A DNA stretch of 64,000 bases from Myxococcota bacterium (GTDB lineage: Bacteria; Myxococcota_A; UBA9160; UBA6930). Positions 1 to 64,000 of this stretch are shown here, one piece after another. A program made the translations under genes and the position numbers. Within the stretch, counting starts at the first letter, position 1. Each line of letters begins with the position of its first letter. The DNA lies in NCBI GenBank assembly GCA_965223705.1, contig OZ245015.1, positions 2,944,001-3,008,000 of the forward strand, in the 5' to 3' direction. Under the pieces are notes generated by a model that was given only the letters and a program-made list of their open reading frames with translations, did not search any database and had not been told where the DNA came from.

Positions 1-652
1 CTTGTCGCGCATCTCGTCGACCTTGACGGCCATCTCCTCGAACGTCGGCGGGAACCACCAGACCCACCCGTCCCAGTCGAGCGCGCGCTCGATCGGCTTC
101 TCGGCGAAGGCGCCGATCCAAATCGGCGGCCGAGGTCGCTGGAACGGTTTCGGCGTGAGGTACACGTCGTCGAATTCGAAGAACTCGCCCTTGAACGAGA
201 AACCGCTCCTCTTCCCAGACGCCGCGGATCACTTCCATCACCTCTTCGAAGCGCTTGCCCTTCTTCGCGCCCGGAACACCGAAGAGCCGGAAGTAGTCCT
301 CGTGATAGCCGACGCCCGCACCGAAGATCAGACGCCCCCGCGACAGCAAGTCGACCGCGGCGAGCTGCTCGGCCAGGTGCACCGGATGATGAAACGTCGG
401 CTGGATGACGGTGGGGACGAGATCGACCCGGCTCGTCCGCACGGCCGCCGCCGCGAGAAGCGCCTCGGTCGACGAGAAGAATGTCTCGGACCGGGCGTGG
501 CGCTCGGGGAACCACAACCCGTCGAACCCGACTTTTTCCGCCAGCTCGCACTCCTTGAGAAGGTGCTCGGTCGCATCGGCCGCCTCCTCGGACGAAGGCG
601 TCGGCTGGTCGTAGTAGCCGAAGTGCGTGTCGGGCATGTAGGCAATCTTCAT
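1..652 (-). CDS. LLM-class flavin-dependent oxidoreductase (3'-truncated by window edge)
   Basis: Not in the ORF track because it has no stop in the window. Manual translation from ATG 652: MKIAYMPDTHFG...AEKVGFDGLWFPERH...HPVHLAEQLAAVDLLSRGRLIFGAGVGY...LTPKPFQRPRPPIWIGA, typical bacterial luciferase-like motifs. SD-like GGAGG upstream. Confidence 0.88.
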   Translation of the reverse strand, partial: MKIAYMPDTHFGYYDQPTPSSEEAADATEHLLKECELAEKVGFDGLWFPERHARSETFFSSTEALLAAAAVRTSRVDLVPTVIQPTFHHPVHLAEQLAAVDLLSRGRLIFGAGVGYHEDYFRLFGVPGAKKGKRFEEVMEVIRGVWEEERFLVQGRVLRIRRRVPHAETVPATSAADLDRRLRREADRARARLGRVGLVVPADVRGDGRQGRRDARQ

Positions 653-721
653 CGTGTCCTCCAAGGGAGGCTATTGTACCGGACGCCGTGAGATGACCGA
701 CGGCCGCGATACACTCGCGCC

Positions 722-1486
722 ATGTCGAACGATCTCGTCACGTATCAGTGCGACAACCATGTCGCTTGGCTCACGATCAACCGCCCCGAAGCCCGCAACG
801 CGCTCTCCGAGGCCGTGCGCGACGGACTCCGCGCGGGGTTTCTTCGTTTCGCCGAAGAAGACGAGGCCCGTGTGATGGTCGTGGCGGGCGCAGGCGACGT
901 CTTCTGCGCCGGCGGCGACCTCAAGGAAATGGCGCAGATGCAGCTCAAGGTGCCGGGGCCGGATTTCATGCCCTACTTGAACCGCACCGTCCACACGGAC
1001 AAGCCGACCATTGCCATGGTCCAAGGGGGCGCCTACGCCGGGGGCTTCCTGCTCGCGCAGATGTGCGATCTCGTCGTGGCCGAAGAAGGCGCGAAGTTTG
1101 CCATTACCGAGGCCCGGTGGGGTCGCGGCGCGCCTTGGGCGGCTCCCCTGCCGTGGCTGATCCCGCCGCGCGTCGCCATGGAGCTTCTCGTCACCGCAGC
1201 CCCCATCGATGCAGCGCGGGCTCACGAAGTCGGGCTCGTGAACCGCGTCGTCCCGGCGGCGGATCTGCGCGCCGAGACCGAAAAGCTCGCGTCGCACATC
1301 GCGCGCAACGCCCCGCTTTCCGTGCGCGCGGGTAAGTCGATGGTCTACGCGACGTTGGGCAAGAGCTTCATGGACGGCCTCGCCGAGGGAGAGCGCTTTT
1401 TCGAAAAGGCGTATCTGAGCGAAGACGCCCAGGAAGGCCCGAAAGCCTTTCGCGAGAAACGCGATCCAGTCTGGAAAGGTCGGTGA
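722..1486 (+). CDS. Enoyl-CoA hydratase/isomerase (crotonase) family protein
   Basis: LTINRPEARNALS, FCAGGDLKE, KPTIAMVQG, DAQEGPKAFREKRDP. Only the second catalytic Glu (ITE) is kept; the first position reads AGGFLLA. Confidence 0.92.
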   Translation: MSNDLVTYQCDNHVAWLTINRPEARNALSEAVRDGLRAGFLRFAEEDEARVMVVAGAGDVFCAGGDLKEMAQMQLKVPGPDFMPYLNRTVHTDKPTIAMVQGGAYAGGFLLAQMCDLVVAEEGAKFAITEARWGRGAPWAAPLPWLIPPRVAMELLVTAAPIDAARAHEVGLVNRVVPAADLRAETEKLASHIARNAPLSVRAGKSMVYATLGKSFMDGLAEGERFFEKAYLSEDAQEGPKAFREKRDPVWKGR

Positions 1487-1499
1487 GCGCCCCGCCGAG

Positions 1500-2501
1500 A
1501 TGACCGCCGATCCCGAATCCACCGAACGGATCGAGGCCGCCATCCGACGCCGCTACGGCAGCGCTGCGCGTACGGAAGAGCTCCGCTTGGCGACCCTCGG
1601 ACAATCGAATCGCACTTGGCTTCTCGACATCGTCGAAGGTTCGGGCGCTCGGCGCAAAGCCGTTCTGCGCCAAGAAACGTATCAGGGGCCGGGGAACCCG
1701 TTTCTCCCCTCGGAAAAGCAATACGCCGCGATCGAAATCGCTCGAGAACTGGGCGTCCCGACGCCGGAGCCGTTTTTCCTGTTCGAGGAGGAGGACGGCT
1801 TGGGCCAGGGCTTCGCGATGGAGCGCGTCGAGGGTGAGACGTTGCCGAAAACCATCCTCGAAGACAGCGCGTTCGCGGACGTGCGGCCGAAACTCGCGCA
1901 CGAATGCGGCGAAATTTTCGCGACGCTCCATCGCTGCTCCGAAGATGCCTTGGGATTTCTCGCCGACAGTCCCGACTCCGTCGACCCGATTCGCGCGCAA
2001 CGAGATCGCCTCGACACGTACCGAGAGCCGCACCCCGCGCTCGAACTCGGCTTCCGTTGGCTCGAACAGAACCGCCCGCGCGAGCGCTCTCGCACCCTGG
2101 TCCACGGTGACATGAGAAACGGCAACTTTATCGTCGGCCCCGAAGGCATTCGCGCGGTGCTCGACTGGGAATGCTGTCACATCGGCGATCCGCTCGAAGA
2201 CCTGGGTTGGCTCTGCACCCGGTCGTGGCGTTTCGGGCGGTTTGACCTACCCGTCGGTGGGTTCGGGAAGCGCGCCGAGCTGTACGCCGGCTACCGCGCC
2301 GTATCGGGCAGCGTCATCGACGAAGACGACGCGCGCTACTGGGAAGTGTTCGGCCTCATCCGCTGGGCCGTCATCAACTTGATGCAAGCGTACGGTCACG
2401 TCGAGCTGGGCCGCAGTTCCGTGGTCTTCGCGGCGTGCGGCCGCAACTGCGCGGAGATGGAATACGATCTCCTCCGCACCCTCGACGGGACGTTCGACTG
2501 A
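1500..2501 (+). CDS. APH-family phosphotransferase (LvaA/ACAD10-kinase-like)
   Basis: LVHGDMRNGN, AVLDWE and GDPLEDLGW motifs. Stop overlaps the start of a DUF6285-like gene. Confidence 0.88.
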   Translation: MTADPESTERIEAAIRRRYGSAARTEELRLATLGQSNRTWLLDIVEGSGARRKAVLRQETYQGPGNPFLPSEKQYAAIEIARELGVPTPEPFFLFEEEDGLGQGFAMERVEGETLPKTILEDSAFADVRPKLAHECGEIFATLHRCSEDALGFLADSPDSVDPIRAQRDRLDTYREPHPALELGFRWLEQNRPRERSRTLVHGDMRNGNFIVGPEGIRAVLDWECCHIGDPLEDLGWLCTRSWRFGRFDLPVGGFGKRAELYAGYRAVSGSVIDEDDARYWEVFGLIRWAVINLMQAYGHVELGRSSVVFAACGRNCAEMEYDLLRTLDGTFD

Positions 2502-2869
2502 TGGCACAAGACCGACCCTCTGCCGTGAACCTTCTCGAAACGGTCTCGCAGTTTCTCCGCGAGTTGATGCCGAGAGTCGAAGGCGCGGATCGTTTTCACA
2601 CGCGGGTCTCCATTCACCTCCTCGATCTCGTCGCGCGTGAACTGCGGGACGGCGCAAAGCTCGACGCGGCAGAACACGAACGGCTCTCTCGGCTCCTTGG
2701 GACCGACGGATCTCTGGAGACCCTGAACGCAGAGCTTGCTCGCGCCATTCGCGCCGGAGAGCTCGACGATCGCCACGCCGAGACCTTCGAGCACGTCTTG
2801 AGGACCGTCGAAGACAAGCTCTCGGTCGTGAATCCCACGTACGCGGAGCGCGCGGGCGCCGGGTCCTAG
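2501..2869 (+). CDS. DUF6285-like small protein (LvaB-like kinase partner)
   Basis: TGATG overlap with the upstream APH gene. MAQDRPSAVNLLETVSQFL...RFHTRVSIHLLDLVARE...LARAIRAG...KLSVVNPTY pattern. Confidence 0.75.
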   Translation: MAQDRPSAVNLLETVSQFLRELMPRVEGADRFHTRVSIHLLDLVARELRDGAKLDAAEHERLSRLLGTDGSLETLNAELARAIRAGELDDRHAETFEHVLRTVEDKLSVVNPTYAERAGAGS

Positions 2870-3873
2870 GCCAGCAATCGCTCTGCGCCTGCAAACAAGT
2901 GGGGTACGGCGCGACCGAATTGTTCCCATGCCGGATCGGTGCGACGCCCCGTCCGGTGGAGCTTCACGTAGAGCCCGGTGACCACCGCCATTTTGTAGTT
3001 CGCGAGAGCGCGGTACCAGGCGATCCCCGCGCAATCCCGACCGGTGCGGTCTCGGTAGCGCTCGATCAAAGCTTCCGGCTCGAGCGGTGTCACGGGTTGC
3101 CATGCCTCGTGCCAACTCTTGCGATCCCCGATCATCGCGAGCCAACCGAGGTCGTAGTACTGGGAGCCGATGCTCGAGAGCTCCCAGTCGAGAAGGGCCG
3201 ACACACGACCGTCTTCGAGGAACAACACGTTGCTCGGTTGACAGTCGCCGTGGAGCAACCCGATGGGCGAAGCCGGAGGCGCCAGTGCGGTGAGCCGCTC
3301 GCGAACGCGTTCGCCATGACGTTGCCACTCCGGTTCCGCGGCCTGCGCGAGTATCGGATCCCAGCGTTCGACTTCGCTTTCGATCGGTGTCACTGCTTCC
3401 CAGGTGCCGAGGTGCGGTTCCCAATCGAACGCGTGGACTCTCGCCAAGAGGTCGACCGCGTGTTCCCACAGCGGCGCCACAGCGTCGGGGGCCCGCGAGA
3501 ACGACACATCGGGATGCCACACGACGAACGCGCGGCCGGGCACGTGGCGAAAGACGACGTAGTCCGTCCCGAACGCGCCGTCTTCTTCGCCACCGTAGAA
3601 GCAGATCGGCGGGACGGGAAACCCGTGCTCTCGAAGCGTCGTCAGCAGTGGGACTTGCCGCAGAACGTCGGTGTTGCCGCTGCGCCGGACCCCTGTGGGC
3701 GCGAGCCGGATGACGAAGCGTTCGGCAGAAGCGCCGGGGACCTTCCAACGAAACCCGTAGGTAAGCCCACCGTGACTTCCCGAGAAGCCGTGGACACCTT
3801 CGACCGACACCGTTCGCCCGAGTTCGCGCTCAGCGAACGCCTGCAGCCGCATCTCGAGTTGCGGAAGATCCAT
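2866..3873 (-). CDS. APH-family phosphotransferase
   Basis: LLHGDCQPSN, ALLDWE and DLGW motifs. Confidence 0.88.
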   Translation of the reverse strand: MDLPQLEMRLQAFAERELGRTVSVEGVHGFSGSHGGLTYGFRWKVPGASAERFVIRLAPTGVRRSGNTDVLRQVPLLTTLREHGFPVPPICFYGGEEDGAFGTDYVVFRHVPGRAFVVWHPDVSFSRAPDAVAPLWEHAVDLLARVHAFDWEPHLGTWEAVTPIESEVERWDPILAQAAEPEWQRHGERVRERLTALAPPASPIGLLHGDCQPSNVLFLEDGRVSALLDWELSSIGSQYYDLGWLAMIGDRKSWHEAWQPVTPLEPEALIERYRDRTGRDCAGIAWYRALANYKMAVVTGLYVKLHRTGRRTDPAWEQFGRAVPHLFAGAERLLA

Positions 3874-3882
3874 CGCCCCGCG

Positions 3883-4671
3883 CTAGCGCCCCTGAAACTC
3901 GGGCTTTCGCTTCTCCTGAAACGCTCGGATTCCTTCGGCAACGTCGTGCGTTCGTGCGGAGTCGGCGATCGCCCTCGCCTCGTACTCCATCTGGCTCTCC
4001 AACGTTTCCGAGAAGGAGCTTTGCAGCAGTTTCTTGACCAACCCGTACGCGCGGGTGGCACCGCTCGCGAGTTCGCGAGCCAAGGCCGTCGCTTCGGCAA
4101 GCAACGTTTCGTCGGGAACGACCCGCGTCACGAGTCCGCACGCCGCGGCCTCGTCCGCGGACAGCGTCGGGTTCGTCAGCAGCAGCTCGGCCGCGCGCCG
4201 CATGCCGACCATTCTCGGCAGGAAATACGTGGTGCTGGTGTCGGCCGCGAGGCCCGAGCGCGTGTAGGCGGGACAGAACCGCGCGGATGAACCCGCCAGG
4301 ACGAGGTCCGCCATGCAAGCGAGCCCGAAACCCCCGCCGGCGGCGACTCCGTTCACCGCGGCTACGAGCGGCGCGTCCATCCGAGCAAAACGGGACACGG
4401 CTGCGTGGAGGTAGACCGTCATTTCTTTCGTCAGGGGAGCGAGCTCGTCCCCGGCTGCCGAGAATTCGCGAATGTCGCCGCCGACGCTGAAGATCGAGCC
4501 GCTCCCGGTCAGAAGAACCGCGCGAATCTCCGGGCGTTCGTCACACGCGATCGCGGCGTGCATGAGGTCGCGCGTCGCAGCGAGGTTGATGGCGTTCTGC
4601 GCGTCCGGGCGATTGAGCGTCACGTGCGCAACGCCGTCCTCGACCTCGAACAGCAGGGTTTCGAACGTCAC
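3883..4671 (-). CDS. Enoyl-CoA hydratase/isomerase family protein, PaaG-like
   Basis: GTG start overlaps the stop of the FAH gene (GTGA). VTLNRPDAQNAI, FSVGGDI, GVAAGGGFGLA, EGIRAFQEKRKP. Lacks both catalytic Glu and has Asp in GLAADTS, as in PaaG-type isomerases. Confidence 0.88.
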   Translation of the reverse strand: MTFETLLFEVEDGVAHVTLNRPDAQNAINLAATRDLMHAAIACDERPEIRAVLLTGSGSIFSVGGDIREFSAAGDELAPLTKEMTVYLHAAVSRFARMDAPLVAAVNGVAAGGGFGLACMADLVLAGSSARFCPAYTRSGLAADTSTTYFLPRMVGMRRAAELLLTNPTLSADEAAACGLVTRVVPDETLLAEATALARELASGATRAYGLVKKLLQSSFSETLESQMEYEARAIADSARTHDVAEGIRAFQEKRKPEFQGR

Positions 4672-5528
4672 AAGAGCGTGGTGTCGGCCGGTTCGTCGAT
4701 GACCGGATTCTCGAGTGCGCCGAGCTTCTCGATCTCGATCCGGACCGTGTCTCCGGGAACCAGCCATTTCGGCGGATCGAACCCGAGCGCCACACCACTC
4801 GGTGTACCCGTGGAAATGATGTCACCGGGCTCGAGCGTACACACCGTAGAGATCAACGCGACGAGGTTGTAGCAGCCGAAGATCAGGTGCTTGGTGTTCG
4901 AGTCTTGACGCAACTCGCCGTTCACAAAGGTCCGCAGTCCCAGCGTGTGAGGATCGCCGACTTCGTCGCCGGTGGTGAGCCACGGACCGTGTGGACCATG
5001 GGTATCCCATCCCTTCCCCAGCACAAACGTCTTCGCTCTCATCTGCCAATCGCGAACGCTGACGTCGTTGACCACGCAGTAGCCGGCGATGACTTCCGCC
5101 GCCCGCTCCTCAGGAACGTGCCGACAGCGACGACCGATCACCAGGCCGAGCTCGCCTTCATAGTCGAGCTGCTCGGAAGCGCGCGGCCGATGAATGGGGT
5201 CCCCCGGGTTCGCGACGCAACTCGACTGCTTGTTGAAGAACATCGGAGAGCTGGGCTTCTCCATTCCGGTCTCTTCGATATGGTCGCTGTAGTTGAGCCC
5301 GATACCGAAGAACTTCTGCGGCGCCGGAATCGGCGCGCGTAGCGTCACGGATGAAAGATCGTGCGCAGTGCCCGTCGCCGTGGCTGCCTTTGCGAGGGCA
5401 TCGGAGCCGGCCGCAAGGAGTTGCTGCACGTTTCCAGGCAAGCCCGCGTCGGTCAGGTCGACCACCTGATCACCTTCGATTCTTCCCGCACGGGACGTCC
5501 CGCCATGGCTGAAAGTCGCGAGTCGCAT
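4668..5528 (-). CDS. Fumarylacetoacetate hydrolase (FAH) family protein
   Basis: GIGLNYSDH, LDYEGEL, NDVSVRD, GKGWDT, LEPGDIISTGTPSG. SD GAAGGAGA before ATG 5528. Confidence 0.93.
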   Translation of the reverse strand: MRLATFSHGGTSRAGRIEGDQVVDLTDAGLPGNVQQLLAAGSDALAKAATATGTAHDLSSVTLRAPIPAPQKFFGIGLNYSDHIEETGMEKPSSPMFFNKQSSCVANPGDPIHRPRASEQLDYEGELGLVIGRRCRHVPEERAAEVIAGYCVVNDVSVRDWQMRAKTFVLGKGWDTHGPHGPWLTTGDEVGDPHTLGLRTFVNGELRQDSNTKHLIFGCYNLVALISTVCTLEPGDIISTGTPSGVALGFDPPKWLVPGDTVRIEIEKLGALENPVIDEPADTTLL

Positions 5529-5623
5529 GCAGTCTCCTTCAGGTTGAGTTCCGTCTGTGCGGAGCGGCGGCGCAGTGTCGCCCATCCTGTGAATCGTGGG
5601 AAGCGGCGGCCAACCCCGAGGGG

Positions 5624-5974
5624 CTATTCATGGCTATGGCTGTGATCGCCGTGCGAAGCCCGCTGTTCCGCCGCGATCGCTTCTTTCACGACGGCGACTT
5701 CCTCCGCCGCGGCCAAGCCCCGCTCAGCCAGCCAAGCTTCGCAGGCGTCGAGCCAGCGCTCGTAGTACGCCGCGGGATCGCGCTCGCTCGCCGGGCCGGC
5801 GGCGTCCGCGAGCTCTGCGGAAAAACGGTCGGCCCATTCTTTCCAAGGGATTCCGTGAGCGTCGCAGAGATGGACGACCAAACCGAAGACCCGGGCCTGC
5901 CAGGGCTCCGAAAACACCGGGCCCTCCTCATCGCGCGGGAGGGTCTCGAGGTCTTGTGCTTCGGGTCGGCTCAT
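5624..5974 (-). CDS. Nitrile hydratase accessory/activator protein (P14K-like)
   Basis: LPRDEEGPVFSEPWQARVF, YYERWLDACE and a His-rich C-terminus HGDHSHSHE. SD GAGGAG before ATG 5974. NHase genes lie 2 kb upstream. Confidence 0.85.
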   Translation of the reverse strand: MSRPEAQDLETLPRDEEGPVFSEPWQARVFGLVVHLCDAHGIPWKEWADRFSAELADAAGPASERDPAAYYERWLDACEAWLAERGLAAAEEVAVVKEAIAAEQRASHGDHSHSHE

Positions 5975-6039
5975 AGCGGCTCCTCTTCGGGCTGTGGCGT
6001 GGCTTGTGCCGGGCGCTTCCATCATACTGCGCCGCGCCG

Positions 6040-6726
6040 ATGAACGACCGAAGCTCTCCGCAATCCGAACGCCCGCATGCCGTGCTGTTCGATGTCGACG
6101 GGACGCTCCTCGATTCCGTGCCGCTGTTTCTCGAAATGAGCGCGGAGCTCCTTCGAGAGCTTGGCGCGCCGCCGGTCCACGAGGACAGGATTCGGGAGCT
6201 GATGAGCGTCGCGACGCCGGATCTCCTGCTCGAGATTCTCCCCGACGATTTCCCCGACGCGAAGCAACGCGTCGAAGCCCTGATGACAGCGAATATGGAG
6301 CGTTTCATCTCGCGCTATCACCGCGAAGCCGAGCTCCTGCCCGACGCCGTCGAAACGGTGGAAGCCCTGGCCGCCGAGGGGTTCTCCCTCGGGCTGGTGA
6401 CGTCGTCGGGACGCGCCGTGCCGTTCCTCGACCGCTGTGAGATGCGCCACCGATTTCTGGCGATCGTCGGGCGCGAGGACGTGCTGCGTCATAAACCCCA
6501 TCCGGAGCCTTTGCTCTTGTGTGCCGAACGCATGACGCTCGAACCGCGCCGCTGCATCTACGTGGGCGACTCACTGGTGGATATTCGCGCGGCGCGAGCG
6601 GCCGGCATGTCGGCGGCGGCGATCCCGACCGGAACTGCCACGCGCGAGCAGCTCAGTGCCGAAGGCCCCGACATCCTGCTGGGCCGGCTGTCCGAGCTGC
6701 CCACCCTGCTCGGCTCGGCTCCCTAA
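6040..6726 (+). CDS. HAD-superfamily hydrolase (phosphoglycolate phosphatase-like)
   Basis: FDVDGTLLDS (motif I), LVTS, KPHPEP, YVGDSLVD. Confidence 0.88.
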   Translation: MNDRSSPQSERPHAVLFDVDGTLLDSVPLFLEMSAELLRELGAPPVHEDRIRELMSVATPDLLLEILPDDFPDAKQRVEALMTANMERFISRYHREAELLPDAVETVEALAAEGFSLGLVTSSGRAVPFLDRCEMRHRFLAIVGREDVLRHKPHPEPLLLCAERMTLEPRRCIYVGDSLVDIRAARAAGMSAAAIPTGTATREQLSAEGPDILLGRLSELPTLLGSAP

Positions 6727-7949
6727 CGGTCGCCGCTGTGCAGCACACCGTCGCGCTCGAGGGAACGCACGCGATCGACGGGGAGTTGAAGCACGCTGGT
6801 CAGGACTTCCTCATTGTGCTGCCCGAGGAGCGGCGCTTCGAGATTCGGCAGCTTCGGGTGCTCGGAAAACTTGAACGGGAACCCGGGGATGGTGACCTCG
6901 CCGAAGACGGCGTCCGGAACCTTGCGGATCATCTCGCGCCCTTCGAAGTATGGGTGACCGAGGGCGTCGGTCGGTGAAAGCACGGGCGCGCACGGCACCC
7001 GGTGCTCTTCCAAGCGCGCGAGCACCGCTTCGTCGCTCCTCAAGGAGGCCATCCACGCTTCGATGATCGGGATCAATTCTCCTTGATGGCGCCCCCGTGC
7101 TTCTTGCTCCGCGAACCGCGGATCTTCGAAGAGGTCGGGACGCTCCATCGCGTCGCACACGTTCTTCCATTGGCGTTGTAGCGCCAAGATCACGATGTAC
7201 CCGTCGGGGCTCTTGAACGCGCCGACGGGGCAGATCAGCGGATGATGAGAGCCCGCGCGCACGGCTTCGAGCGCGCCGTCCGTCAGATCGTGACCTTGAA
7301 TCGAGATCTCGTGCATATGGTAGAGGGCGTCGATCATCGAAAGATCGATGTATTGCCCGCGACCGGTTTGGCCGCGCGCGAACAATGCGTATCCGATCGC
7401 CGCAAACGCGTGAACGCCGGCCGTCTGGTCGGCGATCCCGTAGCCCACTTGATAAGGCGGGCCGTCGGGATCTCCGGTCATGTGCATCATTCCGGAAAAC
7501 GCCTGGGCGATGAAGTCGTAGCCCGTCTTGTGTTTGTAGGGTCCGCTGCGGCCGAACGCCGAAATCGAGGCCATCACGATCTTCGGGTTGGCGGCGTGCA
7601 CCGCTTCCCAACTGAGTCCTCGTTTTTCCATCACGCCGAGGCCGTAGTTTTCGATGATGACGTCGAGCTCGGGGAGCAACGCGTGGAGGATCTCGACGGC
7701 TTCGTCGCGCTTGAGATCCATACACAGGCTCTTTTTCCCGCGGTTTTGCTGAACGAAGTAGCCGCTGCGGCGATCCTTGACGATCGGGAGCGTCCGCGCC
7801 GGGTCGCCGTCCGGCGCGTGCTCCACCTTGATCACGTCGGCGCCCATTTCCGCCATCAGGCGCGTCGTCGTCGGACCTGCCAGGTATTGCGTGAAGTCGA
7901 GGACACGCACGCCCGAGAGAATCCCCGGTTGATCTTCGCTTTCTGCCAT
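6723..7949 (-). CDS. Class III CoA-transferase (CaiB/BaiF family)
   Basis: LSGVRVLDFTQYLAGP, GADVIKVE, NRGKKS, catalytic Asp in GIADQTAG, APLLGQHN. Confidence 0.92.
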   Translation of the reverse strand: MAESEDQPGILSGVRVLDFTQYLAGPTTTRLMAEMGADVIKVEHAPDGDPARTLPIVKDRRSGYFVQQNRGKKSLCMDLKRDEAVEILHALLPELDVIIENYGLGVMEKRGLSWEAVHAANPKIVMASISAFGRSGPYKHKTGYDFIAQAFSGMMHMTGDPDGPPYQVGYGIADQTAGVHAFAAIGYALFARGQTGRGQYIDLSMIDALYHMHEISIQGHDLTDGALEAVRAGSHHPLICPVGAFKSPDGYIVILALQRQWKNVCDAMERPDLFEDPRFAEQEARGRHQGELIPIIEAWMASLRSDEAVLARLEEHRVPCAPVLSPTDALGHPYFEGREMIRKVPDAVFGEVTIPGFPFKFSEHPKLPNLEAPLLGQHNEEVLTSVLQLPVDRVRSLERDGVLHSGDR

Positions 7950-7968
7950 GGACCGAGCGCCTAAGCCG

Positions 7969-8628
7969 TCAAACCGCTTCGAGATGGTCGTCCCACAAAT
8001 CGGCGACCACACAGTCCGCGGCGTGTCCCGCCGTACCGAACAGATCCTGCGCCGTGAAGCGGACGGCGTAGACGTGCTGTGGACACGCTCCGTCGCCCCG
8101 CGCGTGGCTGTCGGCAAAAATGAAGACGCCGTGGTCCGCGATGACTTCTCCGACCTTGCCGCGCGCGTAGCGCGGCAGCCGGGTGTGACCCGGCGCGTGG
8201 TCATTTTTCGCGCGGACGCGCTGGCCGACTCGGAAGCGCGGCGCGACGTCGGCGTCGATCTTCGTCGACGCGCCCGCCACCGACAAGCCGAGCGCCGCTT
8301 CCCGGGGCAAGGCGGGTTCCGCGACGGGAGCGCCCGGTGTCGGCGTACCCGACGCGAGCTCTTCAGCGGTCAAGACACCTTTCTCGACGAGCAGCGTCTC
8401 GAAGGCGTGCAGCCAGTGCTCGTAGTAGGACGTCGTCAAGTAGGCCGCGCCGGGCATCCGTTCGATGGCGTGCCGCATTTCGTCGAGGTTCCAGGCGCGA
8501 AGGGCAACCGTGGTGGGAAACAGTCCGAAGACGCGTTTCTCCCAGTCGGCGTGAAAAACGGGCTCGTCCTCTTCTCGCTCGATCGGACCTTGCCAGTCGA
8601 CGCCGCCCAAGTCGTGCAGACTGTTCAT
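7969..8628 (-). CDS. nthB: Nitrile hydratase subunit beta
   Basis: [45 protein letters not shown] overlap with the alpha subunit. Confidence 0.95.
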
Positions 8629-9227
8629 GAACTCGGTGCCAGGGCAGAGGTCACGCCGATCATCGAGTCGCGGGTGACGAGCTTTGCGAGGTCGTCTTCC
8701 GACAGGCCCTCGGTTCCGGACGGGCGCTCCGGAAGAACCAGATAACGCACTTCTGCGGTGCTATCCCAAACCCGTACTTCGACGTCGTCGTCGACTTCGG
8801 TGCCGAACTCCGCCAGCACACCCCGAGGATCGCGCACGGCGCGCGCGCGGTAGGCGGGTGCCTTGTACCAGACCGGCGGGAGTCCGAGCACCGGCCAGGG
8901 GTAGCAGCTGCACAGCGTGCACACGATCAGGTTGTGCACCGTGGGCGTGTTTTCGACGACGACCATGTCCTCGCCCTGCATCCCGGCAAAGCCCAGCTCG
9001 GCAATGGCCTCGGTGCCGTTCTCGAGGAGCCTCGCCTTGTACGCGGGGTCGGTCCACGCCCGTGCGACCACCCGCGCGCCGTTCTGGGGGCCGACCTTGT
9101 TCTCGTAGCGGTCGACCAGTGCGTCGATGGCCGTCGGGTCGACCAAGCCCTTGTCCACCAGGACTTTTTCGAGGGCCTTCACGCGCAGAACAATTTCGGA
9201 ATCGGGTTGGCGGTGACGCGAGCTCAT
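8625..9227 (-). CDS. nthA: Nitrile hydratase subunit alpha, cobalt type
   Basis: VCTLCSCYP cysteine-claw motif (Thr/Tyr indicates Co-type), [26 protein letters not shown]. Confidence 0.96.
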
Positions 9228-9351
9228 GATCATCCCCGGTGCAAGTTGCTTCAATGCTAGGCTGCGAATCGCAACGGGCCAAGAGCGAGCGGCCGGTGGG
9301 TCGAACGCCTCGGGCCCGGGATGCGCGGCGACCGCCGCGCCGGGAGGCCCC

Positions 9352-10866
9352 ATGCCGGTACGACGTCCGACCCACGAACAGATGCGAGAACTGGCCGAGC
9401 GCCTGTACCTCAATGCGTCCGATGACGATCTTCGGTCGTTCCGAGGGTTGATGGAGGGGACCCTCCGCGCCCTCGACGGGATCGAGTCCATGCCCGAGGA
9501 CCTCCCCGAGACGCGCTACCCGCGGACTCCCGGGCACGTACCCACGGCGGAGGAAAACCCGCTGAACGCCTGGTACGTCAAAAGTGAGGTCAAGGGGGCT
9601 TCGAGTGGACCTCTGGCCGGGCGCACGGTCGCGCTGAAAGACAACGTCTGTCTCGCTGGCGTCCCCATGATGAACGGAGCATCGACTCTTGAGGGCTACA
9701 TCCCGGAGATCGATGCCACGGTCGTCACGCGACTCCTCGACGCCGGGGCCACGATTGTGGGGAAAGCGCATTGCGAATACTTCTGCCTTTCCGGAGGCAG
9801 TCACACCAACGCGACGGGCCCGGTCCACAACCCACACCGCCACGGTTACAGCGCCGGCGGGTCTTCGTCGGGCAGTGCAGCACTCGTGGCCGCCGGAGAG
9901 GTCGACCTGGCGATTGGCGGTGACCAAGGCGGCTCCATCCGCATCCCGGCGTCGTACTGCGGCGTCTACGGAATGAAGCCCACCCACGGCCTCGTGCCCT
10001 ACACCGGGATCATGCCGATCGAGAACACCGTCGATCACGCCGGGCCCATCACCGCCAGCGTCGAGGACAACGCGCGCATGCTGGAAGTGATCGCCGGCAC
10101 GGATGGGCTCGATCCTCGACAGATCGGCGTGCAGACGGCGCCTTACACCGAGGCGCTGGGAACCGGCGTCGAGGGCCTGCGCATCGGCGTCGTCGAGGAA
10201 GGCTTCGGGCTCGACGATTCGCTGCCCGGCGTCGACGCGAAGGTGCGCGACGCGGCGTCGCGGCTCCGGGACCTCGGCGCCAAGGTCGAGACGCGATCGA
10301 TCCCCATGCACCGTCAAGGCCCCGCGATCTGGTCCGCCATCGGGCTCGAAGGCCTCACCATGCAGATGATGCACGGAAACGGGTTCGGGATGAATTGGGA
10401 GGGGCTCTACTTGCCTTCGATGATGAAGGCGCACAGTCGCTGGCGCGACCAGGCCGACGACCTCTCCGAAACGCTCAAGCTGTCGATGTATACCGGTGAG
10501 TGGATGAATCAATGCTACGGCGGCGCCTGGTACGGCAAGGGACAGAATCTCGCGCGGCGCTTGCGCGCGAGCTACGACGCGGCGCTCGCGGAGTTCGACG
10601 TCCTCCTGATGCCGACCTTGCCGATGGTCGCCACGGAAATCCCCGCAGCCGATGCCCCTCGAGAAGAAGTGGTCGCCCGAGGCTTCGAAATGATTCCCAA
10701 CACGGCGCCGTTCGACACCACGGGGCACCCGGCGATTTCGATCCCGTGCGGACTGGAAGACGGGCTGCCCGTGGGTCTCATGCTCATCGCGAGGCACTGG
10801 CAAGAGGCGACGCTCTACCGAGCCGCCCACGCGTTCGAGCAAGCGGGGGATTGGAAGACCTTCTAG
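9352..10866 (+). CDS. Amidase, amidase-signature family (CX3C subgroup)
   Basis: ALKDN, GGSSSGS and [10 protein letters not shown] give the Lys-cisSer-Ser triad. CEYFC motif. SD GGGAGG before ATG 9352. Divergent from NHase. Confidence 0.94.
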
Positions 10867-10869
10867 GCG

Positions 10870-11895
10870 CTAGAAGTTCGGCATCACTTCTTTCGCGAAG
10901 AGTTCGACCGAGCGCATGGCCTGCTCGCCCGGAAGGCCGGGCATGTGCATCCAGCAGACGATCTCCGTCGCGCCGATGGCCTCGTAACGTTTGAGTTCCG
11001 CGGTGACGTAGTCGGGATCGCCAATGATGTAGCGATCCTTGAAGTTCTCGAACCCGACCTGGTCGGAATCTGTGATCGCGCTGCCGTCATCGGAGCGCAA
11101 GACCCGGTCGCCCGCAGCGGACGCCGCGCCGTAGAGCTCGCGAAACAAGTAGTTCACCGCCGGCGCGGCGGTCTCCTCCGCGAGATCCATCCGATCGGCG
11201 ACGAAGACCTGCCGAATGACCGGGCGCTCGGTGACCTCGTAGCCGACTTTCTTCGCCTCGTCGTCGTAGGGTGCGTAGTGCTCTTTCAGTTCCGCGACGC
11301 CGTGGCGCGGCGACATGATCTGCACACAATGACGGCGAGCCGCTCGCCGCAAAGCACTCGGAGCCGAGACGCCGTACCAGATCGGTGGGTGGGGCTTCTG
11401 CATGGGCTTCGGCGTGAGCTGGGTCTCCGGCACGCGGTAATACTGGCCCTCGAACGAGAACCGATCCTCCGTCCATGCGCGGATCATCAGATCGAGAGCT
11501 TCTTCGAAACGCCCGGTCCGCTCCTCGCGCGGAATTCCGTGCGCTTCGAACTCCTTCGTCACGTAGCCCGGCGCGACGCCGAACACGAACCGCCCTTGAG
11601 AGAGGTTGTCGAGTACCGCGACGTCCTCGGCCAGCTTGAGCGGTGCGTAGAGCGGCACTAAGAGAACGCCGGTGCCGATTCTCATGCGCTTCGTCACGGA
11701 CGCCATCCCGGCGCACGCGATCAGCGGGCCTGGGCACAACCCGTCTTTCTGTGCGTGGTGCGAGACCTGGAACGCGGATTCAAACCCCAGGTCCTCGGCC
11801 ACGGGGAGGCACGTGAGCATGTCGCGGTAGGGCTCGTTCCACGCGATCCCCGAATCGGCGGGGGTCTGGAACGCGAACAGCAGGCCGAATTTCAT
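10870..11895 (-). CDS. LLM-class flavin-dependent oxidoreductase
   Basis: AEDLGFES, IGTGVLLVPLYAPLKLAEDVAVLDNLSQGRFVFG, PKPMQKPHPPIW. Confidence 0.9.
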   Translation of the reverse strand: MKFGLLFAFQTPADSGIAWNEPYRDMLTCLPVAEDLGFESAFQVSHHAQKDGLCPGPLIACAGMASVTKRMRIGTGVLLVPLYAPLKLAEDVAVLDNLSQGRFVFGVAPGYVTKEFEAHGIPREERTGRFEEALDLMIRAWTEDRFSFEGQYYRVPETQLTPKPMQKPHPPIWYGVSAPSALRRAARRHCVQIMSPRHGVAELKEHYAPYDDEAKKVGYEVTERPVIRQVFVADRMDLAEETAAPAVNYLFRELYGAASAAGDRVLRSDDGSAITDSDQVGFENFKDRYIIGDPDYVTAELKRYEAIGATEIVCWMHMPGLPGEQAMRSVELFAKEVMPNF

Positions 11896-11905
11896 GCCGT
11901 GTCTC

Positions 11906-12676
11906 CTACGCCGTGGCGGGCTTCACGTCGCACTCGAGCTTTTTGAGTGTCTCGCGAATCGCGGTGGCAACCTCGACGCAGTTCGGTCCGTCGCCGTGGA
12001 TGCAGAGACTCTCCGCATCGAGCTCGATCTGGGTTCCGTCGATGGCCTCGACCACGCCTTTCGTCACGTAGCGCTCGACCTGTGCGCACGCCGCCGCGAC
12101 ATCGGTCTCGTGCTTCGCGCGCTGCAGGATGAGCGACCCGTCCGGCGCGTACTCGAGATCGGGATAGATCTCGCCCACCACGCGAACGCCTTTCCTCTTG
12201 CACGCCGCGGGGAGCGCCGCGTCCGTCGGCGCGGGCCAATACAAGACCGGGTCCGACGTGAGCGCGGCAACGGCTTCCGCGACGGCGGTGGCCAGCTCCT
12301 CTTCGGTTCGGAGGATCGAATAGAAGGCACCGTGGGGTTTGATGTGGTGCAGTTCGAGGCCGTGGAGGGTCAACGCGCCTTGCAGCGCCCCCGACTGATA
12401 GACGACGTAGGCATGCGCGTCTTCCGGCGTGATGTTCATCGCCCGGCGGCCGAACCCGAGGAGATCCGGCAGCCCTGGATGGGAGCCGACGACCACGCCG
12501 TGCGCTTTCGCGTCCCGCACGGTGTCGAGCATCGTCACCGGATCGCTCGCGTGAAAGCCACAAGCCACATTAGCGGTCGTGATGTGGGGCAGCATCCCGC
12601 TGTCGTTCCCCATCACCCAGTTGCCGAAGCTCTCGCCCATATCGCAGTTGATGTCCATTCGTGTTCGATGTGCCAT
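11906..12676 (-). CDS. pxpA: LamB/YcsF family protein (5-oxoprolinase subunit PxpA-like)
   Basis: DINCDMGESFG, ANVACGFHASDP, HPGLPDLLGFGRR, HIKPHGAFY, SLCIHGD. Confidence 0.9.
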   Translation of the reverse strand: MAHRTRMDINCDMGESFGNWVMGNDSGMLPHITTANVACGFHASDPVTMLDTVRDAKAHGVVVGSHPGLPDLLGFGRRAMNITPEDAHAYVVYQSGALQGALTLHGLELHHIKPHGAFYSILRTEEELATAVAEAVAALTSDPVLYWPAPTDAALPAACKRKGVRVVGEIYPDLEYAPDGSLILQRAKHETDVAAACAQVERYVTKGVVEAIDGTQIELDAESLCIHGDGPNCVEVATAIRETLKKLECDVKPATA

Positions 12677-12789
12677 AAGGTCCTCCCACTGCCCGAGACG
12701 TCTCGCGGCAGAGCCATTCTACCGTGGCCCGGGTGAGCCGGGGGCCGGGTCGTGGTACAACCCGGTTACGCTAGACGCGGAGGAACCCG

Positions 12790-13644
12790 ATGGAGAACTT
12801 GACCGTGCAACCCTTGGCCGAGGGCCTCATTTTCGGAGAGGGCCCGCGCTGGCACGACGGCAAGCTCTGGGTCTCGGATATGCACGCGACCCGGGTGGTC
12901 ACCTGTGACATGCAGGGATCCATCGAAGAAGTGGTCCGGGTGCCAGAGCGCCCCTCGGGTCTCGGATGGCTCCCCGACGGCCGCCTCTTGATCGTCTCGA
13001 TGATGGATTACCGCCTGTGCGTGGTCGAGGGCGGTGAGCTCAGAACCCACGCCGACCTGCGGCCCTACTGCGGAGGCGATCCGAACGACATGGTCGTCGA
13101 CGCACAGGGACGCGCGTACGTGGGGAACTTCGGCTACGACCTCTTGGCCGGCGAAGACCCGAAGCCGGCCGATCTACTGATGGTCGATCTCGACGGCAAG
13201 GTCACCGTTGCCGCGACGGACCTTCAATTCCCGAACGGTACGGTCATCACTCCCGACGGGAGAACTCTCATCGTGGCCGAGACCTTCGCGAGTTGTCTCA
13301 CAGCGTTCGACGTCGACCCGGCGAGCGGCGCGCTCTCGAACCGGCGCGTGTTCGCTTCGCTGCCCGACCGCACGCCGGACGGAATCTGCCTCGACGCCGA
13401 GGGCTGCGTGTGGGCCTCGTGTTTCATGAGCGGTGAGTACCTCCGCGTGCGCGAAGGCGGCGAAATCACGCACCGAATCGATGTCGGCGACGATTGCGGG
13501 GTGGCGTGCATGCTGGGCGGCCCCGACGGCCGGACTTTGTTTACGTTGACGGCAGACACCGACGTCGAGCGCTTGGCAAAAAGCGATTCCCGCTGCCGCA
13601 TTGAAATCTGCACCGCGCCGTCCGAAGCCGCGGGGCTTCCCTAG
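12790..13644 (+). CDS. SMP-30/gluconolactonase/LRE family protein
   Basis: FGEGPRWHDG, PNDMVVD, FPNG, PDGICLDAEG. Confidence 0.9.
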   Translation: MENLTVQPLAEGLIFGEGPRWHDGKLWVSDMHATRVVTCDMQGSIEEVVRVPERPSGLGWLPDGRLLIVSMMDYRLCVVEGGELRTHADLRPYCGGDPNDMVVDAQGRAYVGNFGYDLLAGEDPKPADLLMVDLDGKVTVAATDLQFPNGTVITPDGRTLIVAETFASCLTAFDVDPASGALSNRRVFASLPDRTPDGICLDAEGCVWASCFMSGEYLRVREGGEITHRIDVGDDCGVACMLGGPDGRTLFTLTADTDVERLAKSDSRCRIEICTAPSEAAGLP

Positions 13645-15761
13645 TGACCCAGTACTTCTGCGGCGTGGATATCGGCGGGACGTTCACCGACTGCGTCGTG
13701 ATCGACGAAGCGGGCCGGCTCGTCACGTGCAAGTCGCCTTCGACGCCCAAGAACTTCGCCGAAGGCATGCTCGAGGCGTTGCGTCTGGCGGCCGACGAAC
13801 TCGGTGTCTCTCACGAATCGCTCTGCACCAACATCTCCGTGCTGTCACACGGAACGACGACGGGCACCAACGCGATCATCCAGAAGCGCGGAGCCAAGGT
13901 CGGGCTGCTGACCACGAAGGGCCACAACGACGTCATTCACATCATGCGCGGCTCGCGCGGATTGTCCGGCACGGATATCCGCAAGGTCGTACACATCCCC
14001 GAAAGCCAGAAGCCCGACCCGATCATTCCGAAGCGCCTGATCCGAGGTGTCTCGGAACGCGTCGATTGCTTTGGAAAAGTCGTCGTCGGCTTGAACGAAG
14101 ACGAGGTTCGAGAAGGAACGCGAGAACTGATCGCCGCCGGGGTCGATGCGATCGCGGTCTGCTTCCTCTGGTCTTTCCTTCACCCGGACCACGAGCGACG
14201 AGCGAAGGAAATCATCGGGGAAGAAGCGCCGGGGCTGTTCGTCACGTGTTCCCACGAACTGGTTCCGAAATGGGGCGAGTACGAGCGCACGACCGCAGTC
14301 GCGCTCAACGCGTACATCGGTCCGGTCACCAGCGACTACCTCTCCCGGGTCGACCGAGAGACCAAAGCCATGGGGTACGGTCCACCGCTCCAGATCACGC
14401 AGTGCGCGGGTGGAACCATCTCCGTCGACACGGCCATGGACGCTCCGCTCCTGACCCTCGATTCGGGCCCGGTTTCCGGAGTGATGGGGTCTCAGTATCT
14501 CGGCCAACTGATCGGGACGCCGAATGTCATCACCGCCGATATGGGCGGTACGTCCTTCGACGTCGGGATCATCTACGACGGCGCACCCGCTTCGTCGTAT
14601 CGAAGCTTGGTGAACCAGTACGAGTACTACCTGCCGAAAGTCGATATCCAGACCGTGGGGAGCGGCGGCGGGAGCATCGTCCGCCTCGATGAAGTCACCG
14701 GCACGCTGCGGGTCGGCCCGGACAGCGCCGGCGCCGACCCGGGGCCCGTGTGCTACGGGCGCGGCGGAACGCGCGCCACGGTCACCGATGCCGACTTGGT
14801 CCTCGGCTACCTCGACGCGGAGAACTTCGCGGGCGGGCGGATGCCCCTCGATCGAGACGGGGCCTTCCGTGCGATCGGCGCCCTCGCCGACCAACTGGGC
14901 ATCGACGTCTACGCCTGCGCAAGCGGAATCGCCCAGATCGCGGAATTCCAGATGGCCGATCTCATCCGCAAGACCACGATTCAGAAAGGTTTCGACCCCA
15001 GAGACTTCGTGATCTTCGCGTTCGGCGGCGCGGGACCCGTGCACGCCGGCGTTTTCGCGCGAGAGCTCGGCATCTCGCGCGTCATCGTTCCGCAACGGGA
15101 AACCGCTTCGGTCTGGTGCGCCTTCGGCGCGGCTGCCTCGGACATTCTCCACGTCGACGAGAAAGTCGAAATCATGACCACACCGTTCGACGCCCGGCGC
15201 ATACAGAACAACCTTCTCGAACTGCGCGATCGCGGATCGGCCCAACTGGAAAAGGACGGCATTGCCGCCGCTGAGCAAGCGTTCGCCTTCTCCCTCGACA
15301 TGCGCCACAAGGGGCAGATCAACGAAGTAGAGATCTTGGTCGAAGCCGACGCTACCGAAGCGATCGACGTCGAAGCGCTCCGCGAAGCCTTCCGACAGCG
15401 GTACGAGCTCCTCTACGGCGCCGGCGCCGCGTTGCCCGGTGCGAAACTCGAGATCGTGACGTTCCGATCCCGGGCGACGGCCCCGATGCCGAAACCGGTG
15501 CTCCATCCCCAGCCGGAAGGTGCGAAATCGCCCTCCGACGCGTCGCGCCGGGACCCGCGCAGCATCTACTGGGCGGAACTATCGGAAGCGGTCTCGAGCG
15601 CCATCTTCGACGGCGCACGTCTCGCCCCGGGAAACGAGATCGCTGGGCCGGCGGTCGTCGAAACCGTGGCGACTTCGGTGGTCGTTCATCCGGGCCAACG
15701 GCTTCGTGTCGATCGGTACGGCAATTTCGAAATCCTTTCCGAAGGGGAGCACCACGGATGA
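13644..15761 (+). CDS. Hydantoinase/oxoprolinase family, subunit A (ATP-binding)
   Basis: GVDIGGTFTD, HGTTTGTNA, EYERT, SGPVSG, DMGGTSFD, GAGPVH. Confidence 0.93.
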   Translation: MTQYFCGVDIGGTFTDCVVIDEAGRLVTCKSPSTPKNFAEGMLEALRLAADELGVSHESLCTNISVLSHGTTTGTNAIIQKRGAKVGLLTTKGHNDVIHIMRGSRGLSGTDIRKVVHIPESQKPDPIIPKRLIRGVSERVDCFGKVVVGLNEDEVREGTRELIAAGVDAIAVCFLWSFLHPDHERRAKEIIGEEAPGLFVTCSHELVPKWGEYERTTAVALNAYIGPVTSDYLSRVDRETKAMGYGPPLQITQCAGGTISVDTAMDAPLLTLDSGPVSGVMGSQYLGQLIGTPNVITADMGGTSFDVGIIYDGAPASSYRSLVNQYEYYLPKVDIQTVGSGGGSIVRLDEVTGTLRVGPDSAGADPGPVCYGRGGTRATVTDADLVLGYLDAENFAGGRMPLDRDGAFRAIGALADQLGIDVYACASGIAQIAEFQMADLIRKTTIQKGFDPRDFVIFAFGGAGPVHAGVFARELGISRVIVPQRETASVWCAFGAAASDILHVDEKVEIMTTPFDARRIQNNLLELRDRGSAQLEKDGIAAAEQAFAFSLDMRHKGQINEVEILVEADATEAIDVEALREAFRQRYELLYGAGAALPGAKLEIVTFRSRATAPMPKPVLHPQPEGAKSPSDASRRDPRSIYWAELSEAVSSAIFDGARLAPGNEIAGPAVVETVATSVVVHPGQRLRVDRYGNFEILSEGEHHG

Positions 15762-18043
15762 CCCGCGTGAGCGAACTACCGCCCGAGATGTTCGATGGCA
15801 TCGGGCACGGCTATGTGCCTCCGAAGGAGCTGCGGGTCCACGAAAGCTTGAAGCTCCACACCCGCTGGGACCGCGAGCTCGATCCCGTCACCTACGAAGT
15901 GGTTCGCCACAACTTGTGGAACATCAACGAAGAGCACGGCGCGACGATCCAGCGCATCTCGGGCTCCCCCGTCGCGATGTACGCCCTCGACTTGAATCCC
16001 TCGATCCTCACCGAAGACGCGGAGTTCGTGTATTTCGGGCCCTACATGCAGTACATGTCGGGCGTCACCGACACCCAGGTGAAATGGATCCTCGAAAACC
16101 GCAGCGAGAACCCCGGCATCCGACCCGGTGACATGTTTCTCGCGAACGATCCCTGGGTCGGGGCCGCGCACCAGCAAGACGTGATGCTGATCTGCCCGAT
16201 CTTTCACGAGGGCGAGCTCTTCTGCTGGGTGACGAACTGCCTCCACCAATACGATATCGGCGGGATCACACCGGGGAGCTTCTGCCCGTCCGCCGAAAGC
16301 GCATTCGATGAAGGCATCTTGATTCCGCCGGTCAAGATCGTCGAGAACGATGTGGTTCGACGCGACATCGAAGAACTCTATCTCCGCTCTTCCCGCAAGC
16401 GCGAAATGGTGGCCCTCGATTTTCGCGCGCAACTGGCGGGTAACCTCACGGCGAAGAATCGCGTCCACGCGCTGATCGATCGCTACGGCGCGGGCACCGT
16501 AAAAGCCGTCATGAAGAAAGTCATCGACAACGCGGAGACGGCGTTTCTCGCGAAGCTCGACTCGCTTCCCGATGGCGTGTGGCGAGAGCGGACGTACGTC
16601 GAAGCGTGTCGCCCAGGAGATCGCCGCACCCACCGCGTGAGTCTCACCCTGCGCAAAGAGGGCCAAAAGCTCATCTTCCAGAACGACGGGACGGCGCCCC
16701 AGGACGGCGCGATGAATGCGACGTATTCGGGCTGGCGAGGCTCGCTCATCGTCGCGATCAACGAGCTCTTGTGCTGGGATCAGTATTTCGCCGTCGGCGG
16801 CGCGTTGCGGCACATCGAGTTCGATCCGACACCCGGTTCGTTTACCTGCGCTTCCTTCCCGGCTTCCGTCTCGACGGCTCCCACCCAAGCCATGGAGATC
16901 TCGCTCTACCCGGCGTACAACGTCCTCTCGAAACTGCTGTACCCGAATCCGGAGCTGCGTCCCGACATCATGTGCATCGGCGGCACGAGCCAGTGGCCGG
17001 CCACGATTTTCCGCGGGCAGGATCAATGGGGCGAAGCGTACGGCTACATCCTGATCGACCCGATCGGCGGGGCGATCGGCGCCTTCGCGGGCGGCGACGG
17101 TATCAACACCGGCGGGCAGTCTCGGACGCCGATCTGCCAGCTGCCCAATATCGAGCACACGGAACAGACCTTCCCGGTCCTGTTCTTGTACCGGAAGGAA
17201 TTGCCCGATTCGGGAGGGGCTGGGAAGTTTCGCGGAGGCATGTCCGCGGAAACCTGCTTCATCCCCCACAACGTCGACCGCATCACCCACGACACGCTCT
17301 CCTCTGGGAACGCGACACCCACCGCGCCCGGCATCATGGGCGGCTATCCCGCGGTGACGAACGGCTATACGTTCGTCACCCAGAGCGACGTGCAGAACCG
17401 CCTCGCCAACCGACGGATGCCCGAGGACGCCGCAGAGCTGTCGGGCAACTCCGTCACCTTGGGATTGCGCGATCAGGACTTCGATCAAAGCCCGGACGAT
17501 GTGTACGCCGTGCGCTGGAGTGGCGGCGGCGGCTTCGGCGATCCACTCGAGCGCGACGTCGCCCGGGTGCAGGCCGATCTCGATAGCTTTGCCATCTCAC
17601 CCGAAGCCGCTGAGACGATCTACGGCGCCGTCCTCGACGCTTCGCGCGAGCTCGTCGATGAAGTGGAAACGCAGAAACGTCGCGACGCGCTGCGCGCCGA
17701 GCGGATTCGCCACTTCGAGGGCGAGGTGGTGAGAAGGCGCGGCGAGATCCTGGCGCAGGCCAACGAGTTCCTGGCCGCAAAGCGCGACAGCCGAGGCACG
17801 TTCTGGGGATGCAGCCGTTGCGATGCGGACCTCGGGCCGCTCGAAGCGAACTACAAAGAACACGCGGCGCAGGAGACCCGAGACGTCGGCGCCAGCAACC
17901 CGTTGGTCGGCGATCCGTCGCGTTTTATCGACGACCCGGTGGAGTTCCGTCAGTTCTACTGCCCGGGTTGCGGCTCGCTCCTCGAAAACGAGATCGCCGT
18001 GGCGAGCGATCCGATTCTCGCCGACATCGAACTCGCCTTCTAG
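15758..18043 (+). CDS. Hydantoinase B/oxoprolinase family subunit with C-terminal acetone carboxylase gamma-like Zn domain
   Basis: DPVTYEV, PGDMFLANDPWVGAAHQQD, HQYDIGG, DSGGAGKFRGG, GGGGFGDPLER. C-terminal CSRC...FRQFYCPGCGSLLENE. Confidence 0.9.
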   Translation: MTRVSELPPEMFDGIGHGYVPPKELRVHESLKLHTRWDRELDPVTYEVVRHNLWNINEEHGATIQRISGSPVAMYALDLNPSILTEDAEFVYFGPYMQYMSGVTDTQVKWILENRSENPGIRPGDMFLANDPWVGAAHQQDVMLICPIFHEGELFCWVTNCLHQYDIGGITPGSFCPSAESAFDEGILIPPVKIVENDVVRRDIEELYLRSSRKREMVALDFRAQLAGNLTAKNRVHALIDRYGAGTVKAVMKKVIDNAETAFLAKLDSLPDGVWRERTYVEACRPGDRRTHRVSLTLRKEGQKLIFQNDGTAPQDGAMNATYSGWRGSLIVAINELLCWDQYFAVGGALRHIEFDPTPGSFTCASFPASVSTAPTQAMEISLYPAYNVLSKLLYPNPELRPDIMCIGGTSQWPATIFRGQDQWGEAYGYILIDPIGGAIGAFAGGDGINTGGQSRTPICQLPNIEHTEQTFPVLFLYRKELPDSGGAGKFRGGMSAETCFIPHNVDRITHDTLSSGNATPTAPGIMGGYPAVTNGYTFVTQSDVQNRLANRRMPEDAAELSGNSVTLGLRDQDFDQSPDDVYAVRWSGGGGFGDPLERDVARVQADLDSFAISPEAAETIYGAVLDASRELVDEVETQKRRDALRAERIRHFEGEVVRRRGEILAQANEFLAAKRDSRGTFWGCSRCDADLGPLEANYKEHAAQETRDVGASNPLVGDPSRFIDDPVEFRQFYCPGCGSLLENEIAVASDPILADIELAF

Positions 18044-19260
18044 ATCACGCCCCGCTCGCGAAGCTCGCAGAGGCGCGCGTCGTCGAGACCGAGAAGCCCC
18101 CGGTAGATCTCGTCGCTGTGTGCTCCGAGCTTCGGACCGACCTCGCGCACGCGACCCGGCGAGGCGGAGAGCTTGGGGAAGACGTTCTGCATCGCGATCG
18201 TGTCGCCGTTGTGCATCGGCAATGAAACGATCGCTTCCCGAGCCTCGTAATGCGGGTCCGCGAGCATTTCCGGCGCGCGGAACAAGGTGCCGAACGGGAC
18301 GGCATGCTCCTCGAGAATGCGCTCGAGCTCTGCGAGATCGCGCTCTTTTGTCCACGCCGCGACCCGTTCGTCGAGCTCCGCCTGTCCTTCCGCGCGCAGC
18401 TCGTGTCGACCGAACACGTCGGGTGCTGCGAGCTCGGGCTCGCCCATCGCTTCCGCCAGCCTGCGGAACACCGTGTCTTGATTACCCGCGATGAGGATCA
18501 AGCGATCGTCTCGGGTCGGATACACGTTCGAGGGAGCGACCTTCGGGAGGATCGAGCCCGAACGCTCGCGGATGTGTCCCGCGAGTTGGAAGTCGGAGAT
18601 CAGCGACTCCATCGTCGTCAGAACCGATTCGTAGATGCTGGCGTCGACGACCTGCCCGACGCCGGTGCGCTCCCGATGGTGCACCGCCATCATGGCGCCG
18701 AGCGCGGCATGGGTACCCGCCAACGTGTCGCCCAGCGAGGTCCCCGTCCGGCTCGGTACCCGGTCCGGCTCACCGATCAAGTAGCGGAGCCCGCCCATCG
18801 CCTCGCCGATCGCCGCGTAGCCCGGGCGTTTTGCGTAGGGCCCGGTCTGACCGAACCCCGAGACACGCACGAAGATCAACGCGGGGTTGATCGCCGAAAG
18901 GGTTTCGTAGTCGAGACCCCAACGCTCGAGTGTGCCAGGACGAAAGTTTTCGATGACGATGTCGCAGTGCGCGACCAACGACTTCACCAGCTCCTGCCCT
19001 TCGGGCTCTCGCAGGTTCAGGGTGATGGACTTCTTGTTCCGCGCGCACACGTTCCACCAGATCGCCTCACCGCGGTGTCGCGCGGGGCCGTACGCCCGCA
19101 TCGGGTCCCCGCCCTCGGGTTGCTCCGCTTTGATCACTTCGGCGCCGAAATCCGCCAGTAGTTGCCCGCAGAACGGGCCCGCGAGCATGATTCCGAGTTC
19201 GAGCACGCGGAGGTCGGACAACGGGCCGCGGTAAGCGGCCGGATTCGTCTTCGCAATCAT
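18040..19260 (-). CDS. Class III CoA-transferase (CaiB/BaiF family)
   Basis: GPLSDLRVLELG, ARNKKS, ENFRPG, SLGDTLAG. Confidence 0.92.
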   Translation of the reverse strand: MIAKTNPAAYRGPLSDLRVLELGIMLAGPFCGQLLADFGAEVIKAEQPEGGDPMRAYGPARHRGEAIWWNVCARNKKSITLNLREPEGQELVKSLVAHCDIVIENFRPGTLERWGLDYETLSAINPALIFVRVSGFGQTGPYAKRPGYAAIGEAMGGLRYLIGEPDRVPSRTGTSLGDTLAGTHAALGAMMAVHHRERTGVGQVVDASIYESVLTTMESLISDFQLAGHIRERSGSILPKVAPSNVYPTRDDRLILIAGNQDTVFRRLAEAMGEPELAAPDVFGRHELRAEGQAELDERVAAWTKERDLAELERILEEHAVPFGTLFRAPEMLADPHYEAREAIVSLPMHNGDTIAMQNVFPKLSASPGRVREVGPKLGAHSDEIYRGLLGLDDARLCELRERGVI

Positions 19261-19301
19261 GGGCGGTACCTTATACCAGGCCCCGAAAACTGAGAGATTC
19301 A

Positions 19302-20990
19302 ATGACGTACGACATCAAGATCGAAGGCGGCATCCTCTACGACGGTGACGGGGGCGAGGGATACCGCGGCGATCTGGGCATCCGGGACGGCCAACTCGTG
19401 GCCGTGGGCGACGCTCCGGACTACGCGGAGCAAATCATCGACGCCGATGGCCACGCGGTCTCTCCCGGATTCATCGACCTTCACACGCACTACGACGCGC
19501 AGGTGATGTGGGACGGGATGCTCAGCATTTCGCCCTGGCACGGTGTGACCAGCGTGGTGATGGGGAATTGCGGTTTCGGCATCGCTCCGACGCGCACCAC
19601 TCACCGCGACTTGATCTTGCGCACACTCGAGAACGTCGAAGGCATGGACATCGACGTCCTGTGGCAAGGCCTCGGAGAAGACTGGGGGTTCGAGACCTTC
19701 CCCGAATACCTCGACGCGATCGAGGCCCGGGGCAGCGCCATCAACGTCGCGGCCCTCCTCGGTCATACCCCGCTGCGGATGTACGTCATGGGCGAGGAAG
19801 CGACGGAACGCGAAGCGACGCCCGACGAAGTCAACGCCATGGCAAAGCTCGTGCGCGAGGGCATGGAGGCCGGCGCGATCGGGTTCGCGACGTCGAAAGC
19901 TCCCAATCACGTGGGCTACGACGGCAAGCCCGTCCCGAGCCGCCTGGCTCACTTCGACGAGATTCGCGCACTGTGTCGGGCGATGGGAGAAACCCAGCGC
20001 GGCATCGTCATGGCGTCGGTGGGCCGGGGATTGTTCTTCAAAGAGATGGCCATGATCGCTCGGGAAAGCGGGCGGCCCATCTCCTGGGCGGCGCTCCTCG
20101 CCGGGATGAGCGGACCGGGTTCGCATCGCAAGATGCTCGACACGGTCGAAACGCAGCAGGCCGACGGCCTCATGATCGTGCCCCAGGTCTTGGGGCGGCC
20201 ACTCAACTTCGAATTCAATCTGCGCGATCCGTTCCTGTTCGAGAGCCTCGCGTGCTTCGAGGCGTTCGGAAAGCTCCGCTCCGACGCGGACAAGCTCGCG
20301 TTCTACGCCGCCCCGGGTCTCCGCGACGCATTTCTCGCGGAAGCCGGCGACGGTCTGCCTCCGTTCAAGGCGCGGTGGTTCGACGCGGAGATCTCCTACC
20401 ACCCGACGCGCAAGGATCTCGAGGGCCGCCGGCTGAGCGAACTCGCGAGCGAAGCGGGCAACCACGCGTACGACGTGATGATCGAAGTCGGCCGCGAAAC
20501 CGACCTCGCCGGGCGCTACCGAATGGCCGTGGTGAATACCGACGAGGAGGCCGTCGCGGAGCTCCTTCGGTCCGAGCACACCGTTCTCGGTCTCTCCGAT
20601 GCGGGCGCTCACGCCAGCCAACTGTGCGATGCCTGTTTCTCGACGGATTTGTTGCAGCGCTGGGTCCGCGAGAAAGGCACTTTGTCCCTCGGCGAAGCGG
20701 TGCGTCACCTGACGAGCCGCCCGGCGGATCTCTACGGCATCACCGATCGGGGTCGGCTGCGCGAGGGTCTCGCGGCCGATGTCACGATCTTTGATCCGGA
20801 AACCGTCGGTGCGAGTCCGCTGCGGCGGGTGGCCGACCTGCCGGGCGGTGCCGAGCGCATCGTGTCCGACGCGTTCGGCATTCGGGCCGTGCTGTGCAAT
20901 GGCCAGATCGTCCGACGAGACGGGCAGGACACGCTTCCGCCTGGCGAGCGCCCCGGCAGTGTCCTCCGCGGCGGCGTCGCGCATCGATGA
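19302..20990 (+). CDS. N-acyl-D-amino-acid deacylase-like amidohydrolase
   Basis: PGFIDLHTHYDAQ, GVTSVVMGNCG, SDAGAH, RGRLREGLAADV. Confidence 0.9.
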   Translation: MTYDIKIEGGILYDGDGGEGYRGDLGIRDGQLVAVGDAPDYAEQIIDADGHAVSPGFIDLHTHYDAQVMWDGMLSISPWHGVTSVVMGNCGFGIAPTRTTHRDLILRTLENVEGMDIDVLWQGLGEDWGFETFPEYLDAIEARGSAINVAALLGHTPLRMYVMGEEATEREATPDEVNAMAKLVREGMEAGAIGFATSKAPNHVGYDGKPVPSRLAHFDEIRALCRAMGETQRGIVMASVGRGLFFKEMAMIARESGRPISWAALLAGMSGPGSHRKMLDTVETQQADGLMIVPQVLGRPLNFEFNLRDPFLFESLACFEAFGKLRSDADKLAFYAAPGLRDAFLAEAGDGLPPFKARWFDAEISYHPTRKDLEGRRLSELASEAGNHAYDVMIEVGRETDLAGRYRMAVVNTDEEAVAELLRSEHTVLGLSDAGAHASQLCDACFSTDLLQRWVREKGTLSLGEAVRHLTSRPADLYGITDRGRLREGLAADVTIFDPETVGASPLRRVADLPGGAERIVSDAFGIRAVLCNGQIVRRDGQDTLPPGERPGSVLRGGVAHR

Positions 20991-22108
20991 AGGAAAGCCA
21001 CCTCGAGCTCGGCGTCTTCGCCCCGACCATCGGCCGTATGCCGCCCGTCGGTCCGTGTTCGTTTCAGCTCGTTTCCGAGGTCGAGCAGCGGAGCCCCGTC
21101 GATTGGGAAACGAATCGGCGTATCGCGCTGCTTCTCGAGACCTCCGGCCTCGAGATCTTCTTTCAAGCCCAGCGCGGTGGCGCCGGTTTCGGACCGAACC
21201 GGTTTTGGAGCCACTCCCTCGACTCGTTCTCCGTCGCCGCCGGCCTCGCCGCGCTGACAGAGCGCATCCGCATCATGTCGACGGTGCATACGGCGTTTTA
21301 TCACCCGGCCCTCATCGCGCGTACGGCCGCGACGCTCGCCCAGATGGCCGGCCCCCGCTGGATGCTGAACCTCGTCTCCGGCTGGGTGCGCAACGATTTC
21401 GACATGCTCGGCATCCCGTTCGAGGAACACGAGGTCCGCTACCGACGTACGGAGGAGTTCGCGACGCTGCTCAAGCGCTTCTGGACCGAGGACTTCTTCG
21501 ATTTTGAAGGCGAGTTCTACGCCGTGACCGGCGGTGTCTGCGAACCCAAACCGAGCCCCCTCCCCTGCCTGGTGAACGCCGGCGGCTCACCGGCGGCGAA
21601 GGACTTCGTCGTGCGGCACTGCGACTGGTACTTCATCGGGTCCGCGGACCCCGAGCAGTCGCGCAAGGAGATCGCCGAGGTTCGGTCGCGCGCGGAAGTG
21701 GCGGGACGCGAAATCCGGTTCATCACCTACATCTTCACGCTCTGCCGCAGCAGCGAAACGGAATGCGAGCGCGAGCTCGCCGAGATCCGAGGCCACCAAG
21801 ACAGTCTGGCGGCGACACAACTCCTCGAGGAGATGTCGGGCCAGACGATCGGTACCATGGCACTCAACTTTCCCGAAGGGGTGACGCGAGAACAGATCAT
21901 CGACGGTATGGTCATCGGTGTGGGCAGCGCGAAACACATCGGCACGCCGAAGCAGGTCGCCGAGCAGCTGGCGCTCCTTCAGGACGTCGGTTTCGACGCG
22001 GTGGTCACCGCGTTTCGCCACTCCGAAGAGGAACTCGCGGCGTACGCCCGCGAGGTGGTTCCACTGCTGGAAGACATGGGCGTTCGTCGCCGGACATCCA
22101 CAACGTAG
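20987..22108 (+). CDS. LLM-class flavin-dependent monooxygenase (RutA/SfnG/SsuD-like branch)
   Basis: ATGA overlap with the upstream gene. AGLAALTERIRIMSTVH, LNLVSGW, NAGGSPAA, IGTPKQVAE. Confidence 0.85.
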   Translation: MKESHLELGVFAPTIGRMPPVGPCSFQLVSEVEQRSPVDWETNRRIALLLETSGLEIFFQAQRGGAGFGPNRFWSHSLDSFSVAAGLAALTERIRIMSTVHTAFYHPALIARTAATLAQMAGPRWMLNLVSGWVRNDFDMLGIPFEEHEVRYRRTEEFATLLKRFWTEDFFDFEGEFYAVTGGVCEPKPSPLPCLVNAGGSPAAKDFVVRHCDWYFIGSADPEQSRKEIAEVRSRAEVAGREIRFITYIFTLCRSSETECERELAEIRGHQDSLAATQLLEEMSGQTIGTMALNFPEGVTREQIIDGMVIGVGSAKHIGTPKQVAEQLALLQDVGFDAVVTAFRHSEEELAAYAREVVPLLEDMGVRRRTSTT

Positions 22109-22120
22109 AGCGAGGAGAAG

Positions 22121-22672
22121 ATGGAAAAGAAGATCCCGGTCAAGATTCAACCGCTCGAGGCGGCTGCCTTCAAGCCCTACGGAAGCGTCGTGGAAGACGA
22201 CACGCTGGGCTTCCCGGCGACGGAACTCGGCCGCGTCGGGCTCGAGCGTCTGCGGATCAAGTACCGACCGGACGCGGATATCGTGGATCAGCTCGCGATC
22301 CATTTCACCTACAACCAAACCTTCATTCCGGTGCGGGGCTCGATGGTGCTGATTGTGGCGCCCCCTCCGACCAATCGAGAGGAGGGGGAACGCGACGGGC
22401 CGGACGCGTACGAGCTCGACTACGCTCAAGTCGCGGCCTTCTCGATCGGCCCGGGCCAGGTCGCGTTCATCGAGAAAGGCACCTGGCACAACGTGATGAC
22501 GCTCGAGCCCGAATGCCAGTTCGTCAACGTCACGCGCAAGAACGACGGCGAAGGCATCTCTCCCGCGGAAGAGCTCGAGGGCAAGATCGCTGCCGCGAAC
22601 GCCGTGCGCGACTACGTTGAATTTGTCGATGTGCGCAAGCGAGACAACTGCGTCATCGAGCTCCACGTCTAA
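22121..22672 (+). CDS. Ureidoglycolate lyase-like cupin protein
   Basis: QPLEAAAFKPYG, H...QTFIP, GTWH, pattern of the AllA family. Confidence 0.7.
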   Translation: MEKKIPVKIQPLEAAAFKPYGSVVEDDTLGFPATELGRVGLERLRIKYRPDADIVDQLAIHFTYNQTFIPVRGSMVLIVAPPPTNREEGERDGPDAYELDYAQVAAFSIGPGQVAFIEKGTWHNVMTLEPECQFVNVTRKNDGEGISPAEELEGKIAAANAVRDYVEFVDVRKRDNCVIELHV

Positions 22673-22684
22673 GAAGGCCCCGCG

Positions 22685-23809
22685 ATGACCGATCAGCTCA
22701 TTTCAGCCGATTCCCACATGTGCGAGCCGCCGGATCTGTGGACCCAGCGGATCGACAAACCCTTCCGCGACCGCGCTCCGCGGATCCTCGCGAACCCGAA
22801 AGGCCTGACCGGCTCGTTCTTCGTGTGCGAGGACCTCCCGCCCTTCCGGGTGTCGGGCGCGTTCGCGGCCGGAAAGACCTTCGATAAGGCGTTCATGGAA
22901 GCCGGGATGGAGGACGCCTTGCCCGGCGGCTGGGATCCCACGGCGCGCCTTCGCGATATGGACGAGGACGGCATCGTGGCGGAGGTGCTCTACACGACGT
23001 GCGGGTTCGTCTTGTTCTGGGTCGAAGACGCGGCGTTCCAGGACGCGTGCTTCCGCGCGTACAACGACTGGCTCGCCGAGTTCGTGAGCCACGATCCGAA
23101 ACGCTTCTACGGGCTCGGACTGATCTCGCTCATCGACGTCGAGCGCGCGACGCGCGAGCTCGAACGCTGCAAGAAAGCCGGCCTCTCCGGCGCCATGATC
23201 TGGGCGAAGCCGCCGGACGACAGGCCCTACAGCGCCCCGGAATACGATCGCTTCTGGGCTGCGGCGCAGAGCCTCGAGATGCCGCTCTCGCTCCACACTC
23301 TCACCGGCAAGGGCAAAGAGAGCCAGCAGGATGAATCCGCCGGAGTCGCCGAGATCTACGCCCGCATGGTCCTTCGCCCGGGTGAGATTCAGCACTCGTT
23401 TCTCACGCTGGTGTTCGGAGGCGTGCTCGAGCGGTTCCCGGAGCTCCGCTTTGTCTCGGCGGAAGGCGACGTCGCCTGGATTCCTCACATTCTCGAACGC
23501 GCCGACAAATACGCGCGTCGCTTCGGGAAAGGCTACGACGCGGGCCCGTTGTCGCTCACGCCCACCGAATACTTCAGGCGCCAGTTCTACGCGTGCTTTA
23601 TCGACGATCCGCTGGGACTCGCGATCTACCACTACTCGGGCGTCGCGGAAAACCTGATGTGGTCGACGGACTACCCGCACCAAGCCTCGACGTTTCCCCA
23701 GTCGCTCAAGTTCGTCGACGAGAAATTCAGCGGCGTGCCCCCCGCTGACCGCAAGAAGATCGTCTGCGAGAACGCAGCGAAGCTCTACGGAATCGAGCTC
23801 GCCACGTAG
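22685..23809 (+). CDS. Amidohydrolase_2 family protein
   Basis: ISADSHMCEP, RLRDMDEDGI, RAYNDWLAE, SLH, GVLERFPEL, MWSTDYPH. Confidence 0.92.
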   Translation: MTDQLISADSHMCEPPDLWTQRIDKPFRDRAPRILANPKGLTGSFFVCEDLPPFRVSGAFAAGKTFDKAFMEAGMEDALPGGWDPTARLRDMDEDGIVAEVLYTTCGFVLFWVEDAAFQDACFRAYNDWLAEFVSHDPKRFYGLGLISLIDVERATRELERCKKAGLSGAMIWAKPPDDRPYSAPEYDRFWAAAQSLEMPLSLHTLTGKGKESQQDESAGVAEIYARMVLRPGEIQHSFLTLVFGGVLERFPELRFVSAEGDVAWIPHILERADKYARRFGKGYDAGPLSLTPTEYFRRQFYACFIDDPLGLAIYHYSGVAENLMWSTDYPHQASTFPQSLKFVDEKFSGVPPADRKKIVCENAAKLYGIELAT

Positions 23810-23826
23810 ACCGATCGCTCGCAGAA

Positions 23827-23889
23827 AAAGGCACGCGCTGCGGCTCCGCCTGTCAGCGAGAAAGGCTTGCGCTGTGGCTCCGTCTGTCA
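23827..23889. repeat. Imperfect 29-bp tandem direct repeat (2 copies, 34-bp period) in an intergenic region
   Basis: AAAGGCACGCGCTGCGGCTCCGCCTGTCA (23827-23855) versus AAAGGCTTGCGCTGTGGCTCCGTCTGTCA (23861-23889), 25/29 identical. Confidence 0.85.
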
Positions 23890-23946
23890 TCAAATACGGG
23901 GTCGCAAGCGGCCTCAATGTCCTGGAGCCGCGGTTAGGAGTCTCTC

Positions 23947-24822
23947 GTGGCGGTTGACCAGTTTCGCATCGGCGTTTTCCAGCCTCTCAACGACCGACCC
24001 TCGGGCGATCCGGCGGTCGTCGCCAAGCGAGCGGAGGAGCTCGGCTTTTCGTCTTACTGGGCGCCGGAGCACACCGTCATTCCGGTGGGCTCCGCCGATA
24101 TTTATCCGGGGAAACAAGCCGACGAGCCGCCGCCGGAATACCTGTTCAAGATGCCCGACCCGTTCATCGCACTCACTCGCGCTTCGGCTGTCACGACGAA
24201 GATCGAGCTCGGCACCGGCGTATGCCTCATCCCCGAACGCAACCCGCTCCTCACGGCGAAAGAAGTGGCGTCCCTCGACCACTATTCCGGAGGTCGCTTC
24301 CTGTTCGGGATCGGGGCCGGCTGGAACGAGCCCGAGTGCACGGTGATGGGCGGCGATTTCCCGCATCGGTGGACCCAGGCGCAAGACGCGATCCTCGCCA
24401 TGAAAGAGCTGTGGACGAAGGACGAGGCCGCGTACGACGGCAAGTACGTGAAGTTCCCGCCGGTGATCTGCAAACCCGCTCCCGCCCGCAAGCCGCACCC
24501 GCCGGTCCTGCTCGGAAGCATCGGTTCGCCGTTCGTGCTGAAGCGCGTCGTCGCGTGGGGCGACGGGTGGTTGCCCTTCAGCACCGATCCGTCGGAAATG
24601 GCAAAGGGCCGCGAGGAACTCACCGCGATGGCGAAGGCAGCCGGCCGCGACCCGGCGTCGATCGACGTCACGTGCTTTTCGCCCGAGGGTTTTTTCCGCA
24701 AGGCGTCCGAGGTGGCGGAGCTCAAGAAGACGGGCTCGAACGGTTGTGTCCTGTGGCTCAGCGCGAAGGACGAGAAGAGCGTCTTGGCCGAGCTCGAGGA
24801 TCTCGCCGCGGAGCTTCTCTGA
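23947..24822 (+). CDS. LLM-class oxidoreductase, probable F420-dependent Rv2161c-like family
   Basis: AEELGFSSYWAPEHTVIP, PDPFIAL, ERNPLLTAKEVASLDHYSGGRFLFGIGAGWN. SD AGGAG, GTG start. Confidence 0.88.
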   Translation: MAVDQFRIGVFQPLNDRPSGDPAVVAKRAEELGFSSYWAPEHTVIPVGSADIYPGKQADEPPPEYLFKMPDPFIALTRASAVTTKIELGTGVCLIPERNPLLTAKEVASLDHYSGGRFLFGIGAGWNEPECTVMGGDFPHRWTQAQDAILAMKELWTKDEAAYDGKYVKFPPVICKPAPARKPHPPVLLGSIGSPFVLKRVVAWGDGWLPFSTDPSEMAKGREELTAMAKAAGRDPASIDVTCFSPEGFFRKASEVAELKKTGSNGCVLWLSAKDEKSVLAELEDLAAELL

Positions 24823-25230
24823 ATGGCCCGAAAGACCGCGAAGCAGCTCGTCGAGGAGGCGGATGCCGCCGTCAAGAGCGTGACCCCTGCCGAGGCCCAA
24901 GCCGCCGCCAAACAGGGCGCGCTTGTGGTCGACTTGCGAGACATTCGAGAACGCGTCCGAGAGGGCTTCATCCCCGGCTCGTACCACGCGCCGCGGGGAA
25001 TGCTCGAATTCTGGGTCTGTCCGGAAAGTCCGTACCACAAACCGGTGTTCGCCGAGGACCGCGAGTTCGTCTTCTTCTGCGCGAGTGGCTGGCGTTCGGC
25101 GCTCGCGGCGAAGACCGCGCAGGAAATGGGCGTACCGAAGGTGAGCCACCTCGCGGGCGGATTCACGGCTTGGCGGGAGTCCGGTGCCGACGTTTTGAAA
25201 ACCGATGACGGTAAGGAGCCGCGCGAATGA
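24823..25230 (+). CDS. Single-domain rhodanese-like protein
   Basis: VDLRD..E, PRGMLEFW, active loop CASGWRS, LAGGFTAW. Confidence 0.9.
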   Translation: MARKTAKQLVEEADAAVKSVTPAEAQAAAKQGALVVDLRDIRERVREGFIPGSYHAPRGMLEFWVCPESPYHKPVFAEDREFVFFCASGWRSALAAKTAQEMGVPKVSHLAGGFTAWRESGADVLKTDDGKEPRE

Positions 25231-26441
25231 CGACCCCCAACGTACTGTCCGGCCTCAAGGTCCTCGATTTGACCCGCGCCCTCGCCGGCCCGAGCTGCAC
25301 GCGCATGCTCGCGGAGATGGGCGCCGACGTCATCAAAGTCGAAGCGGGCCCGGGTGGCGACATGGTGCGCGGCATGTCGAAGATCGGTTCCGAGCGGAGC
25401 CTCTACTACATCCAGCAGAACCTGAACAAGAAAAGCGTCTGCGTGAATTTCCACGACGCGGACGGGCTCGCGTTGGTGAAAGAGCTCGTGGCGCACGTCG
25501 ACGTGGTCGTCGAGAACTACAAGCCCGGTGTCATGGCCGACATGGGGATGAGCTACGACGAGCTCAAAGCGATCAAACCCGACATCATCCTGTGTTCGAT
25601 CTCGGCGCTGGGTCAAAGCGGCCCCCTCGCGTCGAAACCCGGCTACGACTACATCGCCCAGGCCTACTCGGGCGTCACGTCGATGATCGGCGACCCGAAC
25701 GAGCCGCCCTACATCCCGGCCGTCGGTCTCGGAGACGTCAGCACCGGGATCACCGCTTCCGTGGGAGTCTTGGCCGCTCTGCGCCATCGCGACCAGACGG
25801 GAGAAGGACAGCACATCGACATCGGTCTGCTCGACGTCTACTACCAGTATCACGAAGTGAACGTCCACCAAGCCAGTGCGAGCAACGGCAAGATCAAGCC
25901 CACGCGCTCAGGGCGCCACGTGAGCTACGTCGCACCGGCGGGCATCTTCCAGGGCACCGGTGGATCCGCAATGATCATGGGCTTCCTCCACCACTGGAAA
26001 GACCTGTGTGCCGCGATGGAGCGTCCGGACTTGGTCGAGCACGAGATCTTCGGCAACGACATGAAACGCCTCGAGCACCGCGACGAGATGGTCGAGATCA
26101 TCGAGTCGTGGCTCAAGACCTTCCCCGACGTGAACTCGGCGATCGCGAAGATGGAGTCGCACGGCGTCCCCTGCGCTCCGGTGTTGACGGTCGAAGAGAC
26201 GCTTACGCACCCGCACTTCCGGGAGCGCGGCACGGTGCGCCGCATAAAGGACCCGATCGCCGGCGAGTTCGACATCCCGGGCCATCCGATTCGCTTCTCG
26301 GGTTTCCCGGATGATCCGGGGTATGTCGCGCCGACGCTCGGCCAGCACAATGGCGAAGTGCTGAAAGGGGTTCTTGGCAAAAGCGACGCTGAAATCGAAG
26401 CCCTCGCCCAGCGCGGCACCCTCATCGAGGGAGAGTTCTAG
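25227..26441 (+). CDS. Class III CoA-transferase (CaiB/BaiF family)
   Basis: LSGLKVLDLTRALAGP, NLNKKS, ENYKPG, GLGDVSTG, APTLGQHN. Confidence 0.92.
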   Translation: MTTPNVLSGLKVLDLTRALAGPSCTRMLAEMGADVIKVEAGPGGDMVRGMSKIGSERSLYYIQQNLNKKSVCVNFHDADGLALVKELVAHVDVVVENYKPGVMADMGMSYDELKAIKPDIILCSISALGQSGPLASKPGYDYIAQAYSGVTSMIGDPNEPPYIPAVGLGDVSTGITASVGVLAALRHRDQTGEGQHIDIGLLDVYYQYHEVNVHQASASNGKIKPTRSGRHVSYVAPAGIFQGTGGSAMIMGFLHHWKDLCAAMERPDLVEHEIFGNDMKRLEHRDEMVEIIESWLKTFPDVNSAIAKMESHGVPCAPVLTVEETLTHPHFRERGTVRRIKDPIAGEFDIPGHPIRFSGFPDDPGYVAPTLGQHNGEVLKGVLGKSDAEIEALAQRGTLIEGEF

Positions 26442-27472
26442 GCGCCGAGGAGCTCCCGCGCCGCGGCGACCACTCGCGCGGGCGCGAGCTGCGTCATGCA
26501 GCGGTGGTCGATGGGACACCGTTTCCGGTGACACGGGCTGCAGGGAAATTCTTCCCGGAGGACGCGTTGCCGTTCTAGCAGATGCGCGGTGTGTCGCTGA
26601 TCGGTCGGGCCGATCACGCACACGACCGGGCGCGACAGAGCCACCGCGATGTGACGCGGTCCCGTGTCGTTCGTCAGCAACAGCCTCGCGTCGGCGAGCA
26701 GAGCGACCAAATCGGCGAGGCCGGAGGAAGCCCCTCCCAGGCGGATCGGTTCCGAGTGGGCCTCGTCCGCGATGGCCCGCGCGATCGCTTCTTCACCGGG
26801 GCCGGGCGCCAAAACCGCGCGTAGTCCCAGCTCCTTTTCCATCCTGTCGCACGCGCTCGCGAAGTGTTCCGGCGGCCACAGTTTGCTCGCGCCGAAACTC
26901 GCTCCCGGGGTCACCACGACGTAGTCCGTGCCGGGACCAAGGCCCGCCGCCGCTAGGCGCGAACGCACGCGCTCGCGTGCGCCCGGGTCGACATGGAGCT
27001 CCATCGTTTCGCCCGCGTCGTCGCAACCGAGCGCGCGCGTAATGCGCAGAAAACGCTCGATCATGGAGATCGGCACCCGGCGTCCGTTTTCATCGCGGGG
27101 CGGCGGTAGAGCTTGCGTCAGCAACGCGCGGCGGAGGGGTTCTCGCGCATAGCCCACGCGTACCGGAATGCCGGCCAGCGCGGGGAGGAGCGCGGCACGG
27201 GTCGAGTCCGGAAAACAGACCGCTGCATCGAAGTTCGCTTCGGCGAGAGAAGCAGCCGCCTGCCTCTGCGCGCGAATCCCGCGCTCCGGTGCGGGCTCAA
27301 ATCGATCGACGTGTGGATGCCCCTCGAGAAGCGGTGCGAGGTAGGCCCTCCCCGAAACGACGAGTTGCCCCACCCCGCTCTGCCGCAAAGCCCGAAGCGC
27401 AGGTGTCATCATGACGGCGTCGCCGACCCAGTTCGGCGACCGAACCCAGACCTTTGAGCCGGCGAGATCCAT
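26438..27472 (-). CDS. waaF: Lipopolysaccharide heptosyltransferase II (GT9)
   Basis: PNWVGDAVM, PGASFGASKLWP, TNDTGPRHIA, CSPCHRKRCP...CM. Confidence 0.88.
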   Translation of the reverse strand: MDLAGSKVWVRSPNWVGDAVMMTPALRALRQSGVGQLVVSGRAYLAPLLEGHPHVDRFEPAPERGIRAQRQAAASLAEANFDAAVCFPDSTRAALLPALAGIPVRVGYAREPLRRALLTQALPPPRDENGRRVPISMIERFLRITRALGCDDAGETMELHVDPGARERVRSRLAAAGLGPGTDYVVVTPGASFGASKLWPPEHFASACDRMEKELGLRAVLAPGPGEEAIARAIADEAHSEPIRLGGASSGLADLVALLADARLLLTNDTGPRHIAVALSRPVVCVIGPTDQRHTAHLLERQRVLREEFPCSPCHRKRCPIDHRCMTQLAPARVVAAARELLGA

Positions 27473-27494
27473 GGGCGACGACGCGTCGTATCGC

Positions 27495-28712
27495 CTAGAG
27501 GAAGTATTCCTCGCGCTCTTCGGCCAGCTCGATCTCGGCCTCGGGGTTTTCGACCAACCCCTCGATCCACCAGTTCGCGCTGTGGTAGAGGCAAGTCACT
27601 TCCCGGCACTCGTGACTGGCGTCGAAGCGATCGAGAAGACCGGCGAGCGAATCACCGGTCGCGCGCGCCTCTTCATCGCCGCGATAAGCCGTACGGCTAC
27701 CGACGCGCGCTTTCTCGACCCCGCGGTGCGCCGGGCAGTTGAAGAGTCCGGTGGGCGTCAGCACCTGTCGCAGAGCCTGCATGTGGCAGGTCTTCGGTTG
27801 GCGCGTCGCCTCTTGCCAATTGCCTTCTTCGAGGAGCCGCAAGTTCGTGCTCTCGTAGACGTCGAACCCGTCACCGGCGAGCTCTTTCGCCGAATCGACC
27901 GCCTCCCGAATCCGCTTCACGACGGCACTCAGCTCGCGCTTCGATTTATCGGGGTCCATCACCTCGGCGCCATCGTCCTGTCTTTCGAGGACGGGCTTGA
28001 ACGCGATGTAATCGAACTGGTACTGCTTCGCACGCTCGGCAGCGAGACGAATCTCGTGAATGTTCTCGTGCAGCTCGTTGTCTTCGCGCGTCGCACCGCC
28101 CCACACGATGATGTAGCTGAAGCCGACGCGTACGTTGGGGTTGCGTTCCTTCAACTGCGGGATCCACTCGCACACCGCGTCGAGGTCCCACTTCTTGTTC
28201 ACGGGGTTGTGCATCGCGACGAAGAGCTCGTTGCTTCCGGAGTCGAGTGAGAGGCGGATCCAGTCGGGCGCCTTCATGTACTGAATCGCCTCGAGCAAAC
28301 GGTCGCCCCGGCTTCCGTTCGACACGATCGAGACCTGGAGATCGAGCTCCTTCAGGAACTTCACGAAATCCGGGAAGCGCGGATACAGGGTCGGCTCGCC
28401 TCCGCCGATCAAGATGACCGAACGCAGCCCGCGCTTCGCCATCCACTCGATCGATTCGCGGAGCTCCGCTTCTTGGTGCTTGTTCTTCGTGTTGAGGATG
28501 TCCCAGTCGATGCAGTGGGTGCACCGGTAGTTGCACGCCGTGGTGAGGTCGAGGTTGATCGAGATCGGCGAAAGCTCGGGCGGCGGGGGCTCTTTCTCGC
28601 CGCGTGCCCGCGCGTCTGCGACGGCGCGCCGCCAGTTCACGTACGTCTGGACCTGGCCCGCGGCGCTCGGCTGCCTGAGTTTGCCGGTGAAATCGTGGAT
28701 CGCGTGAGTCAA
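27495..28712 (-). CDS. Radical SAM protein with Cys-containing C-terminal (SPASM/twitch-like) extension
   Basis: CNYRCTHC, IGGGEP, RLSLD, C-terminal CHMQ...CPAH...CREVTC. Probable TTG start overlapping the upstream stop (TTGA), with a purine-rich SD. Confidence 0.85.
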   Translation of the reverse strand: MTHAIHDFTGKLRQPSAAGQVQTYVNWRRAVADARARGEKEPPPPELSPISINLDLTTACNYRCTHCIDWDILNTKNKHQEAELRESIEWMAKRGLRSVILIGGGEPTLYPRFPDFVKFLKELDLQVSIVSNGSRGDRLLEAIQYMKAPDWIRLSLDSGSNELFVAMHNPVNKKWDLDAVCEWIPQLKERNPNVRVGFSYIIVWGGATREDNELHENIHEIRLAAERAKQYQFDYIAFKPVLERQDDGAEVMDPDKSKRELSAVVKRIREAVDSAKELAGDGFDVYESTNLRLLEEGNWQEATRQPKTCHMQALRQVLTPTGLFNCPAHRGVEKARVGSRTAYRGDEEARATGDSLAGLLDRFDASHECREVTCLYHSANWWIEGLVENPEAEIELAEEREEYFL

Positions 28713-29731
28713 GTGGACTTCCTCTTCCCTGTGGTGCCAACGGCTTCGCGAAAGGCTCCGACGAGGTCCTCGAGCATCTGTACACGCGCCACGAGCTCGA
28801 GGGGCGTCGTGACGCGTTGCGACATGTGCGGTTCGGGGTCTGGGGGAAGGCCGCCCATCTGGCGTCGCAACCAATCGACGAAGAGTCTCATCCGCGTCGC
28901 GAGGGGGTCTGCCATCGCCACACGACGCTCTCCGTCGCGGAAGAACATAGAGTAATCAGCCATCTCCACCAGACGCTCCGCCCTTCGGCGATTGAGGGCG
29001 TAGCCCGCTCGCCGCGGCTGCTCCCGCTGGCGGACCAAGTCGACCCGGCAAACGACCCGGAAATCTCCCCGAAGGAAATCGAAGCGAACGGTCACCGCCG
29101 GGTCACCACGCTCCTCGAAAGAGGCAAACGTGGCTTTTTCAACACGATCCTGCTGTCTTGAGCCTGCCGCGGGAACCCAGGATTGGAGCAGACTCAACGG
29201 GTGGGAAAGTGAATCGACAAGCATCGACTCCCCGGCGCTGCTGGGCGAGAGGCGCATGGAGAAGTGCTCGGGCTTCTCGTCGAGCGCCCCGGGGTGTAGC
29301 GCCGAGAAAGCGGGCAGCGTGTCGGGCCACTGGCAGTTCTCGACGAGAAGGAGTCCGCGCTCCTGGAAAGACGCGACGCACCCGCGCGCGGTAACCGCGG
29401 GCGAGTCGCCCCATACCAACGGCTTCTCGCACAACGCGTTGAGCCCCGCTGCCGCAGCCAGCCCGAGAAATCGCGCGTGTGTCTCCGGCGGCGACAGAAT
29501 GGCTACGGCGTCGAGCTGTGACTCGGCCAGAAAGGGTTCGACGGCGTGGAAGCCGCGCGCAGCAACTCCGTGAGCCCGGAGTTCCGCATCGGCGGGCTCC
29601 ACCGAATCGGGCTTGGAACACAGGAACGCGGGAACGACCGCACCGGCGGCGCTGAGTTCGCGTGCGACGAACGGCCCCAGCCCCTGTCGCAACCGGCGGG
29701 GGCCGATCAAACCGATCCGCGGAGCGCTCAC
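28709..29731 (-). CDS. Gfo/Idh/MocA-like NAD(P)-dependent oxidoreductase
   Basis: N-terminal RIGLIG Rossmann-like strand, DAVAILSPPETH, ALCEKP. Confidence 0.72.
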   Translation of the reverse strand: MSAPRIGLIGPRRLRQGLGPFVARELSAAGAVVPAFLCSKPDSVEPADAELRAHGVAARGFHAVEPFLAESQLDAVAILSPPETHARFLGLAAAAGLNALCEKPLVWGDSPAVTARGCVASFQERGLLLVENCQWPDTLPAFSALHPGALDEKPEHFSMRLSPSSAGESMLVDSLSHPLSLLQSWVPAAGSRQQDRVEKATFASFEERGDPAVTVRFDFLRGDFRVVCRVDLVRQREQPRRAGYALNRRRAERLVEMADYSMFFRDGERRVAMADPLATRMRLFVDWLRRQMGGLPPDPEPHMSQRVTTPLELVARVQMLEDLVGAFREAVGTTGKRKST

Positions 29732-29817
29732 AGGCCGATCGACGAGTTCAACGGGTCGAGTCCGAGGGACATCGGCAAACAGGTTAGCGGCGGCGCGACG
29801 GGCGTCGCGCGGTACCC

Positions 29818-31107
29818 CTAGTCAAGCGCTCGCAGGTGAGCCGTCAGCGCTTCGCAGACGTCGCCGGCCGCTTCGAGACACGCGGCGTGACCGGCTGGCA
29901 CTTCGACGAAGCGACCTTTCGGCAACCCGTCGGCGACACGCCGGGCATCGGGGGTCAGCAGGTCTTCCTTCGCGCCCACGACCAGCACCGGGACTTCGAT
30001 CTTTGCGAGATCCGCCGCGCGCGTTCCGGACCACGCGGCGATCCCCGCGGCGTAGCGCCCGAGAACCGCGCCTGTCGTACAGCGCAACATGGCGGCCAGG
30101 CCCCGCTCCGTCCGCTCACGTCGCTCGGTTTCTGCGAGCCACGCCTCCGAAAAGAGCCAGGGCAACAGCGTGCCAGCTGCGGCGTCGCTCGACGCTTCGT
30201 CGACGATTCGGCTCCAAGCGGCGAGGACGGCGCGAAGTCGGTGAGAAGCGGTCACGAAGGGCGTAATCAACGCGAGCGACGCCACCCGGTCTGGCGCGGA
30301 CAAGGCCGCTTCGATGGCCGTGGCTGCCCCGAGACTCGCACCGACGAGATGAACGGGGGTATCCGCCAAGGCGAGCGCGTCCGAGGCAGAAGTCGAGACG
30401 TCGTAGCTCTCCGTTTCCGGAGCGCTCGAGGCTCCGATTCCGCGCGGATGGACGACCCGCACCGTGAACTCCGAGGCGAGCGCGTCGGTCTGCGGAGCAA
30501 ACGAACTCGCGTCGCTCCCAAAGCCGGGCAAGAACAGCACCGGTTGCCCAGATCCCGCGCTGGGGACTTCGAGCTTCACCCCGTCAGCGACCGGAACTCG
30601 TTCGTCGTTTTGCGAGGCCGCCTCGACGTCCTCCTTCGTGATGCGGCCGCCGGGGCCGGTCCCCGTCACGGAGGACAACTCGATGGCCATCTTGCGAGCC
30701 AGCGTTCGCGCGGCGGGCGTGGCCGGCCCGCCGCGACTGCCCGACGCGCGCGTCGGGGCCGGCGTATCGGCGGCGGCCGCGTCCGCGGGTTCCGTCCCGG
30801 CGGAACCGACGGGCTCCGGTCGGTGGTGGTCGGCGTGGAACGCCTCGGGATCGAAGGGGCTGTCCTGGCTCTCGGTCAGCGCGGCGAGGAGCGATCCGCA
30901 GGGCACCGTCTCGTCCGGTTCGACGTAGATGTGGCGCAGCACACCGGAACCGGTCGCTTCGATCTCGACCTCGGCTTTTTCCGACTCGATGACGAGGACG
31001 ATGTCGCCCTTGGCGACGGCGGAACCGAGAGGGACCGGCCAGGCAATCACGCGCCCCTCTTCCATCGACATGCCCAGCTTGGGCATCGCAATCGGTGTGT
31101 CCGGCAT
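29818..31107 (-). CDS. acoC: AcoC-like protein: lipoyl domain + E3-binding domain + alpha/beta-hydrolase
   Basis: MPKLGMSMEEG, IESEKA (lipoyl Lys), ATPAARTLA...GTGPGGRITKEDV, nucleophile elbow GASLG, EDLL, AGH. Confidence 0.82.
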   Translation of the reverse strand: MPDTPIAMPKLGMSMEEGRVIAWPVPLGSAVAKGDIVLVIESEKAEVEIEATGSGVLRHIYVEPDETVPCGSLLAALTESQDSPFDPEAFHADHHRPEPVGSAGTEPADAAAADTPAPTRASGSRGGPATPAARTLARKMAIELSSVTGTGPGGRITKEDVEAASQNDERVPVADGVKLEVPSAGSGQPVLFLPGFGSDASSFAPQTDALASEFTVRVVHPRGIGASSAPETESYDVSTSASDALALADTPVHLVGASLGAATAIEAALSAPDRVASLALITPFVTASHRLRAVLAAWSRIVDEASSDAAAGTLLPWLFSEAWLAETERRERTERGLAAMLRCTTGAVLGRYAAGIAAWSGTRAADLAKIEVPVLVVGAKEDLLTPDARRVADGLPKGRFVEVPAGHAACLEAAGDVCEALTAHLRALD

Positions 31108-32115
31108 CTAGAACAAGCCGCGCGCCGCTTCGAGCACGCGCTCGGTCGACGGCATGTACGCGTCTTCCAAGACGCTGCTGAAAGGAACCGGCGTGTGCGG
31201 CGCCGTGACGCGTTTCACGGGCGCATTCAGATAGTCGAACCCTTGGTCGACGCAGAGCGCAGCGATGTCGCTCGCGATGCCGCAGCGCGGAGTCGCTTCG
31301 TCGATCACCACCACCGCACCGGTCTTCTCGAGGCTCGACAGGATCGCGTCTTCGTCGAGCGGCTGAAGCGACCGCAAGTCGATGACTTCCGCGCTCTTTC
31401 CGTCGGCCGCGAGGTGATCCGCCGCGGACAACGCGGTCTTCACGGTCGCTCCGAAACCGATGAGCGTCAGGTCGCTGCCTTCGCGCACGACGTTCGCACG
31501 ACCGAGCGGAACCTCGTAGTCGCCCTCGGGCACTTCACCGCGTTCGTTCAGGACACCTTTCGCTTCGCAGAAGATCACCGGATCGTCGTCGCGAATCGCG
31601 GCGAGCAGCAGCCCCTTTGCGTCGGCCGCATTGCTGGGGATCACCGTCTTGAGCCCGGGGATGCCGGTCGTGATCCAGTAGAGCGACTGCGAGTGCTGTG
31701 CCGCCGCGCGCATGCCCGCGCCGGAAACCGTGCGGACCGTGAGCGGCACCTTCGCCTTGCCGCCGAACATGTAGCGGAGCTTCGCCGCCTGATTGAGCAG
31801 CGGATCGAGGCAGACGCCGATGAAGTCGCAGAACATGAGCTCCGCTACGGGCCGCATCCCCGTAGTCGCCGCCCCGACCGCGGTCCCGAGCAGTCCCATC
31901 TCGCTGATCGGTGTGTCGAGCACGCGGTCCGGCCCGAAGGTCTTGACGAGCCCTTTGGTCACGCCCAGGACGCCGCCCATTTCGTCTAGATCTCCGCCTT
32001 CGCGGCCCCCGCCTCCGACCACGTCTTCGCCCATCAGGATGACGTCCGGGTCGGTCTCCATCGCAATCCGAAGAGCTTCGTTGATTGCCTGCATCGTCGA
32101 GAGTTTTCGGGACAT
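31108..32115 (-). CDS. acoB: Acetoin/2-oxoacid dehydrogenase E1 beta subunit
   Basis: MGEDV, DTPISE, RPVAELMFCDF, AAQHSQ, IDLRSLQPLD. The start could also be TTG 32121. Confidence 0.9.
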   Translation of the reverse strand: MSRKLSTMQAINEALRIAMETDPDVILMGEDVVGGGGREGGDLDEMGGVLGVTKGLVKTFGPDRVLDTPISEMGLLGTAVGAATTGMRPVAELMFCDFIGVCLDPLLNQAAKLRYMFGGKAKVPLTVRTVSGAGMRAAAQHSQSLYWITTGIPGLKTVIPSNAADAKGLLLAAIRDDDPVIFCEAKGVLNERGEVPEGDYEVPLGRANVVREGSDLTLIGFGATVKTALSAADHLAADGKSAEVIDLRSLQPLDEDAILSSLEKTGAVVVIDEATPRCGIASDIAALCVDQGFDYLNAPVKRVTAPHTPVPFSSVLEDAYMPSTERVLEAARGLF

Positions 32116-32117
32116 GA

Positions 32118-33086
32118 TCAAACGCTCACGTAAACGTCGGTCAGGACGTCACCCGGTTCGGGCTGGGGTGCGGCCTCGGCGGCCGCGACGGCGTCTTCGA
32201 TTTCCTTCTCCACCGCGCCGTCGATCTCTCGGAGCTCATCGCTCGTCAGCCCGAACTCGGAGACGGCGCGATCTTCGAAACGCTCGAGCGGGTCGCGCTT
32301 CTGCTTCCATTCCTCCGTTTCCTCTTTGGTGCGGTACTTCATCGTGTCGCCGACGTAATGGCCGTAGAAACGGTACGTCTTGCACTCGAGAAGCGTCGGG
32401 CCGTGGCCGGCGCGCGCCAGCCGAATGGCTTCGCCCGCTTTCTCGTACACGTCGAAGAAATCCATGCCGTCGGCGATCTCGCTGCGCATGGCATAGGACT
32501 CGGCACGCACCGCGATGTCTTTCACGGGAACCACGAACTCCGTGGGCGTGAACTCGCCGTACCCGTTGTTTTCGAGGACGTACACCACCGGGAGCTTCCA
32601 GTTCGACGCCATGTTGAGCGATTCGTGGAACTGGCCCTGGTTGCTCGCGCCGTCGCCGAAGAAACCCACCGACACGTTGCCGTTCTTCTTGAGCTTGGCT
32701 GTCAGCCCGGCACCGGTGGCGAGCGGAATACCGGACCCGACGATGCCGTTCGCGCCGAGCATGCCTTTGTCGACATCCGCGATGTGCATCGATCCACCCT
32801 TGCCCTTGCACACGCCGGTGCTGCGGCCGAAGAGCTCGGCCATCATGCCGCCGACATCGACGCCCTTGGCGATGCAGTGGCCGTGGCCGCGGTGCGTCGA
32901 GCCGACGAAATCGTCGTCGCTCAAGTGAGCACACACACCGGTCGCGACGGCTTCTTCCCCGGCGTAGAGGTGGAGAAAACCGGCCAGCTTACCGGCCACC
33001 ACGAGATCGTTGAGCTTTTCCTCGAAGACGCGGATGGTCCGCATCTTCCGGTAGACGCTTCGCAGGTCGTCGGGGGTCAGGTCCAA
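32118..33086 (-). CDS. acoA: Acetoin/2-oxoacid dehydrogenase E1 alpha subunit (TPP-dependent)
   Basis: HLYAGEEAVA, STHRGHGH, GKGGSMH, GDGASNQG...NN, TYRFYGH. Confidence 0.92.
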   Translation of the reverse strand: MDLTPDDLRSVYRKMRTIRVFEEKLNDLVVAGKLAGFLHLYAGEEAVATGVCAHLSDDDFVGSTHRGHGHCIAKGVDVGGMMAELFGRSTGVCKGKGGSMHIADVDKGMLGANGIVGSGIPLATGAGLTAKLKKNGNVSVGFFGDGASNQGQFHESLNMASNWKLPVVYVLENNGYGEFTPTEFVVPVKDIAVRAESYAMRSEIADGMDFFDVYEKAGEAIRLARAGHGPTLLECKTYRFYGHYVGDTMKYRTKEETEEWKQKRDPLERFEDRAVSEFGLTSDELREIDGAVEKEIEDAVAAAEAAPQPEPGDVLTDVYVSV

Positions 33087-33159
33087 GGGTCACCTCACTT
33101 TCGGCGACCATTCTGCCACCGTCGGAACCCCGGTGGAAGGGCTGCTAGGGTACGGCTTC

Positions 33160-33945
33160 GTGGCATCGCCTACGCAACACTTCCGTCTGACGGGCGCCCC
33201 GAACTTCCGAGATGCCGGCGGGCAACGGATTTCGAGGGGACGCGTGCGGGAACGCGCGCTCCTGCGCTCAAGCCACTTGGCGAACATCTCGGAGGCGGAG
33301 CGCGAACACATCGCAGGGCTTTCCATCGGCCTGGTCTGCGATCTTCGCCTGGCCGACGAACGAGAAGTACATCCGAACCGGGTGGATCCGGTCACTCACT
33401 CGCGAACCGAGCATTTCGACATCATGCCGGGTAGCGCCGACGGGTTTCGCGAAGAGATCATGGCGGGCGTCCTCGAGCCGGCGAGTTCCCGGAGATTCAT
33501 GTTGGAGATCTACCGAGAGCTCGCGAGGGACTACACAGAGCACTACGCGCGGGCGTTGCGCCTCGCCGTGGAGTCGCCCGAGGGCCCCGTCCTGGTCCAT
33601 TGTGCGGCGGGCAAAGATCGAACGGGCTGGGGCATCGCGATTTTTCAACGGGTGCTCGGCGTCTCACTGGAAGACATCCGTCGAGACTATCTACTCTCTG
33701 CCGACCGTTTTCCGATCGACTTGGAGATTGCAAACAGCCAACGCGAGTGGCGAGAAAAAGGGGCTCCGGAGGTATCGGCGGAAGCCCTCTACCCGTTGTA
33801 CGGGATCGACATCGCGTACCTCGAAGCGGCGTTCGCGGAGGCGACGGCCCTGGCCGGGTCCCTCGAGGGCTACCTACGGGAAGCGCTCGGAGTCACGCCT
33901 GAGCTACACGAGGCACTTGTCGCGCGTTTCGCGGATCGGGACTAG
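33160..33945 (+). CDS. Protein tyrosine/serine phosphatase (MptpB/IphP-like)
   Basis: PNFRDAGG, DLR, HCAAGKDRTG P-loop, DYLLS. GTG 33160 chosen from the -10 spacing; 33133 is the alternative. Confidence 0.88.
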   Translation: MASPTQHFRLTGAPNFRDAGGQRISRGRVRERALLRSSHLANISEAEREHIAGLSIGLVCDLRLADEREVHPNRVDPVTHSRTEHFDIMPGSADGFREEIMAGVLEPASSRRFMLEIYRELARDYTEHYARALRLAVESPEGPVLVHCAAGKDRTGWGIAIFQRVLGVSLEDIRRDYLLSADRFPIDLEIANSQREWREKGAPEVSAEALYPLYGIDIAYLEAAFAEATALAGSLEGYLREALGVTPELHEALVARFADRD

Positions 33946-34388
33946 TCGAGGAAAAACGCCGCGTCAAAGGATACGGCGCCGGGGCCCAGCAACAGAATCA
34001 ATCCGCAGATCACCGCGAGGTTGATGGTGTACTCCGCGCCCGGCGGATCGTTCGTGATCAGATAGCCGGCGCCTCGGTGCCCGAGCCGCGCCGCAATCAC
34101 CATGGTCCCGATCAAGAGGGCACACGCGGGACGGGTAAACAAACCCAGGGTAAGGAGCGTTCCACCGACAATTTCGGACAGCATCGCGATCCGCGCCTGC
34201 ACGTCGGGCATGGGTACGCCGAGCTCGTCGAGCCAGGCGACGAAGCCGTCCATGTCTCCCGTGCCCACGAGACCGAGCTTGCCCAGGCCGTGGACGATGA
34301 AACAGATTCCGATAAACAGCCGAGTCAGCAGGAGTCCGACGTCGAGCGCCCAGCCGGGACGGTCGAGGAGCAAACTGGCGAGATCCAC
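33942..34388 (-). CDS. DoxX family membrane protein
   Basis: RLFIG..FIVHGLGK, EIVGG, LGLFTR, EY, GPGAVSFD. Confidence 0.88.
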   Translation of the reverse strand: MDLASLLLDRPGWALDVGLLLTRLFIGICFIVHGLGKLGLVGTGDMDGFVAWLDELGVPMPDVQARIAMLSEIVGGTLLTLGLFTRPACALLIGTMVIAARLGHRGAGYLITNDPPGAEYTINLAVICGLILLLGPGAVSFDAAFFLD

Positions 34389-34477
34389 GTGGCCTCCTTC
34401 TTCCAGGCCGTCTGCATTTGGCCCGAGGCGCGGCCCAGTATACCCTCAGCCGGCGTTCATCTCGTGGCGGAGCAGAA

Positions 34478-36088
34478 ATGACTTGGAACTTCGGTGACAT
34501 CCTCGAAGGCCTCGAGGCAGGAATCCCGGCCGACGCGCCGGCGTTGGTCCACGGAGACCGGCGCGTATCGTGGGGCGATTTCGCTCGCCACACGAACAAC
34601 CTCGCGCAGGCCCTCGCTTCCCGGGGCGTCGGCGCCGACGACAAGGTCGGCTTCTACATGCGCAACAGCGAGGCCTACCCCGAGGCGCTGGCCGCCGCGT
34701 TCAAAGCGCGCAACGTGCACGTGAACGTCAACTTTCGCTACCGCGACCGCGAGCTCGCCTACATCCTCGACAATTCCGACGCCAAGGCGGTCTTCTACGA
34801 CGAAGAGTTCCAGCCGGAAGTCGAGAAGCTCCGCGACCGGCTGCCGGACGTCGCTCATTGGATCCAGGTGGGCGGAACCGCCCCTGACTTCGCCGAGTCC
34901 TTCGAGGCCTTGCGCGAGAGCGGCGACGGAACGCCGCTCGGAATCGACCGCTCGGGCGAAGATCTCCTCTTCATCTACACGGGTGGAACGACGGGCATGC
35001 CGAAAGGCGTCATGTGGCGCGCCGAGGATCTGTGGTTCGCCCTGGGCGGCGGGGCCAACATCCCCGCGAACCGCGGTGAGATGCCGCCCACCCCGGGCGC
35101 TCACATCGCGAACGTCCTGCGGGCGGGCCCGGGCGGGCGCCAGATTCCCTGCTGCCCGCTGATGCACGGCACGGGGCTCTTCACGGCGGTCAATACGCTG
35201 CTGGCGGGCGGCTGCGTGATCACACTGACCGGCCGTGGGTTCGATGCGGCGGAAGCCTTCGATACCGTCGAGCGCGAGCGCGCCGATTCGATGGTCATCG
35301 TCGGCGACGCGTTCGCGAAGCCCATGCAAAACGCGCTCGACGCCGAGCCCGATCGCTGGGACATCTCGTCGCTCAAAGTGATCGTGTCGTCGGGCGTGAT
35401 GTGGAGCCGCGACGTCAAGCAGGCGCTCCTGAAACACCACGACCGGATGATGCTCGTCGACCTCTTCGGCTCTTCCGAAGCGATCGGTTTTGGCACGTCG
35501 ATCACGACCGCAAAAGGCGAGTCGCGCACCGCGAAGTTCCAGATCGGGGAGCGCTGCAAGGTCTTTACGGAAGACCACCGGGAAGTCGAGCCGGGGAGCG
35601 AGGAGCGCGGTTTCATCGCGCGCTGCGGCCCGATCCCCATGGGCTACTACAAAGACGAAGAGAAATCGGCCAAGACCTTCCCGACGATCAACGGCGTTCG
35701 GTACTCGATCCCCGGCGATTGGTGCACCGTCGCGGCCGACGGCACCCTGACCCTCCTCGGGCGCGGCAGCAATTGCATCAACTCCGCCGGCGAGAAGATC
35801 TACCCCGAAGAAGTCGAAGAGACGCTGAAAACCCACGATGCCGTCGAGGACGCCCTCGTTGTGGGCGTCGCCGACGAGAAGTGGGGGCAAGCTGTCGTCG
35901 CGGTCGTCCAGCTCGCGTCGGGAAACGCTCTCGACGAAGACGCGCTGCGCGACTTCGTACGCGGACAACTCGCGGGCTACAAGACCCCGAAGCGCGTGTT
36001 CGCGGTGGAGAAGATGTTCCGCGCGCCGAACGGCAAGGCCGACTACAAGTCGGCCGCCGCCCACGCGGCGGAAGCCTACGGGGCCTAG
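34478..36088 (+). CDS. Acyl-CoA synthetase (AMP-forming, FadD19-like)
   Basis: YTGGTTGMPKGVMW, PLMHG, GSSE, GYYKD, GRG..CINSAGEKIYPEEVE, PNGKADY. Confidence 0.92.
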   Translation: MTWNFGDILEGLEAGIPADAPALVHGDRRVSWGDFARHTNNLAQALASRGVGADDKVGFYMRNSEAYPEALAAAFKARNVHVNVNFRYRDRELAYILDNSDAKAVFYDEEFQPEVEKLRDRLPDVAHWIQVGGTAPDFAESFEALRESGDGTPLGIDRSGEDLLFIYTGGTTGMPKGVMWRAEDLWFALGGGANIPANRGEMPPTPGAHIANVLRAGPGGRQIPCCPLMHGTGLFTAVNTLLAGGCVITLTGRGFDAAEAFDTVERERADSMVIVGDAFAKPMQNALDAEPDRWDISSLKVIVSSGVMWSRDVKQALLKHHDRMMLVDLFGSSEAIGFGTSITTAKGESRTAKFQIGERCKVFTEDHREVEPGSEERGFIARCGPIPMGYYKDEEKSAKTFPTINGVRYSIPGDWCTVAADGTLTLLGRGSNCINSAGEKIYPEEVEETLKTHDAVEDALVVGVADEKWGQAVVAVVQLASGNALDEDALRDFVRGQLAGYKTPKRVFAVEKMFRAPNGKADYKSAAAHAAEAYGA

Positions 36089-36093
36089 CGGGG

Positions 36094-36510
36094 CTAGTTG
36101 AAGCGGACGACGGCAGTTCCCGGCGTCGTCTTCTTCCCTTCCTCGTTTTCCGTCCAGACGGAAAGCTCAGCCAGCTTTTCGCCGCCCTCTTCCCACTTCT
36201 TGGTCACGAGCCCTTTGCAGATGATCGGTTGATCGGGCATGTCCATGCCGCGGTACTGACACGCGAGCTTGCGCACCTGCCCGTTGTGACCGAGCCAGTT
36301 CGAGACGAGCTCGCCCAGCGCCGCGTACTTGAAGCGACCGTGCACGATGATCGAGCCGATCTCCTTCGCCTGGGGGAACGCGAAATCGTGGTGCAGCGGG
36401 TTGAAGTCACCGCCGCCGGCCGCGTACTTCACCAGCTGCGTGACGCCCGGCTTCTTGTGAAGTTCCGGAAGTTCGCTGCCCTCTTCGATGCCGTCCCATG
36501 TGACTGCCAT
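36094..36510 (-). CDS. MaoC-family (hotdog) dehydratase, catalytic subunit (HadB-like)
   Basis: YAAGGGDFNPLHHD hydratase-2 motif, IVHG. Confidence 0.88.
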   Translation of the reverse strand: MAVTWDGIEEGSELPELHKKPGVTQLVKYAAGGGDFNPLHHDFAFPQAKEIGSIIVHGRFKYAALGELVSNWLGHNGQVRKLACQYRGMDMPDQPIICKGLVTKKWEEGGEKLAELSVWTENEEGKKTTPGTAVVRFN

Positions 36511-36521
36511 ATCGCGCGCCC

Positions 36522-37016
36522 CTAGTAGTGGATGACTTGGCCGCGCTGAACGGCGGCCACGTTGCCGGTGGCTTGGTTCGTATAGGTCGTCTCGGTGGTG
36601 ATGATGAGCATCTTCCCGATCGCCTTGCTCTCGCGAACGTCGAGCGCCGTGATCTTCGTGACGACGCTGAGCGAGTCACCCGCGCACAGCTGCTCGAAGT
36701 ACTCGGTTTCCGTGCCCCCGTCGAGGACGCCCGGGAGACCGTGCTTCACCACGGGTTGGCCTTCGCTCGGGCCCGAGAACGTATCGCTCGAACGGCCGGG
36801 GATGAAAATCGCCGTGCCGAGGTAGGTCGGCGGCGCGGGCAAGCTGCGATAGCCCGCCTTTTTTGCGGCCTCGACGTCGAAATAGACCGGGTCCGTGTAT
36901 CCGACACCCCGCGCGAAACCGCGCACGCTCGTGGTGGTCAATTCGAAGGTCCAGGGCGGCGACTCTTTGCCGATCTGTGCCTTCATCTCTTCGGTGAGTT
37001 CGAACTCTTTCGCCAT
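36522..37016 (-). CDS. MaoC N-terminal/FAS1-like dehydratase subunit (HadA-like)
   Basis: VRGFARGVG..DPVYFD..AA..AGY...APPT, LDGGTETEY. Adjacent to the MaoC partner. Confidence 0.85.
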   Translation of the reverse strand: MAKEFELTEEMKAQIGKESPPWTFELTTTSVRGFARGVGYTDPVYFDVEAAKKAGYRSLPAPPTYLGTAIFIPGRSSDTFSGPSEGQPVVKHGLPGVLDGGTETEYFEQLCAGDSLSVVTKITALDVRESKAIGKMLIITTETTYTNQATGNVAAVQRGQVIHY

Positions 37017-37049
37017 TGGCTCCTCCCTCGACCCGCGTACCTTACCCCG

Positions 37050-37871
37050 CTACCAGCCTTCCATTCCACCCGCGACGTTGAGCGAGATTCCCGAGACGTT
37101 TTCCGCACCAGCCAGGTAGACGACGGCCTGGGCGATGTCTTCGGGAGTCTGCTCTCGACCCAGCGGGATGAACTGGCCGATGGCATTGTCGAACGCGTCC
37201 CGCCCGGCCTTCCCGACGGGCTCGCCCATCAGGTCGGACAGGTGATCGCTCCACATCGCCGTGTCGAGGATGCCCGGACAGACGGCATTCACCCGCACGC
37301 CGGCGGGCCCGAGCTCGGCGGCGAGCGATTGCGTGATCCCCACGACGGCGAACTTCGTCCCGCAGTAGGCGCTGCCGGCGGGGTAGCCCCGCTTTCCCGC
37401 GACCGAGGCGATGTTCACGATGTTGCCGCCGCGCCGGGTGAGCTCCGGGATCGCCGCCTGGCTCATCAGGAAAACACCCTTGACGTTCACGTCGAACAGG
37501 AGATCCCAGCGAGACTCGTCGAAGGTCTCCATCGGTTCGAAGTGCACGACGCCGGCGTTGTTGACCAGCAGATCGAGGCGACCCAGGTTCTCGACCGCCG
37601 CCGTGACCGCGTTCGCAGCAGCGGCTTTTTGCGTGACGTCGCAGGCCACGGCCAGGCTGCGGACGCCGCGCTCGGCCACTTCGGCTGCGACCTTCTCGAG
37701 GGCATTCTTGTCCGAAAGCTCGTAGGACAGACCGCCTCCGCCGCCCTCGAGATCGGTGACGACGACGTCGGCACCCGCGTCCGCGAGTCCCAGCGCAATT
37801 CCGCGACCAATCCCGCGCGCGGCGCCGGTGACCAGTGCGACCTGTCCTGCCAAGGATCGTTCCATGGGCAT
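37050..37871 (-). CDS. Short-chain dehydrogenase/reductase
   Basis: TGAARGIG, NNAG, NIAS, YCGTK, NAVCPG. Confidence 0.92.
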   Translation of the reverse strand: MPMERSLAGQVALVTGAARGIGRGIALGLADAGADVVVTDLEGGGGGLSYELSDKNALEKVAAEVAERGVRSLAVACDVTQKAAAANAVTAAVENLGRLDLLVNNAGVVHFEPMETFDESRWDLLFDVNVKGVFLMSQAAIPELTRRGGNIVNIASVAGKRGYPAGSAYCGTKFAVVGITQSLAAELGPAGVRVNAVCPGILDTAMWSDHLSDLMGEPVGKAGRDAFDNAIGQFIPLGREQTPEDIAQAVVYLAGAENVSGISLNVAGGMEGW

Positions 37872-37902
37872 TCCTCCCCGCTCGTTCGGGAGAGTAGCCC
37901 GT

Positions 37903-40614
37903 CTACAAGCTCTCCATCCGGCTGCTGGCCTCGACCAGCCGCGCCGCCTGGATCTTGTTCAAATTCGCGTAGATCCGGGCGGCGGCGCGCGGGTAGCGCC
38001 GCATCATCAGTTCGAGATCGATATCTTCGAAGCGCAGCAGTCGCGCGTCGTGTACGGCATCGACCGTCGCGCCATGGCGCTCCGCGAAGAAGCTGAATTC
38101 ACCCACCATGTCGCCGCGCGCGGCGTGGTGCAGGACGACGCGCGAGCCCGCTCGTTCCGTCCAGACTTCGACTTCGCCGTCCAAGACGACAAACATGTCT
38201 CGGGCGTGTTCACCTTCGCGGCGCACCGTCTCCCCCGCCGAGAAATTCTGGATGTCGGCGGTCAGCGCAAAGAGTCGGGTCTGCCGCGGCGAGAGGCCGT
38301 CGAACAGGGAGATCGACGACTGGGGCGCCGGGCCGAGGTCGAGCCGCAAGACGTCCCACAACGTGACGATGCGGACTCCGGAGCAGAGCGCCGGGGTAAG
38401 CGTCACGTCGATGAGCCAGGCGAAAGCGAGGGTCGAAGCGGCCAACGCGCCGAACTGGACTTGGTTCTGCAGATCGCTCCCCGTAAAGACGAGAAAGCCC
38501 AGGCACAGGGCCAAGGTCGTAAAGGTGACCGGCCGGATCACCGCGCGAAGCGCGAGCCGCGTCGCCTCGTCTTCTCGAGTCGTGCGTCGCGCCTCGGCGT
38601 TGAAGCGAACCAGGTAGTGGATCGTGTCGTCCACCGCGATCCCCAGTGCGATGCACGCGATGAGACTCGTCGAAGGCGTCAATGGAATTCCGGCGAGCGC
38701 CAGCACGCCGAAGTAGAACGCAATCGGAAGTGCGTTGGGCAGGAGCGCCAACAAACCGACTCGAAGAGAACTGAACAAAGCCGCGAGGACGATGTAGATA
38801 AAGAGCAGCGCCGCCAGCATGCTCTGCACCTGTCCGCGTGCGATCCTCGACAACGTTTCGGCCAACAGGACAGCCTCGCCCGTGATCGCCGCGCCGACGC
38901 CCGCCGGAAGCGATTTAGCGCGGCTTTCGATGCGCGTGACGAGGCTCGCGAGTTCGCGCGTGTCCGGCGTCGTCGCGCGCACGCGGATCAACGTGCGGCG
39001 GAATGCGGCATCACTGACGTCGTTGAGCGCGTCGCCGCCGCCGAAGATCAGCAACTGCTTCGCGAGTTCTGCACTGTCCGGAAGAACGAATCCCTCCTCT
39101 GGACCCATCAACCCCGCGTTGAGCACTTTCAGGTGATCGACGATGGAGACGCTCCCGGCCACTTCGGGCTGCTCGTAGAGCCAGTTCTGAAACGCCTCGA
39201 TCTCCGTCAGCAATTCGGGCTCGAGCACCGCATCGCGGTGATTGGTTTCGATTGCGACCAGGAGCCCGGTCGCGCTCCCGAAGAACCGATCGATCGCCTC
39301 GAAATCCCGGCGCGCGACGTGGTCCTCGGGCAGGTTCTCGATATACGCCGTCCCCACCGAAAGGCGGAACAGCGACAGGAGCGCGAACGCGAGAAACAAG
39401 AGACCGACGAGCAGCACTTCCCGTCGCCTCCGCAGCGCGAACGCGGCGAGCCGATCCCCCACGCGGTAGAAACCCGCCGCTCCGGGCGGTGCGCGTCGCG
39501 CCGGCGGCCCGGCCACGGCCAACAGGGCGGGCAACAAGACGATGGAGAGCCCGCCGGAGAAGACGATCCCGAGGAGCGCCAGCCAACCGAACTCGCGAAT
39601 GGCAGCGAGAGGGTGGATTCCCAACGCGGCGAGCCCCGCCGCAGTGGTGAGCGCGGTGACGGCGACAGCGACACCGACCTGGCGCACCGCGTACCCGGCG
39701 CGCTCCTGTCTCGTACCGCTCGTGGTCTCGGTAAAGGCCTCGAGCACGTGCATCGCGTAGGCGAGACCCAGGGTGATGACGAACGGCGGCACGATGACGG
39801 TAACGAGATTGAGCGGCCGCTCGAGCCAGCCGAGCACACCGAGCACCATCCCCACGGAAAGGCCCATCGCCAGCACGCCGAAGACGACCCCCCGCAAAGA
39901 GCCGAAGGCGACCACCAAGACGAGCGCGGCAAAGGCGAAGACCGCGGGCACGGCGAAGCGGAGCTCTCGCAAGAGAAGCTCCGCCGTCGCGCGCTTCACG
40001 ACGGATGCGCCCGTGAGATGGACCGCCCCGGTCGCGACCCGCGTGACCACCGCGCGCACCTGATCCGTCACGGCGTCAAGATCAGCGTCGCTCCCCTCGC
40101 GTAGCGAAACGATGAACGCGGCCGCCCGGGCATCCTCGGAGACCAGTACACCCCGGTAGAGGGGATGGTTCGCGAGGTCGTCGCGCAAGGCTGGCATCCG
40201 TGCCGGATCGGCTAATCCGGATTCGGTAAAAGTCGCCAAGTCGAGCGTATCGTCGTCGCTTTTCGGATTCGGAACCGACGCAAGCGAAGCGACGTCGGCG
40301 ACGCCGGGCAAACGAACGAGCTCCCGCGTAATCGCGTCGATTTGTTCGAAGACGGGAGCGGTGAAGACGTCGTCGACAACCATTACGGCGACGAGACTTC
40401 GGTCGCTGCCGAATTGGCTGACGGTGCGGTCGTACCGGACGCGAGCGGCGTCTCCGGTCGGAAGCAGGCGCTCCATTCCCGAATCGACGGACAGTTTGAG
40501 GCGACCGCTCGGCCATTCGAACGCGCCGATACTCGCCGCCACCGCGAGACCGAGAACGGCGCAGAGCAGCGCATACGGGCGCTGGGTGACGGTCGCGACG
40601 AGTCGCTCGAGCAA
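37903..40614 (-). CDS. MMPL/RND-family transporter with C-terminal cyclic-nucleotide-binding domain
   Basis: Two TM repeats (TALTTAAG; GIAVDDTIHY), followed by LFDGLS...REGE...MFVVLDGEVEV...GDMVGE...ATV, a cNMP fold. Confidence 0.88.
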   Translation of the reverse strand: MLERLVATVTQRPYALLCAVLGLAVAASIGAFEWPSGRLKLSVDSGMERLLPTGDAARVRYDRTVSQFGSDRSLVAVMVVDDVFTAPVFEQIDAITRELVRLPGVADVASLASVPNPKSDDDTLDLATFTESGLADPARMPALRDDLANHPLYRGVLVSEDARAAAFIVSLREGSDADLDAVTDQVRAVVTRVATGAVHLTGASVVKRATAELLLRELRFAVPAVFAFAALVLVVAFGSLRGVVFGVLAMGLSVGMVLGVLGWLERPLNLVTVIVPPFVITLGLAYAMHVLEAFTETTSGTRQERAGYAVRQVGVAVAVTALTTAAGLAALGIHPLAAIREFGWLALLGIVFSGGLSIVLLPALLAVAGPPARRAPPGAAGFYRVGDRLAAFALRRRREVLLVGLLFLAFALLSLFRLSVGTAYIENLPEDHVARRDFEAIDRFFGSATGLLVAIETNHRDAVLEPELLTEIEAFQNWLYEQPEVAGSVSIVDHLKVLNAGLMGPEEGFVLPDSAELAKQLLIFGGGDALNDVSDAAFRRTLIRVRATTPDTRELASLVTRIESRAKSLPAGVGAAITGEAVLLAETLSRIARGQVQSMLAALLFIYIVLAALFSSLRVGLLALLPNALPIAFYFGVLALAGIPLTPSTSLIACIALGIAVDDTIHYLVRFNAEARRTTREDEATRLALRAVIRPVTFTTLALCLGFLVFTGSDLQNQVQFGALAASTLAFAWLIDVTLTPALCSGVRIVTLWDVLRLDLGPAPQSSISLFDGLSPRQTRLFALTADIQNFSAGETVRREGEHARDMFVVLDGEVEVWTERAGSRVVLHHAARGDMVGEFSFFAERHGATVDAVHDARLLRFEDIDLELMMRRYPRAAARIYANLNKIQAARLVEASSRMESL

Positions 40615-40617
40615 GGC

Positions 40618-41433
40618 TCAGCGTTCGCGCCCCAACCGGTTCGGTTGGAACACGCGGTCCGGGATGGGCACGCCGTAGTCGGCTTCGACAATGCGGAGCG
40701 TGCTCGACGTTCCGTCGGCGAGATCGCTCATTTCGACGCGCCGGGCGACCCAACGACCGTCCTCCTGACCGAAGTCCTCGGGTTCGGCCAAGAGCCGCTT
40801 GCGCAAGACGTCCCCGGGCTCGAAGAACTCGATTTGGATGGGAAGGCAGGTGGCGGCGTCAAAGTACCAGCGAAGTCGTTCGTAGCGGCTCTCCTGCTCG
40901 CCCTCCGGCACGACGTCCATCACCCGAGCGGGACGTCCCAGGACGTCGGCGTCCGGCAGGAGACTCCGCTCTCCCCGGAGCGCGATGCCCTGGATCTGTT
41001 GGAAGTCCTCGTAGCTGAAGTCCGTGCCCCACAGCCGCGTGTTCATCATCCCGCCGGTCACGCGTCGCGCCTTCCTCGCGGACGGCAGGAACATGTACAT
41101 CGTGTCGGAACCCGCGTCCGCGATCATCAGATACGCGGCGCCCCGCAACTCGGCGGGATTCTCGATGCGACCGCGGAAACGAGAACTTTCCGCGCCGGTG
41201 CGCTTGAAGTGGAACTTCACCTCGAGCTTGCGGGTGGCTCCGACCCGATCCCGTGTCGTCGCCTCCACGAGCTGCACCGCCGTATCGCCGGGAAGGTTGC
41301 CGCGCGCACACGTGACGAGTTCTTTCTCGGCCCCGCTGTCGGCAAAGGCTCCGACCGGAACCATCATGAAGGCCAAAAGTGCCAGCCAGCGCGTCAAACG
41401 ACCGATCCGGCAGAAATTCGGGTTCATCAGCAT
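40618..41433 (-). CDS. Outer-membrane lipoprotein-sorting (LolA-like) periplasmic protein
   Basis: Signal peptide (AFA-D), PAELRG, MFLPSARKARR, GTDFSYED, IPDRVF. Directly upstream of the MMPL gene. Confidence 0.8.
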   Translation of the reverse strand: MLMNPNFCRIGRLTRWLALLAFMMVPVGAFADSGAEKELVTCARGNLPGDTAVQLVEATTRDRVGATRKLEVKFHFKRTGAESSRFRGRIENPAELRGAAYLMIADAGSDTMYMFLPSARKARRVTGGMMNTRLWGTDFSYEDFQQIQGIALRGERSLLPDADVLGRPARVMDVVPEGEQESRYERLRWYFDAATCLPIQIEFFEPGDVLRKRLLAEPEDFGQEDGRWVARRVEMSDLADGTSSTLRIVEADYGVPIPDRVFQPNRLGRER

Positions 41434-41505
41434 CGTCCCCTCCGCGAGAGCCTACCGTTCTTCCCGAAGGTGGTCCTTCACTGATAGCATCCACTCGGAG
41501 GGACC

Positions 41506-42252
41506 ATGCACATTCGTCAGATCGCCTTTGTCGCCGCCGAGCTCGAGCCGACGGTGCAGACACTTACGGACACCCTCGGCCTCGAGGTGGGCTTTCGCGA
41601 TCCGGGCATCGCAGAGTTCGGACTCGTCAACGCGCTGATGCCGGTCGGCGACACCTTTCTCGAAGTCGTCTCTCCCGACCGACCCGGAACCACGGCCGGC
41701 CGGTATCTGGAACGGCGCGGCGGCGACGGCGGCTACATGGTGATCGTGCAGACCGACGACATCGACCGCGATCGCGCGCGGATCGAAAAGCTCGGCGTTC
41801 GGGTCGTCTGGGAGGCTGTGCACGACGACATCGCGAGTTTCCACATGCATCCCGGGGACACCGGCGGCGCCATCACATCGCTCGATCAGCCGGTCCCGCC
41901 GTCGTCCTGGCGTTGGGGAGGCCCCCACTGGGCGGACCATCGGCGGACCGAGCGGGTCTCGGCGATCGTCGCGGCGGAACTCCAGTCGCCGAGCCCCGAA
42001 CGGCTCGCCCGCCGCTGGGCGGACCTCTTCGATCGACCGATCGAGGCCCGGGGCGAGAACTTCGCGATGCCCCTCGCGGCCGGGGAGATTCGCTTCGTAC
42101 GCGCGATGGACGGTCGCGGGGAGGGACTCGCGGCCATCGACCTGCGCGCGGCGGACCCCGACGCCGTTCTCGAGGCGGCGCGTGAGCGCGGCCTTCCGAC
42201 TCGCGAATCGAGTTTCGAAGCCTGCGGGGTACGAATTCAGCTCGTCGCTTGA
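41506..42252 (+). CDS. VOC/glyoxalase-like family protein
   Basis: IRQIAFVA, FGLVNALMPVGDTFLEVVSP, RRGGDGGYMVIVQ, HP.DTGG. Confidence 0.78.
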   Translation: MHIRQIAFVAAELEPTVQTLTDTLGLEVGFRDPGIAEFGLVNALMPVGDTFLEVVSPDRPGTTAGRYLERRGGDGGYMVIVQTDDIDRDRARIEKLGVRVVWEAVHDDIASFHMHPGDTGGAITSLDQPVPPSSWRWGGPHWADHRRTERVSAIVAAELQSPSPERLARRWADLFDRPIEARGENFAMPLAAGEIRFVRAMDGRGEGLAAIDLRAADPDAVLEAARERGLPTRESSFEACGVRIQLVA

Positions 42253-42319
42253 TCGACGTCCGAAGAAAGATGCAGAGAACGGGAGCGGACCTTGAGCCTC
42301 GCAGGGGCGTTGACGTCCG

Positions 42320-44149
42320 CTAGCGGTGGTTCGCCGGCGGAAGCCACGTCGCCCCGATCTTCACCGTGTAGGTGCTGGGGTCGTCGTTCATGTTTTCCCC
42401 CTGGTAGGGGCCAATCCGCGCGATCCCGCTTCCGTCGACGTGCGGTGACGCTCCTGGACAGCCCGCTACGGGTGTGTTGACTCCGGTGCAGAAGCGAATG
42501 TCATCCGGGGCGGCGGGCGTCCCGCCGTTGCACTTGTTGTCGCCCGTGTACTGGCAGACCATCCGAGGGTCCGAATCGTTGTTGCCGCTGGCGTAGGATA
42601 GGCCGTTCAGGTTCGCGATCCCGGCCGGCGCGTTCGGCGTGTTCGCGTTGACGTTGGCGGTCGTCGCGCCTCCGCAATCGATATAGGTGCCACCACCTCT
42701 GTGGCTCTCCCTGACGTAGCTCCCCAACCTGTCGTCGACAAACCAAATCGCGTTGTCGTCGATCGATCTGGGCTGGTTGTTGATGTGCGAATACCAGCGG
42801 ACCAAATAGTCGCCAACGTCGAGAAAAACGTTTCCGTCGTACTTGGCGTTTACGTTCTGTCGATGGTCAGTATTCGTCCGGTCGCATGAGGCTTCCGCAG
42901 TGTCGCCGTTTTGGAACCCTTGTCGGGCCCGATAAATGAGGTTGTAGCGGTAGGTCTGATCATCGGACCCGAAATTCGTCGTGTAGGCGGTAAAACGAGT
43001 TCCCGTTGTTTGACTCCAGTAGAGGTTCCTCTCCCACAGTCCGACATTCGCGTCCTCGTCGTGGCCCGCCCCCTGGAACTTCGAAACACCGATGTGGTCA
43101 TTGCAGGACGCGCCTCCATTCAGGACGTACATCTCGTTCCTGGCGAAAGTAAAGTCGTGGTTGTCCCTCTTCGGGAAAACGAAGTCCCAGCCATTATTCG
43201 TTTCCGTGGATGGATCGCAGACAGCGAACGTGTTGTTCGACACGTCCATACCCACACCATTGTACGAACGCACACCGGCCCAAGACTTGCTGGGTCGGTT
43301 GGGATTGACGCCCACCCGCGCGAAGTAGTTGTATTTCGCGGTCGCCCCGTCGGACACGCCGAAATAGACGGAAGAATCGTTTCCCGATCCCCTTGCGGTG
43401 TAGTCCGACTCGAGCGAGGAAGCGAAGTAGTTCCATTCGACCCGAATCGTCTTGTCCTGAGTACCGACTCCAGATCCCCAGGCCCAAAAACCAGCTCTCT
43501 CGATCGTGCCTCTTTCGCCAAATCGGAAGCCGTACCATTCTCCGGCGGCTCGGGCTCGAGAATCGTTCGTGTCGATCTCAGGAATGGGTCGGTCATTGCC
43601 TGAAATCAGCGCGGTCGCTTCAAAGGCCGCGTCGCTCCCTGCGTTGAGAGGAGCCGCGGGATAGCCGAAGTTCACCATGCCCTGCGTCGGGGATGTGCTG
43701 AGTAGCGGACCTTGATTCCAAGCGGTCGCGGCGCTGCGCCCATCGATGAGCGTGTAGTTGCTCGGGACCTTCTTCCAGCAAACCGTACGAACGCCGTTGC
43801 CCCACAAGTCGATCCAGTTCGCATTGCTTGCGGCGTTGATGCCGAGGAGCTGCTCGTTGTAGTCGTAGGGATCGTCGAAAGAGCCTGTGTTCGAGGTGCC
43901 TCCGTCGTCCGCCACCCAGGCGATGCTGGAAGGCGTGTCGTCCTCGCCATCCGTGGCGTCCTCGAGGCAGGTGGTGTCGTAGGAGGCCGGAAAGCCAGTC
44001 GCGGCAGCCCGCTCCACGACAGGAGGCGGCGGCGGCGCGCCCTGGGTAGCGAGCTGGGGACGGCCCGGGGGGCCAATCTGAGCGATTGCTCCCGCTCCGA
44101 TCAGGAGTCCTAGAGCGAGAACGGGAAATACGACCAAACGCGGCGTCAT
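42320..44149 (-). CDS. Secreted hypothetical protein, probable parallel beta-helix
   Basis: SD GGAGGG before ATG 44149. Signal peptide, Pro-rich linker, repeated [YF/W]N[YTLV][FI] strands, Cys pairs, C-terminal DP...SP..DG...IGPY. Lower GC than flanks. Confidence 0.7.
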   Translation of the reverse strand: MTPRLVVFPVLALGLLIGAGAIAQIGPPGRPQLATQGAPPPPPVVERAAATGFPASYDTTCLEDATDGEDDTPSSIAWVADDGGTSNTGSFDDPYDYNEQLLGINAASNANWIDLWGNGVRTVCWKKVPSNYTLIDGRSAATAWNQGPLLSTSPTQGMVNFGYPAAPLNAGSDAAFEATALISGNDRPIPEIDTNDSRARAAGEWYGFRFGERGTIERAGFWAWGSGVGTQDKTIRVEWNYFASSLESDYTARGSGNDSSVYFGVSDGATAKYNYFARVGVNPNRPSKSWAGVRSYNGVGMDVSNNTFAVCDPSTETNNGWDFVFPKRDNHDFTFARNEMYVLNGGASCNDHIGVSKFQGAGHDEDANVGLWERNLYWSQTTGTRFTAYTTNFGSDDQTYRYNLIYRARQGFQNGDTAEASCDRTNTDHRQNVNAKYDGNVFLDVGDYLVRWYSHINNQPRSIDDNAIWFVDDRLGSYVRESHRGGGTYIDCGGATTANVNANTPNAPAGIANLNGLSYASGNNDSDPRMVCQYTGDNKCNGGTPAAPDDIRFCTGVNTPVAGCPGASPHVDGSGIARIGPYQGENMNDDPSTYTVKIGATWLPPANHR

Positions 44150-44365
44150 AATGCCCTCCGTGCGTGAGCCTCGCGCGAATAGATCGCATTCGTCGCGATT
44201 GAACTGCGTACGTCTCGTCACTACTTAGAAGGAACCTGAGGTCTCGAAGTTGCAGCTTTGACGCAGATCGGCGTCTAACGTCCCGAACCGCCACGGAAGA
44301 CCCCTCACCTGGGTTTCGCGCGGTTTAGCGCCCATCCGCGCGGTTTTCTTCGAGGCGTCGCGCGG

Positions 44366-44581
44366 TCAGCCCGCCGCCTGATCGTCCTCTGAGCCGTCCC
44401 GCCGCTTCCGCAACGAGCCGAGCAGCAGCGTGCCCAACCCGAGGAGAATCTCGTCGGCGAAGGGGATCATGTCAGGCACGACCAGATCGATGACGAACAG
44501 GCTCGCGACCAGGCCAAACAGCTGCGGGAAACGGAGACGTCCCGCGAAGCGCAGCAGCCACGGCAAGAGAATCGTGCGCAT
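44366..44581 (-). CDS. Small membrane protein, DUF6116-like
   Basis: RLRFPQLF...LFVIDLVVPDMIPFADEILLGL pattern. Starts 6 bp after arsS. Confidence 0.7.
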   Translation of the reverse strand: MRTILLPWLLRFAGRLRFPQLFGLVASLFVIDLVVPDMIPFADEILLGLGTLLLGSLRKRRDGSEDDQAAG

Positions 44582-44587
44582 CGGAAC

Positions 44588-45550
44588 CTAGTTCGCGACC
44601 AGGGCGCCGCCGCAGCTCGAACCGGCCCCTGCCGTACAGCCGAAGCAGTGCGCTCCGGTCCCGATTGGCTGGCCCGCCAGTTCTCGCAAATCGTCGACGT
44701 CGAAGATGGTCCTTCGGCGGCCCGGGAATGGAATCTCGAGCATCTGATTGAAATCGCAATCCCAGAGCGAACCGTCGTAAGCGACGGAGACGAGCTCGCG
44801 ACACATCACTCCGGCGAGGGTCTCCGGGTTAAAGTGATTGATTAAGAGGCTCATATAAGCCTCGAATTCCCCGTCCCTCTCGAGCGAGTGAGCAAACCGG
44901 CTGATCGGCATGTTCGCGATTGCGATCAGCCGGTTGAAGCGGATCCCGAAGGCCCGATCGAGCTCTTCGCGGTAGGTCGCCTCGAGCTCGTCCTCGGCGG
45001 GCGGGAGACTCCCGCCTTGGGGGTTGTACACGAGGTCGAGGCTGAGCTCGGGGTCGCGGCCGTACCCCAGCCGATTGAGCGTCTTCAGCGCGTCGACGCT
45101 TCGCCCGAAGACGCCCTTTCCGCGCTGGCGCTCGACGTTTTCGAGGCTGTAGCACGGGAGGGACGCCACGATGGCGACGCCTTGGTCCGCGAGAAACTCC
45201 GCAGTGTCCTCCTGGCCGGGTTCGTAGAGCACCGTCAGGTTACACCGATCGATCACGCGCTTTCCGAGCTGGCGCGCGCCGCGGACCAAACGGCGAAACC
45301 GTGGATGGAGCTCCGGCGCGCCGCCGGTTACGTCGAGCGTCTCGACGCCGGAGCTGCTCGCGAGTAGTTCGAGGACGCGCTCGATTCCGCGAGCGTCCAT
45401 CGCCTCGGTTCGCTTGGGGCCGCTCTCCACATGACAGTGGTGGCACGCGAGGTTGCAGCGCTTCCCGATGTTGAGCTGCAGGGTTCGGACCCGACCTCGG
45501 ACAAGCTCGGGCAGACCCCGTTGCTCGAGTTCTCTGGCAAAGGCGTTCAA
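44588..45550 (-). CDS. arsS: Arsenosugar biosynthesis radical SAM protein ArsS-like (DUF3641 C-terminus)
   Basis: TLQLNIGKRCNLACHHCHV, DVTGGAPE, IDRCNLT, SLPCY, DCDFNQ, HCFGCTAGAGSSCGG. Probable TTG start overlapping the arsM stop; ATG 45571 is the alternative. Confidence 0.88.
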   Translation of the reverse strand: MNAFARELEQRGLPELVRGRVRTLQLNIGKRCNLACHHCHVESGPKRTEAMDARGIERVLELLASSSGVETLDVTGGAPELHPRFRRLVRGARQLGKRVIDRCNLTVLYEPGQEDTAEFLADQGVAIVASLPCYSLENVERQRGKGVFGRSVDALKTLNRLGYGRDPELSLDLVYNPQGGSLPPAEDELEATYREELDRAFGIRFNRLIAIANMPISRFAHSLERDGEFEAYMSLLINHFNPETLAGVMCRELVSVAYDGSLWDCDFNQMLEIPFPGRRRTIFDVDDLRELAGQPIGTGAHCFGCTAGAGSSCGGALVAN

Positions 45551-46719
45551 CAGCAACCTTCGGGGCCGCATGCCGCACCCGGGTCGACGGTCGCTCGATA
45601 CTCGGCGCCTTTCGTCTCTCGGGGATCGCGGCGGGTGGTGCGACTGCAGTCAAATAGCGCTCGCTCGCCCTCGGGTATCGGGTCGCGTGGCGCGATCGAG
45701 ATCAAGTCGTCGCCGTAGGGCGAACTCGTCAGGATCTTGTGCGTCTTCGCGCAGACCGCGACGCGCTCGCCTCGCTCGAGGACATGGCCGTCGTCGTCTT
45801 CGACGCGCTTCCAGGGTCCGCGATACATCACGGCCTCGTTCGCCTCGTAGCAGGGTCCCTCCTTGCCTTTCGAAGCGGTCACGGTGACCGATCGGAACTC
45901 GATGCCCTCGACGACCGCGAAGGGTTCCTCGGCGAAGCTCTCGATCGCGATGCCGTAGAAACCCGCCGCCTCGAGCGACCGCAAGAAGCCGCGTTCCTCG
46001 AACGCGCCCGAAATGCATCCGCTCCACAGGGCGGGGTCGTTCTTCAAATGATCCGGAATCGGCTCGTCGCTCACGATGTCCGAAATCGCGATTCGTCCGC
46101 CGACGCGGAGAACGCGAAAGATCTCGCGGATGAGCGTCTCTTTGTCCTGCTCGCGGACCAGGTTCAACACGCAGTTCGACACGACGAGATCGACCGAAGC
46201 GTCGGGAATCATCGGATCGCGTCGGCGAAGCTCGTCGCACACGGCGGTCAAGGCATCGAGGTCGCGGCTGCTGGTTACGGGATTCGCGCGCAACCATTCA
46301 TCGACGCGGTCCATGTCGAGAGCGAGGTCCTGGATACGTCCACGCCGAAATTCGACGTTCGCGTAGCCGACGCGCTCAGCGACGACCGGTGCAGCGCCGC
46401 GCGCCAGCGCCAGCATTTCGTCGGTCATGTCGACGCCGATTACGCGACCTTTGGCGCCGACCACCTGGGACGCGATGAAGCAGATCTTGCCACCGCCACT
46501 TCCGAGGTCGAGAACGGTGTCGCCTTCGCGGGCGAAGCGCGAAGGATCGCCGCAACCGTAATCCCGCTCCAAGACGTCTTCTGGGATCACCTCGAGGTAG
46601 CGGGAGTCATAGTCCACGGGACAACAGAGGCTCGGTTCCTGGGCCCCGGCGGCGGCGCTGTAGCGCTGACGGACGGCGTCTTCCGCCGAAGCCGTGGGTG
46701 TGAGGTGCTCGCTGGTCAT
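45547..46719 (-). CDS. arsM: SAM-dependent arsenite methyltransferase-like protein
   Basis: LCCPVDY, YGCGDP, VLDLGSGGG, VSNCVLNL, WSGCISGA, C-terminal CC. SD GGAGGA before ATG 46719. Coupled to arsS. Confidence 0.8.
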   Translation of the reverse strand: MTSEHLTPTASAEDAVRQRYSAAAGAQEPSLCCPVDYDSRYLEVIPEDVLERDYGCGDPSRFAREGDTVLDLGSGGGKICFIASQVVGAKGRVIGVDMTDEMLALARGAAPVVAERVGYANVEFRRGRIQDLALDMDRVDEWLRANPVTSSRDLDALTAVCDELRRRDPMIPDASVDLVVSNCVLNLVREQDKETLIREIFRVLRVGGRIAISDIVSDEPIPDHLKNDPALWSGCISGAFEERGFLRSLEAAGFYGIAIESFAEEPFAVVEGIEFRSVTVTASKGKEGPCYEANEAVMYRGPWKRVEDDDGHVLERGERVAVCAKTHKILTSSPYGDDLISIAPRDPIPEGERALFDCSRTTRRDPRETKGAEYRATVDPGAACGPEGCC

Positions 46720-46807
46720 GTGTTCCTCCGCGGCGGTCCGCTGAGAATACAGCGTCGCAGATTCCGCCGAGAAAGATACGCTCGGGGCCGGAGGAGGTTT
46801 CGCCAAA

Positions 46808-48019
46808 ATGGCCGATACAGCGAGCCCGCGACGCGCCCTGGTCTTGTCGGGAGGTGGCGCGCGGGGGGCCTATGAAGCAGGGGTACTCTCGTACGTGTTC
46901 GAACACGTCTTCCCCGAGTGCGGCCCCGACGGCGAGTTCGAGATCGCGAGCGGTACCTCCGTGGGCGCGATTCACGCGGCCTACACTACGGCGACGCGCG
47001 GGATGCCCGGCCCGGCGCGTGCGCGCGGACTCCTCGAAGCCTGGGAGTCGATGCGCCTCGCGGAGATGCTGACGCTGCGGGCCTCGGATTTGTGGCGCAT
47101 CCCCTTGCGCGTATTCGGGCTGCGGAGCGAGCGCGCCGTATCGGGACGCACGCTCGGAGGACTCGTCGACGTCTCGCGGCTCGAAGATCTCGTCACGGGA
47201 CGCATCCCCTGGGACCAACTTCGCGAACGCCTGGAGACCGACCGGGTCGCGCTGTGCGTTTCGTGCACGGAAGTCCGCAGCGGCCAGGTCGTGGTCTTCA
47301 TGGCGGGCCAACTCGCCCAGGAGGACGCCTGGGCCTTCGACCCGAACGCCCGGGCCGTGGCCGGCCGGGTCGACCCGCTCCACGTGCGGGCGTCGGCCGC
47401 GATCCCTTTCTTGTTCCCGGCCGTTCGAATCGGCGAGCGCTACTACGTCGATGGGGGGCTTCGGATGAATACGCCGCTCTCCCCGGCCCTGCGGCTGGGC
47501 GCGGACCGGGTCTTCGTCGTGTGCCTGAGGCACCCGCCGAGAGCCGACGAAGACCGGCCTGCGTACCCGGAATCCGCCGTGACCTCACCGGCTTTTCTGC
47601 TGGGCAAGGTGATGAACGCCTTGACACTCGACCAGCTCGAATACGACCTGAAGCGCCTCGAGTTGGTCAACAACATGATCACGCAGGGAGAAGCGGTCTA
47701 CGGCGCCGATTTTCTCGAGCGCATGAACGTCGCGGTCCGCGCCCAGCGCGGGGCCGGCTACCGCCCCGTCGACGCCGAGGCGCTGCGCCCGAGCGAGGAT
47801 TTGGGGGCGCTGGCCGCGGCTTGCTTCGAGCGGGAATCCGCCTCGATGGGCACGGTGGCCCGGTGGCTCGGGCGCGTAACGATCCACGAAGGCGGCCGGG
47901 AGGCCGATCTGCTCTCCTACCTCCTGTTCGATCGCTGCTACACGCGCCGGTTGATCGAGCTCGGTCGCGAAGACGCCGCCGCACGCGCGGATGCGATCCG
48001 GAACCTGCTCGAGACTTGA
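46808..48019 (+). CDS. Patatin-like phospholipase
   Basis: LVLSGGGARGAY, GTSVG and DGG all intact. Confidence 0.9.
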   Translation: MADTASPRRALVLSGGGARGAYEAGVLSYVFEHVFPECGPDGEFEIASGTSVGAIHAAYTTATRGMPGPARARGLLEAWESMRLAEMLTLRASDLWRIPLRVFGLRSERAVSGRTLGGLVDVSRLEDLVTGRIPWDQLRERLETDRVALCVSCTEVRSGQVVVFMAGQLAQEDAWAFDPNARAVAGRVDPLHVRASAAIPFLFPAVRIGERYYVDGGLRMNTPLSPALRLGADRVFVVCLRHPPRADEDRPAYPESAVTSPAFLLGKVMNALTLDQLEYDLKRLELVNNMITQGEAVYGADFLERMNVAVRAQRGAGYRPVDAEALRPSEDLGALAAACFERESASMGTVARWLGRVTIHEGGREADLLSYLLFDRCYTRRLIELGREDAAARADAIRNLLET

Positions 48020-48066
48020 CCGGCTGCCGTCGTTGCGGCGAAGCTTCGGCTCGAGGAGCCACCGTT

Positions 48067-49875
48067 TTGGGAGATACAGCGATCCCGGCAGGCCCGCAGC
48101 CGGCGTGCGATCCGCGCGATGTCATCCACCCCGCCGCGACTCCGCCGCGGGAAGATGATCTCGAAGCGACCTCGGTCTGGGGTTTTCGCGACAGCGCTTT
48201 CTCGGTCAACGCCCGCGGCCACGTGGAATTCTCGGGCGATCGCTACGCCATCGCCGGGCAAGAGCTGACGGAGCTTCTCCCCTGGATGGCGAAGACCCTA
48301 AAGGTCGATCTCGATCCCGCAGACCGATTCCCGCGCGCATCGAGCCAGCCGGTTCCCGACCCGCGAGCGTCCTCCGAGCTGTTGGCCGAGTTCGCGAAAG
48401 CCCTCTCGCCCGAACGGGTCTGCGTCTCTCCCGAGCGCCGGTTGCGCTGCTCTCATGGGCACACCCAAGACGAGATTTTCGCCTTGCATACCGGCGGGTT
48501 GAAGAGAATCGTCGACGTGGTGGTCGAGCCCGCGTCCCGCGCGGAGATCGCCGCCGTGCTCGAGCTTTCGCGAGAACACAACGCGTGCGTCGTGCCCTAC
48601 GGCGGCGGGACGAACGTCACGCTGGCGCTCGCTCCGCCACCCGGTGAAGCACGGACCTGGGTCGCGCTCGATCTCCGTCGCATGAATCGCGTTCGCTGGA
48701 TCGATCCGCGCAACCGCCTGGCGTGCATCGAGGCCGGCGCCGTGGGCCGTACGCTCCAAGCGACGCTTGCCGAGCACGGATTCACGTTGGGACACGAGCC
48801 CGACAGCATCGAGTTCTCCACGCTCGGCGGGTGGATCGCGACCGCAGCCAGCGGCATGAAGAAAAACCGTTATGGGAACATCGAGGACCTCGTCGTCGAC
48901 GTCGAAGCGGTGACGCCGAGCGGCACTCTCGGGCGTGCGCGGTCCGCGCCGCGTGAGTCCGTGGGAAACGATCCGGCGAATTGGCTGATCGGGTCCGAGG
49001 GCTCCCTCGGCGTCATCACCTGCGCTGTGGTGAAACTCTTTCCCCTGCCCGAGGTGAAGCGCTACGCCTCCGTCGTCTTCCGGGATTTCGGAAGCGGGCT
49101 GGGCTTCATCGAAGCCTTAAACGCCGAGGGCGACCTTCCCGCGAGCGTGCGACTCGTCGACAACCTGCAGTTCCAGTTCAGCCAAGCGCTGCGTCCGCAA
49201 AGCCACGGCTGGCGAGCCCGCAAGCGACAACTCGAGCGCTGGTTCGTCACCCGGGTGAAAGGATTCGAACCGGATCGAATGACCGCCTGCACCCTGGTGT
49301 ACGAAGGCAGCGCCTCGCACGTGAGGCACCAGGAGAAGCGTGTAGCCCGTCTGACGCGACAGTTCGGCGGTCTCGCCGGGGGCGCCGAAAACGGCGAACG
49401 GGGCTACCAGCTGACGTTCAGCATCGCGTACATCCGCGACTTCGCCCTGCAGCACTTCATTCTGGGCGAGTCGTTCGAAACATCGGTCGCGTGGAGCGAT
49501 CTCGAAAAGCTCTGCGAGAACGTGAAGCAGCGGCTCTACGCCGAACACGACAAGCGGGGCCTACCGGGCCGCCCGTTCGTGACGTGCCGGGTGACGCAGC
49601 TCTACGACACCGGGGTGTGCGTCTACTTTTACTTCGCGTTCCATTTTCAAGGTGTCACGCAACCTTCCGAATTATTTGCTGAAATTGAACGAGCGGCGAG
49701 GGATGAGATTCTCGCCAGCGGGGGCTCGCTCTCCCATCACCACGGCATCGGAAAACTTCGAGCCGGCTTTCTCGATCGGGTCTTTTCGGGCGCCGCGCTG
49801 AGATTTCGGCGTGAGCTCAAACATCAAATCGATCCCGAGAATCTGCTCGGTGCGGGGAACCAAGGGCTCTCGTGA
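48067..49875 (+). CDS. agps: Alkyl-dihydroxyacetonephosphate (alkylglycerone-phosphate) synthase, eukaryote-like FAD enzyme
   Basis: WGFRDS, HGHTQDEI, PYGGGTNV, GHEPDSIEFSTLGGWI, SGMKKNRYGNIEDL, SVRLVDNLQFQF, GESFETS, CRVTQLYD.G.CVYFYF, GGSLSHHHGIGK. TTG start after GAGGAG. Confidence 0.88.
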   Translation: MGDTAIPAGPQPACDPRDVIHPAATPPREDDLEATSVWGFRDSAFSVNARGHVEFSGDRYAIAGQELTELLPWMAKTLKVDLDPADRFPRASSQPVPDPRASSELLAEFAKALSPERVCVSPERRLRCSHGHTQDEIFALHTGGLKRIVDVVVEPASRAEIAAVLELSREHNACVVPYGGGTNVTLALAPPPGEARTWVALDLRRMNRVRWIDPRNRLACIEAGAVGRTLQATLAEHGFTLGHEPDSIEFSTLGGWIATAASGMKKNRYGNIEDLVVDVEAVTPSGTLGRARSAPRESVGNDPANWLIGSEGSLGVITCAVVKLFPLPEVKRYASVVFRDFGSGLGFIEALNAEGDLPASVRLVDNLQFQFSQALRPQSHGWRARKRQLERWFVTRVKGFEPDRMTACTLVYEGSASHVRHQEKRVARLTRQFGGLAGGAENGERGYQLTFSIAYIRDFALQHFILGESFETSVAWSDLEKLCENVKQRLYAEHDKRGLPGRPFVTCRVTQLYDTGVCVYFYFAFHFQGVTQPSELFAEIERAARDEILASGGSLSHHHGIGKLRAGFLDRVFSGAALRFRRELKHQIDPENLLGAGNQGLS

Positions 49876-51977
49876 CACGGACCGTCCTGTTGAGCGGAGC
49901 TACGGGCTTCGTCGGAAAGGTCCTGCTCGAACGCCTCCTCGCGGAGCGCGAAGCGCTCGGGATCGAGCGCGTGATCGCGCTCGTTCGCGCGCACGACGAC
50001 GATGCGGCACGCGCGCGGCTCGAACACGAGGTGCTCTCCTCGGAGTGCTTTTCGAGACTGCCCGCCGAAGCCAGATCGCCGGTTGCGGCCGCGGCCTTCG
50101 ATCTGACGCTCCCGGAGCTCGGCCTCTCGGCCGAAGCACGGCGCGACATCCTCGAACACGTCACGCACGTCCTCCACGGAGCGGCCTCGGTGGAATTCGA
50201 GCTCCCTCTACGCGAAGCCGTACAGATCAACGCCGAAGGCTCTCTCGCGATGCTCGAGCTCGCGGAGGCGTGTCGACATCCGGTGGTCTTCGGTCTCATT
50301 TCGACGGCTTACGCGACACCTCACCAAACCGGCGAGATCGCAGAGGATCGGCTCGCTCCCCTGCCGCGACCCGCGCGCGCGCTCTACGAGGACAGCCGGG
50401 CCGTCGGCGACGAAGCGCGCGCGCTTGCCGAGACCGGTCATCCGAACACCTACACGTGGAGCAAATGCTTGGCGGAGCATCTCGTCGCCGAGCGCGCCGA
50501 GCGCTCTCGGGTGCGTATCCTGCGGCCGAGCATCGTTTCCGCTTGCTCGGAGCGACCGTTTCCCGGCTGGATCGACAGCGGCGCCGCGTTCGCAGGCTTC
50601 GTCACATTGCTCGGCACGGGACAACTGCGCGCCGTCTGTGCACGACCGGACGTGCAGCTCGACATCGTTCCGTGCGACCGGGTCTGCGAGGAAGCGATCG
50701 CGCTCTGCTTCGAGGACGATCCTTCCGCGTGCGTCATCCGGCACGCTGTGGCCGGCTCGGCGGGGTCGCTTCCGATCGCGATGTGCCGCCGCGAGATCGC
50801 TCGGTTTTTCCTCCGTTTCCCCGTCGGCCTCGGACCCCGCATCCGCTTCGTCGGCCCCGACGGATTGCGCTTTCGGATCGCCGACTGGCTGTTTCACGAA
50901 GTCCCGTTTCGGTTGCGCGGAGCGTTCTCCTCCTTGCGCGGCGACGCCGTCCGCGCCGGCGCGGCGCTGCGGAGCCTCGACCGCGTGCGCCAGCTGAACC
51001 GAACGTTCCATCACTTCACCCATCGGGAATTCACTTTTCGAACGGAATCCGCGCGCGACCTGGGCGGATCTCGCGAGCGGTACCTCGAAATCGTGTGCCG
51101 GGGGGTGTACCGGCATCTGTTGCGGCGCGACGATTCCGAATGCCCCATCGCCGGCTCCGAAGCTCCCCGGTCCCTACCGGTTCCGATTCGGGATCGCTTC
51201 CGAGTCGGTTGGCTCCGCGCCGCGCTCCGCCGGGTGGCTCCGCTCGTCACTTACGAGCCCGGCGGCCTCGAGAAGGCGGTGTCCGATCTCGGGCGAGCGC
51301 CCACGGTCCTTCTGACGTCGCGGACGGGCGGGTGCCTCGATGTCGCGATCGTTCGCCTGCTCGTGTCCCTGCGACCTGAACTCGGCCTTCTCCACCTGCG
51401 AGAAGTGCAAGACGCGGCGGGGCTGCAAGCTGCACTCCGCGCGCATGAGACGCCGGTGCTCGCGGCCTCGAGCGACACGCGGGCCGCGGCGGAAACGATC
51501 CGAGTCGCCGGCAGCCCGATCACCGTGCTTCCGATTCCAATTCATTTCGAACACCCGCTTCCGAACGACGCCGCTCCCTTGCGGATCCGCGACGTCTTTT
51601 TCAGAGCGATGCCCCGGGTCGGCCGCATTCACGCTCGCTGCGGTGCACCTCTGACGATCGAAGGCAGCGCCGAGCCCGGGACTCTCACCGCGCGACTCGA
51701 TCAAGCGTTGCGCCGCGCCGCGCCGCTCTCGAGCCAGGAGCTACGGTCTTTCGTGCGCGCTCAGCGCATCGACGTCCACCCGGGTCGGCTCGCCGAGGCG
51801 TTGCGACGCCGGGGTGAGCAGGTACTCCGAACGCGCTCCGCGGGAAATGACTCAGACGCGTTTCCGCGCTTTCTGTGGCGCCTCGCGCCGACGTCGACCC
51901 GACCGGCCGACGGAGCGGATGAGGACGCTCCGGAGCTCTGCGCGTTTCACCAAGCCCTACGGACCGGTTGGCCCTAG
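49872..51977 (+). CDS. Alcohol-forming fatty acyl-CoA reductase (male-sterility type) fused to a degenerate GNPAT/GPAT-like domain
   Basis: SGATGFVGKVLLERLL, HGAASV.F, HPNTYTWSK (YxxxK), RPSIV...PFPGWID, DIVPCD. C-terminal PTVLLTS...LD, VLPIPIHFE, GRIHARCGAP. GTGA overlap with AGPS. Confidence 0.82.
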   Translation: MTRTVLLSGATGFVGKVLLERLLAEREALGIERVIALVRAHDDDAARARLEHEVLSSECFSRLPAEARSPVAAAAFDLTLPELGLSAEARRDILEHVTHVLHGAASVEFELPLREAVQINAEGSLAMLELAEACRHPVVFGLISTAYATPHQTGEIAEDRLAPLPRPARALYEDSRAVGDEARALAETGHPNTYTWSKCLAEHLVAERAERSRVRILRPSIVSACSERPFPGWIDSGAAFAGFVTLLGTGQLRAVCARPDVQLDIVPCDRVCEEAIALCFEDDPSACVIRHAVAGSAGSLPIAMCRREIARFFLRFPVGLGPRIRFVGPDGLRFRIADWLFHEVPFRLRGAFSSLRGDAVRAGAALRSLDRVRQLNRTFHHFTHREFTFRTESARDLGGSRERYLEIVCRGVYRHLLRRDDSECPIAGSEAPRSLPVPIRDRFRVGWLRAALRRVAPLVTYEPGGLEKAVSDLGRAPTVLLTSRTGGCLDVAIVRLLVSLRPELGLLHLREVQDAAGLQAALRAHETPVLAASSDTRAAAETIRVAGSPITVLPIPIHFEHPLPNDAAPLRIRDVFFRAMPRVGRIHARCGAPLTIEGSAEPGTLTARLDQALRRAAPLSSQELRSFVRAQRIDVHPGRLAEALRRRGEQVLRTRSAGNDSDAFPRFLWRLAPTSTRPADGADEDAPELCAFHQALRTGWP

Positions 51978-52816
51978 ATCGCGATTCGGGCAGGCGGCGC
52001 CGGCAGACCGGGCGTTTCGACCCGTGTCCGAAGCAAACATCCGTCGAGTGCGCCTTCCGTGTGGTCGGCGGTGACGACAAAGAGATCCCGCAGGTCTTCG
52101 CCGCCGAAGCACAAGCTCGTGACCGCTCGCGATGGAACCGTCAGGGTTTCTACGTGGCGGCCCGACGCGTCGAAGTGGTCGATCCCCCCACCGTCGTAGT
52201 TCGCGACCCAGACGTCCCCGGCGCGGTCGACGGCGAGCCCATCGGGCAGTCCGCGGGACAACTTCGCGAAGACGCGCCGCCCGCTCACCTCCCCGTTTTC
52301 CGCAGCGTCGTGGAGGATGATCGCTCCATCGGCCGAATCGCTGTGGTAGAGCTTGCGGCCGTCGGGCGAGAAACCGATGCCGTTCGTCAGGCCGACGTCG
52401 CCGTAGAGCTCCTCGACGGAGCCATCCAAATCGATCCGATACAGCTCGCCCGGAATGCGATCCTTCCCCTGGTCGAAGGGATTCGAGCGCAACGAGCCGA
52501 CGTAAACGCGACCGGTCTCATCGGCGAACAGGTCGTTGAATCCCCCGACCTCCGGAATTTCCAGCAAGATGGTGGTCACGCCATCGCGAACATGGCAGAT
52601 GTTGCGACCCGACATCACGAGGCCACCGTCCGCGTGGAGTGCGATCCCACCGACCCCGCGCCGTTTGGGAACCACGGTCGCGACGCCGCCGGACTCGTCG
52701 ACGGCGTACACGCCGCCCCGTGTGACGTCGGCCATGAAAAGAGCGCCATCGCGATAGCGGGGTCCCTCGAGCAGGCCGAAACCGTGAGCTAAGACGTCGA
52801 ACTGCGGTGTCGTCAT
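51974..52816 (-). CDS. SMP-30/gluconolactonase/LRE family protein
   Basis: LEGPR, FND, TNGIGFSPDG, PDGLAVD, TSLCFGG. Confidence 0.9.
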   Translation of the reverse strand: MTTPQFDVLAHGFGLLEGPRYRDGALFMADVTRGGVYAVDESGGVATVVPKRRGVGGIALHADGGLVMSGRNICHVRDGVTTILLEIPEVGGFNDLFADETGRVYVGSLRSNPFDQGKDRIPGELYRIDLDGSVEELYGDVGLTNGIGFSPDGRKLYHSDSADGAIILHDAAENGEVSGRRVFAKLSRGLPDGLAVDRAGDVWVANYDGGGIDHFDASGRHVETLTVPSRAVTSLCFGGEDLRDLFVVTADHTEGALDGCLLRTRVETPGLPAPPARIAI

Positions 52817-52892
52817 GGCCCGAGCCTATCACGAGGTGAAGTCGCTTCGGCAACCCCTCCCCGCTTCCGGACCTTCGCGGTAGCGTACGCCC

Positions 52893-53963
52893 GTGACGAC
52901 ACAAACCGTCATGCCCGAACTCGCCCCGGTCCGCGCGGGCGAGGAATTCGATCACGATGCGGTCGACGCGTTCGCGAAACGCCACGTCGACGGGCTCACC
53001 GGCAGACTCGAAGTCCTTCAATTTCCGGGAGGCCACGCGAACCTCACGTACTTGCTCCGCTACGGCGAACGCGAGCTCGTCCTCAGGCGACCGCCTTTTG
53101 GGCCGATTCCGCCGGGCGCAAACGACATGGTCCGCGAATACAAGGTCCTGTCGAAACTCTGGCGGTACTTCGACCGCGCGCCCCGCGCCTTCGCGCTCTG
53201 TGAAGATCCCGGTGTGATCGGCGCGACGTTCCTCCTGATGGAGCGCCGGCACGGACTGGTTGTGCGCAACGCGATTCCCGAAGAGATGAGACATCACAAG
53301 GATGTCGAACGGCGCGTGAGCTTGGCGTTGATCGACGCCATGGTCGATTTCCACGACATCGACTTCCAGGAGGCGGGGTTCGGAGACCTCGGCCGCCCCG
53401 AAGGTTTCGTCGATCGCCAGCTCGAGGGTTGGCACAAGCGGTGGCACCTCGCCAAGGATCGGGAGGTCGCCGCGGTCGATCGATTGCACGCCCGCCTCTT
53501 GGCGGACCAACCCCGCTCCCCGCAAGCCACACTCGTTCACAACGACTTCAAGCTCGACAACGGGCAGTTTGACGCCGACAACCCGGACCGAATCCAGTCG
53601 ATCTTCGATTGGGACATGACCACCCTGGGCGATCCTCTGATCGATTTGGGAACCGTGCTCAGCTACTGGGTCGAATCCCAGGCATACGAGCCCGAGCGCG
53701 TGACGGTCACGCTGATGGGACAAGCGGGCTTCCCGAAGCCGGTCGAGCTGGCGGAACACTACGCGGGGCAGCGCGACGTCTCGGTGGAAACCATCGCCTG
53801 GTACACGAGCTTCGCGCTCTGGAAGCTCGCGATCGTGGTGCAGCAAATCTACATCCGTTGGAAGAACGGCCAGACGACGGACGAGCGCTTCAGCACGTTC
53901 GGTCAGCGCGTCGAGGGTCTCGTCGAACTCGGTTTCCGCGCCGCCGACGGAGACCTCGGCTAG
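52893..53963 (+). CDS. APH-family phosphotransferase
   Basis: QFPGGHANLTY, VLRRPP, LVHNDFKLDN, FDWDM, GDPLIDLG. Confidence 0.9.
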   Translation: MTTQTVMPELAPVRAGEEFDHDAVDAFAKRHVDGLTGRLEVLQFPGGHANLTYLLRYGERELVLRRPPFGPIPPGANDMVREYKVLSKLWRYFDRAPRAFALCEDPGVIGATFLLMERRHGLVVRNAIPEEMRHHKDVERRVSLALIDAMVDFHDIDFQEAGFGDLGRPEGFVDRQLEGWHKRWHLAKDREVAAVDRLHARLLADQPRSPQATLVHNDFKLDNGQFDADNPDRIQSIFDWDMTTLGDPLIDLGTVLSYWVESQAYEPERVTVTLMGQAGFPKPVELAEHYAGQRDVSVETIAWYTSFALWKLAIVVQQIYIRWKNGQTTDERFSTFGQRVEGLVELGFRAADGDLG

Positions 53964-53966
53964 GCG

Positions 53967-55175
53967 CTACGGGTCGGCGCGCCGGATACGCGCGATCTCG
54001 TCGTCGGAAAGGCCGGCGCTGCGCAGCACGTCGTCCGTGTCGGCGCCGAGACGAGGCGCCGCGCGTCCGCTCGGCCCGGTGTGCTCCGAGAGCGAGAACG
54101 GCGGGGCGATCGAATCAAAACGGCCCGCAACCTCCTCCTCGAGTGGGGTCGTGTACCCGTTCGCAGCGACTTGCTCGTCCTGCAACGCCTCCGCCATCGT
54201 GCGAGCCGGGGCCCAGATCAATCCCGCCTTCGCGAGTCGGCCTTCCCACGCGGCCAAGGTCTCGGTCGCAAAAACGGCGTCGAGTTCGCCGACGAGTTCC
54301 GCGCTGTGCGCGGCCCGGCTTTCGGCGTCGCGAAAGCGCGCGTCCTCGAGCCACCTTTCGCGCCCGACGGCCCGCGCGACCAGCGGCCAATAACGGTCCG
54401 ACTCGACCATCACGAGAAACAGCCACCGGTCATCCGCGGTGCGGTACTGGTTCCACAAAGGGTTCGACGGCGCCTCGCGCACGTGGCGTGGCGGGTTCTT
54501 TCCGGTGGCCGCGACCATCGCTGTGTCGCACCCGGAGACATAGAGCCCGACGCCCATCAACGAAACGTCGATGTACTGTCCGCGACCGGTCCTTTCCTTG
54601 ACACGCAGCGCCGACAGGATGCCGGTGACCAGTGACAGGCCGGCGGCGTGGTCGCCGAGTCCCGGTCGCAGGAATGCCGGCGGCGTGCCCTGATCGTGCA
54701 TCAAGTCCATCAACCCGGTGCGGGCCCAGTACGCGGCGTAGTCGAACGCGGGGGTGCTCGCATCGGCGCCTTTCGATCCGTAGCCCGTCAGGGACGCGTA
54801 GATGAGATCGGGCTTTCGCCCGAGAAGCCCCTCGGCGTCGAGCCGAAAGCGCGGCCTGCGGTCGGGCAGCGTGTTCGTCAGCAGGACATCGGCCGTGTCG
54901 ATCACGCGGTGCAACGCGTCGACGGACTCGGGCTGCTTCAAATCGAGGGCGAGAGAGCGCTTACCGCGGTTGTTGAGTTGAAAGCCGGGCGACGCGTCGA
55001 AGTCGGAGTCGATGCCGGCGAAGGCGGGCCGAACGTGTCGATAGATCTCGCCTTCCGGTACTTCGACCTTGATCACTTCGGCGCCGAGGTCCGCGAGCAG
55101 CGCCCCCGCAGAGGGCGCTGCGACGAAATGCGCGACTTCGATGACACGGATGCCCTCGAGCGGAGCGGGAAGCAT
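53967..55175 (-). CDS. Class III CoA-transferase (CaiB/BaiF family)
   Basis: PLEGIRVIE, GAEVIKVE, NRGKRS, GLGDHAAG, APRLG. Confidence 0.92.
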   Translation of the reverse strand: MLPAPLEGIRVIEVAHFVAAPSAGALLADLGAEVIKVEVPEGEIYRHVRPAFAGIDSDFDASPGFQLNNRGKRSLALDLKQPESVDALHRVIDTADVLLTNTLPDRRPRFRLDAEGLLGRKPDLIYASLTGYGSKGADASTPAFDYAAYWARTGLMDLMHDQGTPPAFLRPGLGDHAAGLSLVTGILSALRVKERTGRGQYIDVSLMGVGLYVSGCDTAMVAATGKNPPRHVREAPSNPLWNQYRTADDRWLFLVMVESDRYWPLVARAVGRERWLEDARFRDAESRAAHSAELVGELDAVFATETLAAWEGRLAKAGLIWAPARTMAEALQDEQVAANGYTTPLEEEVAGRFDSIAPPFSLSEHTGPSGRAAPRLGADTDDVLRSAGLSDDEIARIRRADP

Positions 55176-55184
55176 AGGGATTCC

Positions 55185-55823
55185 TCACCGGGGGTTCGGG
55201 AGTAGTAGAGTCTGGCCGGGATAGATGTTGTTCGGATCGACGATGCGATCGCGGTTCTCTTCGTAGATCCGCCGGTAATCGCGCAGCCTGCCGTAGCGGC
55301 GCTTCGCGATGTTGCTCAGGCTGTCGCCCTCCTTCACCACGTAGAGATCTCCGGCTTCCGGGTCGGGAGGGATTGCGGCGAGCGCAGGGTCGGCGGTAAA
55401 TGCCGGCGGTTCGCCCGGCGATCGCGGAGGCGGCGACACCGGAGGAGGTTCGGAGGGAGTGCGCGCGGCGATGACCTCCGGGTCGGAAGGCTCCCGGGGT
55501 GGCGCTACCGGCTCGACAGGATCGGCATCCGCCGCGGGCTCCGCCGACTCACTCGGTGTGTCCATAGGTTCCTGAAGACTCGCGGGCGCGCCCCGGCGTG
55601 AACCCGCCGCCGCGGCTTCGATCCGCTCCGCGGTCTCCGCAGCCGTCGCCGCGGGAAAGGCCGCGACCGCCGCGTCCGGGCGCGTCTCGGGTGCGGCGGC
55701 CTCAGGCACGACCGGGCCCCGTGCCGCATGTGAGGCAGCGGGGCTCACCCCCTTCGTGAACCACCCCAATGCGAGACCGAGCAGCACGGTCAACGCGAGC
55801 ATCATCAGAATCGGGGTGCGCAT
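55185..55823 (-). CDS. Membrane-anchored/secreted LysM peptidoglycan-binding protein
   Basis: N-terminal hydrophobic helix, Pro/Ala/Glu-rich linker, YVVKEGDSLSNIAKRRYG...IYEEN...IYPGQTL. Confidence 0.88.
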   Translation of the reverse strand: MRTPILMMLALTVLLGLALGWFTKGVSPAASHAARGPVVPEAAAPETRPDAAVAAFPAATAAETAERIEAAAAGSRRGAPASLQEPMDTPSESAEPAADADPVEPVAPPREPSDPEVIAARTPSEPPPVSPPPRSPGEPPAFTADPALAAIPPDPEAGDLYVVKEGDSLSNIAKRRYGRLRDYRRIYEENRDRIVDPNNIYPGQTLLLPNPR

Positions 55824-55951
55824 GGCGAGAATCCTTTCGGTATACGCGGGGGGCGCCGGGTTAGACTACCGGGACTTTCGGTCTTGACGAAAGCACTCTG
55901 CGATGCCCCGAGGGGAAAAGCCGCAGACGTGCATGCCTGTGAGGAAAACCG

Positions 55952-57577
55952 ATGCTGATCAAGCGGGGATCGACCTACGAGGATGTCTACAACGCCTTTG
56001 AGTGGGACATTCCGCAGAAATACAACATCGCGAACGATGTCTGCGATCGATGGGCAGGGGACGAAGGCCGGATCGCCCTGGTCTACGAAGACGAGAACAA
56101 AAAGGTCGAGCGTTTTACGTACGGTCAGATCCAGCGCTACGCGAATCAGTTGGCGAACACCCTGACCGGTCTCGGCCTCGAGCGACAGGACCGGGTCACG
56201 CTGCTGCTCGCGCAGGATCCGGAAGCGGCCATCGCGCACGTCGCTTGCTGGAAAGCCGGAATGGTTTCCTGTCCGACGTCGGTGCTTTTCGGCGGCGACG
56301 CGATCACGTACCGCTTGAACGATAGCGGCGCGCGCGTCCTCATTACCGATGCTGCGAACTACGACAAGGTGAACGAGGTTCGCGGCGAGTGCCCGACCCT
56401 CGAACACGTGTTCGTTGTCGACGGCAGCCCCGAAGGTGCCAGCAATTTTTGGGACACGATTGCCACCGCGAGCGACGCGTTCACCAACGTCGAGACCGAC
56501 GCCGAAGAGCGCGCGTGGATCAGCTACACGTCCGGCACGACGGGCCTACCCAAAGGTTCGGTGCAGCCGCACCGCATGATGCTCGGCCACATGCCGGGCC
56601 TCGAGTTCGCTTTTGACTTCTTTCCTCAGCCGAACGACGTCATCTGGTCGCCCGCCGACTGGGCGTGGATGGCGGGCTTGATGGACATCATCATGCCGGG
56701 CTGGTTTCACGGCATCACCGTCGTCGCTTCCGCCATGAAGGGATTCGATACCGAAGAGGCGTATCGCGTCTTGTCCGAGCACCGCGTCAGCATCGCGCTG
56801 CTCACGCCGACGATGCTCAAGATGATGCGCCAAGTGCCGGACCCCAAGAAGCGCTTCGATCTCAAGCTGCGCGCGGTGATGTCCGGCGGCGAAGCCGTCG
56901 GCACAGAGCTCCTCGACTGGGCCAAGCGCGAGCTCGACCTCAACATCAACGAGGTCTTCGGGCAGACCGAATGCAACATGGTGCTCGGGAACAACGGCAA
57001 GCTGATGGAGACGAAGCCGGGTTCGCTGGGCAAGTCCCTTCCCGGCCACCACTGCGCCATCGTGGATGACGACGGTCGAGAAGTCGCGCCAGGTACTCCC
57101 GGGCACATCGCGGTCAAACGCCCCGATCCCGTCATGCTCCTCGAGTACCTGAACCGCCCCGATGCCACGGAAGAGAAGTTCATCGGCGATTGGCTCATCA
57201 CCGGTGACACCGGAACCATGGACGAAGACGGCTACTTCTGGTTCGGCGGTCGCGCTGACGACGTCATCACGAGCTCGGGCTACCGGATCGGCCCGGGAGA
57301 AATCGAAGACGCCCTTCTCAAGCACGAAGCGGTGCAGATGGTCGCCGTCATCGGCGTGCCCGACCCGGTTCGCACCGAAGTTATCAAGGCGTTCGTAATT
57401 CCCGCCCCAGGTGTGACGCCGAGCGAGGAACTCGTCGAAGAGCTCCGCAACGACGTGCGAGGTCGTTTGGCCAAGCACGAAGTGCCGCGCTTTATCGAGT
57501 TCGTGGATGCGTTGCCGATGACGACCACCGGGAAGATCATGCGGCGCGAACTCCGCGACAGAGAGACCAAAGCCTGA
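55952..57577 (+). CDS. Acyl-CoA synthetase (AMP-binding, acetate/medium-chain type)
   Basis: YTSGTTGLPKG, FGQTE, TGD, GRADDVITSSGYRIGPGEIE, TTTGKI. Confidence 0.92.
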   Translation: MLIKRGSTYEDVYNAFEWDIPQKYNIANDVCDRWAGDEGRIALVYEDENKKVERFTYGQIQRYANQLANTLTGLGLERQDRVTLLLAQDPEAAIAHVACWKAGMVSCPTSVLFGGDAITYRLNDSGARVLITDAANYDKVNEVRGECPTLEHVFVVDGSPEGASNFWDTIATASDAFTNVETDAEERAWISYTSGTTGLPKGSVQPHRMMLGHMPGLEFAFDFFPQPNDVIWSPADWAWMAGLMDIIMPGWFHGITVVASAMKGFDTEEAYRVLSEHRVSIALLTPTMLKMMRQVPDPKKRFDLKLRAVMSGGEAVGTELLDWAKRELDLNINEVFGQTECNMVLGNNGKLMETKPGSLGKSLPGHHCAIVDDDGREVAPGTPGHIAVKRPDPVMLLEYLNRPDATEEKFIGDWLITGDTGTMDEDGYFWFGGRADDVITSSGYRIGPGEIEDALLKHEAVQMVAVIGVPDPVRTEVIKAFVIPAPGVTPSEELVEELRNDVRGRLAKHEVPRFIEFVDALPMTTTGKIMRRELRDRETKA

Positions 57578-57578
57578 C

Positions 57579-58676
57579 TCAGGTCACCACGACGAGGCAA
57601 TCGCGCCCCTTCTCTTTCGCGCGGTAGAGGGCGCGGTCCGCGCGCTCGATCCACGCGGAGGCCTCCTCGCCCGCGCGTTGCGGCGCGGCGCCGATCGAGA
57701 TCCCGACACGGATCTCCTCGCCGTCGTGTCGAATCGCAGCATCCCGCGCGGCGAACAGCATGCGGTCTCCGATCGCCCGGGCCGCCTGGGGGTTCGCATC
57801 GAGCACGACCGCCGCGAATTCGTCGCCGCCGAAGCGCGCCAAGAAATCGGCTTTGCGACGGAACGTGTTGGTCAGTCGCCGAGCGACCTCCGCCAAGACG
57901 GCGTCTCCAGCCTGATGGCCGTACCGGTCGTTGACCCATTTGAAGTGATCGACATCGATCATGAAGAGGAACGCACTGGGCGGCGCGATGCTCCCGAGTT
58001 TTACGATGAGCGACATTTGCTCGTCGAATCCCGCGCGGTTGTAAACGCCGGTCAAGGCGTCCGTCGACATCTGCTCGCGTGCGGCGGCGAGCTCGTTCGA
58101 GACCTTGTCGACCCGGTCGGAGAGCGCGAGTAGCCGCTTCTTTTCCCGTTCGCGACGCTCCGCGCTGGCCTCTTCCAAGCGCCCGACGCAAGCTCGAACT
58201 TCCTCTCGGAGCTTGTCCGTGTCGGGCTCGTCCGCGGCGGTGCGAAGGCGGTCGAGCTCGGACGCGAGTCCCGCCTCATCTTCTTCCCCGTCGAGGCACG
58301 CGCGATGAAAGCTCTCGATAAACACCCGGAGCGCTTCGCGGAGGTCGGCCAGACCTCGCGTCACTTCGGATGTCTCTCGGTCTCGCGATTCTCGGAGCAT
58401 GACGATGAGGCGAGCCCATTCCCGCGGACGCGACGGATCGGCCTCGGTCGCGAGCTCCTCGGGCAACTCGTCGGCCTGTGGCGGCTCGGTCCCGAGCACG
58501 ATGTGCCGGGCCCAGGCCTCGAACAGCATCTGCCACGCGACCGGGTCGAGCTCTCCGATGGGAACGCAACGCCCCCCCCACTGCCGCAACGCTTCGGCCA
58601 GGGCGTCGCTGGGGCCGTCGACCTGCGGCTGCTCTGCGTCCTGTTGCCGGCGTCGTTTGCCGCGAAGGAAACTCAC
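57579..58676 (-). CDS. Diguanylate cyclase (GGDEF) with N-terminal coiled coil
   Basis: TDALTG..NR, DVDHFK.VND.YGH..GD, RKAD I-site, RFGGDEF, ADRALYRAK. Confidence 0.92.
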   Translation of the reverse strand: MSFLRGKRRRQQDAEQPQVDGPSDALAEALRQWGGRCVPIGELDPVAWQMLFEAWARHIVLGTEPPQADELPEELATEADPSRPREWARLIVMLRESRDRETSEVTRGLADLREALRVFIESFHRACLDGEEDEAGLASELDRLRTAADEPDTDKLREEVRACVGRLEEASAERREREKKRLLALSDRVDKVSNELAAAREQMSTDALTGVYNRAGFDEQMSLIVKLGSIAPPSAFLFMIDVDHFKWVNDRYGHQAGDAVLAEVARRLTNTFRRKADFLARFGGDEFAAVVLDANPQAARAIGDRMLFAARDAAIRHDGEEIRVGISIGAAPQRAGEEASAWIERADRALYRAKEKGRDCLVVVT

Positions 58677-58683
58677 GGAGAAC

Positions 58684-59988
58684 CTACTGGCCTAACTGCA
58701 CCACGTTCGCGAGCAATTCGTTCGCGACCGAAACCGTGCGCGAGTTTGCTTGGAACGCCCGCTGGTTGATGATCAGTCGAATGAACTGCGCCGACAGATC
58801 GACGTTGGATTGTTCGAGCGTTTCGGAACGGATCGTGCCGAACCTGCCCGTCAACGCCGAGCCGATCAGCGGCTGGCCGGATTGCCTCGACTCGATGAAG
58901 TTGTTGCTGCCGGTCGCCGTCAGCCCTTCGGTGTTCGGAAAAATCGCGAGCGCGAGTTGCGCGAGTGGTCGGGACTCTCCGTTCGAGAATTGGCCGACGA
59001 GCAATCCGTCGAGGCCCACCGCGACGTTCTGCAGAGAGCCCGATGCGAAGCCGTCCTGTCGCGCTCCGTTGATCGTCGAAGTCCGGTCGGCGTACTGCGT
59101 CGTGAATTCGCCGTTGCCGATTCCGCCGAGCCCACCGAAATCGAGTTCCACCGACTGACTCGGCGTCGCACCTCCCGAGAACTCGAACGTCACAGGGCTG
59201 CCCGTCACGCCCTGGAGGATTCCGGCCGTGTCAAACGTCAAGGTGCCGGATCCTTGTACCACGACAGGATCGCCGGCGGTCGCCGGAGCCGTGGTGGTGT
59301 CGGCGGGCGGCACCGTGAGATTCCAATCCCATCCGCCGGGCCCGGTCTGCGTGAAGTACAGGGTGGCCGGATGGCTGTTACCGAGTGAATCGAACACGGT
59401 CACAACGGCTTGGAAATGCGAAGAGGAAGCGGGATCCGAGGGATCGAAGGGACCCACCAAAGGCTCCTCGACGAGCGCGTTGGAGTTGAGGTTGAGCGAC
59501 AGCTCCATCCCGGTTGTTGCCCGGGGATCGAGATTGGACGTCGCCAGTGCGATGTCACCCAAACCACCCGTCGGCTGTAGGGTCGTCGAATCGATTCCGA
59601 ACCCCTGCACACGCTCCAGCAGTGGCGTCGTCAGAAACCCCCGATCATCGAAATTGAAATTCCCTACCCGGGTGTAGCTGCGGCCTGTCGCGCTCTCGAC
59701 GACGAAGAAACCGTTGCCCTCGATCGCGAGATCGGTGGTTCGACCGGTCGTCTCGAACGTTCCCTGGGAAAAGATCTGGGTCACGGACGAGACCTTTGCA
59801 CCGGCGCCGGTTTGCGAGAACCCGCCGGCGAGATTCAAGGACTGACCCAACGCGTCTGCGAAGATGGCGCGGCGTCCCTTGAAGCCCGGGGTGTTCGAGT
59901 TGGCGATGTTGTCACCGATGATCGAAATCGCGGTCGACGACGTGTCGAGCCCGGTGACGCTGGCAAAGAGTGCGTTGGAAAGTGACAT
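58684..59988 (-). CDS. flgE: Flagellar hook protein FlgE
   Basis: IGDNIANSNTPGFK, DLAIEGNGFF, YTRVGNF, FDSLG, LEQSNVDL, QRAFQANS. SD AGAGGA before ATG 59988. Confidence 0.95.
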   Translation of the reverse strand: MSLSNALFASVTGLDTSSTAISIIGDNIANSNTPGFKGRRAIFADALGQSLNLAGGFSQTGAGAKVSSVTQIFSQGTFETTGRTTDLAIEGNGFFVVESATGRSYTRVGNFNFDDRGFLTTPLLERVQGFGIDSTTLQPTGGLGDIALATSNLDPRATTGMELSLNLNSNALVEEPLVGPFDPSDPASSSHFQAVVTVFDSLGNSHPATLYFTQTGPGGWDWNLTVPPADTTTAPATAGDPVVVQGSGTLTFDTAGILQGVTGSPVTFEFSGGATPSQSVELDFGGLGGIGNGEFTTQYADRTSTINGARQDGFASGSLQNVAVGLDGLLVGQFSNGESRPLAQLALAIFPNTEGLTATGSNNFIESRQSGQPLIGSALTGRFGTIRSETLEQSNVDLSAQFIRLIINQRAFQANSRTVSVANELLANVVQLGQ

Positions 59989-59999
59989 GGTGTCCTCTG

Positions 60000-60200
60000 C
60001 TAGTTCCGCGCGAGGGCGCGTGAAGCGTTCTGAACGTTGTGAGGGTCCGATTCGTAAGAGAGCGATCGCTCGATGCCCGCGAGACTCAGGGTGACCCGGG
60101 GCTCCTCCCGGAGCATGCGTCGAAGTACGCTTGCGAAGCTCTCTTCGCTCCGCGGCGTTCCGAGGCGGAGCCGTCCTAGCCACGAAAACAAAAAGCGCAT
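60000..60200 (-). CDS. Small hypothetical protein between flgD and flgE
   Basis: ATG overlaps the flgD stop (TAATG) and the ORF ends 11 bp before flgE. 66 aa. Confidence 0.4.
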   Translation of the reverse strand: MRFLFSWLGRLRLGTPRSEESFASVLRRMLREEPRVTLSLAGIERSLSYESDPHNVQNASRALARN

Positions 60201-60856
60201 TACCGAGATTCCTCCCGGGACTGGATCGAGCGAATGTCCGACAGCGGGACTCCGAGGTCACCGAGCTGCACGGTCACGTTCCCGCCCTCACTCGAGACCG
60301 CGGTCACACGGCCTCGGACCAGAGGCGTTGTCGCAACGGCCTCGTTGGCGGCCTGGGCCGAGATCTCGACGAAGTACGTTCCAGAGGGCACCGGTGAATC
60401 ATCCGGCCACTCGATCGTCGTCACGCCAGGCGGTAGCGCCCCGAGTGCCGCGCGACCGACCACGGCGCCAGCGGAGCTACGCAACTCGACCGTCACGTTG
60501 TCGGCCGACTGCGCGAGCTCCACCGCGAGTCGGGGTCGCTCGCCCTCCGAGACATCGACCGCCGGGGACTCCGCGAGCACTTCGCGGTCAATCAGCGCAG
60601 CGGCCTCGAGCGTGGCATTGCGTTCCGTCGGGTTCGCGAGCCGATCGATGGATTCGCGCATGGCGACAAGCTGTTCGAGACTCGTGAATTGTGCGAGCTG
60701 AGCGGTGAATTCCGTGCCGTCTTGCGGGTCGAGAGGATCTTGATTCTCGAGCTGCGCGATCAGCATCCGCAAAAAATCCTGTTGGCCGATCGTTTCTTGA
60801 CGACTGCTCTCCTGCGGTTCGTCTACCGACGACGCGGCGACAATTTCTTCGATCAC
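60200..60856 (-). CDS. flgD: Flagellar hook capping protein FlgD
   Basis: DFLRMLIAQLENQDPLDP, FTAQLAQFTSLEQ. SD AGGAGG, GTG start. Confidence 0.95.
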   Translation of the reverse strand: MIEEIVAASSVDEPQESSRQETIGQQDFLRMLIAQLENQDPLDPQDGTEFTAQLAQFTSLEQLVAMRESIDRLANPTERNATLEAAALIDREVLAESPAVDVSEGERPRLAVELAQSADNVTVELRSSAGAVVGRAALGALPPGVTTIEWPDDSPVPSGTYFVEISAQAANEAVATTPLVRGRVTAVSSEGGNVTVQLGDLGVPLSDIRSIQSREESR

Positions 60857-60865
60857 AGCGACCTC

Positions 60866-62131
60866 CTAAATCCGGATATCTACGGCGCCCCGAGATGGCG
60901 CGCGCTCGTCGATTTGTCCTGCCCGCCGGTTCATCGGAACATCCGCCGGGCGCGCTTCCCCAAACGCCCTCGGCAATCGAGAGCGACTTTCCGCGTCGTG
61001 CTGTCCACGGTCAGATCCCGGCCGGTCGCCCGACGCGTCGTTCCAACCGCGGGAGTCTCCGTCGCGCGCCGCGGGAGATTCGTCGGCGCCGCCTCGCGTG
61101 ATCTGCACGTGGGCCGGACGCAAGTCTCGACCCGCGAGTCCTTCGAGGAGGAGTTCCTTGCCTTCGGTCAGAGCCACGAGCGCACGGGAGTCGTGGGCGC
61201 GGATGGTGATCTCGACGTCTTGATTGCGCACGCGGACAGCGAGCTCGATCTCACCCAGTTCGGGCGGGTGCAAACGCACGCGTGCCTGCCCTCCCCCGCG
61301 GCTCGCCAGCCATGAAACATCCTGCACGATCCGGGAGGCCCCTTCGGGCGGAAGCAGCGGAGCGGGATTTCGCGCACTTGACACCGACTCGAGTGGCAGC
61401 GTCTGCGAGAGCGGGGCCACCGGGGACCGCTCCGGGGTCCAGGAACGCTCGACGGGTGTCAGCGGTGCGGGCGCTCCCTCTCGCTTCTCGGACAGATGCA
61501 GCGCGGGGCTCTCGGGCTCCTCTCGCAGGGGCGGTGCCTCGACCGCGGTGCGTCGCACCGACTGTGTGGAGGTCGGAAGTTCCATCGCAAGCTCCGGGCG
61601 GCTGCGCTCGACGCGTCGTTCCGGGGCCGGGGACCGCGAGGGCTCGAGCCGGAGCGTTTCGAGAGAGATCGGCGGCGGAAGCTCTCGGCCTTCGACGGCA
61701 GGCAGGGTGCGAGCCGGAGCCGGCTCCGCCGGTAGATCGTTCTTTTGCGGGACCTCCGGGTTCGGCGGAACCGTTGTCGCGCGGGGCTCCGCCGGCGTCG
61801 GCGAAACCGTTGCGACCTGCGAGCGCGGTTCGGGCGCCGCGACCTCGGTGCCCGCGCCCGCCGGAATGTCCCGCGCCGGAAGTTGCGGCGGGAGAGACGG
61901 TTCGGGCGATCGACCAACCGAGCTACCGTCGGATGAGGCGGGGCGGGCTTCACCGACCGTCGCCGTGTCGCCGGGAAGTCCGCCCCGAGGCTCGGTCGGA
62001 ACGGCGCTGGCTTGCAGCAGCGCAGCCGCGAACTCGGCAACGGTTTCAGCGGTCGCCTCTTCTGTAGGAAGCGCCGCTTCGCGCGCTTCGACCAGCGTGT
62101 CGAATACCTGCTGTAGATATCCCGCAATCAC
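60866..62131 (-). CDS. fliK: Flagellar hook-length control protein FliK
   Basis: Long Pro-rich region plus C-terminal ARVRLHPPELGEI domain. GTGA overlap with the upstream gene. Syntenic before flgD. Confidence 0.82.
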   Translation of the reverse strand: MIAGYLQQVFDTLVEAREAALPTEEATAETVAEFAAALLQASAVPTEPRGGLPGDTATVGEARPASSDGSSVGRSPEPSLPPQLPARDIPAGAGTEVAAPEPRSQVATVSPTPAEPRATTVPPNPEVPQKNDLPAEPAPARTLPAVEGRELPPPISLETLRLEPSRSPAPERRVERSRPELAMELPTSTQSVRRTAVEAPPLREEPESPALHLSEKREGAPAPLTPVERSWTPERSPVAPLSQTLPLESVSSARNPAPLLPPEGASRIVQDVSWLASRGGGQARVRLHPPELGEIELAVRVRNQDVEITIRAHDSRALVALTEGKELLLEGLAGRDLRPAHVQITRGGADESPAARDGDSRGWNDASGDRPGSDRGQHDAESRSRLPRAFGEARPADVPMNRRAGQIDERAPSRGAVDIRI

Positions 62132-63069
62132 GGCAGCGTCTCCGGAACGTTCGGCGGATCGGTACTCAGCGGATGGGCGACGTGTCGAGTGACCGCGAGC
62201 GCGCGAATCGGATCGAGCAGTGCGAGCACACTCGCGGATTCCTTGTGTTTCATTTTCGCGAGAATCTGAGTCGCCAGGCGCAACTCCAGTTCCTCGATCA
62301 GCGACGCCGCGCGAGGGGCAGGCATCGCCGCGTAGATCTTCGACAGTCTGCGCACGGCGTCGCCGTTTGCCTCTTCCCAGGCGGCGATGCGACGCGATAG
62401 CGTCGCCGCGATCTCGCGGATCTCCTGAATGCGTTCCCGGGACGCGGCCTCGAGCTCGTCCACCGCGGCTTCTCGCTCTTCGAGTTCGCGCTCCCGGCGG
62501 TCGAGTTCGGCGTTTCGAGAACGAACTTCCTCGAGAAGCGCCACCACGCCCAGGTCCGTCGCGGGTTCCGCCACCGCTTCGTCGGCCGCTCGGGTCGGAT
62601 GCGCGAGGGCGGCCACGCAGATCAGCGCGAAACCCCACCGCCGGCCGCGTTGCCCGATCTCGTCGAGGGTCCTCTGCAGTTGCCGTTGGCTTTTCTTCCG
62701 GTGCTCGCGCCGCGCCCGCTCGGCGAGCTTCTCCAGCACTCGGAGCTTGAGACGGCTCAGCTGCCTTCGTTCGTCGGCTTCCGCGAGCGCAGCCTGGCGC
62801 TGTCCGACCTCGTCCGCTCCCCGCGCAACGGCACGCGCACCGGACTCGAGCATGCGGCCGTGGTTGAGAACCCGTGCACCGCTTTCACCGTTTGCGAGCT
62901 GCTCGGCGAACGCGGCACTGCGTTCATGGATTGCGAGACGATCCTCGGTCATCTGTTGGCTGGCCCTGTCCCGGGCGCTCCGCGCTTTCGCGAACGCCAC
63001 TTCGTCCTTCTTCGCGTCGGTCTCCCGGAGTTTCAGAACGCGCTCGAATCGGAAACGCAGCCGCTTCAT
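62128..63069 (-). CDS. fliJ: FliJ fused to a MotE/YlxF-like domain
   Basis: N-terminal FRFERVLKLRE...LEKL...Q..LDE (FliJ), then a hydrophobic segment, coiled coil and LSKIYAAMPAPRAA.LI...ILAKM...SVLALLDP (MotE/YlxF-like). Confidence 0.75.
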   Translation of the reverse strand: MKRLRFRFERVLKLRETDAKKDEVAFAKARSARDRASQQMTEDRLAIHERSAAFAEQLANGESGARVLNHGRMLESGARAVARGADEVGQRQAALAEADERRQLSRLKLRVLEKLAERARREHRKKSQRQLQRTLDEIGQRGRRWGFALICVAALAHPTRAADEAVAEPATDLGVVALLEEVRSRNAELDRRERELEEREAAVDELEAASRERIQEIREIAATLSRRIAAWEEANGDAVRRLSKIYAAMPAPRAASLIEELELRLATQILAKMKHKESASVLALLDPIRALAVTRHVAHPLSTDPPNVPETLP

Positions 63070-64000
63070 GAGACGCCTCCGGCGAGGAGCGCTTGTAGAC
63101 GCGCAAAACTTTCGTCGAGATCGCTCGCGTCGTCTTTGGCCTGGCGCATGAACATCTGCAGCGACGGCTCGAGGGCTCGCGCTCGATCGACCTCGGCATT
63201 CGAGCCCGACACGTAGGCACCGATGGAAATCAGATCTCGCGCTTCGCGAAGCGCGGCGATCAAACCGCGCGCGGCGCGAGCGTGTTCGCGTTGCGGAGCC
63301 GCAACGACATCATCCATCACACGCGACACGCTCCCGAGCACATCGACAGGCGGATACTGCCCCTGCTCCGCGAGCTCACGCGAAAGGACGATGTGACCGT
63401 CGAGCGCGGCTCTCGCGGCATCGGCGACCGGTTCGTCCATGTCGTCGCCTTCGACGAGTACGGTGAAGATTCCGGTCACGGTGCCGCGCGATGCGGAAGT
63501 TCCGGCACGTTCGACGAGGCGCGGCAGTTCTGCCCATACCGACGGCGGATAACCGCGGGTGGCGGGCGGCTCCCCTGCGCTGAGCCCCAGCTCGCGCTGC
63601 GCCGTGCAAAAGCGCGTCAAGGAATCCATCAACAAGAGGACGTGGCGACCTTCTCGGCGGAGGTCCGCGGCGATCTCCGTCGCCAGGTACGCGGCGCGCC
63701 GCCGCAAACCCGCCGGTTCGTCGCTCGTCGCGACCACGACGATCGATCGCGCGCGCGCCTCTCCGAGGGCGTCTTCGATAAAATCCCGCACTTCGCGGCT
63801 TCGCTCGCCGATCAAACCGACGACCACCGCGTCCGCCTTGGCGGCGCGCGCCATCTGGCCCAGCAGCGTCGACTTGCCGACCCCCGAGCCGGCGAAGAGA
63901 CCCACCCGCATTCCCCGCCCCAGCGTGGCAAAGGCGTTGATGGAACGGACGCCGATATCGAGCGGTGTATCGATTCGCTGTCGCGTCAGAACGTCCGTGT
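63066..64000 (-). CDS. fliI: Flagellum-specific ATPase FliI (5'-truncated by window edge)
   Basis: GVRSINAF, GLFAGSGVGKS (Walker A), IGERSREV, LLMDSLTR, GEPPATRGYPPS, LDGHIVLSR. Confidence 0.95.
   Translation of the reverse strand, partial: TDVLTRQRIDTPLDIGVRSINAFATLGRGMRVGLFAGSGVGKSTLLGQMARAAKADAVVVGLIGERSREVRDFIEDALGEARARSIVVVATSDEPAGLRRRAAYLATEIAADLRREGRHVLLLMDSLTRFCTAQRELGLSAGEPPATRGYPPSVWAELPRLVERAGTSASRGTVTGIFTVLVEGDDMDEPVADAARAALDGHIVLSRELAEQGQYPPVDVLGSVSRVMDDVVAAPQREHARAARGLIAALREARDLISIGAYVSGSNAEVDRARALEPSLQMFMRQAKDDASDLDESFARLQALLAGGVS

Follow-up and report, generated by a model that had tools for sequence, protein, structure and literature searches.

Judged from sequence comparison, the gene that follows the alkyl-DHAP synthase (AGPS) gene in the 64,000-nucleotide stretch of DNA analysed here (the window) is a fusion of a fatty acyl-CoA reductase (FAR) with an acyltransferase (FARAT), in which the acyltransferase domain has decayed through loss of the motif I histidine and of motif III. 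This decay marks the locus, with very little doubt, as a reduced form by descent of the myxobacterial AGPS–FARAT–NAD-epimerase operon (MXAN_1676-1675-1674). Its carrier is an uncultured bacterium that probably belongs to class UBA9160 (Myxococcota_A). The features of the locus are as follows.

46808–48019, + strand: patatin-like lipase, 403 aa (ORF list, Pfam and motifs).
48067–49875, + strand: AGPS, 602 aa, TTG start with GAGGAG upstream (homology and active-site residues).
49872–51977, + strand: FARAT-derived FAR gene, whole ORF, 701 aa.
49872–51131, + strand: FAR domain, aa 1–420 of that gene (GATGFVG Rossmann motif, STAY and catalytic YTWSK).
51210–51848, + strand: decayed GNPAT/PlsB-type acyltransferase domain, aa 447–659, in frame with FAR (profile, hhalign and model).
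51974–52816, − strand: SMP-30/gluconolactonase gene, convergent, closing the operon (Pfam).
52893–53963, + strand: ACAD10/11-type APH-fold kinase gene, candidate alkyl/acylglycerol kinase; a genus-level neighbour with only putative membership in the operon.

The three co-oriented genes of the preliminary description, with a 47-bp gap between patatin and AGPS and a GTGA overlap at 49872–49875, were all borne out by the ORF check, and by this overlap AGPS is directly followed by the FAR-containing gene. The patatin gene is probably co-transcribed with AGPS–FAR; a promoter and terminator scan of the locus gave nothing above chance. No sign of the assembly chimera considered earlier was found. A 30-kb contig of run X1 covered 45885–53000 with zero differences and zero gaps, the contigs of X3 (48987–51981) and X4 (47051–52546) were likewise identical and gapless, and run X5 yielded just two short shared pieces. 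X1, X3 and X4 belong to one study, which possibly includes the source sample; hence, the letter-identical match across the three genes verifies the assembly rather than an independent occurrence.

The FAR domain carries GATGFVG (residue 9), STAY (144), YTWSK (194), RPSI (218) and PFPGW (229). It matched Pfam NAD_binding_4 (PF07993) at E 5e-58 with GxxGxxG and YxxxK present, and its best structural relative was a FAR (7eoz, E 1e-24, versus E 2e-9 for NRPS reductases). The alcohol-forming signature claimed at the outset thus holds as a predicted function. A C-terminal Sterile domain (PF03015) is typical of alcohol-forming FAR; no Pfam match to it was obtained at E 0.001, and aa 285–420 nonetheless aligned to bacterial FAR/FARAT relatives.

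The gene is not, however, the plain FAR that was first described, since its last ~280 aa form the overlooked acyltransferase domain. At motif I, TSRTGGCLD (aa 482–490; 51315–51341) stands where relatives have PSHRSYLD, and the histidine is gone. The motif II–III region is mostly deleted, EGxRS is missing, and motif III is absent in all six frames. According to the available text of PMC4280512, HxxxxD and motif III are required for catalysis in the GPAT-type acyltransferase family. A profile of 29 neighbouring FARAT/GNPAT domains scored the tail at 48 bits, whereas 500 shuffled versions reached 1.0 at most; a genome-wide search recovered it at E 4e-11, and hhalign gave 97.5% (E 8e-12). For an alignment-guided model, which leans on homologues, Foldseek returned GPAT1, squash GPAT and PlsC as the top three, all at E >0.001; a search of the tail against the PDB with phmmer gave nothing useful. 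The codon signal was 0.17 bits per codon in the tail versus 0.33 in the FAR domain. A frameshift or assembly error behind the odd tail was ruled out, because only the FAR frame fits the acyltransferase profile and the contigs are identical.

AGPS residues 23–598 aligned with guinea-pig AGPS (4bby) at 541 bits (E 3e-161), with ~43% identity by hand count on the alignment. The score was 280 bits for the Dictyostelium AGPS structure 2uuu and at most 100 bits for glycolate/D-lactate oxidases. The animal-AGPS motifs listed earlier are present along this near whole-length alignment, and grouping with the oxidase types is contradicted by the scores. R362, Y520 and H557–H559 correspond to the active-site residues R419, Y578 and H615–H617 of guinea pig, and the HHH motif is kept. 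The positions of H300, T309, R419, R515, Y578 and H615–617 are all conserved in the alignment, in which PDB entries 4bc7 and 4bca show changes at R419 and Y578. Ten checked active-site positions are unchanged here and in seven relatives of the family, which represent four genera. By its sequence this FAD protein is a genuine AGPS (EC 2.5.1.26), with predicted acyl/alkyl exchange activity. In contrast to the mammalian peroxisomal enzyme (4bby, 4bca and 4bc7), which it matches over its whole length, it is operon-encoded, lacks the N-terminal leader of ~60 aa and is not a bacterial sister of the animal enzyme.

The M. xanthus operon comprises MXAN_1676 (AGPS), MXAN_1675 (FAR–GNPAT fusion, i.e., FARAT) and MXAN_1674 (NAD-dependent epimerase/dehydratase), and deletion of MXAN_1676 affects ether lipids, as given in the available text of PMC9131029 and PMC13012113. 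With the MXAN proteins compared by published description, the order of AGPS and FAR–acyltransferase is the same. The window differs in the loss of the motif I histidine and motif III and in the NAD-epimerase gene, which was not found: the best match in the window's genome (G000) was E 1e-23, versus ≤1e-111 for 20 operon copies, and none fell at 1e-25. Further differences are the patatin upstream and an ElbD-type second route that was not found; neither an ElbD-like second FAR nor a Ger/PlsA DUF2229 domain was detected in the 95% complete genome.

The distribution of the locus was surveyed in 41 genomes, 13 of them with AGPS, and separately in 80 named loci. AGPS adjoined FAR in 11 of the 13 AGPS-bearing genomes and in 30/80 loci; 35 of the 80, with at least 3 kb of downstream sequence, had neither FAR nor GNPAT adjacent. 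Within the family, AGPS lies directly 5' of FAR in all nine AGPS-bearing genomes, including small ones of 2.1–2.8 Mb. One of these nine (the window's) has the remnant, seven have FAR alone, one is cut, and none has an intact FARAT acyltransferase. Both same-genus genomes have wholly lost the tail, and FARAT is kept in only two genomes, which belong to other families. The FAR motifs are conserved in all eight family relatives, and conserved AGPS/FAR loci span 45–74% GC. Adjacency in 9/9 genomes in which no intact acyltransferase was seen, with motifs and residues kept across this GC range, argues for continued selection on the AGPS–FAR pair. A 36-row FAR tree gave no firm placement of the window FAR, and with it no count or sequence of the acyltransferase losses.

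An acyltransferase domain stripped of its catalytic sites implies that the acyl-DHAP substrate of AGPS must come from elsewhere. On balance, the AGPS–FAR pair probably still makes ether lipid from acyl-DHAP supplied in trans. From acyl-CoA (or acyl-ACP), FAR would form a fatty alcohol by reduction, and AGPS would exchange the acyl group of acyl-DHAP for this alcohol to give alkyl-DHAP. The simplest source of acyl-DHAP may be a side activity of the stand-alone housekeeping PlsB-type GPAT (G000:C1:3821036-3823645; 870 aa, HRSYFD and EGGRSR intact). An unlinked short-chain reductase would then convert alkyl-DHAP to alkyl-G3P, which would enter ordinary phospholipid synthesis and yield 1-O-alkyl (plasmanyl) lipids, probably at a low level. 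The AGPS route is a minor ether-lipid route even in M. xanthus. Neither a stand-alone FARAT-type GNPAT nor PlsY was found in the genome. PlsB-type genes occur in 39/41 relatives whether or not AGPS is present, so there is no link between PlsB and the ether pathway, and among the papers listed by a literature search none reports acyl-DHAP formation by a bacterial PlsB. GPATs of HeLa cells fail to compensate for GNPAT loss in ether lipid synthesis, according to the available part of 10.1101/2024.01.17.576130.

The product is probably not plasmalogens. The CarF-like protein (PF10520) has Gly where 10 of 13 printed rows have His (2 of 15 loci were off the search pattern), a column that presumably corresponds to H113 of CarF. 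Since the H113-equivalent His marks working CarF/PEDS1 in the available text of PMC9131029, a desaturase in which it is replaced would be unlikely to form them.

Of the ancestral operon's four steps, this locus lacks two, which counts against continued ether-lipid synthesis. The route may instead be on its way to loss, AGPS being short of substrate and FAR being kept for wax-ester storage lipids via WS/DGAT. The decayed acyltransferase and the NAD-epimerase gene that was not found are consistent with such a loss, as are three WS/DGAT (wax ester synthase) genes that could consume the fatty alcohol, the frameshifted AGPS of genome G002 (decay or assembly error) and the presence of AGPS in just 8 of the 24 other genomes of the family. 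However, the ten unchanged active-site positions and the invariable placement of AGPS 5' of FAR, the small genomes included, make this loss rather unlikely.

The tail may also have been retained as a pseudo-enzyme domain (to anchor the protein in the membrane or to dock AGPS), or may transfer acyl groups by changed chemistry. It keeps 281 codons open in frame despite large deletions (no-stop chance of ~0.006 at the given composition), confidence in the alignment-guided model is high (pLDDT 77), and in mammals GNPAT works in a complex with AGPS according to the available text of PMC9131029. Nevertheless, a word-index search for tail relatives (lengths 385–1227) matched only the tail itself among 7998 candidates, and matches in other genomes of the class were weak (5/200) and were FARAT-type domains where checked. 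Moreover, the same-genus genomes dispense with the tail, and the single-sequence AlphaFold model is meaningless (pLDDT 37). A retained function for the tail is therefore quite unlikely.

A salvage feed in place of the dead GNPAT domain was weighed as well: patatin would release monoacylglycerol or lyso-lipid, the ACAD10-type kinase would form 1-acyl-G3P, and a reversed reductase would give acyl-DHAP for AGPS and FAR. Both here and in G002, patatin and kinase stand on either side of AGPS–FAR, and in G002 the SMP-30/gluconolactonase gene also lies 3' of FAR. The patatin is intact in its motifs (PF01734, E 9e-25; GGGARG at 15, GTSVG at 49 and DGG at 215). The kinase matched 9o56 (E 6e-92), which from the fit of residue numbering would be the ACAD10 kinase that PMC13596139 describes from C. 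thermarum, and the ACAD10 of C. elegans phosphorylates both alkylglycerols and acylglycerols. Against this, the kinase has DWD where the enzyme of PMC13596139 requires DWE, faces another way with its own promoter region, and is present in 8/13 AGPS-bearing versus 14/28 AGPS-less genomes. Outside this genus neither gene adjoins AGPS (patatin, 1/80 named loci; kinase, 1/92 loci, L112 only), and the five or six genomes of other genera without the acyltransferase have neither gene as a neighbour of the pair. Such a feed is decidedly improbable. Patatin occurs in 29/41 relatives, mostly unlinked to AGPS, and no linkage to ArsM/ArsS was seen within 1.5 kb outside the genus. It would be a general lipase that ended up upstream in this genus, and its assignment to a dedicated module was abandoned; of the proposed patatin–AGPS–FAR synteny, only the AGPS–FAR part stands.

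A dedicated three-gene module of eukaryotic type, near the origin of that pathway in eukaryotes, is highly improbable: although AGPS falls in the 100/100 clade holding eukaryotic AGPS (33 rows versus 5 outgroup rows of distant FAD paralogs; IQ-TREE) and scores closer to the mammalian than to the Dictyostelium structure, at least 524 stretches of GTDB genomes encode AGPS relatives, the patatin link is genus-specific, and the window AGPS falls, together with sequences from bacteria, diatoms and unnamed sources, in a 98/99 clade that excludes nematode, oomycete and heterolobosean AGPS. A forced clade with non-diatom eukaryotic AGPS was rejected (p-AU 0.0017). In these phylogenies, AGPS is thus no sister of its nematode, oomycete and heterolobosean counterparts. 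A 191-row FastTree gave the same broad picture but joined long branches; neither it nor the 38-row IQ-TREE includes vertebrate AGPS or MXAN_1676. The identity of ~43% to guinea pig resembles the ~42% of MXAN_1676 to human AGPS given in the available text of PMC9131029, a like distance that, with the rejected clade, leaves a special bearing on eukaryotic origin unsupported. What stands of the dedicated module is a genuine AGPS and a coupled FAR, as predicted from their sequences; its self-sufficiency does not, with the DHAP acyltransferase dead and the putative reductase gene missing.

The operon type is already published, and so is the idea that the eukaryotic ether-lipid pathway came from myxobacteria, as far as the available text of PMC9131029 and PMC13012113 goes; hence, the headline claim of the preliminary description is not new. 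A literature search, mostly without subscription papers, did not find a diatom FAR–AGPS fusion, nor UBA9160 ether lipids among the matches listed. Should ether lipids still be made in these bacteria, an uncharacterised acyl-DHAP source is indicated. It is tentatively conceivable that a whole family within UBA9160 makes alkyl ether lipids with AGPS and FAR alone after shedding the DHAP acyltransferase and the reductase dedicated to the pathway, with the window genome as a half-way state. If so, acyl-DHAP would come from an unrecognised source (PlsB adapted to DHAP, or salvage by patatin and ACAD10-type kinase), which would open a way into AGPS chemistry that bypasses GNPAT and could account for many Acidobacteriota AGPS genes without adjacent FAR or GNPAT.

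FARAT occurs in protists (Tetrahymena, Dictyostelium and kinetoplastids), and in Holozoa it was split into separate FAR and GNPAT (PMC13012113). As in protist FARAT, a C-terminal GPAT-family domain is fused to FAR here, and as in Holozoa the fusion is broken up, but the acyltransferase was destroyed rather than released as its own gene. The remnant also offers a rare view of FARAT under dismantling, which parallels, yet differs from, the fission in animals. The main text of PMC13012113 is silent on the UBA6930 lineage, and its Dataset S2 files the PlsB-type protein as the GNPAT hit; gene-presence surveys that count such hits can score the pathway as present although the acyltransferase dedicated to it is dead or missing. 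Datasets S4 and S5 hold AGPS and FAR of UBA6930 sp002450755 (contig DKAI01000155.1, L075; genes _1 and _2). This contig has the same order of ArsS–ArsM, patatin, AGPS and FAR, and its FAR, unlike that of the window, is tail-less at 436 aa.

The window held a real pair of alkyl-DHAP synthase (AGPS) and fatty acyl reductase (FAR) genes of a published operon type, in reduced form; no description of the reduced form was found in the literature searched. The genes of the region were as follows.

42320-44221, minus strand: 633-aa protein, probably secreted, rich in Asn, Gly and Thr, of lower GC, no Pfam hit
44588-45571, minus strand: ArsS-type radical SAM gene, TIGR04167 over cut-off
45547-46719, minus strand: ArsM-like methyltransferase gene, divergent from the patatin gene
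46808-48019, co-oriented with the AGPS and FAR genes: patatin
48067 (TTG start, preceded by a GAGGAG site) to 49875, same direction: FAD enzyme (AGPS), 602 aa
49872-51977, same direction: FAR-containing gene, 701 aa, GTGA overlap with the AGPS gene
52893-53963, plus strand: ACAD10/11-type kinase, E 6e-92 to PDB 9o56

The three-gene unit was bounded by divergent ArsM- and ArsS-like genes upstream of the patatin and closed by a convergent gluconolactonase gene. Contigs of three sequencing runs spanned 45885-53000 (X1), 48987-51981 (X3) and 47051-52546 (X4) with zero differences, and the three co-oriented genes of the preliminary description were real. Because the runs come from a single study, with the source sample possibly among them, their agreement checks the assembly only. 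The ArsS and ArsM genes formed an arsenosugar-type pair, with the same order at two other loci, L075 and L111.

Judged by its sequence, the FAD enzyme is an AGPS. Residues 23-598 matched guinea-pig AGPS with 541 bits (E 3e-161) and the Dictyostelium enzyme with 280 bits, whereas glycolate and D-lactate oxidases gave at most 100 bits, which upheld the earlier assignment to AGPS over an oxidase-type enzyme. The identity with guinea-pig AGPS was approximately 43% (approximately 247 identities in 579 columns, counted by hand from the alignment). R362, Y520 and H557-559 aligned with R419, Y578 and H615-617 of the guinea-pig enzyme, which we take to have catalytic roles; two PDB chains of that enzyme are changed exactly at R419 and Y578. 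The ten positions checked were identical in the window and nearly all bacterial relatives. Two distant AGPS-like paralogues in the same genome (29% identity; L002, G000:C1:3435354-3437423, and L003, 837452-839332) kept the R, Y and HHH residues. The AGPS gene was split by one frameshift in the related genome G002 (L112 741-2551) and by two at locus L088, which may reflect decay or assembly error.

In M. xanthus, MXAN_1676 is an AGPS approximately 42% identical to the human enzyme, MXAN_1675 joins FAR to a GNPAT-like part (a FARAT), and MXAN_1674 belongs to the NAD-dependent epimerase family (PMC9131029). Disruption of MXAN_1676 lowered ether lipids slightly, with ElbD as the main route (PMC9131029; PMC13159169). 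According to PMC13012113 (PNAS 2026), eukaryotic PEDS1 and FARAT derived from myxobacteria, the four enzymes of the pathway occur in 73 bacterial genomes, and the phylogenetic signal of AGPS is too small. FAR and AGPS of DKAI01000155.1 (UBA6930 sp002450755; Myxococcota_A, class UBA9160) appear in its Datasets S4 and S5, and Dataset S2 enters a PlsB-type protein from the same genome as a GNPAT hit; patatin and UBA9160 were absent from the available main text. This contig (L075) had the window's gene order, ArsS-ArsM-patatin-AGPS-FAR, and on that ground the window probably belongs to the same lineage. The available text of a sponge preprint gives agps matches in Poribacteria, Acidobacteriota and Latescibacterota.

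The reading of the third gene as a FAR held for aa 1-420, where the motifs were intact; the remainder was a broken acyltransferase, and the gene was thus FARAT-derived. Pfam matched nothing in this 281-codon tail. Acyltransferase domains adjoining related AGPS genes, 29 in all, were combined into a profile that itself matched solved GPATs; this profile found the tail with 48 bits (best of 500 shuffles, 1.0), with E 4e-11 in a genome-wide search and with 97.5% in hhalign. Motif I aligned as TSRTGGCLD against PSHRSYLD in relatives, approximately 36 residues stood where the profile has approximately 80 positions spanning motifs II and III, and EGxRS was missing; the lost part was not found in any other frame. 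Motifs I and III are required for catalysis in this family (PMC4280512). On these alignments, the gene is a broken FARAT with a dead acyltransferase tail.

From family knowledge and the intact sites, the FAR would form a fatty alcohol, which AGPS would exchange into acyl-DHAP. Because the tail is dead, acyl-DHAP could not come from it, and the simplest source would be PlsB acting on DHAP. The genome carried one PlsB-type GPAT with intact motifs; PlsY, a second strong, ElbD-like FAR domain and the DUF2229 domain known from the anaerobic Ger/PlsA route were not found in it. The GPATs of HeLa cells do not substitute for GNPAT, per the available text of 10.1101/2024.01.17.576130. An unlinked reductase would finish the ether-lipid step, and such reductases are redundant in Dictyostelium (PMC13256971).

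The ether-lipid route through AGPS and FAR is most likely alive, mainly because the pairing persisted in all nine AGPS-bearing genomes of the window's family. The rival reading, decay of the ether route with FAR kept for wax esters, has to be set against this persistence; the genome carried three WS/DGAT genes. Among these nine, the acyltransferase remnant occurred only in the window, FAR simply ended at 416-437 aa in seven genomes, and in G023 it was cut by the contig. The completeness of the compared family genomes was 75-97%, so that unlinked genes may be missed.

In a second rival reading, the patatin and the kinase at 52893-53963 (PMC13596139) would provide a salvage feed. The residue numbers of PDB 9o56 (D214, K216, N219, D234, E236) agree with those of the C. 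thermarum alkylglycerol kinase in the available text of that paper. The window kinase had DWD in place of DWE; it lay at the same position in G002 and occurred in 22 of 41 related genomes, with no clear link to AGPS. The patatin had intact lipase motifs and is probably co-transcribed with AGPS-FAR. The proposal that it is a dedicated part of the module was not supported, since close relatives occurred in 29 of the 41 genomes and adjoined AGPS only in the three genomes of the window's genus (30 patatin loci); copies 56-60% identical were present in six genomes without an AGPS hit (G008, G017, G029, G031, G037, G039). The last rival is a structural role for the tail, favoured by a reading frame open for 281 codons (chance approximately 0.006); against it, no close relative of the tail was found in the searches made for one. 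The codon signal was weaker in the tail than in the FAR part.

A scan of GTDB genomes confirmed at least 524 of 597 candidate stretches as AGPS relatives. The best 80 loci came from Acidobacteriota, Gemmatimonadota, Spirochaetota, Myxococcota, Binatia and others. FARAT was present in 24 of these 80, FAR cut by the locus end in three, FAR with a remnant tail in two (Spirochaetes; L033, L043), FAR alone in one and a stand-alone acyltransferase in three; 47 had neither, 35 of them with at least 3 kb of downstream sequence. L028 held an additional short cut FAR piece below the threshold of the FAR count. An NAD-epimerase gene, taken from position and family only as the MXAN_1674 counterpart, occurred in 18 of the 80 (17 with FARAT), and patatin in one. 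In the separate, non-additive count of 41 related genomes (own included), window-type AGPS occurred in 13 and FAR adjoined it in 11, bearing out the proposed AGPS-FAR synteny; an intact FARAT acyltransferase and the epimerase were present only in G030 and G035, of other families. The operon was also broken up in other ways: besides the two Spirochaetes with a remnant tail, Binataceae loci (L024, L038, L040) had AGPS and a stand-alone acyltransferase without FAR, L073 (Spirochaetales) had AGPS and the epimerase only, and P0129 and P0226 were acyltransferase-AGPS fusions. A 7-kb contig of a Candidatus Poseidoniales archaeon MAG (L022) carried FARAT, epimerase and AGPS, by either transfer or mis-binning.

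The AGPS tree (IQ-TREE, LG+G4, 38 rows chosen from 191) joined the window with bacterial and unnamed sequences and two from diatoms in one clade (98/99), leaving outside it the named AGPS of a nematode, an oomycete and a heterolobosean. Grouping the window and a same-genus relative with these three and three unnamed neighbours was rejected (p-AU 0.0017), for a group picked after the tree was seen and under LG+G4 rather than a mixture model. The suggested special bearing on the eukaryotic pathway's origin was not borne out: with five named eukaryotic rows, vertebrate and M. xanthus sequences not being included, a special sister position is excluded only in this sample. The tree says nothing on the direction of transfer. 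Diatom AGPS was nested among bacterial AGPS (87/88), and the acyltransferase of giant fusions matched the bacterial FARAT profile with E approximately 1e-77, together hinting at a separate transfer into diatoms. P0132 and P0292 (Nitzschia inconspicua, KAG7374222.1, 2294 aa) fused ACBP, a DegT-like PLP domain, FAR, acyltransferase and AGPS, as did the unnamed P0137, P0141 and P0152; P0143 and P0164 were giant fusions without the ACBP/PLP part. Such fusions place the entire entry to ether-lipid synthesis on a single chain. The literature search found no description of a diatom FAR-AGPS fusion; in the available Dataset S5 of PMC13012113, Fragilariopsis and Pseudo-nitzschia AGPS appear only as approximately 560-aa proteins.

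The window's genome also encoded a CarF/PEDS1-like desaturase (L113 1318-2049, G000:C1:2595930-2596661), whose gene preceded a probable GTP cyclohydrolase I-like gene (labelled by eye). Its product had Gly nine residues after FxxHH, where 10 of 13 aligned rows had His, a column that by numbering is presumably H113. CarF H113 is essential (PMC9131029), and the desaturase thus lacks the His that is typical of functional PEDS1. The G030 copy showed the same odd motif, but with Arg at the His position, and the two desaturases may form a distinct subfamily.
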